The position numbers and the translations under genes are program-made. A DNA stretch of 64,000 nt, taken from the NCBI GenBank assembly GCA_965655095.1, contig OZ296652.1, positions 69,254,001-69,318,000 of the forward strand, given 5' to 3'. The DNA comes from Haplodiscus bocki. Its lineage: Eukaryota. Below are positions 1 to 64,000 of the stretch, piece after piece; positions within the stretch are counted from its first letter, which is position 1; the number at the start of each line of letters is the position of its first letter. Under the pieces are notes generated by a model, which was given only the letters and a program-made list of their open reading frames with translations, was not told where the DNA came from and made no database searches.

Positions 1-922
1 GCAATGCTACGATGCAACTTGCCAACAATTTAACCCTGGTAATGAAAGTCTCGACGTTGTGCTAGCCCTTGTTTTCATTTTGACGTGGACTTTGGACGCT
101 ATACGACTCTGTCGAAATTTTAAGTTTACAATATTTAACTGAGTGGTATTAGTAGTACCGTGGACCTTTCAAAAGTCATATTCGGTTGGTTTGTACACAA
201 GTGTTCTGTTGTCGCTAGTGTTGCGAAGCCCAGTTTCACCTCCGTGTTGTGATCTGTATAATGTTCCAAAATTAAATCAAATCTTGCCTACAAGATTTAT
301 TTGTAAGAAACTATACCAAGGAAATGTTTTAACAGTCTTTCTACTTTTCAAGCCCTATCACTTCAAAAGAACCGGGTCGACTTCTTCAATCAATGTATCA
401 ATCGACACTGTTTTATAGGCATCGGAGATTTGACAGGTAGATTTCGAAAACTGCAATCCATACTACTTTCGTTCGAATGTATGTGCTACAAACCTAAAAT
501 TGCTAGTTCTCTTCGAAAATGGTGTTTATTAACAACCCTTATTTATTAACATGCGGCTTTTTACGTGCATTGGAGACTTGATAGTCTGAATTTGACTAAA
601 TTGCAATTAGCGATAGCTTTTCTGTCTTTCAAAATCGCTTTTTTTTCCAGACAAAGTGCAGGGGTTTTGTCAAAAAAGATGGGAAAATTCTCGATCAACA
701 ATTTTTGAACCGCCGTAGACGGAAAATTTCGTCACGTTTTTTTGCTGATTTTTCTTTTTCTCAAAGTAGAATTGCGTTAATTGATTTGTCTCCGAAGTAC
801 AGAACAGTTGCAAATCAAACAAAAAGATTGATTTCTAATCTTGGCTCCAGGCCATTGTCATTAAAAGGAAGAATTTAATGTTTGTCGGAATGTATAAAGG
901 TGTTGTAGCAACTTATTGAACT

Positions 923-3900
923 TTAGTCGATTTGACTTTCGGCCAGAATGCAGAAAATCGCGGCGTTTTCAATGGTGCTTGTCGATTTAAGGGCTCTGCA
1001 TACTCTGATGCATAGAATGGAGCTCTTCAGTAGTGGAAAACTTATTTCCGTCTGGGTGAATGACATCACCTCGGAGTATTTTTCTTCACTTTTCTCGGAG
1101 ATTTTTTGGGCCAGTAGTTTCATGACTTTACTCGCCGAAGGACCTGCGCCTCCAGTTGACGAAAACACCAGGGGGTTGAAAGTGATGTTCTCGACTTCTC
1201 TAATCCTCTGCCCTTATTTGAGTTTTTTGAGTTCTTCGTGGTATTTGGAAGAGTCTCCTATGGTTTTGGGGCAGGTCTTCGCTAGCGGGTTGAAGATCTT
1301 GACATCGAAGAAAGTTCTTTCAAATACTGTTTCCCAGAGACCGTTGGCCTTTATGTCAAGACGGACGTCTTCCGCTGCAGTAGAGCTTCTATCGACTGTT
1401 TCCCTATCTGGGTGTTGCATTAACGGTTCCACGGCCACGTTACGGTAGATCTCACTCATCAAGTTCGCAAATGTGTCCCTTATTTCATTGTGGCCTTCAG
1501 GGTAGTGCAAGCCATGAGTCAGACTGAAAATCTCTCCGCATGGGCAGTTGAGGGGGGCATTTTTTGGAATTCAACTACATCTAAGGCTGAGACCCTCTCG
1601 AAATTCAGGTTTCTATAAATGAAATCCGTATCGCTTCAGCGGAAGTACATTAAACCAGGCCGATGCTCCTTTTCCCAATGCTCTTTCGCGTGCATATCTC
1701 TGCTCCGTGCTCAAGACACTTTTGATGTTTGATATTTTCTCGGCGATTTTCTTCTTCTTCGCGTTTAAAAGATCATCGAGGGTGCGCTTCTGCCAAAGTT
1801 CTGCAGTCAGAGGATCTTTCTCTTCCAGTGGCTCGGATAACTTTTTTGACAATTCGTAGTCGTCGTGATGGTTTTCTGGGCAGTCGGTGCCTAGTCCTCG
1901 GGAATTGAGTGGCAGTGAGATTACTTGCCTTTCTTTTGGTAAAGGTTATCCTCTTGAGGTTAGCGCCGGAACGATGGTTTCTCTGATTATTGCTTCCGAT
2001 GTTTTTACAAAACGGCTGAAGAAGAAGCTGTTGTTCGGGTAATGAAGTTCACTTTGAGTTTCACCTTTTTGGTTAGGCACGCATACGCATTCTGCGGTTT
2101 CGTTTTAGCGATGTCTCCTAGTTTTTAGTTTTGATAGCACTTTTTTCTGCTCTGCGCTTTTGCCGTCGAGGAAATTGTTGCATGTTTCTTGGGTGCCTAT
2201 GAAGGAGCCGAGTACTCTAGTTCCGAGCGTTATTTGCACGTTTGATCCTGCAAACGTCTCCAGGTCGAGGGGTCCATTTTTTCTTTCTTCACTATCATTT
2301 GGCATTTTGGGGCGTTGACGAAGATTCCATACCCAGGGCCTATGGTTTTTAGAGCCCTGAACGTTTCTTATATGTCGGATATCCGTCCACACGCATTTCC
2401 AACATCTGCATACCATTCATGGATTACGTTCACCTTTGAGATTTTCTGTATCAGGGGGAGGATCGCAACTCCGTACATGCACATTGCAAGCGGGTCACCT
2501 TGCGTGGTACCTTCGTCTGACCATATTGTTGTTCCGTTCACATGAAGCGGCGATGGGGATGAATATGAGTTTTTTACCCCATTAAAAAAAGCCGGGCAAA
2601 TGATCTTAATGTTTTCTATCGATAGTTTGCGATTAAGGAGGTTGAAAGCGTTTGTTGCTTCAATTAAAAGGACAGCTTCATTTTCTTCAAAATTTGCTCT
2701 AAGTGAGTGAATAGCGTGTTCTATGCCACAACGGTGTCCCATGCGAAGCTGCTGGTTTCCACCGGGTTGTTTCAAATCTGTCTGTATGCAACATACAATT
2801 GTTCTACCAATTATCCGCCGAAGTACCTCCCCAACACCGATTGGACGCACACCGGGACACTCATCTAGAAGTATTAGTCGACACGCGTTGTACGCTTGCA
2901 GAGTCATTGCTTCTTCTTCCTGAGTCGCGAGTCTTACAGCAAATTTTGCTACTGTTCGGCAAAGGGATTCCGAGCGACTTCCAAAAGCCGTTAGATACCG
3001 GCGCCATTCCAAGGCATCGACTCCAGATGGTCCGTGGCCACCACTGGTTTTAAGGGCGGCCCTTCGTATGACGTGTGCATCGATTCTGTCGATTATCGAA
3101 GGTGGTATGGTAGTGTAATTGGCCAGTCATCAAGGATAAGGGCAGGATCGTACGGTTGAGACGGATGTTTTGATTTGAGGATTTGCAAGACGGTTTCGCC
3201 GTTGGTTTTTTCTTCTAGGTCAAGGACCCCACGGTTTTGCTCATTTTGGAGTGTGCGTATGGCGTTTGCTACCTTTCCTGAATTCATTTGTCTGCCGAAT
3301 TCCATCGTCTCATCAAAAGGTAGTTTTCGTATCGTTCTAATTCGTTTCTGTAGTGCATGGCTCTCTTCAAAAAGTTTGTCAAAATGTCCATTTACCAAGA
3401 GTTGTAGCCGTTTTTGCAGTAGCTTATTCACAGATCCGTCACGGCGGTCGGTGGTTCGAGCTAGAATTAGGTGGGGGAGTACCATTGCGGCCTTAATTGA
3501 CGCTTCATGGTGTTTTTGTTTTCTGCAAGGGGTTGATGTGTCGTCTCCAGACATTTCAGGAAGAGTTCGCCAGTTTTGTTTTGCAGATGTTGAAGAATAT
3601 GGGTTTCCAGTGTACGATTTCCTCGTAGATCTTGTTCAGTTTCTGGTGGAATGAATAGTTAAGGTTTGTCCAGAATCTGTCGGGATTGCTGTCTTCAATG
3701 GAGCATGGTGAGGTGCCAGCAGCATGCCACCGGCGAGTCTCCATGTTTCCCGCCATCTTTGTCCCCACCCTCGATTTTTGTACTGCCTGGTCCATTCGAC
3801 GAGATGTGGCCAGGACTCTCAGGGTACAATAGGTGAAGACATTGGCGCTCTAAGCATTCAATACAAGTCCAGTTATGATTTTCAAGGTTTTTGATTTCCT

Positions 3901-4067
3901 CGGTTGTCAGGTTGGTGCATTTTTTGTGGAACCAATTTTCGCAGGTTTTGCATAGAATGGACCATTGTCTCTTTGTTACTGATTTATTGCAAGCTCCACA
4001 CGACCATGTGCTCATCATGTCATTTCTTACCGGAAACTATTTAATAAGTTTATCACAACAATTAGGC
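923..4067 (-). mobile_element. CRE-like (RLE-type) non-LTR retrotransposon, 5'-complete but frameshifted: PHD finger, reverse transcriptase, restriction-like endonuclease
   Basis: Colinear minus-strand fragments. PHD: CGAC..ILCKTCENWFHKKC..WTCIEC (3695-4018). RT: ACRLILLDECPGVRPIGVGEVLRRII, NAFN, EGTTQGDPLAM, WYADV (2368-3012). GASAWFNVLPL (1613-1852). RLE: HNEIRD..VEP..RLDIKANGLW..FFDVKIFNP..HEELKK (1214-1510) and FSSTGG..SFPLLKS (923-1168). The 3' boundary beyond the stop is unresolved; no poly(A) or TSD seen. Confidence 0.88.
4037..4067 (-). other. Putative retro-copied spliced leader at the 5' end of the CRE-like element
   Basis: Minus strand reads GCCTAATTGTTGTGATAAACTTATTAAATAG, then 18 nt, then the ATG of the PHD ORF (4018). 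It is 29/31 identical to 40646-40676 and is not followed by a GT donor. Confidence 0.75.
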
Positions 4068-4160
4068 TTGCGATAAAGTTGCAAGTAGTAATTGCTCAAC
4101 TCCGGGTCTGTTCCCTTTTTGTTTTGGTTAAAGTTGTATTCGGTTCGTAAATTTCAGATT

Positions 4161-4553
4161 ATGTTTGGAATTCGTAGGAGTGCAGCTACTGCAGTTCGCT
4201 TTGCCTATTGCGCACGTACTCTAAACTTCAAACTTTCGACTGTTCCGAGTGAAGACCCAGATATCATGCGTGCTAGACTTCTGTATCAGAGCCGCAAACG
4301 CGGAATTCGGGAAAACGATCTTCTTCTGAGTTCATTTGCGAACATATATCTTGATTTCATGACACCTGATCAACTCAAGCAGTACGATAACATACTCAAT
4401 GCGGTGGACAATGAATGGGATCTGTACAAATATATGGTGGGAAGTGAAGAGACGCCTGAATTTCTTGTATCGGAAGTTATGTCTCTCTTGAAATCATTTG
4501 CTTCAAATCCCGACCGCGAGCAGCGACTTTTTATGCCGGAGTTGAAACAATAG
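4161..4553 (+). CDS. SDHAF2: Succinate dehydrogenase assembly factor 2 (Sdh5), single exon, 130 aa
   Basis: RARLLYQSRKRGIRENDLLLSSFA and QYDNILN..NEWDLYKY are the Sdh5 family signature. The Arg/Ala/Ser-rich N-terminus resembles a mitochondrial presequence. The true ATG is at 4161, after tttcag; AATAAA follows at about 4585 and 4605. Confidence 0.95.
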   Translation: MFGIRRSAATAVRFAYCARTLNFKLSTVPSEDPDIMRARLLYQSRKRGIRENDLLLSSFANIYLDFMTPDQLKQYDNILNAVDNEWDLYKYMVGSEETPEFLVSEVMSLLKSFASNPDREQRLFMPELKQ

Positions 4554-5350
4554 TGGCTTAACTGAAGCTATCATAGAAATTACTAATAAATTAATAGATT
4601 GAACAATAAATTTTGGAGGAAAAGCATTGAATAATTACTATTTAGTGGCGATGCAAAGGTACTTTCCTAAAAGTAAAGGTGCCAACTATTACAAGGACTA
4701 CTTTTTTTACTTTTTCTACTGTAAAGACAACGGGCTTACTTAAGTGACTCGCTCTTCACAGAATTGCTCAAATTGAAGTTTCCAATTGTAAGTTAGTTTC
4801 CAGAAATCTATAATCGAAATATAAAAAGATCCGTGATACCCCCCATCCATTCGTGATAGCGTTATTGCATGCAGTGGAAGAAAAATTCGAAAGGAAATGG
4901 AAGAAACAAAAATTTTTGTGGAATAATTCCCGTTGGTTATACCAGTTTTCGGAAAGGTAAATTCCAAAATATTTTATGATACCCCTTTCACGTATACCGA
5001 AGATTTCAGGAAATCATTTATCCTAAAAAATATTTCGGCGAAAAAATTTCTGACAGAAAAGATCGGTGTACCAAACAGCCAAAAATTTCGAAATCATAAA
5101 GAAGGTCTACCTACAAACACTTTGAGCCCTACGGGCTGGAACGACCCTGATCATTCTTGGCTTGTTGCCTCTAGTTTCAAATGGATTTGAATTCTAGATT
5201 AAGTCAAAACAAAAGGAGCTGAGAGCGCTCCATGTGTTTTCCTCTACAGAAATATTTTAGAAATGAGTAAATGCTATTAATATTGCTGAGGGACTGAACC
5301 AGTTTTTACTGATAGAATTTTGATTATCTAATATATGTTGGAACGCAAGC

Positions 5351-8300
5351 ATGTCTCAAAACATTGAATCATTGTCATCTGTGACTTTGACTGATAACGA
5401 ACCTGGTCAAATTGAGTCCCCGAACCGAGGAGCCGCCCCGAACCAGTCTGGTAAAACTTCAAGTTCAAATAACGCTTCCATTGAATCAGATGTGCGAGAA
5501 AACTATTGCGAGGTTTGTTCAAAGTGATTAAGTTATGATTTCTGGAACAAAATACTAGAAGTTTAGATTAATCTTTAATATCGAAGCCGAAGGTATTCGA
5601 TATTAAGATAACATGCCTTGACCTTTTCCCAGACATATAAATCGATGGATTGTAACCTAACTGTAAACGTCCGTTTTTTCAGAAGTGAATTTCTTAGAGC
5701 ATAATGGATTTCTTGGAAAACGCCAGCTACAAAAGTTTCTTACAATTTCTTCTAGTTTACAATGGTTTTTATTTTAAATCTATGTGACGAAAATTACAGA
5801 AGTAGAAAGGTGGATTTTTCCACTGATTTTCCCAATTTTGCCCTTTTTGATAATTTTTTCCAGAATATTGGCACAAAATTGGGATTTTTTTCCCGGAAAT
5901 GTTTCATTCACACGTGAACTGGAGGAGAAAATTACGTGTTTCTGGGACTTCAACTTTACGTAGTAAAAATGGTTTCCTGTGGTTGATGAATGTTTGGTTC
6001 AAATTCACGTGTGAATGAAGTATTTCCGCAAAAAATGTCAGAATTTGGAGAGAACACAAAAACTCGAATCTACAGAAAGCCACTGAAAGTGTTCGCAAAT
6101 TTGAGTCAATTTTCAGATGTTTTTGAAAAAGTTCAATAAAAAAAGGCAAGGTGGGTAAATCCGGGAAAAAAATCCACAGTTCCAACTTTTGTAATTTTCG
6201 TCACAATTCTCAAATAGAAACCATTTTAAACTAGAAAAAAAATTTGTAGCTAACGTTTTTCAAGAAACTCTGCTCTGAGGAATTCGCTGTTGAAAAATTT
6301 TTTAGCGTTTGATTCAAAGCTATACTTTTTCCGTCTGGGTTGGTATGTTTAAAACAAGACGTTTTAAACACATCGATAAAAATGTTTAAAACAATTTTTT
6401 TAAAAAAACACGTGTTTTTTTAAACAACAGTGTATAGAGAATTCACTGCCTTGCCAGCCTTGAAATACGCTTCTCGTGCGAATGATTGCTATGTAAATAA
6501 AACCCAAGAGTTATAAAGACGAGTGGAATATTGATATCCAATGCGTTGTGTCGGATAATGCAGCCAATATATCTCATATGAGAGAACTGTTAAAGAAAGA
6601 ATCTGGCATCCCAATTATGCACGTTTATGGGTGTCAAGCCCATATAGCGAATCTGGTTGCTAAAGATTTTATTTCCTCGCGTGAAATAAAGGGCATTTTA
6701 TTAAAGGTCAAAGAATAGTTGCAAAAGCGTGAAAACTGGCATTTTTGCACCAGCAACTAAATCAGTAATTTTGTAATTAAACCTTGGTCGAATCCATCTT
6801 GTTTTGACTTAGAAAATAAAAAACAATAAAAACATGTTTTCAATTAAAACATGTTTTTTTGTTTAATTCCGTTAAAAGTGTTTAAAACACCAACCCTGAT
6901 TTCCGTTTCGTTTACTTTGACGTTACTGTAATCTCGGAAGAGTTTTCATTGCAAAAGTTTTTTGAAAAGAAGTTCCTACTTTTTTTTTAAAAAAATGTAA
7001 TCACTTGTTTGTCAGCTAAGTTTTTCATATCCGTTAATTGGTTCGTATCTTTAAAATTGTTTTGTTCTGTTCACAGCCTTGTGATCTGCAGTTGAACAAT
7101 TCTGTTTCCTACAAACAACACCTGCTTGGACTAAGACACGCGAAAGTTAGTTGTGGAATCTGTGTCTTTATTACATACGAAGTTGGTGTTTCTTCAGGTA
7201 TTAATTTAGTTTTGATAGCTTGCTTTGTTTGAAGCATTTGACAATTTGTTTTAGAGAGTTGAAGAGATGGGAGTAAAAGTACAAGACCCAATTGACAACG
7301 CTTTGGGTGAACTACAAAGTGCACGTTTGATGATATTCCTTCAAAAAGAAACAGAACCCATCATAGGCAAGTAATGGTTCAATAAATTATGTTCACGAAG
7401 TTAGCTTAGAAATAAATTGAGTAAAATGTCTCATTTTTAAGTCCCTAAGAGATTGTTGCATCATTGAACAAATCGGAAGAAAGTTAGCTCATAAACTGGT
7501 GGACATGAGAATGAGACGTTATTAGTAATGGAGCCCTTTGATTGAAATGAACTAGTTCTCTTGTAGTTGATGAATGAGTTATCTTCCTCCAATGAGAAGT
7601 TGCTCAATGTTGCAGGTTTGGATGCTTTAACCGAAAAGGTGTCTACTACGAGATCGAGTGAGGACCCTAGTTATTATTGCGAGTTATGCGATTCCGATTT
7701 TGACATGGATGGCGCATTTCATCATGTAACAAGTACGCAACATCGGTTTTTGTTTCTGGTAAGTTCATGTTCGAACTGTGCCTTTCTAAATGGAAGATGA
7801 AATTATTCGATACTGATGATGTAACGTAATAATAAAAGCATGAATTTCCTTCTCTAGAAAACTACCAGAGCCAACTTGATAGCAGATCTCATTGACAATA
7901 ACGGAGATTTGACGACAGACCAGAAGCCGCAAATCATACGTGTCAAACTGTTGGAAGCAAGTATGAAGTTGGAAACTGAGATTGGACGCGGAAAGCCCAA
8001 GATTGTTGTGAGTCATCAACTTCCATAATGCTTAACAATTAATTCATTGAAGGCGGAATGAAATTTGGCGCAAAATTTGCATCTTTAAGGATACCATTCA
8101 GACCTTAGCTAAGATAACTGTCAAATATGTCCCTCGATCTGTAACGAGGTTTCTTGTAGAAAATAATCGTATGTAGATTTCAAACATGAATTTGTTGTAT
8201 TGTTTCAGAGAGTTGCTAGTACCAGAAATCTATCTTACAAAAGTCAGGGCAACCCAAGGGTAGCAGCTGTCGCTCCAAGTAGTCGTTTGTCATCTTTTGA

Positions 8301-11300
8301 CAGAAACCCTGTCAGTCAAAATTATCGATTCAGCAACGACCAAATAGATTATCGTCGCCGTAGAGGTTTCGATAATGATCGATTTAACATGACCAGAAAC
8401 AGAATTTCCAACTACGAACGAGAACTCAGTACGCAATCTGGAATTTCTCAAAGATTTTTGGATCCATTCGATGACAGGTTATTTGTTCATCATCCCTTTG
8501 TGTTGCGTTTTATTGGAGAAGTGATGTAGAAATACAGCGAATTAAATACTTTTTCCACGATTTGGCCATTATCTTGTTTGTTTTATTGGTAAAAAGATCA
8601 ATATTAAAGTTTTTAAATTATCGAAACATTTCGCTGTCATCAACATCTAATAAGTATTTTTAATGAATTAATTCGCTATAAAAATGGCACACTAAATGGT
8701 TTTACACATTCTGATATTTAATTTGACTGCTAATCAAATTGCGAGCCATCGATATTCCACGTTACAGAAACCGATAGCTATCGCTACAACTTTTTTCAGC
8801 TACCGCTAATTAAAATGGCGAATTTAATCAAGGTTCTTCAAACTTCGGCAGAATTCTCGAAGATATTCGGCCATAACCCACTATGAAGGTCCATAAAGCA
8901 TTTCAGTTGTTCAATTTTATTTCCATATCATTGCTTTGATCAAAATCGTGAAAGAAAATATGTTTTTGGTTGAGAATAAGTGAAAGAAAAATTCCACTAC
9001 CTGGAAAATTAATGACCAACTGTTTCAAATTGAAAATAGTGGTTGGGGGTCATCATTTTTGCTACCTCCAGCTATTGCTGTGGATGATTAGTGGTAGATG
9101 TAGCAGTTTCCCGCTTAGGGGTCAAAACCCTGATTCTGACTGAAAGGAAGATGTGTATTAAAACCGGCTTATGCCCAGTTTTTTATTCTGAAAACTTTTC
9201 TGACGTCATCAGATTGTCAGTTGTGTAAACTGCCAGGTTCTTGTTCATTTTCGCGTTGGTCACTGTGCAAACTTGTTAAACATGGGGCAGCAAAATGGCG
9301 TAACATGAGAAGAAATGATTGAAATATCAACTTTTCGATTATGATAACCTGTGACAGGTAGTGGACTCAATTTGACTTTTTCAAACAAAGTCTTGATTGA
9401 CAGCTGTTGTAGTATTTCGAAAAGTTTCAATCATATCCCCGATCATGGTTTCGAATGTCTTTCGTGATCCGTGATCTCAACTGACAAGTCAGAATGTGTT
9501 GCGAAGCTCCGCTTCGCCCCTGTATTGTAAAATTACCTGTGGAGTTAGGAAAAGATACCTCAAACAGAATTACCTGTGACCTCCCCACTATTCCCACAAG
9601 TAAACACTCATGTGGGCGTACAGGTGTTACTGCAGGCAATATTGCCTACAGTTGCATTTGAACCTGTATTCGCTGAGAGCATATTAAACTTACAGGCAGA
9701 ACTTTTTTTTACTTGTGGTCACCCTATTTTTTAGGGTTGAATTGGGTGCTTTGCCTTGCTAATCGGAATAACTTCATAAGTCGCACAGGTTGACGGATAA
9801 TCTTTTCAGCTCGCAACATAATGATATGCGTAAAGCCAATGAATGTCACGCAAAAACTGATGCAAACTCTTCATTTCAGAGTTACTATTCTAAATAACTT
9901 TGGTGACTCGCGCTTCAGTGAAAGGTCATTGGAAGATCATCAGTTTCTGTTGAGAGAGCAAGAAAGAAATTTCCCCCCGTCGGTTCCTCCTCCCGTTAGA
10001 ATACCATATACAAACAGGGGAATGCCCCACAGTCGCGGTGCTTCGTACATGGATGTTGATGCCCCACAAGGGGAGAGAGATTACACACTGCCAACAGAAA
10101 GTTTGTTTTCAATTTTAATTTGTAGGAAAAATTCTTGAACGATTACTACTTGCCTCTAAAATATCAAATTAACAAAAAAATATCTGCGTCAGAAACGGAT
10201 ATTATTTAACTAATTTCTGGTCCACCAACAAAAATATTTTGGGAGTATTCTGAAATGTTTGAGTACTTATTTGGAACTATCAAGGTGTAAGATGATTTTT
10301 ACTATCATAAGCAAGCAGAGAACGGGAAAGTTTGCGCCGCCCGTATGTCTTAAAATACTCGTGAGGGGAATCTCTGGTGTTTACGAAAACTTCTGGATTG
10401 TTGGAAAATTCAAACCTCATTGTATTTTTGTGAATGCTAGAAAATTTCGTAAGGGTACCCTTTGCGACATCATTGACTAAGGGCAAAAAATTTGGAATAC
10501 ACAAGAAGTTTCAAAAAAATCTGTTGGAAAGTGTAGGGTGTAACGAAAAAATTTGACCGAAGTTCCAAAATTTATACCGAAAGTCACACGTAGATGGTAT
10601 CTCATAAAATTTAATATTTGCCTTATCGGAACTTTGGATTATTGAAAGGGGGCTATCGCGAAACGTGGAAGGTTTTTGCTACATTCTGCTGCTGGAAGTA
10701 TGAACTGTATATACAATATCTGTTAGTAAAAGCGACCCATACAGGGTGAGGTTTGTCATCTTGAAAAAAAACTTGAGCTCTACTATAGTTGGCCTTTTCA
10801 GTAATGAGTAAAGCGGCGATTAAAACCGCGAAATTCGAATAATGGAGAATGGAGTAGCCCCAGTACGTGGTAGAAAATGATTAAATGAATTAAAAGATTG
10901 AATTGTCATAATATAATTTAATTGAAACGTTGATTGTTTCGAACCTAAAGATTGATGGGCAATAAAAAGCTTGGTACTTTAGGACTTCTGCCTGGAGAAG
11001 TTCCTGATGCTCCTTCTCGGGTATCTCTCCATGCTAGAAACTTAGCAAGCGATTCGCCCAACCCCGCCCCTTCATTTGCAGCTGCTAAAAGACGACGGCT
11101 TGCAAATGGTCCTCCCTCTAGATTTGCAAACAGGAGGGGCAGCCTGGAAGAAGGAGAGGATGCTGACTATGACTCAATGTTAGATCAATATCGCCAACAG
11201 AAGGAAGTAGAGTGGAAGAACAGAAACCAGAGTGGCGATGCTCCGGCGGAAAGAGAAGATTCGCCTCCTCCTAGCAAAGAAATATTCTTCCAAAAATAGT

Positions 11301-14300
11301 TAGAAATCGGTCATTTTGTAACAGTTTCACAAGAAACACACTACGCTTATGATCAATTTAATTGATTGTCTCATTACAATTCTGCAAGCATTTGTTATAA
11401 CACAGGGTTTCTGCCATTTTTTTCCACGTTGGGGATTTATTGGAAAAATTATCCAAAGAAGTTCTCGCACTGAACAGATCAAGGAAGTTCCTGAGGACAC
11501 TATCTTAATTTTTTTATACCATACTGTTTACAAGGAACCTATATATAATACATTACGGTTTATTAGTTGATGGTTGAACTAATTCTTCTAAGCTCTCACT
11601 CATCTACAAATTACAGGAAAAAAGTGCTTAGAGTCAACCATTTCAAAAAGTCGAAGATAATCTAACTGAACATTTAAAAAAATAATATGTTGAGTGTCTT
11701 TGATCTGCATATTTGTGAACCAACTAATTTCGCTTTTTCATTGTTTTGTAAAGTGTGTATTAATTTCATTGTGTAGTAAACAGATTGTTTTGGGCAAAGT
11801 ATTTGAACACTGTATGTCAACGGAATACATTAACGAGAAGCGTGACCTCGGGACTCTTCAAATAGCCAACGGTAACTGAAGTTACAGATGAAAATTCTTC
11901 AAGTAGGCGAGAAACGGCTCTGGTAAAATTCTTGATCTGCAATGGGTTAGTCTATGAACAGAATGTGAACACGAAACCAGTTCAAAACTTTGTGGATAAT
12001 CTGAGATGTATTGGTTGGCAGAAATCTTTTTGACACAATATTCAACTATTCTGATTTCCTTACCTCTACACTTTCTTAGTTTGTGTACATGCTCTGTTGA
12101 AGCTTCCAAACCTATAAACGCAGGCTTAGAGGAGGGTGTCCCTTCCTGAAATTTAACTGTTTCTGAATATACTAGCGCAGCCACGTGTTAAAGCACTTTT
12201 AATTTTCCCAACCATTGCGAACTGACATAAATCCTTGATTTTTACCAAGGAGGAGCGAGTGGCCCATGCTCGAACCTGGAACCGTTCGCACCGCAGTGCC
12301 GTGCTCTACTGACTGCCATTGTCGCTTGAGAATTAATGTTATTTAAACTATCTAGCGAATGAAATATTATAGTGTATCTCACTTGCATACAAATATACAA
12401 AAATTAAATCAGTTTCTGTACATGTGTTATCAGTAGTACTCCTAGTATCCTGACCCCTTCAAGAATCAGTTATGAATTCGATTTGTTCACTAGTTTTCCG
12501 TTGGCGCATCTGTTGCGAAGCACAGTTTCACCTTTGTATACAAAAGGTTTATTACATGAGCGAGCAAACGAAGTATATTACGAACGGCTTTCGCTTTTTC
12601 CGTGCGTCTCTAACTCGCAGAAAGTTTTCGTTTTCATGGTTGCTTGTCTGGAAAACGAGGGAAGAAGATTTGGTAAACAATGATCGTAGCAAGCCCGGTT
12701 CGTTATTTATCTGAATGGCAAACTCATTTCTAATTTAGCTCAAATATCATCATGTGACCGCTGAAATGGGGACGATTTTCAGCGTGAACCTTCAGCCCAT
12801 GAGCTAGAACGCAGTCTTGAAATGCCGAAAAATGGTTTTCCCAGAAAATTTTTTTTCGAGATTGTTGTACCTCTGACTAAATACTGAATGAAAAGAAGTG
12901 TGTACTAACATTTAATAATTCAACTCATCATTAGCTAAGTAGTCTGCATTAATGTTTTTGTGGGTGACCATTGACCGTCATTGGAGTTTGCAGGTTGTTT
13001 TTAAAGGCATATTCCATTTAGGTAGACTAAATTCCCCTCTTGTCCTCCAGAGGTATCCATGGTGTTTTCATCTCTATAATTGAAGAAAACTGTTAAATAA
13101 TTACCAGTATATATTGCCCCGTAATGTTCCCGATGTTTTGCCGTTCTAATCTGTTCGTTAAGAATTTTTTTCTCGGATTGAATATCCGTATTACGTTGTT
13201 TGCCGTTACCTGTCAAGTTGTCCTGCATTTCGCTTTCTTCTGTCGACGGAACAAATAATGGCGGGCTTAATGTCACCTCCGTCTGGACATTTCTTTTAGC
13301 GGGTGTCAGTGTTCCGGCCTGGGTAGCGATCAATTTTACAAGTTCTTCCTTCCTCCTCATAGCCCGTGTTAAACTTTCCATCTCCGCACTTTTTTCTTTG
13401 GGGGACAACTTGGGTCGATATCTGCAATGTAGTTGAATCGGTAACGGTTTTGAAAATTGATATTTATGTAATCTACCGTATGGTGCGTTTCGGCTACCGC
13501 CTTTTTGTTATCTCGGTTTGATTTTGCTTTTAAGCAATTGTCTAATGTGTTTATTCGCTACAAAATAGCATGGGAATTTTTGTTTTTCGACTTACTTGTT
13601 TCTGTCGGACAATTTTATCGGTGACAAATCTTCACTTTTTTCTTGGCCATCACTATTTGGTGCCATCACTGAATGGTCATTTAGTTTTTCATTTCCGTCT
13701 CTCATGAGGTAGACCGGAACTTTTTTGGGATTTTCTGCGTAACAAATATAATCCCAGTTCGATAGTACCGTCGGTTTCGTATAATGGTACTCGTAAGTAG
13801 CGTCGGCGGTTTTTACTGTAGTGCACTATGAGGAGGTGGTCGTTTTCTTGTGTGTTTCAAATCTCGTCAACCATGGTGCACGGTAAACATTTCATTCTGA
13901 TGTATGACCATCTTCCAAATTAGCTTCAGTTTTTCCCGTATGCTGTTTTATGCCGTGTTCCAATAAAAGATGACCTATCCAAATTGTTTCATTCTGACAG
14001 ATGTTTTTGGCTGCTTCCTCTAAGGGTTCTCTCCCCAGTGTTACATGGATTATATCGTCAAGCCAAGCGGGGATCATTGAATTTAATGTCAATTCGAATT
14101 TTCTGGAAATTTTTTGGGTATTTCGGCTAATCAGTAGAATCCCTTTTTGAGTCACTGAAATTCGTTCTATTGTCTGCCAATGAGCCAAAATACGCAATCT
14201 TTACTCGTACATTCGCCTCATTCTATATGGCCTTCTGCATATTGCACGTCCATGGTTGGGATCCATAGTTTTTTCTCCGTCTGAATTTTTTGGTGAAGTT

Positions 14301-17300
14301 GTTTACATGAGATGTTCCTCGTTTGACCTTTGCAGTCGTCGTTCTATGCAACAGTCGTTTAGGTTTTTGAGTCCAATGCGATTTTTACCATCTTATTTTT
14401 CTCTTTACCGTACTTACGGAGGGTGAAACAATCGTGATATCGGGTAGTTTTTCGATATCTCCGTCCTTTTGGAAGCGACTTGTTCTTATGCCTACCGACT
14501 CTTGTAAGTGTAGTAGTGGGGGTCTTTCTTTATGTAGAAGTGGGTGACCATCCGGTTTCGGGGTTGTTTTATGCCTGTACTTGTTTTGTTATCTTGGAAC
14601 ATTTTACGGTATTTGGTATACAGTTGATTTTCTCTTCCGTCCGCTGAGTGGTCCGTCTTCTCCACTGCTGAATTATGATTGGTCCGAAGTTCATTCTTTC
14701 AAACGTCAAACCTATATAAACAGGGCAGCGGTGTGAAATCAGTGATTGATGTTGATTAACGGTAATTGTTTTTTTTATGTCCCCGTATTTAACTTTCACT
14801 GTTTTTGGACCTACATGTTTTATTTAGTTTTTGTTTACGTCAGGTGTTTTTGTCAATTTGGTCAACGGTATTAGGTTTAGTGTTTTTGTGGAGTTTTTCT
14901 GTGGAGTTCTGATCGGTGACCCGTGATTTTCATAAATTCTGTTGCTTTAACCGTTCTTTTCGATTCTTGTTTGGATGAATGATGTAATCTTCCGTTATTT
15001 GTCTCGAACTTGTCGGTTTTATTAATTTGATCAATTCATATTCGTCTTCCGTTTTTCCTGTGTTGTCTTGCCTGCTTTGTTTGATCCTGCATACTTTTGT
15101 GTATTGAATTTTTTCCGAAATTGTTGCGATTTCCTTTTTTTGCCTGGCATGTATGTTCCAGTGTCGAAACTTGTATTTTGCAGGAATAGCATGGTTTGGT
15201 TTGAAGTGTTTTTTTCGTCCGCTCCATTTTTTAATCTTCTTTCAAGCTTTTTTGGTTGTTTTCGTTGTTTTTTCCCGTGTGTTTTTTCATGTTTATTGTC
15301 AGTTTTTGTCCATAACTGTTTTCACGGTGATTTTCTCGCCTGTTTTGTCACGTACTTCTGTTTCGTTTGTAGAGGTAATCAGTTTTGAAACCTTCATTTC
15401 TACCGGTGTAATGGTTCGAAAATTGCAATCCTTCTCGATTTCACAAATTCTTTTCCAGTGTCGTTCTTGTTCTTCCTTTGGCTTCTGTTCTGGCCCAGAA
15501 GAATTTACCACGGCTGTGATTAATGTTTTTTATCGGTGTAAAAAGTTCTTTGACGACCTTAATCAAGGGTAATAAAGTCATTTCGGCTTTCTCACCTAGT
15601 TTTGTGGTTGTCATTTCGTGTAATGCCGTCGGTCCCAGCGCCCAGCGGAAATCCTTTCAAATTTTGGTATCTTTTTTGTAATTTCGGTCGGTTCTTTATT
15701 TGTCCGTGATGATCGGTTCTGTTTCTCTCTGTTATTCCTTCGGTGTATTTTTGGAACCGTTTTAGCCATGTCGTCGGATTTTCTGGGAAACAATTTTTAT
15801 CCCAATTTGATAGTAACGTGGGTTCGGATTCAAAGGTAAACTAGCGTCCGCGGTTTTTACCGTAGTGCATCTCGGGCAATGTTCGTTTTCTTGTTGTGTG
15901 TTTCTCATCTCATGACCCATGGTGCACTGTTTTCGCTTTCTTCCGATGTATGACCGTCTTCCAAATTGGCCTATACTAAACCCTTGAGTGCTCGGATTGA
16001 TCGCTGAACCAATCCGGCTGCCATATGCATCTGCGATAGTACCGATTTTATTTTTTTACATATGCGATACAAAATTCTTTGATCCCTCTGCTTATAAAGA
16101 CTGGTTCTACGTTCGTTCTAATTGTTTTCGGTACTCCGTACATATTAAAATGTTTCTTGGAAGTTTTTGTCAACGTTTTCTTTTTGGCATTTGTACAAGT
16201 TTTGGGTGACAAGCTTTTGCTAAAGAGATCCACGACTACTGGAATCGGTGGGTTTCCGTTCCTTTTTCCTTCGTGATTTTTTCTGGTAAAGTCTAGCTGT
16301 ATTTCTTGGCACGATTCTTTTGCGTCCTTTGTGTTTTTTTTCGGTCTAAGGTATTTAACTTCTTAGTTACCGGTTTTTATGAAGGCGGTACAATTCTTTA
16401 TTTTGTCTAAGGTATCTCTGATGCCCAGCCACCAAAAAAATGCTCAATGCCGCCGTCATTTTCATCTCACCGGAGTGGTCTTAATGCAGAGTCTCCTGTA
16501 CTCATTCCCGCATGGCGCATGGTACCACTACTTTGTCGTCTAATGAAATGTTTCCCAACGGGGTCGATTAACAGTTGTGGTATTTGTGGAATCTGAAGCA
16601 GTCCTCCGGTATCATATCGCCTTTTTGTTTCGAAAACAATCAGTGTTGCAATAAGGTCTTTATCACGGACGGGCTGTCTCCTCATCAGGGTTTTAGATCC
16701 GTCATGAATCTTCCCCTGCTTTCCTGACGTTTTCTTACGCCTCGAATGAAACTTTTATCGTTGATTCGATGATTCTTTTTATCTGCATATTCTGTACAGT
16801 CTTTTTCTCAGGACAGTACTCTTTTGCTCTCACCGGCCGGATAGTTCCGCTGCAATGATCTCCAATTACTTCTCTGCACCTGACAGTACGAGCTCTTCCT
16901 GGTTTGTTTGCTCCATCAACAACGCGTCCATAACTACAACCCTCTTTTTTGTCTCTGGAGTCGCGTCTTCTGGGCAACCAGAATTGGCTCCCGTAGTTTT
17001 CCTTCTTCAACCGAAGCTTGCCCAGCTGTGCTTTTTTAATTGGCTCGTCCACTAGTACACTTGGTTAACCGTGCGGCATGTTTTATTGGCTTGATATTTT
17101 CGTAACAGTGGTTGCACTGATTTGTGGTCGAAATATTTTAACGGTGTTCGGTATAGAATCTGAAAGAAGCTAATGCCCGGACTGCTCTGAGTACTTCTAA
17201 TTCTCCGAAGGCATAGTTCTTCAGTGTCTTTTGAATATTGGCTCGTGAATGCAATCGGTTTTACCTTTCCGTCTTTCTTTTTACCGTATTGTTGCTCCCA

Positions 17301-20300
17301 ATCCCGCGTGGCATGCATCAGTTGTTATTACGTTGTCTCTATGTTGAATAATGTGCCAGGCACAGTGATTCTATAATTTTGTTTTTCAAATTTTTCTTGG
17401 CTCAATTTCCACTCCTTAATCCATCCGTTTGTTCTCATTGCAATTTTCGGAAAGTATTGAACCGTTCCAAGGAATGATTCTTTTTGTATTTTTGGTGGTT
17501 TGCACCGAATTTTCCGATTGCTTCGCTTTTTTCCGTATTCTGTTTTATGCCGTGTTCCGATATATGATGACCGATCCAAATTATTTCATTCTGACAGATT
17601 TCTGTTTTTGGCTGCTTCCTCTGAATGTTTTTCCCTCGTGCTAGTTGGATGATTTCGTCAAGCCAAGCGAATGTCATTGAATTTAGCGTCAGTTGGAAAT
17701 GCCTAGAAATTTTTTGGGTTTTTCGGCTTATCAGTAGAATCCCTTTTTGAATCACTGAAATCCATTCTATTGTCTGCCAATGAGTCAAAATACGCAATCT
17801 TTACTCCCACATTTGCCTCATTCTATTTGGTCTTCTGCATATTGCACGTCCATGGTTGGGATCCATAGTTTTTTCTCCGTCTGAATTTTTTGAAGAAGTT
17901 GTTTACATGAGATGGTCCTCATTTGACCTTTGCAAAAAAACTAAAAGACTGATGCATAGAATGACGACTGCAAAGGTCAAATGAGGACCATCTCATGTAA
18001 ACAGCTTCATTCTATGCATCAGTCTTTTGGTTTTTTTGAGTCCAATGCGATTTTTACCATCTTATTTTTCTCTTTACCGTACTTACGGCGGGTGAAATAA
18101 CCGTGCTCTCGGGTAGTTTTTTCGATATCTCCGTCCTTTTTCAAGCGACTTGTTCTTTTGCCTACCGACTCTTGTAAGTGTAGTAGTGTTGGTCTTGCTT
18201 TATGTAGAAGTGGGTGACCATCTCGTTTCGGGGTTGTTTTATGCAATTACTGGTTTTGTTATCTTCGAACATTTTACGGTAATTGGTATACAGTTGATTT
18301 TCTCTTCCGTCCGCTGAGTGGTCCGTCTTTTCCACTACTGAAATATGATTGGTCCGAAGTTCAATTTTCAGGCGTCAAACCTATATAAACAGGGCAGCGG
18401 TGTGAAATCAGTGATTGATGTTGATTAACGATAATTGTTTTTTTTATGTCACCGTATTTAACTTTCACTGTTTTTGGACCTACATGTTTTATTTAGTTTT
18501 TGTTTACGTCAGGTGTTTTTGTCAATTTGGTCAACGGTTTTAGGTTAAGTTTTTTTGTGGGGTTTTTCTGTAGAGTTCTGATCGGTGACCCGTGACTTTC
18601 ATAAATTCTGTTTCTTTAACCGTTCATTTCGATTCTTGTTTGGATGAATGATGTAATCTTCCGTTTTTTGTCTCGAACTTTCGGTGGTATTAGTTTGATC
18701 AATTCATATTCGTCTTCCGTTTTTCCTGTGTTGTCTTGCCTGCTTTGTTTGATCCTGCATACTTTTGTGTAGTGAAGTTTTTCCGAAATTGTTGCGATTT
18801 CCTTCTTTTTCCTGGCATTTATGTTCGGGTGTCCAAATTTGTCTTTTGCAGAATTTGCATGGTATGGTTGGAATTGTTTTTTTCGTCCGTTCCACTTTCA
18901 CTTTTCCATTGCGCTTTTGTTTGATTTCTTTGTTCGGGATGTATTTTTTACCCTGTGTTTTGTCACGTTTTTGGTGTCAGATTTTATCCTTAACTAGTTT
19001 CACGGTAATTTTCTCGCCTGTTTTGTTCCGTACTTCTGTTTCGTTTGTAGAGGTAACCAGTTTTGAAACCTTCAATTCTACCGGTGTAGTGGTTCGAAAA
19101 TTGCAATCCTTCTCGATTTCACAATTTCTTTTCCAGTGTCGTTCTTGTTCTTCCTTTGGCTTCTGTTTTGGCCCAGAAGAATTGACCACGGCTGTGATTA
19201 ATGTTTTTTATCGGTGTAAAAAGTTCTTTGACGACCTTAATCAAGGGTAATAAAGTCATTTCGGCTTTCTCACCTAGTTTTGTGGTTGTCATTTCGTGTA
19301 ATGCCGTCGGTCCCAGCGCCCAGCGGAAATCCTTTCAAATTTTGGTATCTTTTTTGTAATTTCGGTCGGTTCTTTATTTGTCCGTGATGATCGGTTCTGT
19401 TTCTCTCTGTTATTCCTTCGGTGTATTTTTGGAACCGTTTTAGCCATGTCGTCGGATTTTCTGGGAAACAATTTTTATCCCAATTCGATAGTAACGTGGG
19501 TTCGGATTCAAAGGTAAACTAGCGTCCGCGGTTTTTACCGTAGTGCATCTCGGGCAATGTTCCTTTTCTTGTTGTGTGTTTCTCATCTCATGACCCATGG
19601 TGCACTGTTTTCGCTTTCTTCCGATGTATGACCGTCTTCCAAATTGGCCTATACTAAACCCTTGAGTGCTCGGATTGATCGCTGAACCAATCCGGCTGCC
19701 ATATGCATCTGCGATAGTACCGATTTTATTTTTTTACATATGCGATACAAAATTCTTTGATCCCTCTGCTTATAAAGACTGGTTCTACGTTCGTTCTAAT
19801 TGTTTTCGGTACTCCGTACATATTAAAATGTTTCTTGGAAGTTTTTGTCAACGTTTTCTTTTTGGCATTTGTACAAGTTTTGGGTGACAAGCTTTTGCTA
19901 AAGAGATCCACGACTACTGGAATCGGTGGGTTTCCGTTCCTTTTTCCTTCGTGATTTTTTCTGGTAAAGTCTAGCTGTATTTCTTGGCACGATTCTTTTG
20001 CGTCCTTTGTGTTTTTTTTCGGTCTAAGGTATTTAACTTCTTAGTTACCGGTTTTTATGAAGGCGGTACAATTCTTTATTTTGTCTAAGGTATCTCTGAT
20101 GCCCAGCCACCAAAAAAATGCTCAATGCCGCCGTCATTTTCATCTCACCGGAGTGGTCTTAATGCAGAGTCTCCTGTACCCATTCCCGCATGGCGCATGG
20201 TGCCACTACTTTGTCGTCTAATGAAATGTTTCCCAACGGGGTCGATTAACAGTTGTGGTATTTGTGGAATCTGAAGCAGTCCTCCGGTATCATATCGCCT

Positions 20301-23300
20301 TTTTGTTTCGAAAACAATCAGTGTTGCAATAAGGTCTTTATCACGGACGGGCTGTCTCCTCATCAGGGTTTTAGATCCGTCATGAATCTTCCCCTGCTTT
20401 CCTGACGTTTTCTTACGCCTCGAATGAAACTTTTATCGTTGATTCGATGATTCTTTTTATCTGCATATTCTGTACAGTCTTTTTCTCAGGACAGTACTCT
20501 TTTGCTCTCACCGGCCGGATAGTTCCGCTGCAATGATCTCCAATTACTTCTCTGCACCTGACAGTACGAGCTCTTCCTGGTTTGTTTGCTCCATCAACAA
20601 CGCGTCCATAACTACAACCCTCTTTTTTGTCTCGAGTCGCGTCTTCTGGGCAACCAGAATTGGCTCCCGTAGTTTTCCTTCTTCAACCGAAGCTTGCCCA
20701 GCTGTGCTTTTTTAATTGGCTCGTCCACTAGTACACTTGGTTAACCGTGCGGCATGTTTTATTGGCTTGATATTTTCGTAACAGTGGTTGCACTGATTTG
20801 TGGTCGAAATATTTTAACGGTGTTCGGTATAGAATCTGAAAGAAGCTAATGCCCGGACTGCTCTGAGTACTACTAATTCTCCGAAGGCATAGTTCTTCAG
20901 TGTCTTTCGAATATTGGCTCGTGAATGCAATCGGTTTTACCTTTCCGTCTTTCTTTTTACCGTATTGTTGCTCCCAATCCCGCGTGGCATGCATCCGTTG
21001 TTATTATGTTGTCTCTATGTTGAATAATGTGCCAGGCACAGTGATTCTATAATTTTGTTTTTCAAATTTTTCTTGGCTCAATTTCCACTCCTTAATCCAT
21101 CCGTTTGTTCTCATTGCAAATTTCGGAAAGTATTGAACCGTTCCAAGGAATGATTCTTTTTGTATTTTTGGTGGTTTGCACCGAATTTTCCGATTACTTC
21201 GCTTTTTTCCGTATTCTGTTTTATGCCGTGTTCCGATATATGATGACCGATCCAAATTATTTCATTCTGACAGATTTCTGTTTTTGGCTGCTTCCTCTGA
21301 ATGTTTTTCCCTCGTGCTAGTTGGATGATTTCGTCAAGCCAAGCGAATGTCATTGAATTTAGCGTCAGTTGGAAATGCCTAGAAATTTTTTGGGTTTTTC
21401 GGCTTATCAGTAGAATCCCTTTTTGAATCACTGAAATCCATTCTATTGTCTGCCAATGAGTCAAAATACGCAATCTTTACTCCCACATTTGCCTCATTCT
21501 ATTTGGTCTTCTGCATATTGCACGTCCATGGTTGGGATCCATAGTTTTTTCTCCGTCTGAATTTTTTGAAGAAGTTGTTTACATGAGATGGTCCTCATTT
21601 GACCTTTGCAAAAAAACTAAAAGACTGATGCATAGAATGACGACTGCAAAGGTCAAATGAGGACCATCTCATGTAAACAGCTTCATTCTATGCATCAGTC
21701 TTTTGGTTTTTTTGAGTCCAATGCGATTTTTACCATCTTATTTTTCTCTTTACCGTACTTACGGCGGGTGAAATAACCGTGCTCTCGGGTAGTTTTTTCG
21801 ATATCTCCGTCCTTTTTCAAGCGACTTGTTCTTTTGCCTACCGACTCTTGTAAGTGTAGTAGTGTTGGTCTTGCTTTATGTAGAAGTGGGTGACCATCTC
21901 GTTTCGGGGTTGTTTTATGCAATTACTGGTTTTGTTATCTTCGAACATTTTACGGTAATTGGTATACAGTTGATTTTCTCTTCCGTCCGCTGAGTGGTCC
22001 GTCTTTTCCACTACTGAAATATGATTGGTCCGAAGTTCAATTTTCAGGCGTCAAACCTATATAAACAGGGCAGCGGTGTGAAATCAGTGATTGATGTTGA
22101 TTAACGATAATTGTTTTTTTTATGTCACCGTATTTAACTTTCACTGTTTTTGGACCTACATGTTTTATTTAGTTTTTGTTTACGTCAGGTGTTTTTGTCA
22201 ATTTGGTCAACGGTTTTAGGTTAAGTTTTTTTGTGGGGTTTTTCTGTAGAGTTCTGATCGGTGACCCGTGACTTTCATAAATTCTGTTTCTTTAACCGTT
22301 CATTTCGATTCTTGTTTGGATGAATGATGTAATCTTCCGTTTTTTGTCTCGAACTTTCGGTGGTATTAGTTTGATCAATTCATATTCGTCTTCCGTTTTT
22401 CCTGTGTTGTCTTGCCTGCTTTGTTTGATCCTGCATACTTTTGTGTAGTGAAGTTTTTCCGAAATTGTTGCGATTTCCTTCTTTTTCCTGGCATTTATGT
22501 TCGGGTGTCCAAATTTGTCTTTTGCAGAATTTGCATGGTATGGTTGGAATTGTTTTTTTCGTCCGTTCCACTTTCACTTTTCCATTGCGCTTTTGTTTGA
22601 TTTCTTTGTTCGGGATGTATTTTTTACCCTGTGTTTTGTCACGTTTTTGGTGTCAGATTTTATCCTTAACTAGTTTCACGGTAATTTTCTCGCCTGTTTT
22701 GTTCCGTACTTCTGTTTCGTTTGTAGAGGTAACCAGTTTTGAAACCTTCAATTCTACCGGTGTAGTGGTTCGAAAATTGCAATCCTTCTCGATTTCACAA
22801 TTTCTTTTCCAGTGTCGTTCTTGTTCTTCCTTTGGCTTCTGTTTTGGCCCAGAAGAATTGACCACGGCTGTGATTAATGTTTTTTATCGGTGTAAAAAGT
22901 TCTTTGACGACCTTAATCAAGGGTAATAAAGTCATTTCGGCTTTCTCACCTAGTTTTGTGGTTGTCATTTCGTGTAATGCCGTCGGTCCCAGCGCCCAGC
23001 GGAAATCCTTTCAAATTTTGGTATCTTTTTTGTAATTTCGGTCGGTTCTTTATTTGTCCGTGATGATCGGTTCTGTTTCTCTCTGTTATTCCTTCGGTGT
23101 ATTTTTGGAACCGTTTTAGCCATGTCGTCGGATTTTCTGGGAAACAATTTTTATCCCAATTTGATAGTAACGTGGGTTCGGATTCAAAGGTAAACTAGCG
23201 TCCGCGGTTTTTACCGTAGTGCATCTCGGGCAATGTTCGTTTTCTTGTTGTGTGTTTCTCATCTCATGACCCATGGTGCACTGTTTTCGCTTTCTTCCGA

Positions 23301-26300
23301 TGTATGACCGTCTTCCAAATTGGCCTATACTAAACCCTTGAGTGCTCGGATTGATCGCTGAACCAATCCGGCTGCCATATGCATCTGCAATAGTACCGAT
23401 TTTATTTTTTTACATATGAGATACAAAATTCTTTGATCCCTCTGCTTATAAAGACTGGTTCTACGTTCGTTCTAATTGTTTTCGGTACTCCGTACATATT
23501 AAAATGTTTCTTGGAAGTTTTTGTCAACGTTTTCTTTTTGGCATTTGTACAAGTTTTGGGTGACAAGCTTTTGCTAAAGAGATCCACGACTACTGGAATC
23601 GGTGGGTTTCCGTTCCTTTTTCCTTCGTGATTTTTTCTGGTAAAGTCTAGCTGTATTTCTTGGCACGATTCTTTTGCGTCCTTTATGTGTTTTTTTCGGT
23701 CTAAGGTAATTAACTTCTTAATTACCGGTTTTTATGAAGGCGGTACAATTCTTTATTTTGTCTAAGGTATCTCTGATGCCCAGCCACCAAAAAAATGCTC
23801 AATGCCGCCGTCATTTTCATCTCACCGGAGTGGTCTTAATGCAGAGTCTCCTGTACCCATTCCCGCATGGCGCATGGTGCCACTACTTTGTCGTCTAATG
23901 AAATGTTTCCCAACGGGGTCGATTAACAGTTGTGGTATTTGTGGAATCTGAAGCAGTCCTCCGGTATCATATCGCCTTTTTGTTTCGAAAACAATCAGTG
24001 TTGCAATAAGGTCTTTATCACGGACGGGCTGTCTCCTCATCAGGGTTTTAGATCCGTCATGAATCTTCCCCTGCTTTCCTGACGTTTTCTTACGCCTCGA
24101 ATGAAACTTTTATCGTTGATTCGATGATTCTTTTTATCTGCATATTCTGTACAGTCTTTTTCTCAGGACAGTACTCTTTTGCTCTCACCGGCCGGATAGT
24201 TCCGCTGCAATGATCTCCAATTACTTCTCTGCACCTGACAGTACGAGCTCTTCCTGGTTTGTTTGCTCCATCAACAACGCGTCCATAACTACAACCCTCT
24301 TTTTTGTCTCGAGTCGCGTCTTCTGGGCAACCAGAATTGGCTCCCGTAGTTTTCCTTCTTCAACCGAAGCTTGCCCAGCTGTGCTTTTTTAATTGGCTCG
24401 TCCACTAGTACACTTGGTTAACCGTGCGGCATGTTTTATTGGCTTGATATTTTCGTAACAGTGGTTGCACTGATTTGTGGTCGAAATATTTTAACGGTGT
24501 TCGGTATAGAATCTGAAAGAAGCTAATGCCCGGACTGCTCTGAGTACTACTAATTCTCCGAAGGCATAGTTCTTCAGTGTCTTTCGAATATTGGCTCGTG
24601 AATGCAATCGGTTTTACCTTTCCGTCTTTCTTTTTACCGTATTGTTGCTCCCAATCCCGCGTGGCATGCATCCGTTGTTATTATGTTGTCTCTATGTTGA
24701 ATAATGTGCCAGGCACAGTGATTCTATAATTTTGTTTTTCAAATTTTTCTTGGCTCAATTTCCACTCCTTAATCCATCCGTTTGTTCTCATTGCAAATTT
24801 CGGAAAGTATTGAACCGTTCCAAGGAATGATTCTTTTTGTATTTTTGGTGGTTTGCACCGAATTTTCCGATTACTTCGCTTTTTTCCGTATTCTGTTTTA
24901 TGCCGTGTTCCGATATATGATGACCGATCCAAATTATTTCATTCTGACAGATTTCTGTTTTTGGCTGCTTCCTCTGAATGTTTTTCCCTCGTGCTAGTTG
25001 GATGATTTCGTCAAGCCAAGCGAATGTCATTGAATTTAGCGTCAGTTGGAAATGCCTATAAATTTTTTGGGTTTTTCGGCTTATCAGTAGAATCCCTTTT
25101 TGAATCACTGAAATCCATTCTATTGTCTGCCAATGAGTCAAAATACGCAATCTTTACTCCCACATTTGCCTCATTCTATTTGGTCTTCTGCATATTGCAC
25201 GTCCATGGTTGGGATCCATAGTTTTTTCTCCGTCTGAATTTTTTGAAGAAGTTGTTTACATGAGATGGTCCTCATTTGACCTTTGCAAAAAAACTAAAAG
25301 ACTGATGCATAGAATGACGACTGCAAAGGTCAAATGAGGACCATCTCATGTAAACAGCTTCATTCTATGCATCAGTCTTTTGGTTTTTTTGAGTCCAATG
25401 CGATTTTTACCATCTTATTTTTCTCTTTACCGTACTTACGGCGGGTGAAATAACCGTGCTCTCGGGTAGTTTTTTCGATATCTCCGTCCTTTTTCAAGCG
25501 ACTTGTTCTTTTGCCTACCGACTCTTGTAAGTGTAGTAGTGTTGGTCTTGCTTTATGTAGAAGTGGGTGACCATCTCGTTTCGGGGTTGTTTTATGCAAT
25601 TACTGGTTTTGTTATCTTCGAACATTTTACGGTAATTGGTATACAGTTGATTTTCTCTTCCGTCCGCTGAGTGGTCCGTCTTTTCCACTACTGAAATATG
25701 ATTGGTCCGAAGTTCAATTTTCAGGCGTCAAACCTATATAAACAGGGCAGCGGTGTGAAATCAGTGATTGATGTTGATTAACGATAATTGTTTTTTTTAT
25801 GTCACCGTATTTAACTTTCACTGTTTTTGGACCTACATGTTTTATTTAGTTTTTGTTTACGTCAGGTGTTTTTGTCAATTTGGTCAACGGTTTTAGGTTA
25901 AGTTTTTTTGTGGGGTTTTTCTGTAGAGTTCTGATCGGTGACCCGTGACTTTCATAAATTCTGTTTCTTTAACCGTTCATTTCGATTCTTGTTTGGATGA
26001 ATGATGTAATCTTCCGTTTTTTGTCTCGAACTTTCGGTGGTATTAGTTTGATCAATTCATATTCGTCTTCCGTTTTTCCTGTGTTGTCTTGCCTGCTTTG
26101 TTTGATCCTGCATACTTTTGTGTAGTGAAGTTTTTCCGAAATTGTTGCGATTTCCTTCTTTTTCCTGGCATTTATGTTCGGGTGTCCAAATTTGTCTTTT
26201 GCAGAATTTGCATGGTATGGTTGGAATTGTTTTTTTCGTCCGTTCCACTTTCACTTTTCCATTGCGCTTTTGTTTGATTTCTTTGTTCGGGATGTATTTT

Positions 26301-29300
26301 TTACCCTGTGTTTTGTCACGTTTTTGGTGTCAGATTTTATCCTTAACTAGTTTCACGGTAATTTTCTCGCCTGTTTTGTTCCGTACTTCTGTTTCGTTTG
26401 TAGAGGTAACCAGTTTTGAAACCTTCAATTCTACCGGTGTAGTGGTTCGAAAATTGCAATCCTTCTCGATTTCACAATTTCTTTTCCAGTGTCGTTCTTG
26501 TTCTTCCTTTGGCTTCTGTTTTGGCCCAGAAGAATTGACCACGGCTGTGATTAATGTTTTTTATCGGTGTAAAAAGTTCTTTGACGACCTTAATCAAGGG
26601 TAATAAAGTCATTTCGGCTTTCTCACCTAGTTTTGTGGTTGTCATTTCGTGTAATGCCGTCGGTCCCAGCGCCCAGCGGAAATCCTTTCAAATTTTGGTA
26701 TCTTTTTTGTAATTTCGGTCGGTTCTTTATTTGTCCGTGATGATCGGTTCTGTTTCTCTCTGTTATTCCTTCGGTGTATTTTTGGAACCGTTTTAGCCAT
26801 GTCGTCGGATTTTCTGGGAAACAATTTTTATCCCAATTTGATAGTAACGTGGGTTCGGATTCAAAGGTAAACTAGCGTCCGCGGTTTTTACCGTAGTGCA
26901 TCTCGGGCAATGTTCGTTTTCTTGTTGTGTGTTTCTCATCTCATGACCCATGGTGCACTGTTTTCGCTTTCTTCCGATGTATGACCGTCTTCCAAATTGG
27001 CCTATACTAAACCCTTGAGTGCTCGGATTGATCGCTGAACCAATCCGGCTGCCATATGCATCTGCAATAGTACCGATTTTATTTTTTTACATATGAGATA
27101 CAAAATTCTTTGATCCCTCTGCTTATAAAGACTGGTTCTACGTTCGTTCTAATTGTTTTCGGTACTCCGTACATATTAAAATGTTTCTTGGAAGTTTTTG
27201 TCAACGTTTTCTTTTTGGCATTTGTACAAGTTTTGGGTGACAAGCTTTTGCTAAAGAGATCCACGACTACTGGAATCGGTGGGTTTCCGTTCCTTTTTCC
27301 TTCGTGATTTTTTCTGGTAAAGTCTAGCTGTATTTCTTGGCACGATTCTTTTGCGTCCTTTATGTGTTTTTTTCGGTCTAAGGTAATTAACTTCTTAATT
27401 ACCGGTTTTTATGAAGGCGGTACAATTCTTTATTTTGTCTAAGGTATCTCTGATGCCCAGCCACCAAAAAAATGCTCAATGCCGCCGTCATTTTCATCTC
27501 ACCGGAGTGGTCTTAATGCAGAGTCTCCTGTACTCATTCCCGCATGGCGCATGGTACCACTACTTTGTCGTCTAATGAAATGTTTCCCAACGGGGTCGAT
27601 TAACAGTTGTGGTATTTGTGGAATCTGAAGAAGTCCTCCGGTATCATATCGCCTTTTTGTTTCGAAAACAATCAGTTTTGCAATAAGGTCTTTATCACGG
27701 ACGGGCTGTCTCCTCATCAGGGTTTTAGATCCGTCATGAATCTTCCCCTGCTTTCCTGACGTTTTCTTACGCCTCGAATGAAACTTTTATCGTTGATTCG
27801 ATGATTCTTTTTATCTGTATATTCTGTACAGTCTTTTTCTCAGGACAGTACTCTTTTGCTCTCACCGGCCGTATAGTTCCGCCGCAATGATCTTCAATTA
27901 CTTCTCTGCACCTGACAGTACGAACTCTTCCTGGTTTGTTTGCTCCATCAACAACGCGTCCATAACTACAACCGTCTTTTTGTCTCTGGAGTCGCGTCTT
28001 CTGGGCAACCAGAATTGGCTCCCGTAGTTTTCCTTCTTCAACCGAAGCTTGCCCAGCTGTGCTTTTTTAATTGGCTCGTCCACTAGTACACTTGGTTAAC
28101 CGTGCGGCATGTTTTATTGGCTTGATATTTTCGTAACAGTGGTTGCACTGATTTGTGGTCGAAATATTTTAACGGTGTTCGGTATAGAATCTGAAAGAAG
28201 CTAATGCCCGGACTGCTCTGAGTACTTCTAATTCTCCGAAGGCATAGTTCTTCAGTGTCTTTTGAATATTGGCTCGTGAATGCAATCGGTTTTACCTTTC
28301 CGTCTTTCTTTTTACCGTATTGTTGCTCCCAATCCCGCGTGGCATGCATCCGTTGTTATTATGTTGTCTCTATGTTGAATAATGTGCCAGGCACAGTGAT
28401 TCTATAATTTTTTTTTCAAATTTTTCTTGGCTCAATTTCCACTCCTTAATCCATCCGTTTGTTCTCATTGCAAATTTCGGAAAGTATTGAACCGTTCCAA
28501 GGAATGATTCTTTTTGTATTTTTGGTGGTTTGCACCGAATTTTCCGATTGCTTCGCTTTTTTCCGTATTCTGTTTTATGCCGTGTTCCGATATATGATGA
28601 CCGATCCAAATTATTTCATTCTGACAGATTTCTGTGTTTGGCTGCTTCCTCTGAATGTTTTTCCCTCGTGCTAGTTGGATGATTTCGTCAAGCCAAGCGA
28701 ATGTCATTGAATTTAGCGTCAGTTAGAAATGCCTAGAAATTTTTTGGGTTTTTCGGCTTATCAGTAGAATCCCTTTTTGAATCACTGAAATCCATTCTAT
28801 TGTCTGCCAATGAGTCAAAATACGCAATCTTTACTCCCACATTTGCCTCATTCTATTTGGTCTTCTGCATATTGCACGTCCATGGTTGGGATCCATAGTT
28901 TTTTCTCCGTCTGAATTTTTTGAAGAAGTTGTTTACATGAGATGGTCCTCATTTGACCTTTGCAAAAAAACTAAAAGACTGATGCATAGAATGACGACTG
29001 CAAAGGTCAAATGAGGATCATCTCATGTGAACAACTTCATTCTATGCATCAGTCTTTTGGTTTTTTTGAGTCCAATGCGATTTTTACCATCTTATTTTTC
29101 TCTTTACCGTACTTACGGCGGGTGAAATAACCGTGATCTCGGGTAGTTTTTTCGATATCTCCGTCCTTTTTCAAGCGACTTGTTCTTTTGCCTACCGACT
29201 CTTGTAAGTGTAGTAGTGTTGGTCTTGCTTTATGTAGAAGTGGGTGACCATCTCGTTTCGGGGTTGTTTTATGCAATTACTGGTTTTGTTATCTTCGAAC

Positions 29301-32300
29301 ATTTTACGGTAATTGGTATACAGTTGATTTTCTCTTCCGTCCGCTGAGTGGTCCGTCTTTTCCACTACTGAAATATGATTGATCCGAAGTTCAATTTTCA
29401 GGCGTCAAACCTATATAAACAGGGCAGCGGTGTGAAATCAGTGATTGATGTTGATTAACGATAATTGTTTTTTTTATGTCACCGTATTTAACTTTCACTG
29501 TTTTTGGACCTACATGTTTTATTTAGTTTTTGTTTACGTCAGGTGTTTTTGTCAATTTGGTCAACGGTTTTAGGTTAAGTTTTTTTGTGGGGTTTTTCTG
29601 TAGAGTTCTGATCGGTGACCCGTGACTTTCATAAATTCTGTTTCTTTAACCGTTCATTTCGATTCTTGTTTGGATGAATGATGTAATCTTCCGTTTTTTG
29701 TCTCGAACTTTCGGTGGTATTAGTTTGATCAATTCATATTCGTCTTCCGTTTTTCCTGTGTTGTCTTGCCTGCTTTGTTTGATCCTGCATACTTTTGTGT
29801 AGTTAAGTTTTTCCGAAATTGTTGCGATTTCCTTCTTTTTCCTGGCATTTATGTTCGGTTGTCCAAATTTGTCTTTTGCAGAATTTGCATGGTATGGTTG
29901 GAATTGTTTTTTTCGTCCGTTCCACTTTCACTTTTCCATTGCGCTTTTGTTTGATTTCTTTGTTCGGGATGTATTTTTTACCCTGTGTTTTGTCACGTTT
30001 TTGGTGTCAGATTTTATCCTTAACTAGTTTCACGGTAATTTTCTCGCCTGTTTTGTTCCGTACTTCTGTTTCGTTTGTAGAGGTAACCAGTTTTGAAACC
30101 TTCAATTCTACCGGTGTAGTGGTTCGAAAATTGCAATCCTTCTCGATTTCACAATTTCTTTTCCAGTGTCGTTCTTGTTCTTCCTTTGGCTTCTGTTTTG
30201 GCCCAGAAGAATTGACCACGGCTGTGATTAATGTTTTTTATCGGTGTAAAAAGTTCTTTGACGACCTTAATCAAGGGTAATAAAGTCATTTCGGCTTTCT
30301 CACCTAGTTTTGTGGTTGTCATTTCGTGTAATGCCGTCGGTCCCAGCGCCCAGCGGAAATCCTTTCAAATTTTGGTATCTTTTTTGTAATTTCGGTCGGT
30401 TCTTTATTTGTCCGTGATGATCGGTTCTGTTTCTCTCTGTTATTCCTTCGGTGTATTTTTGGAACCGTTTTAGCCATGTCGTCGGATTTTCTGGGAAACA
30501 ATTTTTATCCCAATTTGATAGTAACGTGGGTTCGGATTCAAAGGTAAACTAGCGTCCGCGGTAAACTAGCGTCCGCGGTAGTGCATCTCGGGCAATGTTC
30601 GTTTTCTTGTTGTGTGTTTCTCATCTCATGACCCATGGTGCACTGTTTTCGCTTTCTTCCGATGTATGACCGTCTTCCAAATTGGCCTATACTAAACCCT
30701 TGAGTGCTCGGATTGATCGCTGAACCAATCCGGCTGCCATATGCATCTGCGATAGTACCGATTTTATTTTTTTACATATGCGATACAAAATTCTTTGATC
30801 CCTCTGCTTATAAAGACTGGTTCTACGTTCGTTCTAATTGTTTTCGGTACTCCGTACATATTAAAATGTTTCTTGGAAGTTTTTGTCAACGTTTTCTTTT
30901 TGGCATTTGTACAAGTTTTGGGTGACAAGCTTTTGCTAAAGAGATCCACGACTACTGGAATCGGTGGGTTTCCGTTCCTTTTTCCTTCGTGATTTTTTCT
31001 GGTAAAGTCTAGCTGTATTTCTTGGCACGATTCTTTTGCGTCCTTTATGTGTTTTTTTCGGTCTAAGGTAATTAACTTCTTAATTACCGGTTTTTATGAA
31101 GGCGGTACAATTCTTTATTTTGTCTAAGGTATCTCTGATGCCCAGCCACCAAAAAAATGCTCAATGCCGCCGTCATTTTCATCTCACCGGAGTGGTCTTA
31201 ATGCAGAGTCTCCTGTACTCATTCCCGCATGGCGCATGGTACCACTACTTTGTCGTCCAATGAAATGTTTCCCAACGGGGTCGATTAACAGTTGTGGTAT
31301 TTGTGGAATCTGAAGCAGTCCTCCGGTATCATATCGCCTTTTTGTTTCGAAAACAATCAGTGTTGCAATAAGGTCTTTATCACGGACGGGCTGTCTCCTC
31401 ATCAGGGTTTTAGATCCGTCATGAATCTTCCCCTGCTTTCCTGACGTTTTCTTACGCCTCGAATGAAACTTTTATCGTTGATTCGATGATTCTTTTTATC
31501 TGCATATTCTGTACAGTCTTTTTCTCAGGACAGTACTCTTTTGCTCTCACCGGCCGTATAGTTCCGCCGCAATGATCTTCAATTACTTCTCTGCACCTGA
31601 CAGTACGAACTCTTCCTGGTTTGTTTGCTCCATCAACAACGCGTCCATAACTACAACCGTCTTTTTGTCTCTGGAGTCGCGTCTTCTGGGCAACCAGAAT
31701 TGGCTCCCGTAGTTTTCCTTCTTCAACCGAAGCTTGCCCAGCTGTGCTTTTTTAATTGGCTCGTCCACTAGTACACTTGGTTAACCGTGCGGCATGTTTT
31801 ATTGGCTTGATATTTTCGTAACAGTGGTTGCACTGATTTGTGGTCGAAATATTTTAACGGTGTTCGGTATAGAATCTGAAAGAAGCTAATGCCCGGACTG
31901 CTCTGAGTACTTCTAATTCTCCGAAGGCATAGTTCTTCAGTGTCTTTTGAATATTGGCTCGTGAATGCAATCGGTTTTACCTTTCCGTCTTTCTTTTTAC
32001 CGTATTGTTGCTCCCAATCCCGCGTGGCATGCATCCGTTGTTATTATGTTGTCTCTATGTTGAATAATGTGCCAGGCACAGTGATTCTATAATTTTTTTT
32101 TCAAATTTTTCTTGGCTCAATTTCCACTCCTTAATCCATCCGTTTGTTCTCATTGCAAATTTCGGAAAGTATTGAACCGTTCCAAGGAATGATTCTTTTT
32201 GTATTTTTGGTGGTTTGCACCGAATTTTCCGATTGCTTCGCTTTTTTCCGTTTTCTGTTTTATGCCGTGTTCCGATATATGATGACCGATCCAAATTATT

Positions 32301-35300
32301 TCATTCTGACAGACTTCTGTTTTTGGCTGCTTCCTCTGAATGTTTTTCCCTCGTGCTAGTTGGATGATTTCGTCAAGCCAAGCGAATGTCATTGAATTTA
32401 GCGTCAGTTGGAAATGCCTAGAAATTTTTCCACTAGTGAAATATGATTGGTCGGAAGTTCAATTTTCAGGCGTCAAACCTATATAAACAGGGCAGCGGTG
32501 TGAAATCAGTGATTGATGTTGATTAACGATAATTGTTTTTTTTTTATGTCACCGTATTTAACTTTCACTGTTTTTGGACCTACATGTTTTATTTAGTTTT
32601 TGTTTACGTCAGGTGTTTTTGTCAATTTGGTCAACGGTTTTAGGTTAAGTTTTTTTGTGGAGTTTTTCTGTAGAGTTCTGATCGGTGACCCGTGACTTTC
32701 ATAAATTCTGTTTCTTTAACCGTTTATTTCGATTCTTGTTTGGATGAATGATGTAATCTTCCGTTTTTTGTCTCGAACTTTCGGTGGTATTAGTTTGATC
32801 AATTCATATTCGTCTTCCGTTTTTCCTGTGTTGTCTTGCCTGCTTTGTTTGATCCTGCATACTTTTGTGTAGTGGAGTTTTTCCGAAATTGTTGCGATTT
32901 CCTTCTTTTTCCTGGCATTTATGTTCGTGTGTCCAAATTTGTCTTTTGCAGAATTTGCATGGTATGGTTGGAATTGTTTTTTTCGTCCGTTCCACTTTCA
33001 CTTTTCCATTGCGCTTTTGTTTGATTTCTTTGTTCGGGATGTATTTTTTACCCTGTGTTTTGTCACGTTTTTGGTGTCAGATTTTGTCCTTAACTAGTTT
33101 CACGGTAATTTTCTCGCCTGTTTTGTTCCGTAGTTCTGTGTCGGTTGTAGAGGTAATCAATTTTGAACCCAGTAATTGTGCCGGTGTAATGGTTGGGACA
33201 TCGCAATCCTTCTGGAATTCAATTTTCAATGTTGTTCTGGTACTTCGTTTGGTTTCTGTCTTGGCCCGAAATTTTTTGCCGCGGCTTATGTTTCTTGTGA
33301 CTGTAAAATGTTCTTTGACGACCGTATGTAAGGGTAATAGCTTCATACCTCTAGGGGTAATAGCTTCATACCTTCTCTTTTCTCACCTAATTTGGTGGTT
33401 ATAATTGCATGTAATGCCGTAAGTCCCAACGCCCATCGTAAATCCTTTCAATTTTCGGTTTCTTTTTACTTGTATTTTTTTCGGTTTTTTCTGCCGTGAT
33501 GATCGGTTCTTTTTCTCTGTTATACCCTCGGTATATCTTTAGAACCATTCTCCCTATGTCTTCTGTGTAAATGTTGTTGTATCTTGCTATCCGATCAATT
33601 AAAAGTACAGTATCAGTACTTTGTTTTGATTTCCTGCCATGTTCGTGTAGGGGTAAAAAACGGCTGACTGCGCCATGTTTCACCTCTGACGCAATACTGA
33701 GTAAACAGATGTTTTATCCATTAACTCTGAATATAAACCGGTAGATCGGTACGAGAAGTGTTTTTATGAAATGATGATAGTAAGATACAAATGAATTAAA
33801 ATTCAGTCATACAAACAACTGACCATCAGTTTAAGAGTCTGTTTTGATATTTTTGTAATTGAACGCTGACAGTCATCGGAGTTTGCGAGTTGTTTGGAGA
33901 CGGGATTCATCATTTAGATAGTTCGTTGTCTATCACAGACGTGAATTGAATCAATTTGAGAATTTCAGCGACGCTATTTCAAACCCAAATTGGTTGTACA
34001 TCATACATCAAGTTACGTTTTTGTTTTTACTGTAAAAACTCTTCAAGACTTTTCATTAGAGTTTTTTTGCTAACGGGTTTTTGTTGAAGATTTATTGTGG
34101 CGTTCGTTCCAGTCAACGCTTATCTGGATTTTACTGAAATATTCGTTAGTGCAAGGCCATTTAAAGTAGCTGATCCTTAGGTACCGACAAAAGTACTGGA
34201 GATGTCTCTTTTTGTGAAATTGGACAAAGCTTTGTCTCTTATGGAACTATTTACCCAGTTATTAGTAGTTGAACTGTTTTTATTCTACAGTAGCTCTGGT
34301 ACTCGCGATATCGAAGCTCTTCGCAGCACGTGTGCTAGTCTGTTCTTATTTTTAATTCGAAACTTTTCCAGTCATAATTGGAAAATTTTTTGACTTTCGA
34401 ATATGCGTCTTTCGTCAAAAGTGATTTTCTGGAAGTCTGAGTGCCTGATGGCGCTCATCTGGCAAACACCGCCTGAAGCATTTACGAAGTAGCAGTGATG
34501 GGCTCTCTTGTAAAGCATTATTCTTTCAATTGGTGTTTCTAGGCAAAACTACCTTTTTGGCTTGGGGCCATCTAGTGCTTTTTCGGAAACTCGCAATATA
34601 TGGAGAATATGCGAAGGAGCCTGCATGTCCTCTTTCATGTTTTTCCTGCGAAATAGCTTGACCTGTAGTATGAAGAGCGAAATATTTGTAATTCCTTTTT
34701 CAAAATGGTATCTTTTTTAAAAAAACTTACGTGTTGGATTGAGGCCATGCGAAGCTCATTCAACAACTGACAATATGCAAATTCTTCGAACATGCAGTTT
34801 TGTCACATTCCATACTGTATGCTGAAATGGTTGGTAGTTGACGATAGTGAATCGGAGAATTCTTTAACGCATCGTTTTCTAATTAAAGTTTCGGAAACTA
34901 CTTTTGGGATTGCGATCATCCAGTGCTCTATCGAGAGCCCTCAGTATTGAGAATCTGCGAAGGAGCCGGTAGTCCTGTTTCAAACTTTTCGCAAAATCTC
35001 TGAACTTTTAGTTTTGAATTACCAAAAATTTTATTCATTTTTCAAACTTGTTTTCCAAAGAGACTTTTCCTTGGACTTCGAGCCTCCACTGCTGAACTCG
35101 ATCTCTGATCAGTATAATTGCCTTTCAACAGCTAAGTTGTTTGTCTAAAAATTCAGCAAACACGAAAACACGAGTCAAGTGATCAATTTTCGTAAGTCTT
35201 GGCAAATAAAAAAACTTCACAGTTGATCAATTAGTTGATATCGTTTCTGAACTGCGTCGCCTCTGTGTTTTCACCTGCAGACATCGGAGCTGATTATGGA

Positions 35301-38300
35301 AAGATAGTCTAATCATGCTCCGGAAAATCACTGTTTTAGTAGAGCTTATAAAGGCAGCGCTGATTCAGCGGATTGGGAGCGCTAATCCATGCTGGTAATT
35401 TTCATTTTCTCAGAAACGGCGCTGAACAACGTTGAAGCGCGTCAATCTTGAAAACACCGCTGTTTAGCGCTGATAGTTTTTCGGATGCCAACCCGGAATT
35501 TTAAAATCAGTTCATATTTTTTTTGAAAATATCAAATACCAAATTTTTTGTGATACCGGTTTTCTGCATATAGAAAAACGTTCTCCAAAAAATCGATTAA
35601 CAAAATGTTCGTGATACCGTCTGTATGTTTTTCTTGATTGTTGGAGCATTGTTTAATTTGGCGGGAATTTTTTTGGAGTGTAAATATGAGAAACGCGGTA
35701 AATTCATAAAGACGGTCTTGTCTTTACAGTAAAGTGTCTTCATAGTAAACCTGAAAGTACGTTTTTGCACTAGTTGATGGCCAAACGAATTCGTGAAAAA
35801 GTGTACTCGAAAATTTTTGGGGAGAAATTTTTCTCGGCAATATTTCGTCAAAAACAACGCCGAAATTTATGAACTTTCGTTTTTTCCGACTTTTCACTTC
35901 GATTTTTTGTTTCATTTGACTGTAAGTAAGATCAGTTCTGCCTACGATTGTCGTTGAGTTCATTTTGAAAACTTTGGCTGTGAAAGTGAAGTTTCGAGAA
36001 ATCATGGTCAGAAAAAGTACAAACATTTTTCGTGACGACGAATGTCTTTTTTGACAGGTATTTGACTTCATAGACTCCAGTTTTGTGTGACTGCCTTTGG
36101 AGTGGATGAAATTTGTTTTTTCGAGCTAAAGTTGATGCAAATTTAGACTTATTACGATACATTGTAAATTGCTATTTGTAATTCGAATTGGTTTACTGTA
36201 CTCCCAAGGTTTTTCCTCTGAAACTACTGCTGCTATTGAAATCATCCAATGCTTACTCAGAAGTTCGCATTATGGAGAATCTCCAAAAAATCAGAGATGT
36301 CCCGTTATCAATCATACTTTTACAGGGATTATCTTGACTTCTTTGAAAAATGAACGTTTTAACTTTCGTCTTTCTCAATTTTTTTCTGTAAGACGACTTG
36401 TCGGATTGCAATTATCCAGTACTCTTTCCAAAGCCCACAATTTAGATTTATGGATTATCGGCAATGTCTTGTTTCTTGCTTTTACTTCGAAATGTTTTGA
36501 AATAGTTGTGGTTCAATTTTTTTACTGGCGCCTTTTCTCAATACCGTTTTTGTCATAAACTATCGGTTGAATCGCAGACATCCTGTGCTCGTTCAAAAAA
36601 CCGCGATTTAGAGCATTACTGAGTAGCAGGGATGTCTACTTTCGTACTTCTGACGCGAAATGTCTTTTTGAAAGAGCTGTAAATTTGGAAGACTTGCAAT
36701 TTCAAACAAACTTGTGCCTTTTTTGAAAGTTCAAACCAGCTCAAATTTTTTCCAAGACTGTCTAGAGGATCACTCAAAAAGCCTCCGAAGAATTAAATTG
36801 GGAAGCATCATTGATGACTTTTTGGTGATCTTTTTATATGTTGTCCTAACATTTCAAAAGTGTTCAAAATTCTTTTAAAAAATGTTCTCGGCGGTAAAAG
36901 TTTGCTTTGAGGCCATCCAGCGTTATATTTGAATTCTGGTCAGAAGAAATTTTGTTGATCAAACTTTTGAACATTTGTATGTTTGATATCTCTTTTTTGT
37001 AAAAAAATTCTCTTTCTATAACGAAAAGTGTAAATCAAGTGTGGGCTCAATGTACAGGGTCTGCGTTAGACTCACTTTAAAGGAAACTTTTCAGTTCACT
37101 TTTGAATACCTGAAGATTTACAGTTGTATCTCGCATGTCTAAGGGCAGTGAGTTCCACTTCAGAGAAATGGAATGAAAAAGATTTGGAGGAACATGAAAC
37201 AAATGCTACCTTCCCCAGAAGTATTGTTTGATTCGAACGGCTGTTCAATCAGAAGTTTCCCGTGTGTAACTTTATTCTGTCCACAAATGATTTTTTTCCA
37301 TTGTTGATGTACTGGAAAAAATAGGTCAATCAGTTCAATATGTTGCCGAAAACCAAGTAAACTTCTCTGTATTCTGAAATCAAATGAAGCCTTCATACTG
37401 GAACGAAACTAAACAGATTTCAAAGGCTAATTCATCTGTTTGTCTATTGATAGTGATAACGGTGACGTATTTTGCAGCAGAATATTCCAAGTGACTCGAA
37501 ACAAGAGCATGGAAAAGCATGAGAATTTATGTCGTCTAGTTTCAATGGTTTTGATAACCACAGCCATTTTCTCCAACACTTGTTTGGTATCGGTCTGGAA
37601 ATCTAGGATCTACGTCCTTATCAATGCTTACACCTAGGTATTTACACTTGATCCGACTTTTCAGTTTTGGATGAGCCTAAAACAACTGTTTCTGAGTCCT
37701 GCAGACGTTTATGATTTTTACGAGAAAAATTGATGAATTCTGTTTTACTGTCGTTCCAATGCAACCGGCTACGCGAGAAGTATTATTCCAGTTTTACCAG
37801 ATTTTACTGTGAGCGGTTAAGTGCAATTTCTGATTCACTATCACTGCAATAGAGCCAGCAGTCATCAGCAAACTGTATTTTACGAGCATTTTCACTAACT
37901 TGATTCGAGAGGTCATTAACATTTAAGTTGAACAGCAGTGGCCCTAGCACAGTTCCCTGAGGAACACCTCGTTTCAGTTCAGTCCAATCGGAGACCATTC
38001 CATTTACTGGAACTTGCCGTAATCTCTTCGTTAAGAAACTCTCAATACGTTCTACAGTCGAATGAAAGAAATTCAGTGATTCCAGTTTTTCCAGAATTAT
38101 GTGAAGAGTCAAAAGCTTTAGATAAATTCAAAAGTAAAGCATGAACTAATTTGCCATTTTATATCTCATGACGAAGTGTTTCAATGAAAGGAAGAATGGC
38201 ATCTTGCGATGAGACCCTACTCCTAAATCCAAACTGAAACCTCTGTAGGGATGCCTTTATTTTAAACATAGGTTGTTCTTCCTCCGTATAACGTCAGGTC

Positions 38301-41300
38301 AAGGGTTTTCGAGAATGATGGTAATGAGAACTGAGATGGAACATGGGAGGATAATTCGTTGCATCCAGAACATGAACTTTTTTGTGAGTCGGTATTATGG
38401 AAGCTATTCTTAACTTTGCAGGGAAGCTGCAGGTTTTTATGAATTGATTCAAAATAAAAGTTAGTTGTGGAACAAGAATTTGTTTACAGTCAACAATTCC
38501 ACAGTCAAGAACTTCACAAGGAGCCGTAGTTTATGAGGGTCTAAATCTCTAAAGGTATCGAAGGAATCTTTCTCTGATACGTCCCAAAAACAAAAAGAAG
38601 CATTACCGGCTGTAAAAAGCGGAGCTTCTATCAGTTTGTCAAAATATTATCGTAGTTCTCAGAAAAGCCTACTTGACGTAAATTTGTCATAATTGGCTGT
38701 CAACTGTTGCAACGAATTTCGTTCGGTTCTTAGATTAAGGTAGGAAAAAACACATTTGGGAGAATGACTCCTGCTTATCTTTTATAACATTTGCGAGTTT
38801 CAATCTGCTTTTGCTAAAAGCACACCAATTTTCAGCAGATGATTGTTGACGGTATCTCTCATAGGCGAGTTGGTGTTCAGCGAGCAAACTTTTGCACTCA
38901 TGATCGAACCAGGTTTCTTTAAATTTTTCGGTGTTTTTTTCTCAACGAATAGTTTTTTTGATGGGAGCATGCTTTTCCGTAGCTCTGGACAAAAACACAA
39001 ACATATCATTGGAGGTTGAACAAAGGTTCATTTTGAACCGTGAGAGATCTTACAATGTTTTGCAAAAAACTATTGTGTCATATTTTTTCTTGTCAAATCT
39101 CTGAAATATCATGCGACTTAGTTTTTCAACAGTTATATCTGTAAATAGAGCACAACCGAAATGGTCGATTTTGGAAGGACTATTAAAGACAGCTTTTCTC
39201 GTCCGCTGTTTTTTTCCGTTAGATTATTATCAATGTTTCTCCGTTGTGATGCATATGCGTGTTGGCAAAATTGGACCAGCTACTGAAAAACCGTAGGGTA
39301 AAATCACAGTTTCTAGTTTTTCACGTTCAAGAATTGTGAAAAAATCTAAATTGTAGTCACCCATCTTGGTGATCGATAGCGATTCGCGTGAAGCGTAATC
39401 AATATCACTCAACCGTTGTTCGAGGAAGTCTTTTTGGTTAGCTTTCAGAGGATTATACGTTACATTCCGAAATATTTTTGATCTACACTTTTTAGAAAAG
39501 TTATAACGGCATTGAACGCCTTCTGATTCGAATTTGGATTTAACGAGAACGTTCATATCTTTACGTTTTTTGGTGCTAGTCTGAAAGGGACAAAAAGCAT
39601 TACACCGCTCTTCCATAAGGATGAATCATCATCAGGCGGAAGCCGGGTTTCAGAGATACCAATTATACATTTTCGCCCACGTCAGTTACAAAAAGGTTTC
39701 AATTGCCGCCGTGTTTTTTGTTATACCTTGAAAGTTCAGGTGAATGAAGGATAGTGTATTTTTAATACTTCAACAGACAACTTGGAAAAACTTTCATAGC
39801 TAATTTCAGGTCCAGGATTTTCCTCAATGTCACCGCAGTTTTTCATGACTGAGGAAGCGTAGAGGAAAGTGTTTGTCACATATCCCAAGCTTGCACAAAG
39901 AATGCTTTTTCATGCCATTGCAGGCATTAGAGAATAGCTCATTATCCTTATTTTGTAGTTTGCGAAGATTATCAAACACCAGCTTTTCATTAACCTGCAT
40001 GAATACAATAAATTTCTCATTTGCAGATACCACACCGCAAAGATCATCTCTACTTCTCAGGTCATGGGTTCTGTTTGCACGTAAAGGAATCAAGTCATCA
40101 TTTACATAGATACTGATTTCGTTAAAGTTTTCTTTTGTGCTTCATCAATTGGTGGTTAGTAGCGCGCCCAACTAACTTGGCAATCAGAGGTTTCGGGCCC
40201 TTACCTCCGCCCGGTAGACGGTGACAGGTAATAACATCATTAGCAGTGATAGTGACTCCGGCTTTTTCTGCCTCACTAACCACCTTGACGGAGACGTCCT
40301 CATCTGGCTCCTCCTCTACACCAAAGATGCGCTCGTTCTCCCTTCGCCCGTACTGCTCGCTGCTTTTGTACTCTATGATTGGCGACCGGTCATCCACAGT
40401 ATAAGTTTTCATCTTTTACAGCTCCTCAACAGCTCAAAAGCCTCAAAGCAAGGGTCTTGTGAAGAAGTTTTTGGGAATGAGCCTCGGCACCCAAACGTTT
40501 GTCCAGATGATGCATGCAGCATTCCCGTCCACTCCAGACCCAGTGCACTCCACAAGATGGTTGCTGCCATCGTACTTCTTTGCTGGGTTTGGCGCAGGTG
40601 TTGTTGTTGCGCGTCGGCGCTATCAGTTGTTTTACAGTGAATCTACTACTTAATAAGTTTATCGCAACAATTAGGCTCATTAGTGTACTGTGGAAAGTCA
40701 TACTTATCGCCGAAAGCAGTTTATAAAAGTATGTTCAGTTTCGTATGAACTCAATGAAGTTTCAAAAGTTGATGGACTTGGCTCTATTTGATTCCTTACT
40801 TATAAATATTTAGTGGATAATTGAACAAGACGGCCAGCTAGCACTGGCATATTTTTCGCCCAACTACAAATATTTTGATCAACTTTTGCAAACGGTTAAA
40901 AACAAAACTACTGTATTGATATTAGTTTTCAAAGAGTTTTTTTACAAACATCAGTTGTACCACTGATTTCTGTACTTTATGCAAAAGGGTATCACTATTA
41001 TCCGTTGAAATATTTTCGTCTCACAGTGCCAAAAAATTTCGTCGAGAAACCCTTCTCTGTTTCAGAAAATTTCTGGTATCGAAAAATGTTAGGGATAAGA
41101 GAGGGGGCGGGAATCACGATTTTCCTTCAAAATTGTTTTGTCTCACAGTACCGAATCTTTTCGCAGAGGAACCTTTCTGTGTTTCAGAAAGTTTCCGGTA
41201 TCGGAAAATTTTATGGCTAAGAGGGGAATATGACCATTTTCAATTGAAAATTTCTGGCAGTACCGAATTTTTTCGTAGGGGAGCCCTTTAGTGTTTCACT

Positions 41301-43680
41301 AATTTCGGGTATCGAAAGATTTTATGCTTCAGAGAATTATGTCACGATTTTGTGTCGAAATTTTTTTGTCTCAGTGCCGAAAAATTTCGTGGGCATCCTT
41401 TCAATGTTTCAGAAAAATTGGGGTATCGAAAAATCGTTATAAATCGTAAAAATACTAGGCACGACAGTGACTCGAACCCCGAACTTACTGCTTGAGAACC
41501 TTGTTGTCCTAAGCCTACTGCTGTCATTTATTTTTGAATAAAAAGAGTTGGCAATTTTGGTCTGAAAAAAAAGAAAAACGACCCTACTGAATGAATAATT
41601 TTTCTTGCATATTACATATGCGGCAAAAAATAATAATATTGTGATAATTTTAGTGTGCGAGAAATGCATCAAGAGTGGGAGAAATGGTACGAAGAGAAAA
41701 AACAGAAGGAAGAAGCAGAAAAGGCTACGAAGGAAAAGAAAGCTTCATCCGCTGCCTCGCCAGAGAAAGTTAGTACTCTCGAAACCAATGATGTTAAATG
41801 ATACATGATATCTTTTTATGGTGTAGCATGCATTGTATCATTTTATTTTGCTTCTGCGATGTGATATTTCAAAAATTAGTTCTATTTTACTAATTCTCGA
41901 AATTAATTCATGTTAAGATAAGGAGTTCGGCAGCTATTCAGGATGTTTAATAAAAGGGGAATTTTATCCATAATGCAATGAAATCATTTTTTAATGAAAC
42001 TTTCTGGATCATATAAAAACCAGCGGTGATTGTCAAATTTACGCAAGGCAAAGTAGAGGTAGCAACTGACGATTAGTTCTATTAACTAATGATTTGTCAT
42101 TTTGTACCTTTTGATCCTTTTTTAAAGTTGAGGAAGCCCGGGACGCTCAAGTCGCAAAGGCTTGAAACATAAAAGGGGTTTATTAAACATGGGGTGTTAA
42201 AAACAGAAAAATCCAATAATTGGAAGTTTGTCCCGAAAAAAAATGGACTTGCCTATCATAACATGGGGTGTTAAAAACAGAAAAATCCAATAATTGGAAG
42301 TTTTTCCCGAAAAAAATGGACTTGCCTAGTCTCGAACCAGTATCTGTGGCTCAAAAACTTTTTGTCCTACCCTATAGACCACCAAGGACTTCTAGAGTTC
42401 CGATCGTTTTAAGTTGGTCATGAAATTGAAAAAACCTCATAAAATTAAAAAATCCTTTTGGACACTATAGCAGTGAAAAATATACTGTAATGGTCGAATT
42501 TTTATTACAGTAAAGCACCGGCTAAAGATGATGAAATTTCGAATCATGTTTATTTTAAGAAACGTATCGTTTAACATTTCTGCTCAAAAGTGCTTCATAT
42601 TTACTGATGAATATTGAGTGTTTCTAAAATTGTTGATCCTATTTTCAGAAAGCAGCTTCAAATTTGAAAGAGTGCAAAAGTATTTTGGCTCAATGCAGAA
42701 TTAAAGATGACGGTGATGCCGAAACTGCTATCGAAATTTCACGAGCATTGGCTGAAGCTCATGTGCAATACAAGCTGCGCTACATGAAAGCAGAGGTAAA
42801 TATTCAATTAAAACATTTTGACGTGGGCGTTGGTTGAGGTGGACAAAAATAATGGTCGCTTTATAATTAGACTTATGAAAACTTAAATCTTTTCGAGTAT
42901 TAGGTCATCAGCAGTTGTCTAAAAATACTTATCTGAAATCGCCAAAATGATGCCGTTTTGATTTGTAGTATCTGAGTATGAAGTAATGCTAAGCGACAAC
43001 AGAAGTATTCTATTATTAATTCAACTCCAGAAGTTGGCCAATGATGAAGCACGCCACAAGACCTATTATTTAGTATCAAGAAGTATGTCAAGTCTATGGA
43101 TTCTGAAATAAAAAGTTGAAATTATTTGGCTGTCATTTTTCAGGAAAAGACGAAATTAGTTCAGGATACATACAAGGTGGTACTTGGTTATCTTCGTGAA
43201 ATGCAGTCGGGAAAACTTCCGAATTTGAACATGAGTCAAGTCATGCAACAACAGGCTGCACAACCCATGTATCCATACCCCAGTGGCATGCCACCTAATA
43301 TGTACCCGGCACAGCCCGGACCGTATCCTTATCCCGTTGCAAATCCGCAATACCCCAACCCGTATGGGTCTTACCCACAGCCTGCTGCAGCACCTCCTGC
43401 TGGTGCACCCAACACTTCTCAGCCTCCTTGGGTCACTCAGCAACAACAGTCATCGTCAAGTGCCACCAATACGACATCTCAAGAAGAGAGCACTAACCCT
43501 TTGATGATGGGCAGCAACGCTAACTCACAACAAACTCAACACAGACTTCAACCTGCTGCCTCAACCCAAGGTGCTTATGTCCCCACAAGTTCTTACTATC
43601 AAGGACCTGTTGCTGGAGCGCACACGCCTGGACAAGCTCTTCCTGCAAGAAATGCTACAAACCCGACTTCTGTTGCATAA
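5351..43680 (+). CDS. Uncharacterised zinc-finger protein, about 746 aa, 11 exons: U1/matrin-type finger, EPIIGL..YYCELC finger domain, Arg-rich region and Pro/Gln/Tyr-rich tail
   Basis: Exons 5351-5512, 7077-7145, 7255-7366, 7616-7758, 7858-8007, 8209-8477, 9880-10100, 10983-11298, 41654-41768, 42649-42795, 43144-43680 join with consistent phases into 2241 nt with no internal stop. Junctions rebuild NYCE|PCDLQLNNSVSYKQHLLGLRH, EPIIG|LDALTE..YYCELC..HVTSTQH and FFQKY|VREMHQEWEKW. All introns are GT-AG except one GC-AG. Confidence 0.8.
5675..6297. mobile_element. Foldback/MITE-like element, about 620-bp imperfect palindrome in intron 1
   Basis: The arms are reverse complements, e.g. tgtgacgaaaattaca (~5783) with tgtaattttcgtcaca (~6190), ctagtttacaatggttt with aaaccattttaaactag, and ttcattcacacgtgaa (~5903) with ttcacgtgtgaatgaa (~6004). 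Confidence 0.75.
6335..6898 (+). mobile_element. Internally deleted hAT DNA transposon
   Basis: TIRs ctgggttggtatgtttaaaac and gtttaaaacaccaaccctg; 8-bp TSD ttttccgt/atttccgt (7 of 8). The internal remnant translates VVSDNAANISHMRELL..YGCQAHIANLVAKDF, matching the hAT transposase TDNAxN and CxAHxxNL motifs. Confidence 0.85.
10280..10560 (-). repeat. Degenerate copy of the dispersed repeat family also at about 4960-5120 and 41000-41440
   Basis: Shares aaaatttcgtaagggtacccttt / cctttcacgtataccga-type motifs with those regions; boundaries are approximate. Confidence 0.45.
12180..12720. mobile_element. SINE-like dispersed repeat with a tRNA-like segment (12252-12325, minus strand) and a GCGAAGC..GCTTCGC hairpin motif
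   Basis: The minus strand has A-box-like TGGCAGTCAGTAG and B-box GGTTCGAGC but no acceptor stem. The body is homologous to about 120-250, 47610-47800, 55470-55640 and 62880-63420. Confidence 0.55.
12863..13030 (-). repeat. 3' LTR (degenerate, partly deleted)
   Basis: TGTTGTACCTCTGAC..tgaccgtcattggagtttgcaggttgttt aligns with TGTTTCACCTCTGAC..tgacagtcatcggagtttgcgagttgttt at 33676-33896; adjacent to the PPT. Confidence 0.7.
15776..33560 (-). repeat. Head-to-tail array of a 3676-3685-bp LTR-less Gypsy internal unit: four complete units plus one with a deletion of about 615 bp
   Basis: Identical ORFs recur at 15611, 19289, 22965, 26642 and 30319. Junctions lie at about 15775, 19453, 23129, 26806 and 30483, where gag-region sequence joins post-integrase sequence. 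Confidence 0.95.
17900..18037. repeat. Inverted duplication forming a 35-bp perfect-stem hairpin; repeated at 21576, 25253 and 28930
   Basis: TGTTTACATGAGATGGTCCTCATTTGACCTTTGCA (17900-17934) and its exact reverse complement (17969-18003). Confidence 0.95.
33661..33675 (-). promoter_or_regulatory. Primer-binding site, probably tRNA-Ser
   Basis: The minus strand reads ..GAAACA|TGGCGCAGTCAGCCG: the LTR end CA is followed directly by TGG, complementary to a tRNA 3' end ..GACTGCGCCA typical of tRNA-Ser. Confidence 0.7.
33676..33937 (-). repeat. 5' LTR, about 262 bp, TG..CA
   Basis: Starts TGTTTCAC next to the PBS and is homologous to 12863-13030. The outer end tatcACA is the best candidate, but no TSD match was found. 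Confidence 0.7.
37150..40676 (-). mobile_element. CR1/L2-type LINE (ORF1 plus APE-RT ORF2), 5'-complete, decayed
   Basis: ORF1: degenerate PHD (TCAK..VECTGSG..AAC), then EQYGRRENERIFGVEE..CHRLP..PKPLIAKLV (40122-40412). Endonuclease: SET, YNP, MGDYNLDF, PTR (39230-39660). RT: LNLSKAFD, GVPQGTVLGPLLFNL, QFADD (37804-38140). The 3' boundary is approximate. Confidence 0.88.
40646..40676 (-). other. Putative retro-copied spliced leader at the 5' end of the LINE
   Basis: Minus strand reads GCCTAATTGTTGCGATAAACTTATTAAGTAG, then 22 nt, then ATA GCG CCG (probably a mutated ATG) opening the PHD-like ORF1. Similarity to 4037-4067 is confined to these 31 nt. Confidence 0.72.
41000..41600 (+). repeat. 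Tandem degenerate repeat of about 120 bp (tgtctcacagtaccgaa..aaccttt..gtttcagaaa..ggtatcg) followed by a tRNA-like segment
   Basis: About four units at about 41017, 41140, 41258 and 41367. A minus-strand B-box (actcgaacc on the + strand) lies at about 41470. Confidence 0.7.
42186..42328. repeat. 74-bp tandem duplication at the edge of a SINE-like element (related copy at about 48300-48420)
   Basis: aacatggggtgttaaaaacagaaaaatccaataattggaagttt..aatggacttgccta occurs at 42186 and 42260. Confidence 0.9.
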
Positions 43681-44210
43681 AACTCTTCTTTAGGAACGTA
43701 CGTTGTCTTCGGCAATGAAAAGCAAACTTGAAATTTTGTCTTGTTTTTTTTTTTGGGAATTGTCGCAGACAAGCCCGAAATTTTCATTGTTGTCCTTTGT
43801 TTTTGTATGCAGCATGGATCGATATTCTGTGAAATATATTTTCCTAGATATGAGTTTTCTGAATGTTGGATGTTGAAAGAAAATTTATTCCCGCGAAAAA
43901 TGTATTGAACTTATTCTTTATGGCTCAAAACTTCGCCAAGTAATCTACCAGAAACAAAGAAATTGAATTTCCAAGCGCTTGAATGTGTCTGTTGCAGGTA
44001 TTTTATGTTCATGGTAGAAAACTGTACAAATTAATCCATGCAACAGCGCTTAGCAAACAGCTGACGAATTTACGACACTAGAGTTCGTTGGTTTGGTCTC
44101 TTCGGGGTAAATAATTTTACGTTTTGGGTAAGTTCATTGGATAGTGCAAAAAGAACAATCTGTTGTTTTCATATTAACCGAAGATACTGCTCTCTCTTCA
44201 GTTGATTGGA

Positions 44211-47200
44211 ATGTACGATTACTTCCAACTAGGGAATGAGTCATCGTTTTCCCCATTTGAAACTGCGGTTTTCAGTCTATTGAAGAGGCAGCCGGATTGT
44301 TCCATCCAGGAGTTATCGCGACTGTTTCCTCGCGTCAAAAATGTTGAAGAACTACCGATATCGATGAGTGAAAATTTTATGGAGTGGCGGGGATCAATGC
44401 AATTAGAATCTATCTCACAATTTTGGTTTTACAGAAAAAGTTAGTTTTCCATCAGCATTTCACTCTGGAAAAATAAAGTTGCTCTGGAAGTTGTTAAATT
44501 TCATACTGATCAAATTTCAAGTCTTTCAGTTTGCTGGCGTAAATCTGGCAGATTACCTAGCTAACTATTTTTATTCTTTTAAAAATATAATTAATTACTA
44601 AAATTCAAGGAAGAACGCTGAAGACCAAGAAAAAAATTCCAAGAGAATGGTTCAAATAGGTTCTCAGACGAGGCAAGACAATGACCAAAGTTTTTTTGAA
44701 AGAGTTTTTTGAAGCTATTTTTTAATATCGAAGTCAAAGGTTTTCGATATTATAGAGAAATACCATGAAAATTTATTCTGAAATCTATTCGATAATTGTA
44801 AAACTCAAAGTTGTAAAAATCACTTCGAAATTGTAACTTCAAAATGTAGCTGACTCGTATATCTCAGGGGATATTATATGTAGCAATATGGCTGTTGTTT
44901 AAATTCAGTCATAAGTAAATTTTGACTGAGGATTAACCGTCACTCGATTATCCGCTATGAGCGTCGAAGTTATAAAGTTGTACGAATATAAAGTTCAGTA
45001 CCAGATTAACAGCATCCAGTTATCCGCCATAAACGTCAAAATTGTGAAGTTGTGAATTTCAGTATATAACTGCAATAGCTGTCATGTAATTCAGTATATA
45101 ACAGCCATAGCTTTCATGTATTCAACTTGAATTTAAGCCAAGAACAGGCTGGGAGTATTGAAGGGGATATCACAAATTTTTCAGTTTTAAACTTCTGCAT
45201 CCAAGAATGGATTATTTGGGGGGTTTTGTGAATCTCATCAGGAGATGGAATTCTTTGGTATGAGCTATGGGGTATAGCGGCACCGTGCGGTATCATCAGT
45301 GTCGTGGAATTTTGGTATACGCTGTATTATAATGAACAGTTTGGTATGCTTTTTTGGGAAATATTTAGTTTATGGAAGAGGCTAGCAAAGAACGATTTGG
45401 GTCTATCTATTGCTCAAAAATATACGTGAAAAGAGGATGTCAAGAAATTCTTAGTTCATGAAACTTCTGGTTAATGGTATTTAGTGTGTCGATGTTTATT
45501 TTGCGATTTTCGGATGGGATATTCCTTGTTTTGGCTAATATATCTTAACAGTGAACTTCTGTTTTATTTCACCTACGGCACGGGTCGTCTTAGTTCATTT
45601 TGTAGTCATTTGCTTTCGTGTTAAGGCTAGATAATTTAATGCACTTTCCAGTGTTCAAATGTTTGAATTTTTGACATTTTCCCAATGCAACTGCCCCTCA
45701 ATTGTGTAAAGTTGGTTTGCTTATCTTTCTTTTTATCTATGTTAATGTCTTGGCTTTTGTTCTTAAATTTTATTGATAGTTTATGAAGGCTGTTTTGCAG
45801 ACAGTTGAAAATGGATATCAAAAGTCAATCAACTTGAAATTAACTCGCTTTGATGTTCGAGCCCCGCCAGGGGGCTATTTTCTTCAACATTGATTCTTTT
45901 CAGAGTTCAAATGTCATGGCTGCAGGCTTAAAGTTATTTGCGGAAATTATTAACTCGCTTTAATTGACCTTCATTATGAAGTTAAGACTTCCTGGTTTAA
46001 TCAAAATTCGCATTTAAAATTGTTTCCTGGTCTGTTTAATGTATAATTGTTATTTTTTTAGCTCCAGTTAAGAGCCGTTACATCGGATTGTTGCCAATTG
46101 GACCCTTTCCTGAAAGCATTGACATCGAAGAAGTGTTATCACTACTGACCAATTGGTTATCTTGCTTTTTCATGGGTTATCGAGTGGAGTGTTTGCAAAC
46201 AACATCCATCAAAGATTTACCAGGACTTGTCAGTCGGTATCACTCGAAAACGAAAAAATTCCAAATACTTTCCAGCAGTTTAATCAAACAGGCCACACTT
46301 TCAATTAGCGACTTCAGCTACGAGTGCCTTGTTGTTCTTTCATGGCACGATCTGTACCCTGATGAGAGATTAAATTTTGAATTGGGACAAGGAAACACCT
46401 TTTATCGCTGTGCAGTCATGTGTTTCGGCCGCTTTGAACCCAATAGCTTTGTTGAAAACCAGCCCGACCTCCAGGAAATGTCTGTGGATCTAATTTGGAA
46501 AATGTTGAAAGTAAATAAATTTTCGATTAACCCATGTAAAATTAACTATTGAGTTTGGCAATTTTCGGAACGTGATGGTTATCAGTATATTATCTAGTCA
46601 TGTCACTCGAAGAAGAATAGGAAAAATTTGCTTACTGTTTAAACAATGGGAAGAAAAACACGCACTGTTCATATATAAAAGTCACACCCAATGTTGTCAT
46701 TAGTATGCTATTTTCGATTTATGTGTTTGACGAGAATTTACGTTTTTACAAACAATTTACTAGGTCAACCTTGTCCTGGATTTCCGGTACCGACGGAATA
46801 TGTGGCCTGATTTTTTTCTTTCAAGTCTGGTTCTGGCCGGACAAGAATTTCAACTGGAAACTGGAAAAATTTTTTCTGCAATAAATTCAGTCAGGCAAAC
46901 TACACGAGATGTTAATATTTTGATTAAGGAAAATCATGATTCCTCCATTTTGCTGCTAGAGAATATCCTACTTTTCTTCAAAGATGTCTCCATACTGTGT
47001 CGGAAAAAGTTTTTGGTGAAAAAATTACGGTTCAGCTCCGATTTTTCAATTTTTGCCGTTTTACCCTGGATGTGAAAATATTTTCGAAAATAAACTTTCC
47101 TATAGAAGTTTTTCCAATAGAAAAATTAATCTGCATTGGCTTCGCTCAGCAGTCACATGCGTAACCAACTGAGGTATTTACGCTTGTGAAGTGACACATT

Positions 47201-48132
47201 TATTTTAAATGCCGTCTATTTAAGCGAATTTAGCCTACGAATATAGCATTTTTTGCAGCTAAATTTAGCGTCCTCAATTCGAATGCGGCTTCAAGTCAAT
47301 ATGCAGCCAATCGGAAAAAACTAGGGTAGCTAACAAGTCCACCTCGCGAACAATATCTTTGGGGTTAAATTACTCCTCTTTGATTGCGTCTAGATTACTA
47401 ATAATTACCCTAAATGCAATTTCATGTTTCAGTTCTGCATTTTTCTGACCATTATTGAACATTGAGGAGCAGAATTCAACTTCTGTGTGAATCCAATCTT
47501 TGCTTGCGGCTTCCATTCATGTGCGGCCTCTATTTCTCCCTATGACTTTTTTGCGGCTTGACTTCGAATGCGGCCTCAATTCTATCGCGGCTATAATTCG
47601 ATTAAATACGGAATAAAGCGAATTAACTACTTGTATATAAATGTCTAAGAATTAAGTAAGTTGATTAAATTTCTGTTCACCTGTTTAATCAGCAGTGGTC
47701 GTAGTACCGTGGCTTCTTCAAAAATCAGTCACACATGTTTGATTTGTTCGCCAGAGTTCCGTTGGCGCAAATGTTGCGAAGCCAAGCTTCGCCTCTGCGT
47801 TTCATAAATAATTACTTGAAGTACTTTCGTTGCAGGTTTCAGCGCATGAAGTTTGTCATGTGTTTGGTATGAAACATTGTAACGTGTTCCAATGTCTCAT
47901 GAACGGCAGCTCGTCAATTCGACAAGCAATGGATCAACCTCTTCTTTTGTGCCCTTCTTGTCTCCGCAAGCTCAAACACTTCTCAAAAGCTAATATCGAA
48001 CATTGGTTTGTTGGCGTTCGAATTTTTCTCAAACAAGTTCTCCAGAAGTTTCCAGATTGCCACAAGTTATCAGAATGTGTCCAGTGGCTGGATCAGCTGC
48101 TTTCAACTGAAATTATTGCAAACGAATATTAG
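44211..48132 (+). CDS. AMZ2: Archaemetzincin (peptidase M54) zinc metalloprotease, AMZ2-like, 324 aa, 3 exons
   Basis: Exons 44211-44439, 46062-46510, 47836-48132 are in phase (975 nt). Motifs DLYPDERLNFELGQG, HEVCHVFGMKHC (HExxHxxGxxHC), CLMNGS and LCPSCLRKL. The family is clear; AMZ1 versus AMZ2 orthology was not tested. Confidence 0.9.
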
Positions 48133-51100
48133 TTTTAGTTCTATATTTTGTATTCATTTAATACTATTTGCCTTTTCGTCTAATTTAATCAGAGTCTATC
48201 AAATCAATTTTTCCCTTCCAGTGAACTTTTGTAAAGACACGTGGGGCTGTTACTTAGCAATGGCACCCATGGTACCTCATTTTATTACATCATGGTGGAA
48301 AAGTTCTTTGAGCGATGGGAAAAAGTTTGCATTTACTAGTCTCGAAACCCTATCAATGGGACTTTTTTGTCCTGCCCTCTAGGCCATCGAGGCCTTCTAG
48401 AGTACCAATGGTTTTCGGTTGAGAGCGTAAAATTTCGTCGATTTGTATCTTTAAAAATAAAAAAAAGTGCCGAAATAGTCGTGAACTTTTTCTTCTAAAA
48501 AAAGTCGAGGAGAAAAATGCCTGAAAGGCTGATTCTGATCAATTTCGTTAACTTAAAATACCCACCCAATTCCTTTTATCTATGGCTAAATCGAAAGCTC
48601 ACTATATGTAGCTTCAATTAAGTGTAGCATTTTCTCGAGATTTTACTTCACTTCCTAAAAACGACAGTCCAAACATTGCTATGAACCCTCGTGTAATCGA
48701 TTTTCGTGAATTTGAGATGATTTTTTTCTGAAATTACCCATTCAATTTTTTTTACATCCAGAACTTAATTGGAAGTTGACATTTTATTCCACTTCACGGA
48801 AATAATGATCCAAGCATGGCTTTAAATGCATATGATATTGATTTTGATCATTTTCAAGATATTTTTTTCTGGAGTAACCGATTCTATTTCCGTCTAGGAT
48901 TTAATCAAGAGCTTAATAATTGGAAAAATAGTCCAAGTTGAGTCATTTTCTGAAATTTGGTTTCTCGTTCTGAAATTTATGGTCCAACAAACATTGCTAT
49001 AAACGCATTTGATATCGGTTTTTGTAAATTTATGAGATGGTTTTACCCTGAAACTACCCATTCAATTTCTTTCATGTACGGCTTGATCGAAAGGTTAGAT
49101 CTGTGAGATATGTTGCTTTAAGAGGAAGTTTTTCTCGATTTTGTTTCATTTTTTAGCCGTGATCATCCAAATTTCGTAACGGTTTTTCCTAAATTTCATA
49201 TCATTGAAAAATGATCATAGAGAAATTTTTCTTCACTCATTCTAGTTCATGTTGCTTCCATGCTCGAGCCGCGCAAGGGGTGTTTTTCAGCTTTCGAAAG
49301 GGTGCTTCATCGGTATCTCCGTCAGCTTTTAGTTGGTGGCATCTTTGTGAAGCTATATTATCTTTTCAGTTGAGGTTCTTTCAACTTTTGAAACAGTCTC
49401 TCTCTGTGACAACATAAAATGCAATATTGCAATCAATTCATGTCTCTATTTTGTTGTTTTATTCAGCTTTCTAAAGGGTTCTTCATTGGTATTACCAGTT
49501 GGATTTTAGCTGGTAGTGCAATGTCTTTGAGGTATCTTTACCCAGATGCAATGACCTGAACGTTGGTTGAATCAGCGGACATTTGAACACCAGGCTTATG
49601 AATGCGACACAGGAGCAAATGAATTGCCGGTCATTTCAAAATTTATCATTAAACCACTGAAGTAAATTATGTCAACAAAAATGGGATCCAGCAGGAACTT
49701 GCAAACAATGCAGTCGATTCGCATCGTCCAAAAACAGCCTGCCGTCAACTTGCCAAATGAAATTAGTCTGAAGAATCGATAGTTCGTCTGAGGTTATCGA
49801 GGCAAGCGAAAGCGTCATGGGCGTGTAAAAGTTTCTAAAGCATTCATCTCGTCTTCTCTAATGTGCTAGATATTCATTCTAGTAATGGCCTATTATATCA
49901 TGTTTTTCGTTCAAGATGATGCTAGGTGCTCATTCTGATGCATTGAATAAGCATCTGATGATTACGGCGTCAAGCAATTTTGATCCATATAAATTTTCAT
50001 CGTCTCTAATTTGAAAATCACCATTGTCATTTCGTTGTTTTCCGCCGAAGTTATTTTTAATATCGAAGCTGAAAGTTCTCAATATTGAAGGGACACCTCA
50101 TGACCTTTTTTCAGACATTGTTGCGTCGATTGTATACATCAAAAATGTGAAAAAAGAGTATCCTTGTACGCAGTGTATAAATCAGATCCAGTAGTGTACA
50201 GGTATACATGTAGGCAGTGTAGATTGAAGCAGTGTAAGTGCACATTTACGCAGTGTACGTTTATACAAAAGTTTCCCATCAAACCAAGACCTACTGAATC
50301 ATCTTTGAACTTGCTGAAAGAATTGTGAAGTTTCGTTCTGGTTTGCATTTCTTCCTACTACAGTGCATAACGCCTTTGCATTTTATACGCCTGCTTTTCA
50401 ATCGAACGGTAGCTTAATGTACACTGATCCCTTGGCAAAAATTATGCGTTTTCTCTTTCAATTATTCGTAGCTCAAACTTTTGCAAGTTTAGCTAATTTG
50501 TCCCTAATCAAGTTTTAGAATGATTTCTTTAATAAATCACTTCACATTTGATGATTGTAAATTTTTTTCAAAAAATCTTCGAACATCTCAATTATTTTTT
50601 TTTTGGATGTTCGGGAGCAGCCGGTGGCTTGTTTTTTGAAGCAGCTGTTGCGTGGCTTGCTTTGTAGGCATTAAGTTTAGCTTAAAGCGTATCGATTTTC
50701 TCATTTTCTCAAAAGCTGGCGTAATTCGGCGACTAAGCGAGGCTGAGCGCTAGAATGAACCCGATATTTTCTGCTTATTATTTACTTTCATTCTTTTGTA
50801 TTTATTTGCAGCTTCCCCGAGCTAGACCGAACGTCACTACATACTTGATTTGATTCAAATAGTGTCGTTAAAAAAACTTTTGAAAATGTTTTGACGCATT
50901 GTTGACTAATATTGGCCATTTAGAAACCTAGGAATTTTTACATATAACGTTTTTTGGGGCACCTACTATTGTTCATTTTTTCGCGTTGTTTTTAGTGTAA
51001 GTCCAAGATACACTGGGTCACAAAATGGCGAATCTAAGAAGACATGAACTTTTCGACAGTCAGACACTGACAGATTCTTGTCTTATTTCAACTTTTCGAA

Positions 51101-51723
51101 CAACCTTTTAATAGACATCTGGTGTAGTATTTATAAAAGTGTCATTCATGTATCCGATCAAATTTAAATGTCTCTCAGGACCTTTAATCTGTCAATTTTG
51201 TCTTTGATTTCAACTGACAAGTCAGAATGTGTTGCGAAGTTCAGCTTCGCCTCTGTATGTTATAGGTACTCTGATTCCTCCGATAAGTGTGAAGATAATA
51301 CCTTCTGTGTGTCATACGAGAGTCCTGAGTTCAATTAAAATTGAGATTGTCTTACACTGCAATCTTCCCGTTGTCTAAAAAATATTTTGTTGACTGCTCC
51401 ATTGGTATCTCTGTCTACTTTAACGTGGATGGCATCTTTGTGGAGCTACAAGAAATCACCTATCAAGTTTCTGCTCATTTTTCGATTCTGCGGACTTGAA
51501 TTTGTGAACATTTGATGTCAAAGTATGGCCATGTTTTTATTGAGTTCCTAAAAACTGTCATCTGAATTTTCCGTATCCGAATTGACTTTTTGTTCCACCT
51601 CAAGAGGAATTTTATCAAGTAGTTCAACTTGTTCATTCAATTTAGCCTCATCTTTACTGTAAATATTCATCTCATAAATGTGTTGTGTTTCATTCGTATA
51701 TTGTTTTTTTTCAGATTCTTAAA

Positions 51724-54700
51724 ATGCCTCTCTCGTGCCTAGCATGCAGAACAATTTTTACCAACGTGGATCTACATAGAGAACATTATCAGTCTGAATG
51801 GCATCGTTACAATTTGAAAAGAAAGGTTGATAGTTTTTGTTCCTTTTAAATATTGCTAAGTCAAAATATTATGTGAATTTTCATACAAATTAATCGTCTA
51901 ACTTTTACTGAACAAGTTTCGCCATATCAGTCAAACTTTTTGTGAGCAAATCTGACTCAGTTTCTTGAGAACAGTCCTTGTCTTTAAAAACAACGGGCAT
52001 AGTATGAAATTTCCCGATCTCTGAGGGTGTTTCTGATATAAACTGGCATGGTTTTCCTTCATAATTTTACTTCAGTGAGCTTTGTTAAGGTGTTGGAGAT
52101 GGATCCAGTCACGCAAGAACAGTTTGAAGTTAAGAGGATGGCAGCTGAGGCACAAGCTACTGCTTCAAGCAAAGGGGAAGTCGTGTCAAAAGAAGCATTT
52201 GACAATACTTCGCAACAACTCAGATGCATTTTGTGTCGCAAGTCTTTCCAATCAACCAAAACTTTGAATAATCACCTGAAAAGCAACAAGCACTTAGCCA
52301 ACGAAAAACAGAAGTCAGGGGTGAGTGTTCTCTCAAAACTTGAATTTCCAATGATTAAGTTTATGTGGATTGATTAAACTAACGTATATTGAGTGGTTGC
52401 TATCGGTGCTTGCTATTTGAGCCCCAGATTTTGAATGTAGAAGAATCATTCAATAGGTAGCCTGGTCTTTTTCATTTTTTTTTCAAAAAATACCAATTTT
52501 TAATTAGGAAATATCAATCGTAGTAGTGGATTGGGCACAAAAAAGTTCTGACTCGTTAGTTACTATTTCAAATTTCAGTATTTTGGCTTCATTTTTGTTT
52601 GGTTTTCCTAGAAAATTCCCTTCTCTGAATAATTTCCATTTCTCGCTATTTTATATCATGACTATTCTAAAATTTTTTCGGAAAACACTGCATTTTTATA
52701 AATGTGAGGGTGCAAAATATTACAGTGCCAGACGGACATCTGTTCATCATTTTTCCTGGTTTTGGATAGGTTAGCAGAGCTACGAGCAGTGCCAGAAGCT
52801 CTATATCTTCCGAATTGTCAGCACACATCAACACTAGTTCTAATTGCGTCACCGTAATCAAAAAACCAGAGAGGATTGAACCCCCGAGCTCTGATGATAA
52901 ACATATGCTCTCTACAAATGACGATGATTGGTCAACAGATGATGAAGATTTTGGGTCCCATGATGAGTGGGAGGACATGGAAGTTAGCGGAGACGGTGAA
53001 TTTGACGGACTGAAAGAAGAGTTTGATTGCAGAAAGTGTGTGTTCTGTTTGTCCGGCCATTACTGCAACAGCTTTGAAGAATGTCTGCAACACATGTCAA
53101 CTTGCCACACTTTCTTCATTCCTTATGATAACCTTCTGGGTGATGCAGAGGCACTTATTTGTTACCTTCGTAAGCAAAACCAGTTATGCAAGCATGACAA
53201 AAATTCGAATTAGGGAACTGGATTACATAATTTCTTTTGCGCAAATGGTAGTCGTTAGCTTCTAAGATTGAATAGCTTGTGCACGGAATAATCGAGACGT
53301 CTTATAAAGTTGAATATTGTGCAATATTCCAAAAAGGAGCCCCAATCTATTGTACAATCAGATATTAACATTTGGATATTCTTACATTTGAAAGCTTTGG
53401 AAGCGTTTGGAATTCTGTTTCGGATATTCGGTTTATTTGTGAACAAGAAAGGAAAGATAGCGGTATTTCCCGCAAAATCGACGACGACGCAGGTGAAAAT
53501 ACAGTCAATTCGGCGGAAGAACTCATATGTTCGGCGAAACTCAAAAATTGCGTAGCAGCATGCATGATTTTTCGTTCAAACGTGAAGCATTTCAGGGTGT
53601 CTTCTATCCTGTTGGAGTGAGCTTCAACAAATTTTTTCAACATTTAAAAAGGCAGCTCCACGTAGACTGTTGTACTGGGTGCCTGAGAATAAAATCCAGT
53701 TTCTCGCGGTTCTTTAATTTGTCACTCTTCACCTTCCCTAGAGAATCTTGAAACCTTTTTTCTTTACAAGTCGCCCGAACTTTTGAAAAGCTTTTTTGAT
53801 AGTGTGAGACCCAGCGATTCTTGGTCGAATAATTGTTCCCACACAACTTGAAGCCATTTTCGGCTTTTGGAATTGAAGAAATCGAATAATTCATTCACGA
53901 AGACAGTATAAGTTGTAGAGAAAACCGAATCGGGTATAAGTTTCTGGGTCGGCAAACAAATGTGATAATGACTACATATTCCTTGTCTTCAAATTCCTTC
54001 AGAAAATTGATTAAATCCAAACAATGGTCGCTGTTCATTTCACAGCATCGAGCCAGTTAACCATTTCACAGCATTGAGCCAGTTACACATTTCACAGCAT
54101 CGAGCCAGTTACCCTATCGAACATTAATTGGTGCTGGAAATTTTTCGTTCAAAACTTTTGAATACTTAACATGCATTTTTGCGAACTGAAGTTTGGCCAA
54201 CAATTTAACAACAGACCGTATTGACTTTTCTGTTTGATTTTTTTTGCGGTATACGATTGAGCATGTGCGAAATACAAGTCACATGAATCGTGCCACGTTA
54301 GGTATTTTTCACGTTGCCCGCCACCCTTGCTTAACTATGGTATTATTTGGCGGGCTTTTATCTCTCGTTATGTCAACCATACAAGGAGCGTTCGAGTTTT
54401 CTCGAATTCAGCTCTCCTAAAACGGGTGCGTAAACTGTTCACCGTCGTAATCAGCCTCATCAAACAACAAATTGAAAGCAGACATTTTTCCAACTCGGTT
54501 TTCCACCAGGCTTCCTCGTAGAAGCGTTTGGAAAAAAATTGTAGGTAGTTGTAGATAGTTTTTTGCCTGTTGTAATTGGACGTTTGCAACCTCGTTGTGG
54601 AGGATATTTTGTTTTTAAGGGCAGTTGTGGGTCGGCCAGCTTCGATCCGGGCTCGAGTAAAGTGAAGCAAAAAAATGTCTTCAATTTACAATTCGGACCG

Positions 54701-57700
54701 CGTGGTACCAATGTGGTCTTCAATTTTTCCCAAAGCTACGGCTTTCAAATTGTTGCCACTTTTCACGTGATGATACCTAATTTGGTTAAGTTCAGGACAA
54801 GTAATTGATTTGAAACATAGACTGCAGAAAATGGTTTTTTATCTTCTGTGTTGATATTTTCAAAGCAATACTGTAGTCATCCTCCTTGACAGTTCACGTT
54901 AATTAGCGAATAAATTTTTATTTGCTCTATCTAAAATTTGTTTGGTTGGCTCCAACTGATGATATTTTCCAATTATTTCGCAGATATTATCAGAGTGTAA
55001 TTTTTGGGATTTTAACCACAAAACATTGAGTTAAACCCCTGATTCCACTCATATGTTTTGTATAATTTTGTCGCCAAGTTAGAAGAATATCTGCTTTTTA
55101 CAACTTGAACACCCGTAAACCCTATCTTGATACATGTAAATGCAAGATTGTCACCATTAAAACATCCATCATTTTCATTTTTAATCTTGCGGATAAAGTG
55201 TTATGTCATGCTCTGATTGGTTATTATTGAAAGAAATCCTCTGTGATTATATCATGTTTTTTACACTTGCCCAAGCAATTTATATCGCAGTCTTTTTCCT
55301 TTTTTTCCCGATTCGCTCACAACTCACATTTTGCCTACATTCTAATTTTGCCTATATTTTGTTTATGAGCTCTCGCTTTCTCGCATGAATTTTTAGCCCA
55401 TTTTTTTAGCCTATGTGCTTGTTTTAATTTAATATAAAGTGAATTAACTCCTATAGTTGTTCACATGTTAAATTTACATATGTACAACTGAGTTAATTAA
55501 TTATCTGTTTCTTTGTTCAATCAGTAGTTTTTATAGTATCGTGTCTTTTTCAAAATCATTTACACCTGTTCAATTCGTTCACTATTTTTCCGTTGGCGCA
55601 AGTGTTGCGAAGCCCAGCTTTGCCTTTGTGATCAAAAGTTTATTGAAATCGAAACATATCAGTAGCTTGAAGAGGTTCTTGAGAACCATTTTGATGGGAA
55701 AAAATCCGAAAAACTACGGGTTAAAACTGAGAAAAAATTATTTGAAATTGTCCAAAAAGGGCATTTTCTAACTTCTGCAATTTTGTCAGAGATGAATCAA
55801 CCGAAAACTATTGGAAACTATATGAAAAATTATTTTTGTTTGTAATTTTTTTAGATAACCATTGTGCTTTAAGAAATTGTTTCCTGAAAATGCTTAGAGG
55901 GACGAACACTATTCTTTTTTGCACGAGAATGGTAGTGCGTTAGCTGTATTGGCCAATAAGGTAAAGTAGAAAATAACACGTGCTTTGGACATATTTTGAG
56001 TTTGATTTCCGCAGATGTTTTCCTGAATGCCCGATGACAAGCATTAGAAGGAAGACACCCGCCTACCACTGGGATATTTTGCGCCCTCAAACTTTATTGG
56101 AATTGCTTTCTAGAACGATGAAAACGCAAATAACCAAAAAAAACCTTCATCAAAACTTCCTATAGGTGGAAAAAGACTTTTGAAAATACAAATTCTTCAA
56201 CAAATTTGCCACCTTTACTGATTTTAAAAGAAATCAAGGTTCTTCCATTTTGTACGTACTTGAGAAATCTTTCCATTTCACTTTCATTCTACGGAAAATA
56301 TGCTATAAGCCAGAGGAATATTATGAGAAAGGAGAACAACTTTTTGTGAAAAAAAAGATACTCCTATAATTATTTTCTGACTTCTAGCGAAAATGTTTCG
56401 GACTTTTGGCGAAAGCTTTTCAGCAGGTTTGTCAAAAGTGCTTTCTACTTGTCCAAAGGAACATTGTGAGGAAAAATAAATTACTTAATTACCTTACTAA
56501 CCTCAATAACCTCATTAACTTTCATAACTTTACTAACTCTACTAACCTTACTAACTTCACTAACCTCACTAACTTCACCAAACTCACTAACCTCGCTAAC
56601 GTGACTAACCTCTCCCAACCAATCTCGGAAATCTAGGTCGGCAATCTCAGCCGGCATTCTCGGCAACTTCGGAAACCTCGCCAAAACTAATTTCTCCCAA
56701 ACGTGAACATTTTCCACCAACATAGTTTTTAGCGTGAACGCAATTGGCAAACATCGAGTTAAAAAACGTTCCATTTGAGAGGATGATTTTGCTTTCTATA
56801 TTATAAATAATCTGACGCAAAATAATAAAACTAAAGCATCGTCTTTTGTAACTTCATGAATATAGTTGTCTTCATCAAGGTCGATGGCTTACAAACACTT
56901 TCATTATGTAATAATTTTGTCAAACTTCAGTGTATTCATTTTTATTGAGATGTCTGCCGTTTTATGCTTTCATTCTGATCACAGTCACTTCACTTTATAT
57001 ACACAGTTCATTTGCTATCGCAGACTGCCCGTCTGGTGGCAGGACAAAATACCCAAGCCCAAAGTTCCAAAATACCCAAAGCCAAAATACCTCAGATTGA
57101 AATAGCCATACTTCATAAATAATTAACAACGTCTTGACGCTGAAAGTGTCAAGATGCCTGTAATAACTTAATTTAATCGATGTTTTGAAATATTGATGGT
57201 GTCAAATCAAAAGATGCGAGACAAAGCTGCCAATTTTGGAGTGGGACAAAACCGCCGATTTTGAAAACAGGACACAACCGGCGATATTGAAATTGGAACA
57301 AAACCGCCGATTGATTTGTAATAATACAAGTCGCCGGTTTAGGTCTGTCACCTAATGAAACATCAATGAAACTGAAATACCACTACACAAATCAACCAAT
57401 TTTAATTTGTCCGGCATATTTTTTCTGATACACAAAAATGGGGGACGGGTACTACCAATTTAGGTGTATAGAAAAGAGGGTTTAATGGAAATTTTTGGTG
57501 TCGGCATTTTCGACACTTTAATTCCCGCAAAGATTGAAATAAATTGCATTTAGGTAGTAGTGTCTCAGTATTGGTAATTGGTAATATGGCTAATTACATT
57601 CTACCTTGAAGTGAAAAACAGCCTCGATGATCAAAAAATTGGGTATACATGGGGCATACCCCACAAAATTTTCGGCTCTGTGAGACAAAATTGTGATTCT

Positions 57701-59274
57701 CGCCACAAAATTTTTGACACTATTTAACATCATGATTAAAATATCAATTAAATACTTATATAAAATTCAAGTATTTTGGGTACTCTTAATGGTAAGACGC
57801 TTTCAATTATTTAATTGGTATCGCTGCTTCAATCATGGGTTTTTTGGCCATGGGACTTTGGGTATTTTGGGGTGAAACCTGCGCGTCTAGTTTTCGGCGG
57901 CAATGTATTCATTTGTGCCGCATCGGTGGTCACCAAATATTTCCTTTCCTGTTTGTGAATCATATGTTTTCTAGTTTCGCTCTTCCTATTTGTGATCAAC
58001 TTTTTGTAAGGGGCCAATTAGTAATTGAAGAGAGTCACCAGGAAGTTGATCGGAAATTTGTACTTGTAGTTTGTAGAAGTATTTGTTGTTCTAGACTACA
58101 AAGTGGAGACGCTACGTCGATGTATTTTTTGCGGAAAGCGCAAACGCAGCGCATTTGCTGTGAAACATCACATGGAAGAAAACGGACACAAAAGAATGGC
58201 TTACGACACCCCTGAACAGTTCTTGGAATATGTTCATTTCTACGAGTAAGTGAATGACCTATTGTGTCTTGATACTTATCCAAGCTTCTTGATGGCTTTT
58301 CTTCAGCTTTTGTTGAAAAAAATTGTAATCAAGTTGGCCACATTTTCAGAAAGGTTATTGATTAGTGACATTTGAGAAATTAATTGTCATCGAGATCAGA
58401 CCGATATTTGGACTGGAATGCTTGCGCTATCAAAAATTTATTAATGTTTGAGAAGCCATCCTTCATTGATTTGAACGTTTAAGATTTGAATGACTGCTGT
58501 CGAACTTCTAAAATACCAGAAGAATCGTAAGCAAATTTTCGCCCGTCTTCCAATCGTATTGTCGATTCTAATTTTTGTTATAGCGAACCAGACGATGAAG
58601 CTGATTCCAATGAAGATCCTACTGGTTCCAAATTGGAAGAGATTCTGGCGTCTGTTTGGGATAATGATTACTGCCTAATGTTACCCTCTGGTGCAGTGAT
58701 TGGTAGCAGAGCGTTGAGGAGATATTACAAACAGAGGCCACGAATACCCGATGAAAATAGAATCAGGTCGCGAAATGTGGTCGAAAGCAGTAGACGTTAC
58801 CTCGCTACTGCACCAAATAGTGCATCCACATCAAATGCCATCCGTGCGTTCAGTGCAATAACCTTGTTCCGACTTCAAACATTCGAGTGGAAATATTTTT
58901 CAGAATTTTTATCAAGGTTGTTGGACTGTGATGTGAAGTTGGGAATTTTTAAAGAGTTTGCTTCTATTTGATTACGCCATTATTTTCATGTGAATGTGAA
59001 AAAATGGTCCAACCTATCCGAAGCAAATTTTTAATACTAGTATTTTCAAAACACGTTTTTGCAATTCCACTCAAGTTTCGTCCGATTTAATGAGGAAATG
59101 CTGGCAAGATAACAAGTTGGATTCGTTTCAGAACTATCCAGAAACCTGGTTCCACTGAGAGAGTTGAAGACGATCCAGAAATCAAGGAGTAAATATTGGG
59201 ACAAAGTGAAGCTCAAACAAAACGACATGAAGACCCATAGTCGTAATCAGTACTTCTGGAGTATGCGTTATTAG
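51724..59274 (+). CDS. ZNF622: Cytoplasmic pre-60S maturation factor ZNF622 (Rei1/Reh1), 6 exons
   Basis: Exons 51724-51825, 52090-52320, 52770-53169, 58095-58245, 58584-58843, 59132-59274 are in phase. Motifs CLAC..HREHYQSEWHRYNLKRK, CILCRKSF..HLKSNKH, CVFC..HMSTCHTFFIP, CIFC..HMEENGH and LPSGAVIGSRALRRYYKQ. Confidence 0.93.
54037..54111. repeat. 24-25-bp tandem repeat, 3 copies
   Basis: catttcacagcatcgagccagtta three times. Confidence 0.9.
56490..56612. repeat. 9-bp minisatellite (ACTAACCTC/ACTAACTTC), about 13 copies
   Basis: Direct reading; it explains the spurious TNL and EVS repeat ORFs on the two strands. Confidence 0.9.
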
Positions 59275-62200
59275 ATGCTGAACACTGCTCAGATGACTTG
59301 AAGTGGATTGAATAAATATTGAAAATGTATTTTTCGATACTAATTAAATTTAATTTTTGCATTCTTTTTTCGCAGATTCAATAAAAAGGAGTTGATATGT
59401 TTTTTTCTGAGTCCAGTTTTGAGTCGGAATTGTTGAACTTGATCTTTAGATACTTGCAATATTATTTAACTCTCCCGGAATCTATGGAATAAACCGCTCG
59501 GGTGATTCCCGGGTCTTTTCCGAGGTACAAAATTCTGTGTCATTTCACTCCAATTTATATTATTTGTTATTAGGACTTTTTGTAATTTTTAATTTTAGGA
59601 AGTACTAATAGTGTCACTCGGTTTTTTTGACGCTTTTTCGTACCACATTTTGCGACCTTGTCCGAAAAAAGGAATTTCGTGCGACATTCGAAAAATTTTG
59701 AAGTTTTTTCAAAAGGCGGCAAAGCTGCGTGGGATTACCGGAGGAACCATACGGAGGATCATAGTAACGGAGAGAGCGTGCAAACAGTTTTTTTCGAGAT
59801 TTTCGAAGTATCCACCTTGGGCGGCTATTTTCTAAATTTCGAAGAGTCAATTTTCCTGTGGAAATCACTTGACATATACATCGCTTGAATTTGGTTCTGG
59901 AGAGGAATGAGAATGCACGATTGTTTTTCGGAATGAAATGTGTATTAAAATGAGAATCTGTTACAATTAAAAAATAAAGATATATTTTTCAGAGATTGGG
60001 TTCCGAATACTAAATGAAGTCAAATAGAATCCGTCTTAAAAAAAATGTCTCTAGAAATTCCAGCTAAATTTATTTGCCGCTCTCAAAAATTCTGAATTTC
60101 AAGTCTTCCGAAGAGAAGAGCCTTTGAAAACGAGTATGTTCTGGAGAAGAGTGATTTAAGTTCAAGTACGGAGCTAAAAAGCACCAGAATGAGAGAAAAG
60201 TTTTCAACTCAAAGCATGGACTATTTTCGAGCTGTTTTTGCTTGAATTTTGCAGCTTCGTTCATCAAGGATCATACTTAGTATAGCCATCAGTTCCTATC
60301 AAGAAAAAACGCGAAAAGATCTTGGAAGTTTTTTCAGCACCTATGGATTAGAAAAGACTGACTGTCATTCTCATTCAATAAATTGAGAAGGAAAACGGAC
60401 TCTAATGGCAAATTGATGTAGTGAGATGTCTGCGCGTTTTGCAAAACTTGGGTACCAAGAAACACACTTTGCACTGTGTCTCACTTAATCTATTCGTTAG
60501 AAATGGGGATCATGTTTTGAGCTACCCATGCAGCCTCAAAGCTTTACGAATGTCAGTAACTAGAGTGTTTTCTTAGCTAGAAAATTTGATGAGGAAAAAA
60601 AAGCAAAATTTGTTTGGCTACATTCTTTTTGAATCCATTTACATAGAGCTCTAGGCAACTGAAGTAGTTACAATAGACCATTCAGAAGTCAGTCTGCAGT
60701 TAATAAAAATATTGTGATGTTTGATCATTATTGAGAGATCCATCATTTATGGCACGAATATGAGCTAGGAAAAGGACAAGTCGACACAATATCAAGTTCA
60801 AAAAAAATTTGTGGCGAAGAGTCTTTGGTTATTGGGTGTACGGCAGTGTCATAAATGCGACTAAGCGTGTATTTTGCGTCAACTTTGAGCTCTCAGAATT
60901 TGCAAACTAATCAGTTCAGAGAGAACTCTCACGAACAAACGTTTCCAGAATTTTGACTCAGATGACAATGGTCTCTGTTTGAAAATCCATGGAACACAAT
61001 TAGAGAAGTTCCAAAGATGATCTTTTTAGGAAAATTAATTTTTTCATGTAATGAAAAATTCTTACATTTTCACCAACTGAAAAGTTTTTTTTTCGAGTAA
61101 ATATTGTGCTTGATACTTGAAAATTATTTGATACTGAAAAATGAAAATACATCTTTAAAGATAGGAAATATAAATTTTGTTCTCGTTTCTCGACGTACTC
61201 TATTCGAGAGTTCATTTTTCGAGAAAGTGTAAAAGTAAATATTTTTGGGGAAGATCCAAACGAACAAAAATGTTTACATGATTTTTTCTCCATCTAGTAT
61301 TGTATAGAAATTTGCAAAAAAAACTGCAAAATTTTTTGCTCATATGCAATAAATACATGGTTAAGATGGGACAGTTTCTAACGGAATTTTCTAATTATTT
61401 CGATAAGTACTTTGAAAAAATAAAATAAGCATCTGATAGGCTTTTTAATGAGCTTTGTCAGGGTATCGTTATCTACTCTGATAGTCTATTATTTATTCAT
61501 TTAATCAAAATTTTGCAGATAAAATCAAAATTACCAAGTCGCCTTTCTTTAGGACACGACTGTAGATGATATACTAAAAAGAAAAAAAATCCTATATAAA
61601 ATGGAGATAGTGAGCCGTGTCTCGGCTTTTCAAAACCAGTGAAGTTTTTCTGACGTCATTGGCGAAGGAACGAAGCAAGAGAGTGAAAATGGTGAGCCAA
61701 TAAAAAGCGAGTAGAAAACTCAGTGATGGTGTTTCGATCATGGCTTCATGATGATCATGCCGAGTGAAGAAAGCGAGTGAGTTCATCAAATCGTTTGCTA
61801 CACTCACTCACCTGGATTCGGCGTGATAATAATGACTTCGAAACAAAAGACGTGAACGAATCTTTAAAACGTCTTAAATTGAAAAGTTAATCTCCCTAAC
61901 TGGCAGAAGGGTTTGCTAGTATTTCAAAATTTCGTTTGACGTGACAAAAAATTCGTGGGGGAATTTTAACTACATGTATATTATGCACTGTTAGGTGAAC
62001 TAACTACTTTGAAAAAATCGTTTTTCAAAATATTGAAATCTAAAGACGGAACACTTTGAACTGCATGGGGAATCTTTTACATTGAGGTCGTAGTCGAAAC
62101 GAATGATGCTGGTACAAATTTGATTATCCAAGTGGTAATTCAGAAATGATCTTCGACTGGAAAGAAGAAAATAAACATCGCTGTGAAGCTGGTTGATTGT

Positions 62201-62879
62201 TGTACGCAAAGGTCGATCTTTTGCAACAACCAAATTTACTCCAAACAAATGCTGAGAACCCCATTCTGGGTACTCTGCTCAGACGCAAGAGAAAACGGTC
62301 AGCAGCACTGCGATTTTTCGTAAACACGCGCTTAAGCTTGACTTACATTGAAAAAATCGAGTGAAATTCTTATTACTGGCCAAATTAGATACTAATGAAA
62401 TCGAGATTGTCAAAAAAGAGAAAACTTGAAGGCGATGCTCAATCAAAGACATCATTCATGATGCATGGGATTTGGTCCAAAGTTTGTCTGATCTTCGACT
62501 TGTGGAATGCAGAACAAGCTCTCCGAGAATGTTTTGAATCTGCTCTTTCCACAAGTTAAAGATTGGAATTTTTTTAATTGAAATTTGTTGCATACTACAA
62601 AAAATTGACGATTTTCACATTCTGCATGTTTTTTTGAAAAATGTTTCTGGAGATTTTCAAAATACGCAAAAGTACTTCAAACTTTCAAACTTGTCCTTAC
62701 TGAAGTCTTCTGCTCAAATTCTAAGATTTTACTAAAAGTAAAATTTGTTTTTAAGCTGGTACGGTTTTTTTCATCGAATCGTTCATAACTTAGTAGCTGC
62801 CAATTGCACTGCTGCTCATTTTAGTTTCAGTGAAATAGTTTAGTCACGTGTTACCAGAATTGGATCACGTGTTCGTTGA

Positions 62880-63700
62880 CTTGTATATAAATTTCTGAGA
62901 ATTAATGGAGTTAATCAAATTTCTGTTTAATTGTTTAATCAGTAGTTTTTTTATTACTGTGGCACATTTAAAAATCAGTTCGAAAACCTCTGTGTTAAAT
63001 TTTGTGTCGAAATCTCGGTTTAATGAAGAGGTCTTAATCAATTTGACACCTTTGCAAGGTTGTTTGGTTTTTGTGTAAACTGTAGACGTCTCTTCAAGGT
63101 CAAGCAAGTATTATATCACAGTCTTCTGCAGACCTTTCCGATCCGTGCACAACTCGCATTTGTGGCTACATTTTGATCAAGAAGGAAGTATCCTAGGCTC
63201 GAACCTCGGGCTTTCGCTCCGCAACCGCGTGCTCTACTTAATGTATTAATGCCGCCAGAGAATCAGTATTCATCTGAAATGTCCACCAATGAATTATCAT
63301 AGCGTTTCTTACTTGTCTTCTTGCGCAAGTGTTGCGAAGTGTAGCTTCTCTGTGTGAAAGAAGTGGACCTTCGAGGTTTGAAAGCCTTGCGAAGCTCCCG
63401 CTTGGCCTCTGTGTTTACACTTGCGGAAGCATAAGTTATATCACAAGGTTTTGCCACTTTCCGATCCGTTTAGATCTTGCGTTTTTTTCTCGTTCATGCG
63501 TTCTCGCTTGGTTGCTAATATTTGTTCACGTGGCCCTATTTCCAGTGTGTAGGTTTGCAGTAAAGTATTCGGAGTTACGGGGCCGCAGTTAAAAACTCAA
63601 TCAACTGAGCCACTCGCTTGAGAAGTGAAAATTTTACTTTAAATATGGAGTACACTTTTGTTTACACTAGCTTCGCCTCTGTAAAAAAAGGGTTTCTGGT
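62880..63700. mobile_element. SINE-like repeat of the same family as 12180-12720
   Basis: aatcagtagt..aaaatcagt body, tRNA-like ctcgaacc..gtgctctact (~63197-63238) and hairpin motifs at 63330 and 63387. Confidence 0.5.
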
Positions 63701-64000
63701 CGAAAACAAACTTCTGAGATTTTGCAGATCGTGAACTCGAAATTACCCAAAGTTTAACGGTTTGGTGATAATTGCGAAGTTTTCGATTATTGACTCGGAG
63801 ACTTGGAAAGAATGGCCGACTATTAGAGTCTTTTTTTTTTCGTGAGCAACAGACTCACTTCGAATCTATGAAGTTTTTCTACAGCGTTGCTTTTTTGCAT
63901 TTTGTGACATATCATTGTTTTTGATGCTACGAACTGTACCATATCTTTCCAAACTAAAATATAATCAAAAAAAAGTTCATGATACTTGACTTTTTTGCGG

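What the first reader, a model, noticed from the sequence alone, without database searches (positions are those of the whole stretch)
3695..4067. Two unrelated non-LTR retrotransposons start with the same 31-nt spliced-leader-like sequence: candidate promoterless, trans-splicing-dependent retrotransposition system
Seen: the CRE-like RLE element (4037-4067) and the CR1/L2 APE element (40646-40676) belong to different superfamilies and show no other nucleotide similarity that I can see. Both begin with GCCTAATTGTTG(T/C)GATAAACTTATTAA(A/G)TAG (29/31 identical), in sense orientation, 18 and 22 nt before the first ORF. That leaves essentially no 5'UTR for an internal promoter. Known: SL trans-splicing adds a capped leader to mRNAs; relict SLs mark retrogenes in dinoflagellates; CRE/SLACS/CZAR and NeSL elements exploit SL genes. 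The 31-mer also matches my unverified recollection of the convolutid acoel SL. Inference: the element RNAs were trans-spliced and reverse-transcribed to the cap. Because the leader ends in AT-rich sequence plus TAG, its DNA copy could itself act as the 3' splice acceptor. Any read-through transcript would then be cut and re-capped to regenerate the same 5' end each cycle, removing the need for a promoter or 5' ribozyme.
Basis: partly seen in the sequence, partly recalled or inferred. Interest (0 to 1): 0.92.

Follow-up and report, generated by a model that had tools for sequence, protein, structure and literature searches.

The report
Host spliced leader caps LINE copies
The 31-base tag at the start of both jumping genes is the worm's own spliced leader, copied into DNA because LINE messenger RNAs are trans-spliced before they are reverse-transcribed; this happens genome-wide and repeatedly, but nothing here shows that the DNA copy of the tag renews itself or makes a promoter unnecessary.

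Summary
The 31-mer sits on the minus strand at 4037-4067 (exact) and 40646-40676 (2 mismatches). It heads two LINEs that share nothing else.

It is the published spliced leader (SL) of the acoel Symsagittifera roscoffensis. This genome holds about 696 SL RNA genes, in tandem arrays linked to 5S rRNA. About 1,100 further SL copies are dispersed.

All 30 dispersed copies I sampled mark the exact 5' end of a LINE, from at least 15 families. The flanks are unique. The target-site duplication lies outside the SL. ORF1 often starts 5-66 nt after it.

SL addition is recurrent:
- Related elements carry the SL at different junctions.
- SL-spacer-SL composites exist.
- The window's second element is a short form. 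It was made by a new trans-splicing event at a TTTCAG acceptor that, in its relatives, follows an older SL relic and a hairpin.

The claim that the relic's own TAG is the acceptor, and that no promoter is needed, is untested, because no RNA runs were available.

A 2025 flatworm paper mentions SL fragments in retrotransposons in passing, and Hydra transposon transcripts are known to be trans-spliced. Other readers of this scan noted the same pattern elsewhere in this genome.

The parts
4037..4067 (-). SL relic at the 5' end of element 1, identical to the canonical 31-nt spliced leader
   Evidence: published SL in PMC9911081
4068..4076 (-). 9-nt junction filler between the target-site duplication and the SL. 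Its last base is the A found at -1 of most relics, and it resembles an inverted copy of SL nt 10-19.
   Evidence: A at -1 in 23 of 28 relics
4077..4084 (-). 5' copy of the 8-bp target-site duplication of element 1 (TTGCAACT)
   Evidence: only two occurrences between 700 and 4200; a 16-bp duplication brackets the family copy in L086 in the same way
806..813 (-). 3' copy of the same target-site duplication. Seven filler bases (814-820) separate it from the element's end.
821..4036 (-). Body of element 1: a decayed ~3.2-kb single-ORF LINE with no APE domain
   Evidence: 3' boundary set by where 40 family copies stop aligning; 5' boundary; frames broken
3695..4018 (-). N-terminal PHD-finger ORF of element 1; its ATG is 18 nt after the SL
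   Evidence: PF00628, E 1.5e-8
2371..3126 (-). Reverse transcriptase fragment of element 1
   Evidence: RVT_1, E 4.6e-4, below the Pfam cutoff in this decayed copy; full-length relatives P0007, P0085 and P0102 have RVT_1 upstream of the C-terminal domain
1217..1570 (-). CCHC plus PD-(D/E)xK restriction-like endonuclease domain of element 1
   Evidence: 1825 relatives; conserved C.C..H...C, RHNEIRD, VEP, RLDI and FDV(K/R) motifs; the only PDB hits of the profile are R2 protein residues 938-988, E 0.3
40646..40676 (-). SL relic at the 5' end of element 2 (29 of 31 bases match); the base at -1 (40677) is A
40643..40645 (-). Extra TAG between the SL and the family's junction point, probably a 3-nt duplication
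   Evidence: relatives run TTTCAG then ATT(T/C/A)ACTG; a short-form relative, L084, has the SL joined directly to ATTAACTG
37036..40642 (-). Body of element 2: a decayed ~3.6-kb APE-type LINE
   Evidence: 3' boundary; 5' alignments
40125..40415 (-). ORF1 fragment of element 2 carrying an EQYGRR..I.GV motif
   Evidence: the same motif occurs in L004 and family E
39808..39834 (-). 2A-like ribosome-skipping motif GDIEENPGP
   Evidence: translation; 2A peptides in APE-type LINEs are known from the literature (from memory)
39233..39625 (-). APE-like endonuclease fragment of element 2
   Evidence: family consensus shows YNP, GDYNLD, PTR, IDYI and TDH in canonical order; hhalign against other families' APE gives E 0.004; no Pfam hit
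37807..38127 (-). Reverse transcriptase fragment of element 2
   Evidence: RVT_1, E 1.3e-11

Best explanation
Both 31-mers are DNA relics of the host spliced leader. In this acoel, LINE pre-mRNAs are SL trans-spliced at an acceptor just upstream of ORF1, as about 30% of host mRNAs are. The capped SL-LINE mRNA is the retrotransposition template, and the reverse transcriptase usually copies it to its first base. Each new full-length insertion therefore begins with the SL.

The process is recurrent, not a single ancient capture. SL-bearing copies are transcribed again, at least sometimes from upstream of the relic. They are trans-spliced again at whichever acceptor is used, and they re-insert.

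Element 1 belongs to a family that burst from a source with a canonical SL directly before its 5' UTR. Element 2 is a derived short form. Its relatives carry an older SL relic, a hairpin arm complementary to SL nt 19-31, and a TTTCAG acceptor. A new SL was joined at that acceptor.

Shown here: the identity of the SL, the SL gene, that the SL lies inside the insertion, the genome-wide scale, multiple junctions, and composites. Inferred: the RNA steps themselves.
For: - Identity: the published SL is the same sequence, and 10,433 genes are reported as trans-spliced.
- SL RNA genes: the 31-mer followed by GTAAGT, the Sm-like stretch AGUUUUAUUUGA and a stem-loop, about 696 copies, with 5S rRNA 214 nt downstream.
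- Scale: 1818 genomic matches at up to 3 mismatches against 0 in the control, so about 1,100 are dispersed.
- The SL is the element's own 5' end. All 30 sampled dispersed copies have unique upstream flanks apart from one duplicated pair, and all have LINE ORFs downstream.
- Element 1 family. All 17 other 5'-complete copies examined carry the SL, 8 of them 5'-truncated by 2-17 nt. Relic decay is 5.5% against 4.2% in the body. Target-site duplications lie outside the SL.
- The base at -1 is A in 23 of 28 relics, as in the SL gene.
- Recurrence. Family E shows two junctions. Family A has one short copy spliced at CTTCAG. L002/L008 and L010/L011 share an ORF1 but have different SL-capped 5' ends. 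SL-spacer-SL composites occur in L003, in the B2 family with at least 8 copies, and at loci with two upstream SLs.
- Element 2 family. 24 of 39 copies stop aligning at AG plus ATTCACTG. Four independent copies plus one duplicated pair show the long leader, and L084 shows the short form.
Against:
- Only 30 of about 1,100 dispersed relics were inspected, all exact matches from one chromosome. That biases the sample towards young copies.
- Whether the short or the long form came first is inferred from parsimony.
- The extra TAG in element 2 is not explained by simple splicing at the TTTCAG site.
Confidence: 0.85

Rival explanations
1. The DNA copy of the leader is itself the 3' splice acceptor. 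Any read-through transcript is cut after the relic's TAG and given a fresh SL, so the same 5' end is regenerated every cycle and the element needs no promoter.
For: - 5' UTRs are almost only the SL: the ORF1 ATG lies 5-66 nt after it in families D, L002, A, F and element 1.
- Composites prove that SL-bearing copies are transcribed from upstream and re-spliced.
- Splicing at the relic's own TAG would leave no trace in DNA. That fits the rarity of visible re-splicing products: one direct SL-SL tandem and one family A short copy.
- Young copies of diverged hairpin-leader families still carry a canonical SL.
Against: - Every re-splicing event that can be seen used another acceptor: TTTCAG or TTTGAG downstream, or a site 62-200 nt upstream.
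- The B2 family kept an internal relic with an intact AG through at least 8 copies.
- In families A, C and element 2's family, the relic's TAG is buried at the top of a 14-16 bp stem.
- The sequence before the TAG is a poor match to the TTTCAG seen at the other acceptors.
- The spread of a chimera that acquired 205 nt of another family's 5' end suggests that the 5' region matters.
Confidence: 0.25
2. Capture followed by inheritance. Trans-splicing put the SL on an ancestral RNA of each lineage. Since then the relic has simply been the first 31 nt of the element, transcribed from an internal promoter that starts at or near relic nt 1. Further trans-splicing is occasional noise.
For: - The star-like burst of the element 1 family, with all copies starting from a canonical SL, fits a single master.
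- Long hairpin leaders are faithfully transmitted, with family-specific loops.
- The chimeric B2 family retains both SLs.
- From memory: LINE internal promoters within the first tens of bases are known in Drosophila, and the nematode SL sequence is itself a promoter element of the SL gene.
Against: - Many independent junctions within related lineages show that re-addition is not rare.
- There is very little non-coding sequence to hold a promoter.
- No promoter was identified, and the Rfam gathering-threshold scan found nothing at these 5' ends.
Confidence: 0.35
3. Dead-end products. The true sources are a few SL-less master copies with an upstream promoter and outron. SL-bearing insertions are promoterless by-products that never transpose again, like spliced L1 insertions (SpIREs) in humans.
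For: Star phylogeny of the element 1 family. Only 7 of 39 element 2 relatives have the SL directly at the short-form junction.
Against: - Composites with an inner relic and an outer SL prove that SL-bearing DNA copies served as sources.
- The long forms in element 2's family themselves begin with an SL relic.
- No SL-less longer copy was seen among the 17 other 5'-complete element 1 relatives.
Confidence: 0.1
4. Template switching. The LINE reverse transcriptase jumps from the end of LINE RNA onto the abundant SL RNA, as in human U6-L1 chimeras, without any trans-splicing.
For: Partial direct or inverted SL fragments sit in front of full relics in L008, L020, L073, L031-L034, L010, L012, L086 and window 4068-4076. 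So jumps at the RNA 5' end do occur.
Against: The main relic always ends exactly at the splice donor and never continues into the SL RNA intron. Its junction with the element is constant within a family and lies just before ORF1.
Confidence: 0.03
5. Target-site origin. The elements insert into SL genes or into an SL-like repeat (like CRE, SLACS, CZAR or NeSL), and the 31-mer is target DNA.
For: An earlier follow-up of this scan (s1-364264, not checked here) reports a different LINE that piles up at nt 17 of SL genes in this genome.
Against: Upstream flanks are unique. The target-site duplications lie outside the SL. The 3' flanks do not continue the SL gene. Relics are variably truncated from the 5' side only.
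Confidence: 0.01

Closest known systems
Relict spliced leaders of dinoflagellate retrogenes (DinoSL relicts)
   Same: An SL added to RNA by trans-splicing is found in genomic DNA at the 5' edge of retro-copies. Serial relics record repeated rounds of transcription, trans-splicing and retroposition.
   Different: In dinoflagellates the copies are host genes, and retroposition is described as independent of RT-encoding genes (10.1101/783902). Here 30 of 30 sampled relics head autonomous LINEs. Direct tandem relics are nearly absent (1); serial relics are separated by 16-200 nt spacers instead.
Partial SL sequences in LTR and LINE elements of parasitic flatworms (PMC12582326, 2025)
   Same: The authors discarded 597 SL-like loci lying in mobile elements. 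[quoted passage not shown]
   Different: That is one sentence in a paper about SL genes, with no anatomy. Shown here for an acoel: the relic is the exact 5' terminus inside the target-site duplication, it is constitutive for whole families of two endonuclease types, it was added repeatedly, and in some families it is built into a hairpin leader.
SL trans-splicing of transposon transcripts in Hydra (PMC12220107, 2025)
   Same: About 30% of transposon Iso-Seq reads carry the host SL, so transposon RNAs use the host trans-splicing machinery.
   Different: That is evidence at the RNA level only. It makes no claim that the SL is fixed in genomic copies or defines family 5' ends.
SL-gene-targeting LINEs (CRE1/2, SLACS, CZAR, NeSL-1)
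   Same: RLE-type LINEs that have an intimate link with spliced-leader genes.
   Different: Those elements insert into SL genes, so SL sequence flanks them as target DNA. Element 1 is dispersed, has unique flanks, and carries the complete SL as its own 5' end.
Human L1 spliced integrated retrotransposed elements (SpIREs) and U6-L1 chimeras
   Same: RNA processing or template jumps that occur before or during reverse transcription become fixed at the 5' end of new LINE copies.
   Different: SpIREs arise by cis-splicing within the 5' UTR and lose promoter function. Here a host exon is added in trans, and SL-bearing copies demonstrably transpose again.
5' HDV-like ribozymes of R2 and L1Tc
   Same: A way for a LINE to obtain a defined 5' end from a co-transcript without relying on its own transcription start.
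   Different: That mechanism is self-cleavage, not trans-splicing. No ribozyme family was detected in this window at Rfam's gathering thresholds.

Membership tests
Spliced leader / SL RNA gene | The leader is identical to the 5' tag found on many unrelated mRNAs of the organism | not testable with these tools
   No RNA run was served. The published transcriptome-derived SL of S. roscoffensis is this 31-mer plus one A, and 30.2% of genes are trans-spliced (PMC9911081).
Spliced leader / SL RNA gene | A small-RNA gene with the leader, a GT donor, a Sm-type site and stem-loops | tested here: met
   The 31-mer is followed by GTAAGT. The SL's 3' half pairs with the intron, the U-rich stretch AGUUUUAUUUGA follows, and a 10-bp stem-loop comes after it. 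The interrupted-U motif resembles the flatworm Sm-like site quoted in PMC12582326.
Spliced leader / SL RNA gene | Tandemly repeated gene units, often linked to 5S rRNA | tested here: met
   About 696 units, period 1.7-2.6 kb, on contig 9. 5S rRNA at 117.8 bits lies 214 nt downstream in L040 and L052.
Retro-copy with relict SL | The SL lies at the 5' boundary of the inserted sequence, inside the target-site duplication | tested here: met
   Unique flanks. An 8-bp duplication brackets window element 1 and a 16-bp duplication brackets L086. For element 2 there is only a possible 6-bp duplication.
Retro-copy with relict SL | Serial relics from repeated rounds | tested here: met
   L003 (62-nt spacer), the B2 family (about 200-nt spacer, at least 8 copies) and loci with two upstream SLs. 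Only one direct tandem was found.
RLE-type non-LTR retrotransposon (element 1) | A reverse transcriptase followed by a CCHC motif and a PD-(D/E)xK endonuclease, with no APE | tested here: inconclusive
   RVT_1 matches only below the Pfam cutoff in the window copy, but clearly in full-length relatives. The motifs are conserved in 16 relatives. The only PDB hits are the R2 protein at the matching position, but at E 0.3. No APE signal was found in element 1.
CRE / SLACS / CZAR / NeSL (site-specific SL-gene LINEs) | Insertion at a fixed site within SL RNA genes | tested here: not met
   18 family copies have 18 different flanks and none lies in an SL gene. The clade was not resolved phylogenetically.
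APE-type LINE, CR1/L2-like (element 2) | An APE endonuclease N-terminal to the RT | tested here: inconclusive
   RVT_1 at E 1.3e-11. APE motifs occur in canonical order in the family consensus. hhalign gives E 0.004 but probability 8.6%. There is no Pfam hit and the AlphaFold model is unusable at pLDDT 36. Clade not tested.
   No RNA runs were available. The DNA evidence is neutral to mildly negative.

The most novel reading that the evidence does not exclude
Acoel LINEs have turned the host spliced leader into a portable, self-renewing 5' end. The DNA relic, in several families locked into a hairpin with an anti-SL arm followed by a TTTCAG site, would direct trans-splicing of any read-through transcript. 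The element would then regain a capped, translatable, full-length 5' end each cycle without a promoter of its own. The anti-SL arm would act as a guide that recruits or aligns the SL RNA.
Probability: 0.2. Interest if true: 0.9.

Novelty: new variant of a known kind. Interest (0 to 1): 0.62.

Why it matters
LINEs face a standing problem: a new copy must carry its own start signal, because upstream promoters are not copied. Known solutions are internal promoters and 5' ribozymes.

This genome shows that many LINE families of two endonuclease types routinely pass through SL trans-splicing. About 1,100 SL relics record this. It is a natural archive of 5'-end formation, with multiple acceptors, serial relics and chimeric leaders, and it makes a third solution directly testable with existing RNA data.

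It also has a practical consequence. SL-based gene annotation and SL-gene searches in acoels will be contaminated by LINE 5' ends.

Tried and rejected
- **RNA test.** The look-up of sequencing runs returned only four DNA-like runs held as contigs. Read laying at 80% likeness showed that contigs break at the SL, and the loose ends at the junction were not listed. It gave only depth: the SL region is roughly 2,000-4,000 times single-copy depth.
- **Genome access.** The about 1,100 relics could therefore not be classified exhaustively. The 5' ends of element 2's family were instead obtained from public assemblies, one of which proved to be the same genome (L086 is 100% identical to L067).
- **Second SL gene with a longer exon (SL plus TTTGAG): rejected.** There are 22 copies, all dispersed, with no array.
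- **Dinoflagellate-style direct tandem relics: rejected as a general feature.** One case was found.
- **Truncated-SL copies of element 1 as a clade (which would show inheritance): rejected.** The tree is a star.
- **Covariation in the leader hairpin.** Too little variation to test.
- **Domain assignment.** PDB, Pfam and Atlas searches with single pieces of both elements gave nothing useful. The fold of the APE-like piece failed.
- **Target-site duplication of element 2.** Only a 6-mer was found, which is not significant.
Full report
**Observation.** The 31-mer occurs twice in the window, both times on the minus strand. The copy at 4037-4067 is exact and the copy at 40646-40676 has two mismatches. 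None is expected by chance. Each copy lies in sense orientation at the head of a decayed retroelement. The two elements share no other significant similarity by blastn or tblastx. In element 2 the frame opens about 26 nt after the leader, but this copy has no ATG there.

**What the 31-mer is.** A full-text search for its first 12 bases finds only the Symsagittifera roscoffensis genome paper. That paper reconstructed the same sequence, plus one A, as the spliced leader from unmapped transcript 5' ends. It reports 10,433 trans-spliced genes, 30.2% of the total (PMC9911081).

In the window's own 1.5-Gb genome the 31-mer occurs 1818 times at up to 3 mismatches, against 0 for the reversed control. 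About 696 of these are followed by GTAAGTATTCC. They form tandem arrays with a period of 1.7-2.6 kb, mainly on contig 9. In the repeat unit the SL's 3' half pairs with the intron. A U-rich stretch, AGUUUUAUUUGA, and a stem-loop follow. A 5S rRNA gene lies 214 nt downstream. This is a classical SL RNA gene, so about 1,100 copies of the SL are dispersed.

**The two elements.**
- *Element 1* spans 821-4067 and is about 3.2 kb. It encodes a PHD finger, an RT fragment and a C-terminal domain with 1825 relatives. In full-length relatives of 1015-1124 aa this domain follows RVT_1. It carries conserved CCHC, RHN, EP, LD and D-V-K/R motifs. A profile of it hits only the R2 protein in the PDB, at the CCHC/RLE position but weakly, E 0.3. 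No APE was found. I read it as an RLE-type LINE. It is not site-specific, so it is not CRE- or NeSL-like in lifestyle.
- *Element 2* spans 37036-40676 and is about 3.6 kb. It has an ORF1 fragment, a canonical 2A-like motif (GDIEENPGP) and a clear RT, RVT_1 at E 1.3e-11. It also has an endonuclease region whose family consensus shows the APE motifs in canonical order. Statistical support for the APE is weak.

**The SL belongs to the insertion.**
- In 30 exact dispersed copies taken in genome order from contig 1, upstream flanks are unique apart from one duplicated pair. Downstream sequences fall into at least 15 families.
- Every one of the 30 has LINE-type coding sequence downstream: PHD or esterase-like ORF1, RRM-like ORF1, or APE. 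None is a host-gene retro-copy.
- In element 1's family, all 17 other 5'-complete copies examined carry the SL. Eight of them have lost 2-17 nt from the 5' side only. Each sits in a different flank.
- The relics differ from the canonical SL by 5.5%, while the bodies show 4.2% private change. The SL was therefore canonical at insertion and has decayed neutrally since.
- A full copy from a second assembly of the same genome (L086, 100% identical to L067) is bracketed by a 16-bp target-site duplication. The window copy is bracketed by an 8-bp one, at 4077-4084 and 806-813. In both cases the duplication lies outside the SL, with a few filler bases at each junction.
- The base before the relic is A in 23 of 28 independent insertions, against a background of 30%. 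It is also A in the SL gene. The real SL is therefore probably 32 nt long, and the copies reach the first transcribed base.
- The relic never runs on into the SL RNA intron. That excludes simple template switching onto SL RNA.
- Short direct or inverted SL fragments in front of some relics show that jumps do occur at the RNA's end.

**SL addition is recurrent.**
- Family E has two junctions, with or without TTTGAG.
- Family A normally reads SL, hairpin, CTTCAG. I predicted a copy with the SL joined directly behind CTTCAG, and exactly one exists.
- L002 and L008 share an ORF1 but have different SL-capped 5' ends. So do L010 and L011.
- L003 is SL, 62 nt found at only one other (77%-identical) locus, an older SL relic, then the element. 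A young chimeric family (B2, at least 8 copies) is SL, 205 nt of family B, an SL relic, then another element. Other loci have two upstream SLs.
- These composites prove that SL-bearing DNA copies are transcribed from upstream of the relic, trans-spliced again and re-inserted.

**Element 2 is itself such a product.** Only 7 of 39 relatives align through the SL. Twenty-four stop at AG plus ATTCACTG with a non-T base before it. I recovered 5' ends of relatives from public assemblies. Six loci (L082, L083, L089, L091, L088, L092), of which L082 and L083 are one duplicated pair, begin with a long leader. The long leader consists of:
- an SL relic;
- a C-N-N-CGG loop;
- an arm complementary to SL nt 19-31;
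- then TTTCAG, followed by the body.

L084 has the SL joined directly to the body. The window copy is this short form plus three extra bases.

Families A and C have the same architecture, with 14-16 bp stems and z-scores of -3 to -4.5. Another reader of this scan had flagged this structured leader.

**What is not shown.**
That mechanism is re-splicing at the relic's own TAG, which would make a promoter unnecessary.
- The DNA evidence is neutral to mildly negative. All visible re-splicing used other acceptors. B2 keeps an internal relic with an intact AG. In hairpin families the TAG sits in a stem.
- In favour of the model, splicing at the relic's TAG would be invisible in DNA. ORF1 starts only 5-66 nt after the SL in several families. 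Young copies of diverged hairpin families still carry a canonical SL.
- I put the self-renewing model at about 0.25 and an internal promoter that starts at the relic at about 0.35.
- The dead-end model is refuted for several families by the composites.

**Comparison with what is known, and novelty.**
- Relict SLs in retro-copies are classical in dinoflagellates, but there they mark host genes. One study concludes that retroposition and RT-encoding genes are independent.
- Hydra transposon transcripts are trans-spliced (PMC12220107).
- A 2025 survey of parasitic flatworm SL genes notes in one sentence that 597 discarded loci in LTR and LINE elements hold partial leaders. It suggests they may be integrated trans-spliced retrotransposons (PMC12582326).
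- I found no paper describing whole LINE families whose genomic 5' terminus is the SL, serial spaced relics, or an anti-SL hairpin leader.
- I therefore rate this as a new variant of a known kind. Several first readers of this scan noted the same pattern in other windows of this genome.

**Limits.**
- The sample of relics is small and biased towards exact, young copies.
- Clade assignment of both elements is unresolved.

Noticed in passing
L001, L012, L026 (first ~60 nt after position 1500 of the oriented locus); L088, L089, L091, L092: Three LINE families (A, C and element 2's family) share a structured leader. SL nt 19-31 pair with 13 nt that follow a short loop (CUUCGG, CUGCGG, CAUCGG, CCUCGG or a 10-nt loop), and a TTTCAG acceptor comes next. 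The arm is nearly the reverse complement of the SL. Its function is unknown: it could be a guide for SL RNA, a mask for the relic's AG, or a mimic of SL RNA stem I.
   Followed up: partly
L040 and L052, 1501-1863 (genome contig 9, about 72.47-72.69+ Mb): The SL RNA genes form a giant tandem array of about 696 units in which each unit also carries a 5S rRNA gene 214 nt downstream on the same strand.
   Followed up: partly
window 4068 and 40677; position -1 of L001-L030: The base before the SL relic is A in 23 of 28 insertions and also in the SL gene. The mature SL is therefore probably 32 nt long and starts with A, one base longer at the 5' end than the published sequence.
   Followed up: partly
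window 39808-39834 (-): A canonical 2A-like ribosome-skipping motif (GDIEENPGP) lies between the ORF1-like and endonuclease regions of element 2.
   Followed up: no
window 4092-4553 (+): A host gene for succinate dehydrogenase assembly factor 2 (Pfam Sdh5, E 6e-21) starts head-to-head only about 95 nt from the 5' end of element 1. A TTTCAG acceptor lies just before its ATG at 4161.
   Followed up: partly
window 40821-41480: An extremely abundant repeat lies just upstream of element 2. Its summed contig depth is about 36,000 times that of the adjacent single-copy flank. It has internal units of about 120 bp and, by eye, a tRNA-like box-B end near 41450-41500. ARAGORN finds no tRNA there.
   Followed up: partly
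L017 (oriented 1501-1860) and at least 8 similar loci listed: A young chimeric LINE family (B2) has this 5' end: SL, the first 205 nt of family B, a second SL relic, then the body of another family. This is either a template switch at a capped 5' end or a read-through capture.
   Followed up: partly
L008, L020, L073, L031-L034 (direct); L010, L012, L086, window 4068-4076 (inverted): About a fifth of 5' junctions carry an extra 8-20 nt partial SL fragment, direct or inverted, immediately before the full relic. This suggests template jumps or snap-back synthesis when the reverse transcriptase reaches the capped end. The inverted class alone is 4 of 31, against 4.5% at control positions.
   Followed up: partly
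L082 and L083, 2998 to end: These two loci of the same genome are a 5.5-kb segmental duplication, 92% identical. It contains an element 2 relative with a tRNA-like sequence about 100 nt upstream of its leader.
   Followed up: no
L070 and L075, 8 nt before the relic: Two element 1 relatives have 7-8 nt before the SL that match positions -8 to -1 of the SL RNA gene (TGCTTTTA). This hints at occasional SL RNAs that start further upstream, or at chance.
   Followed up: no
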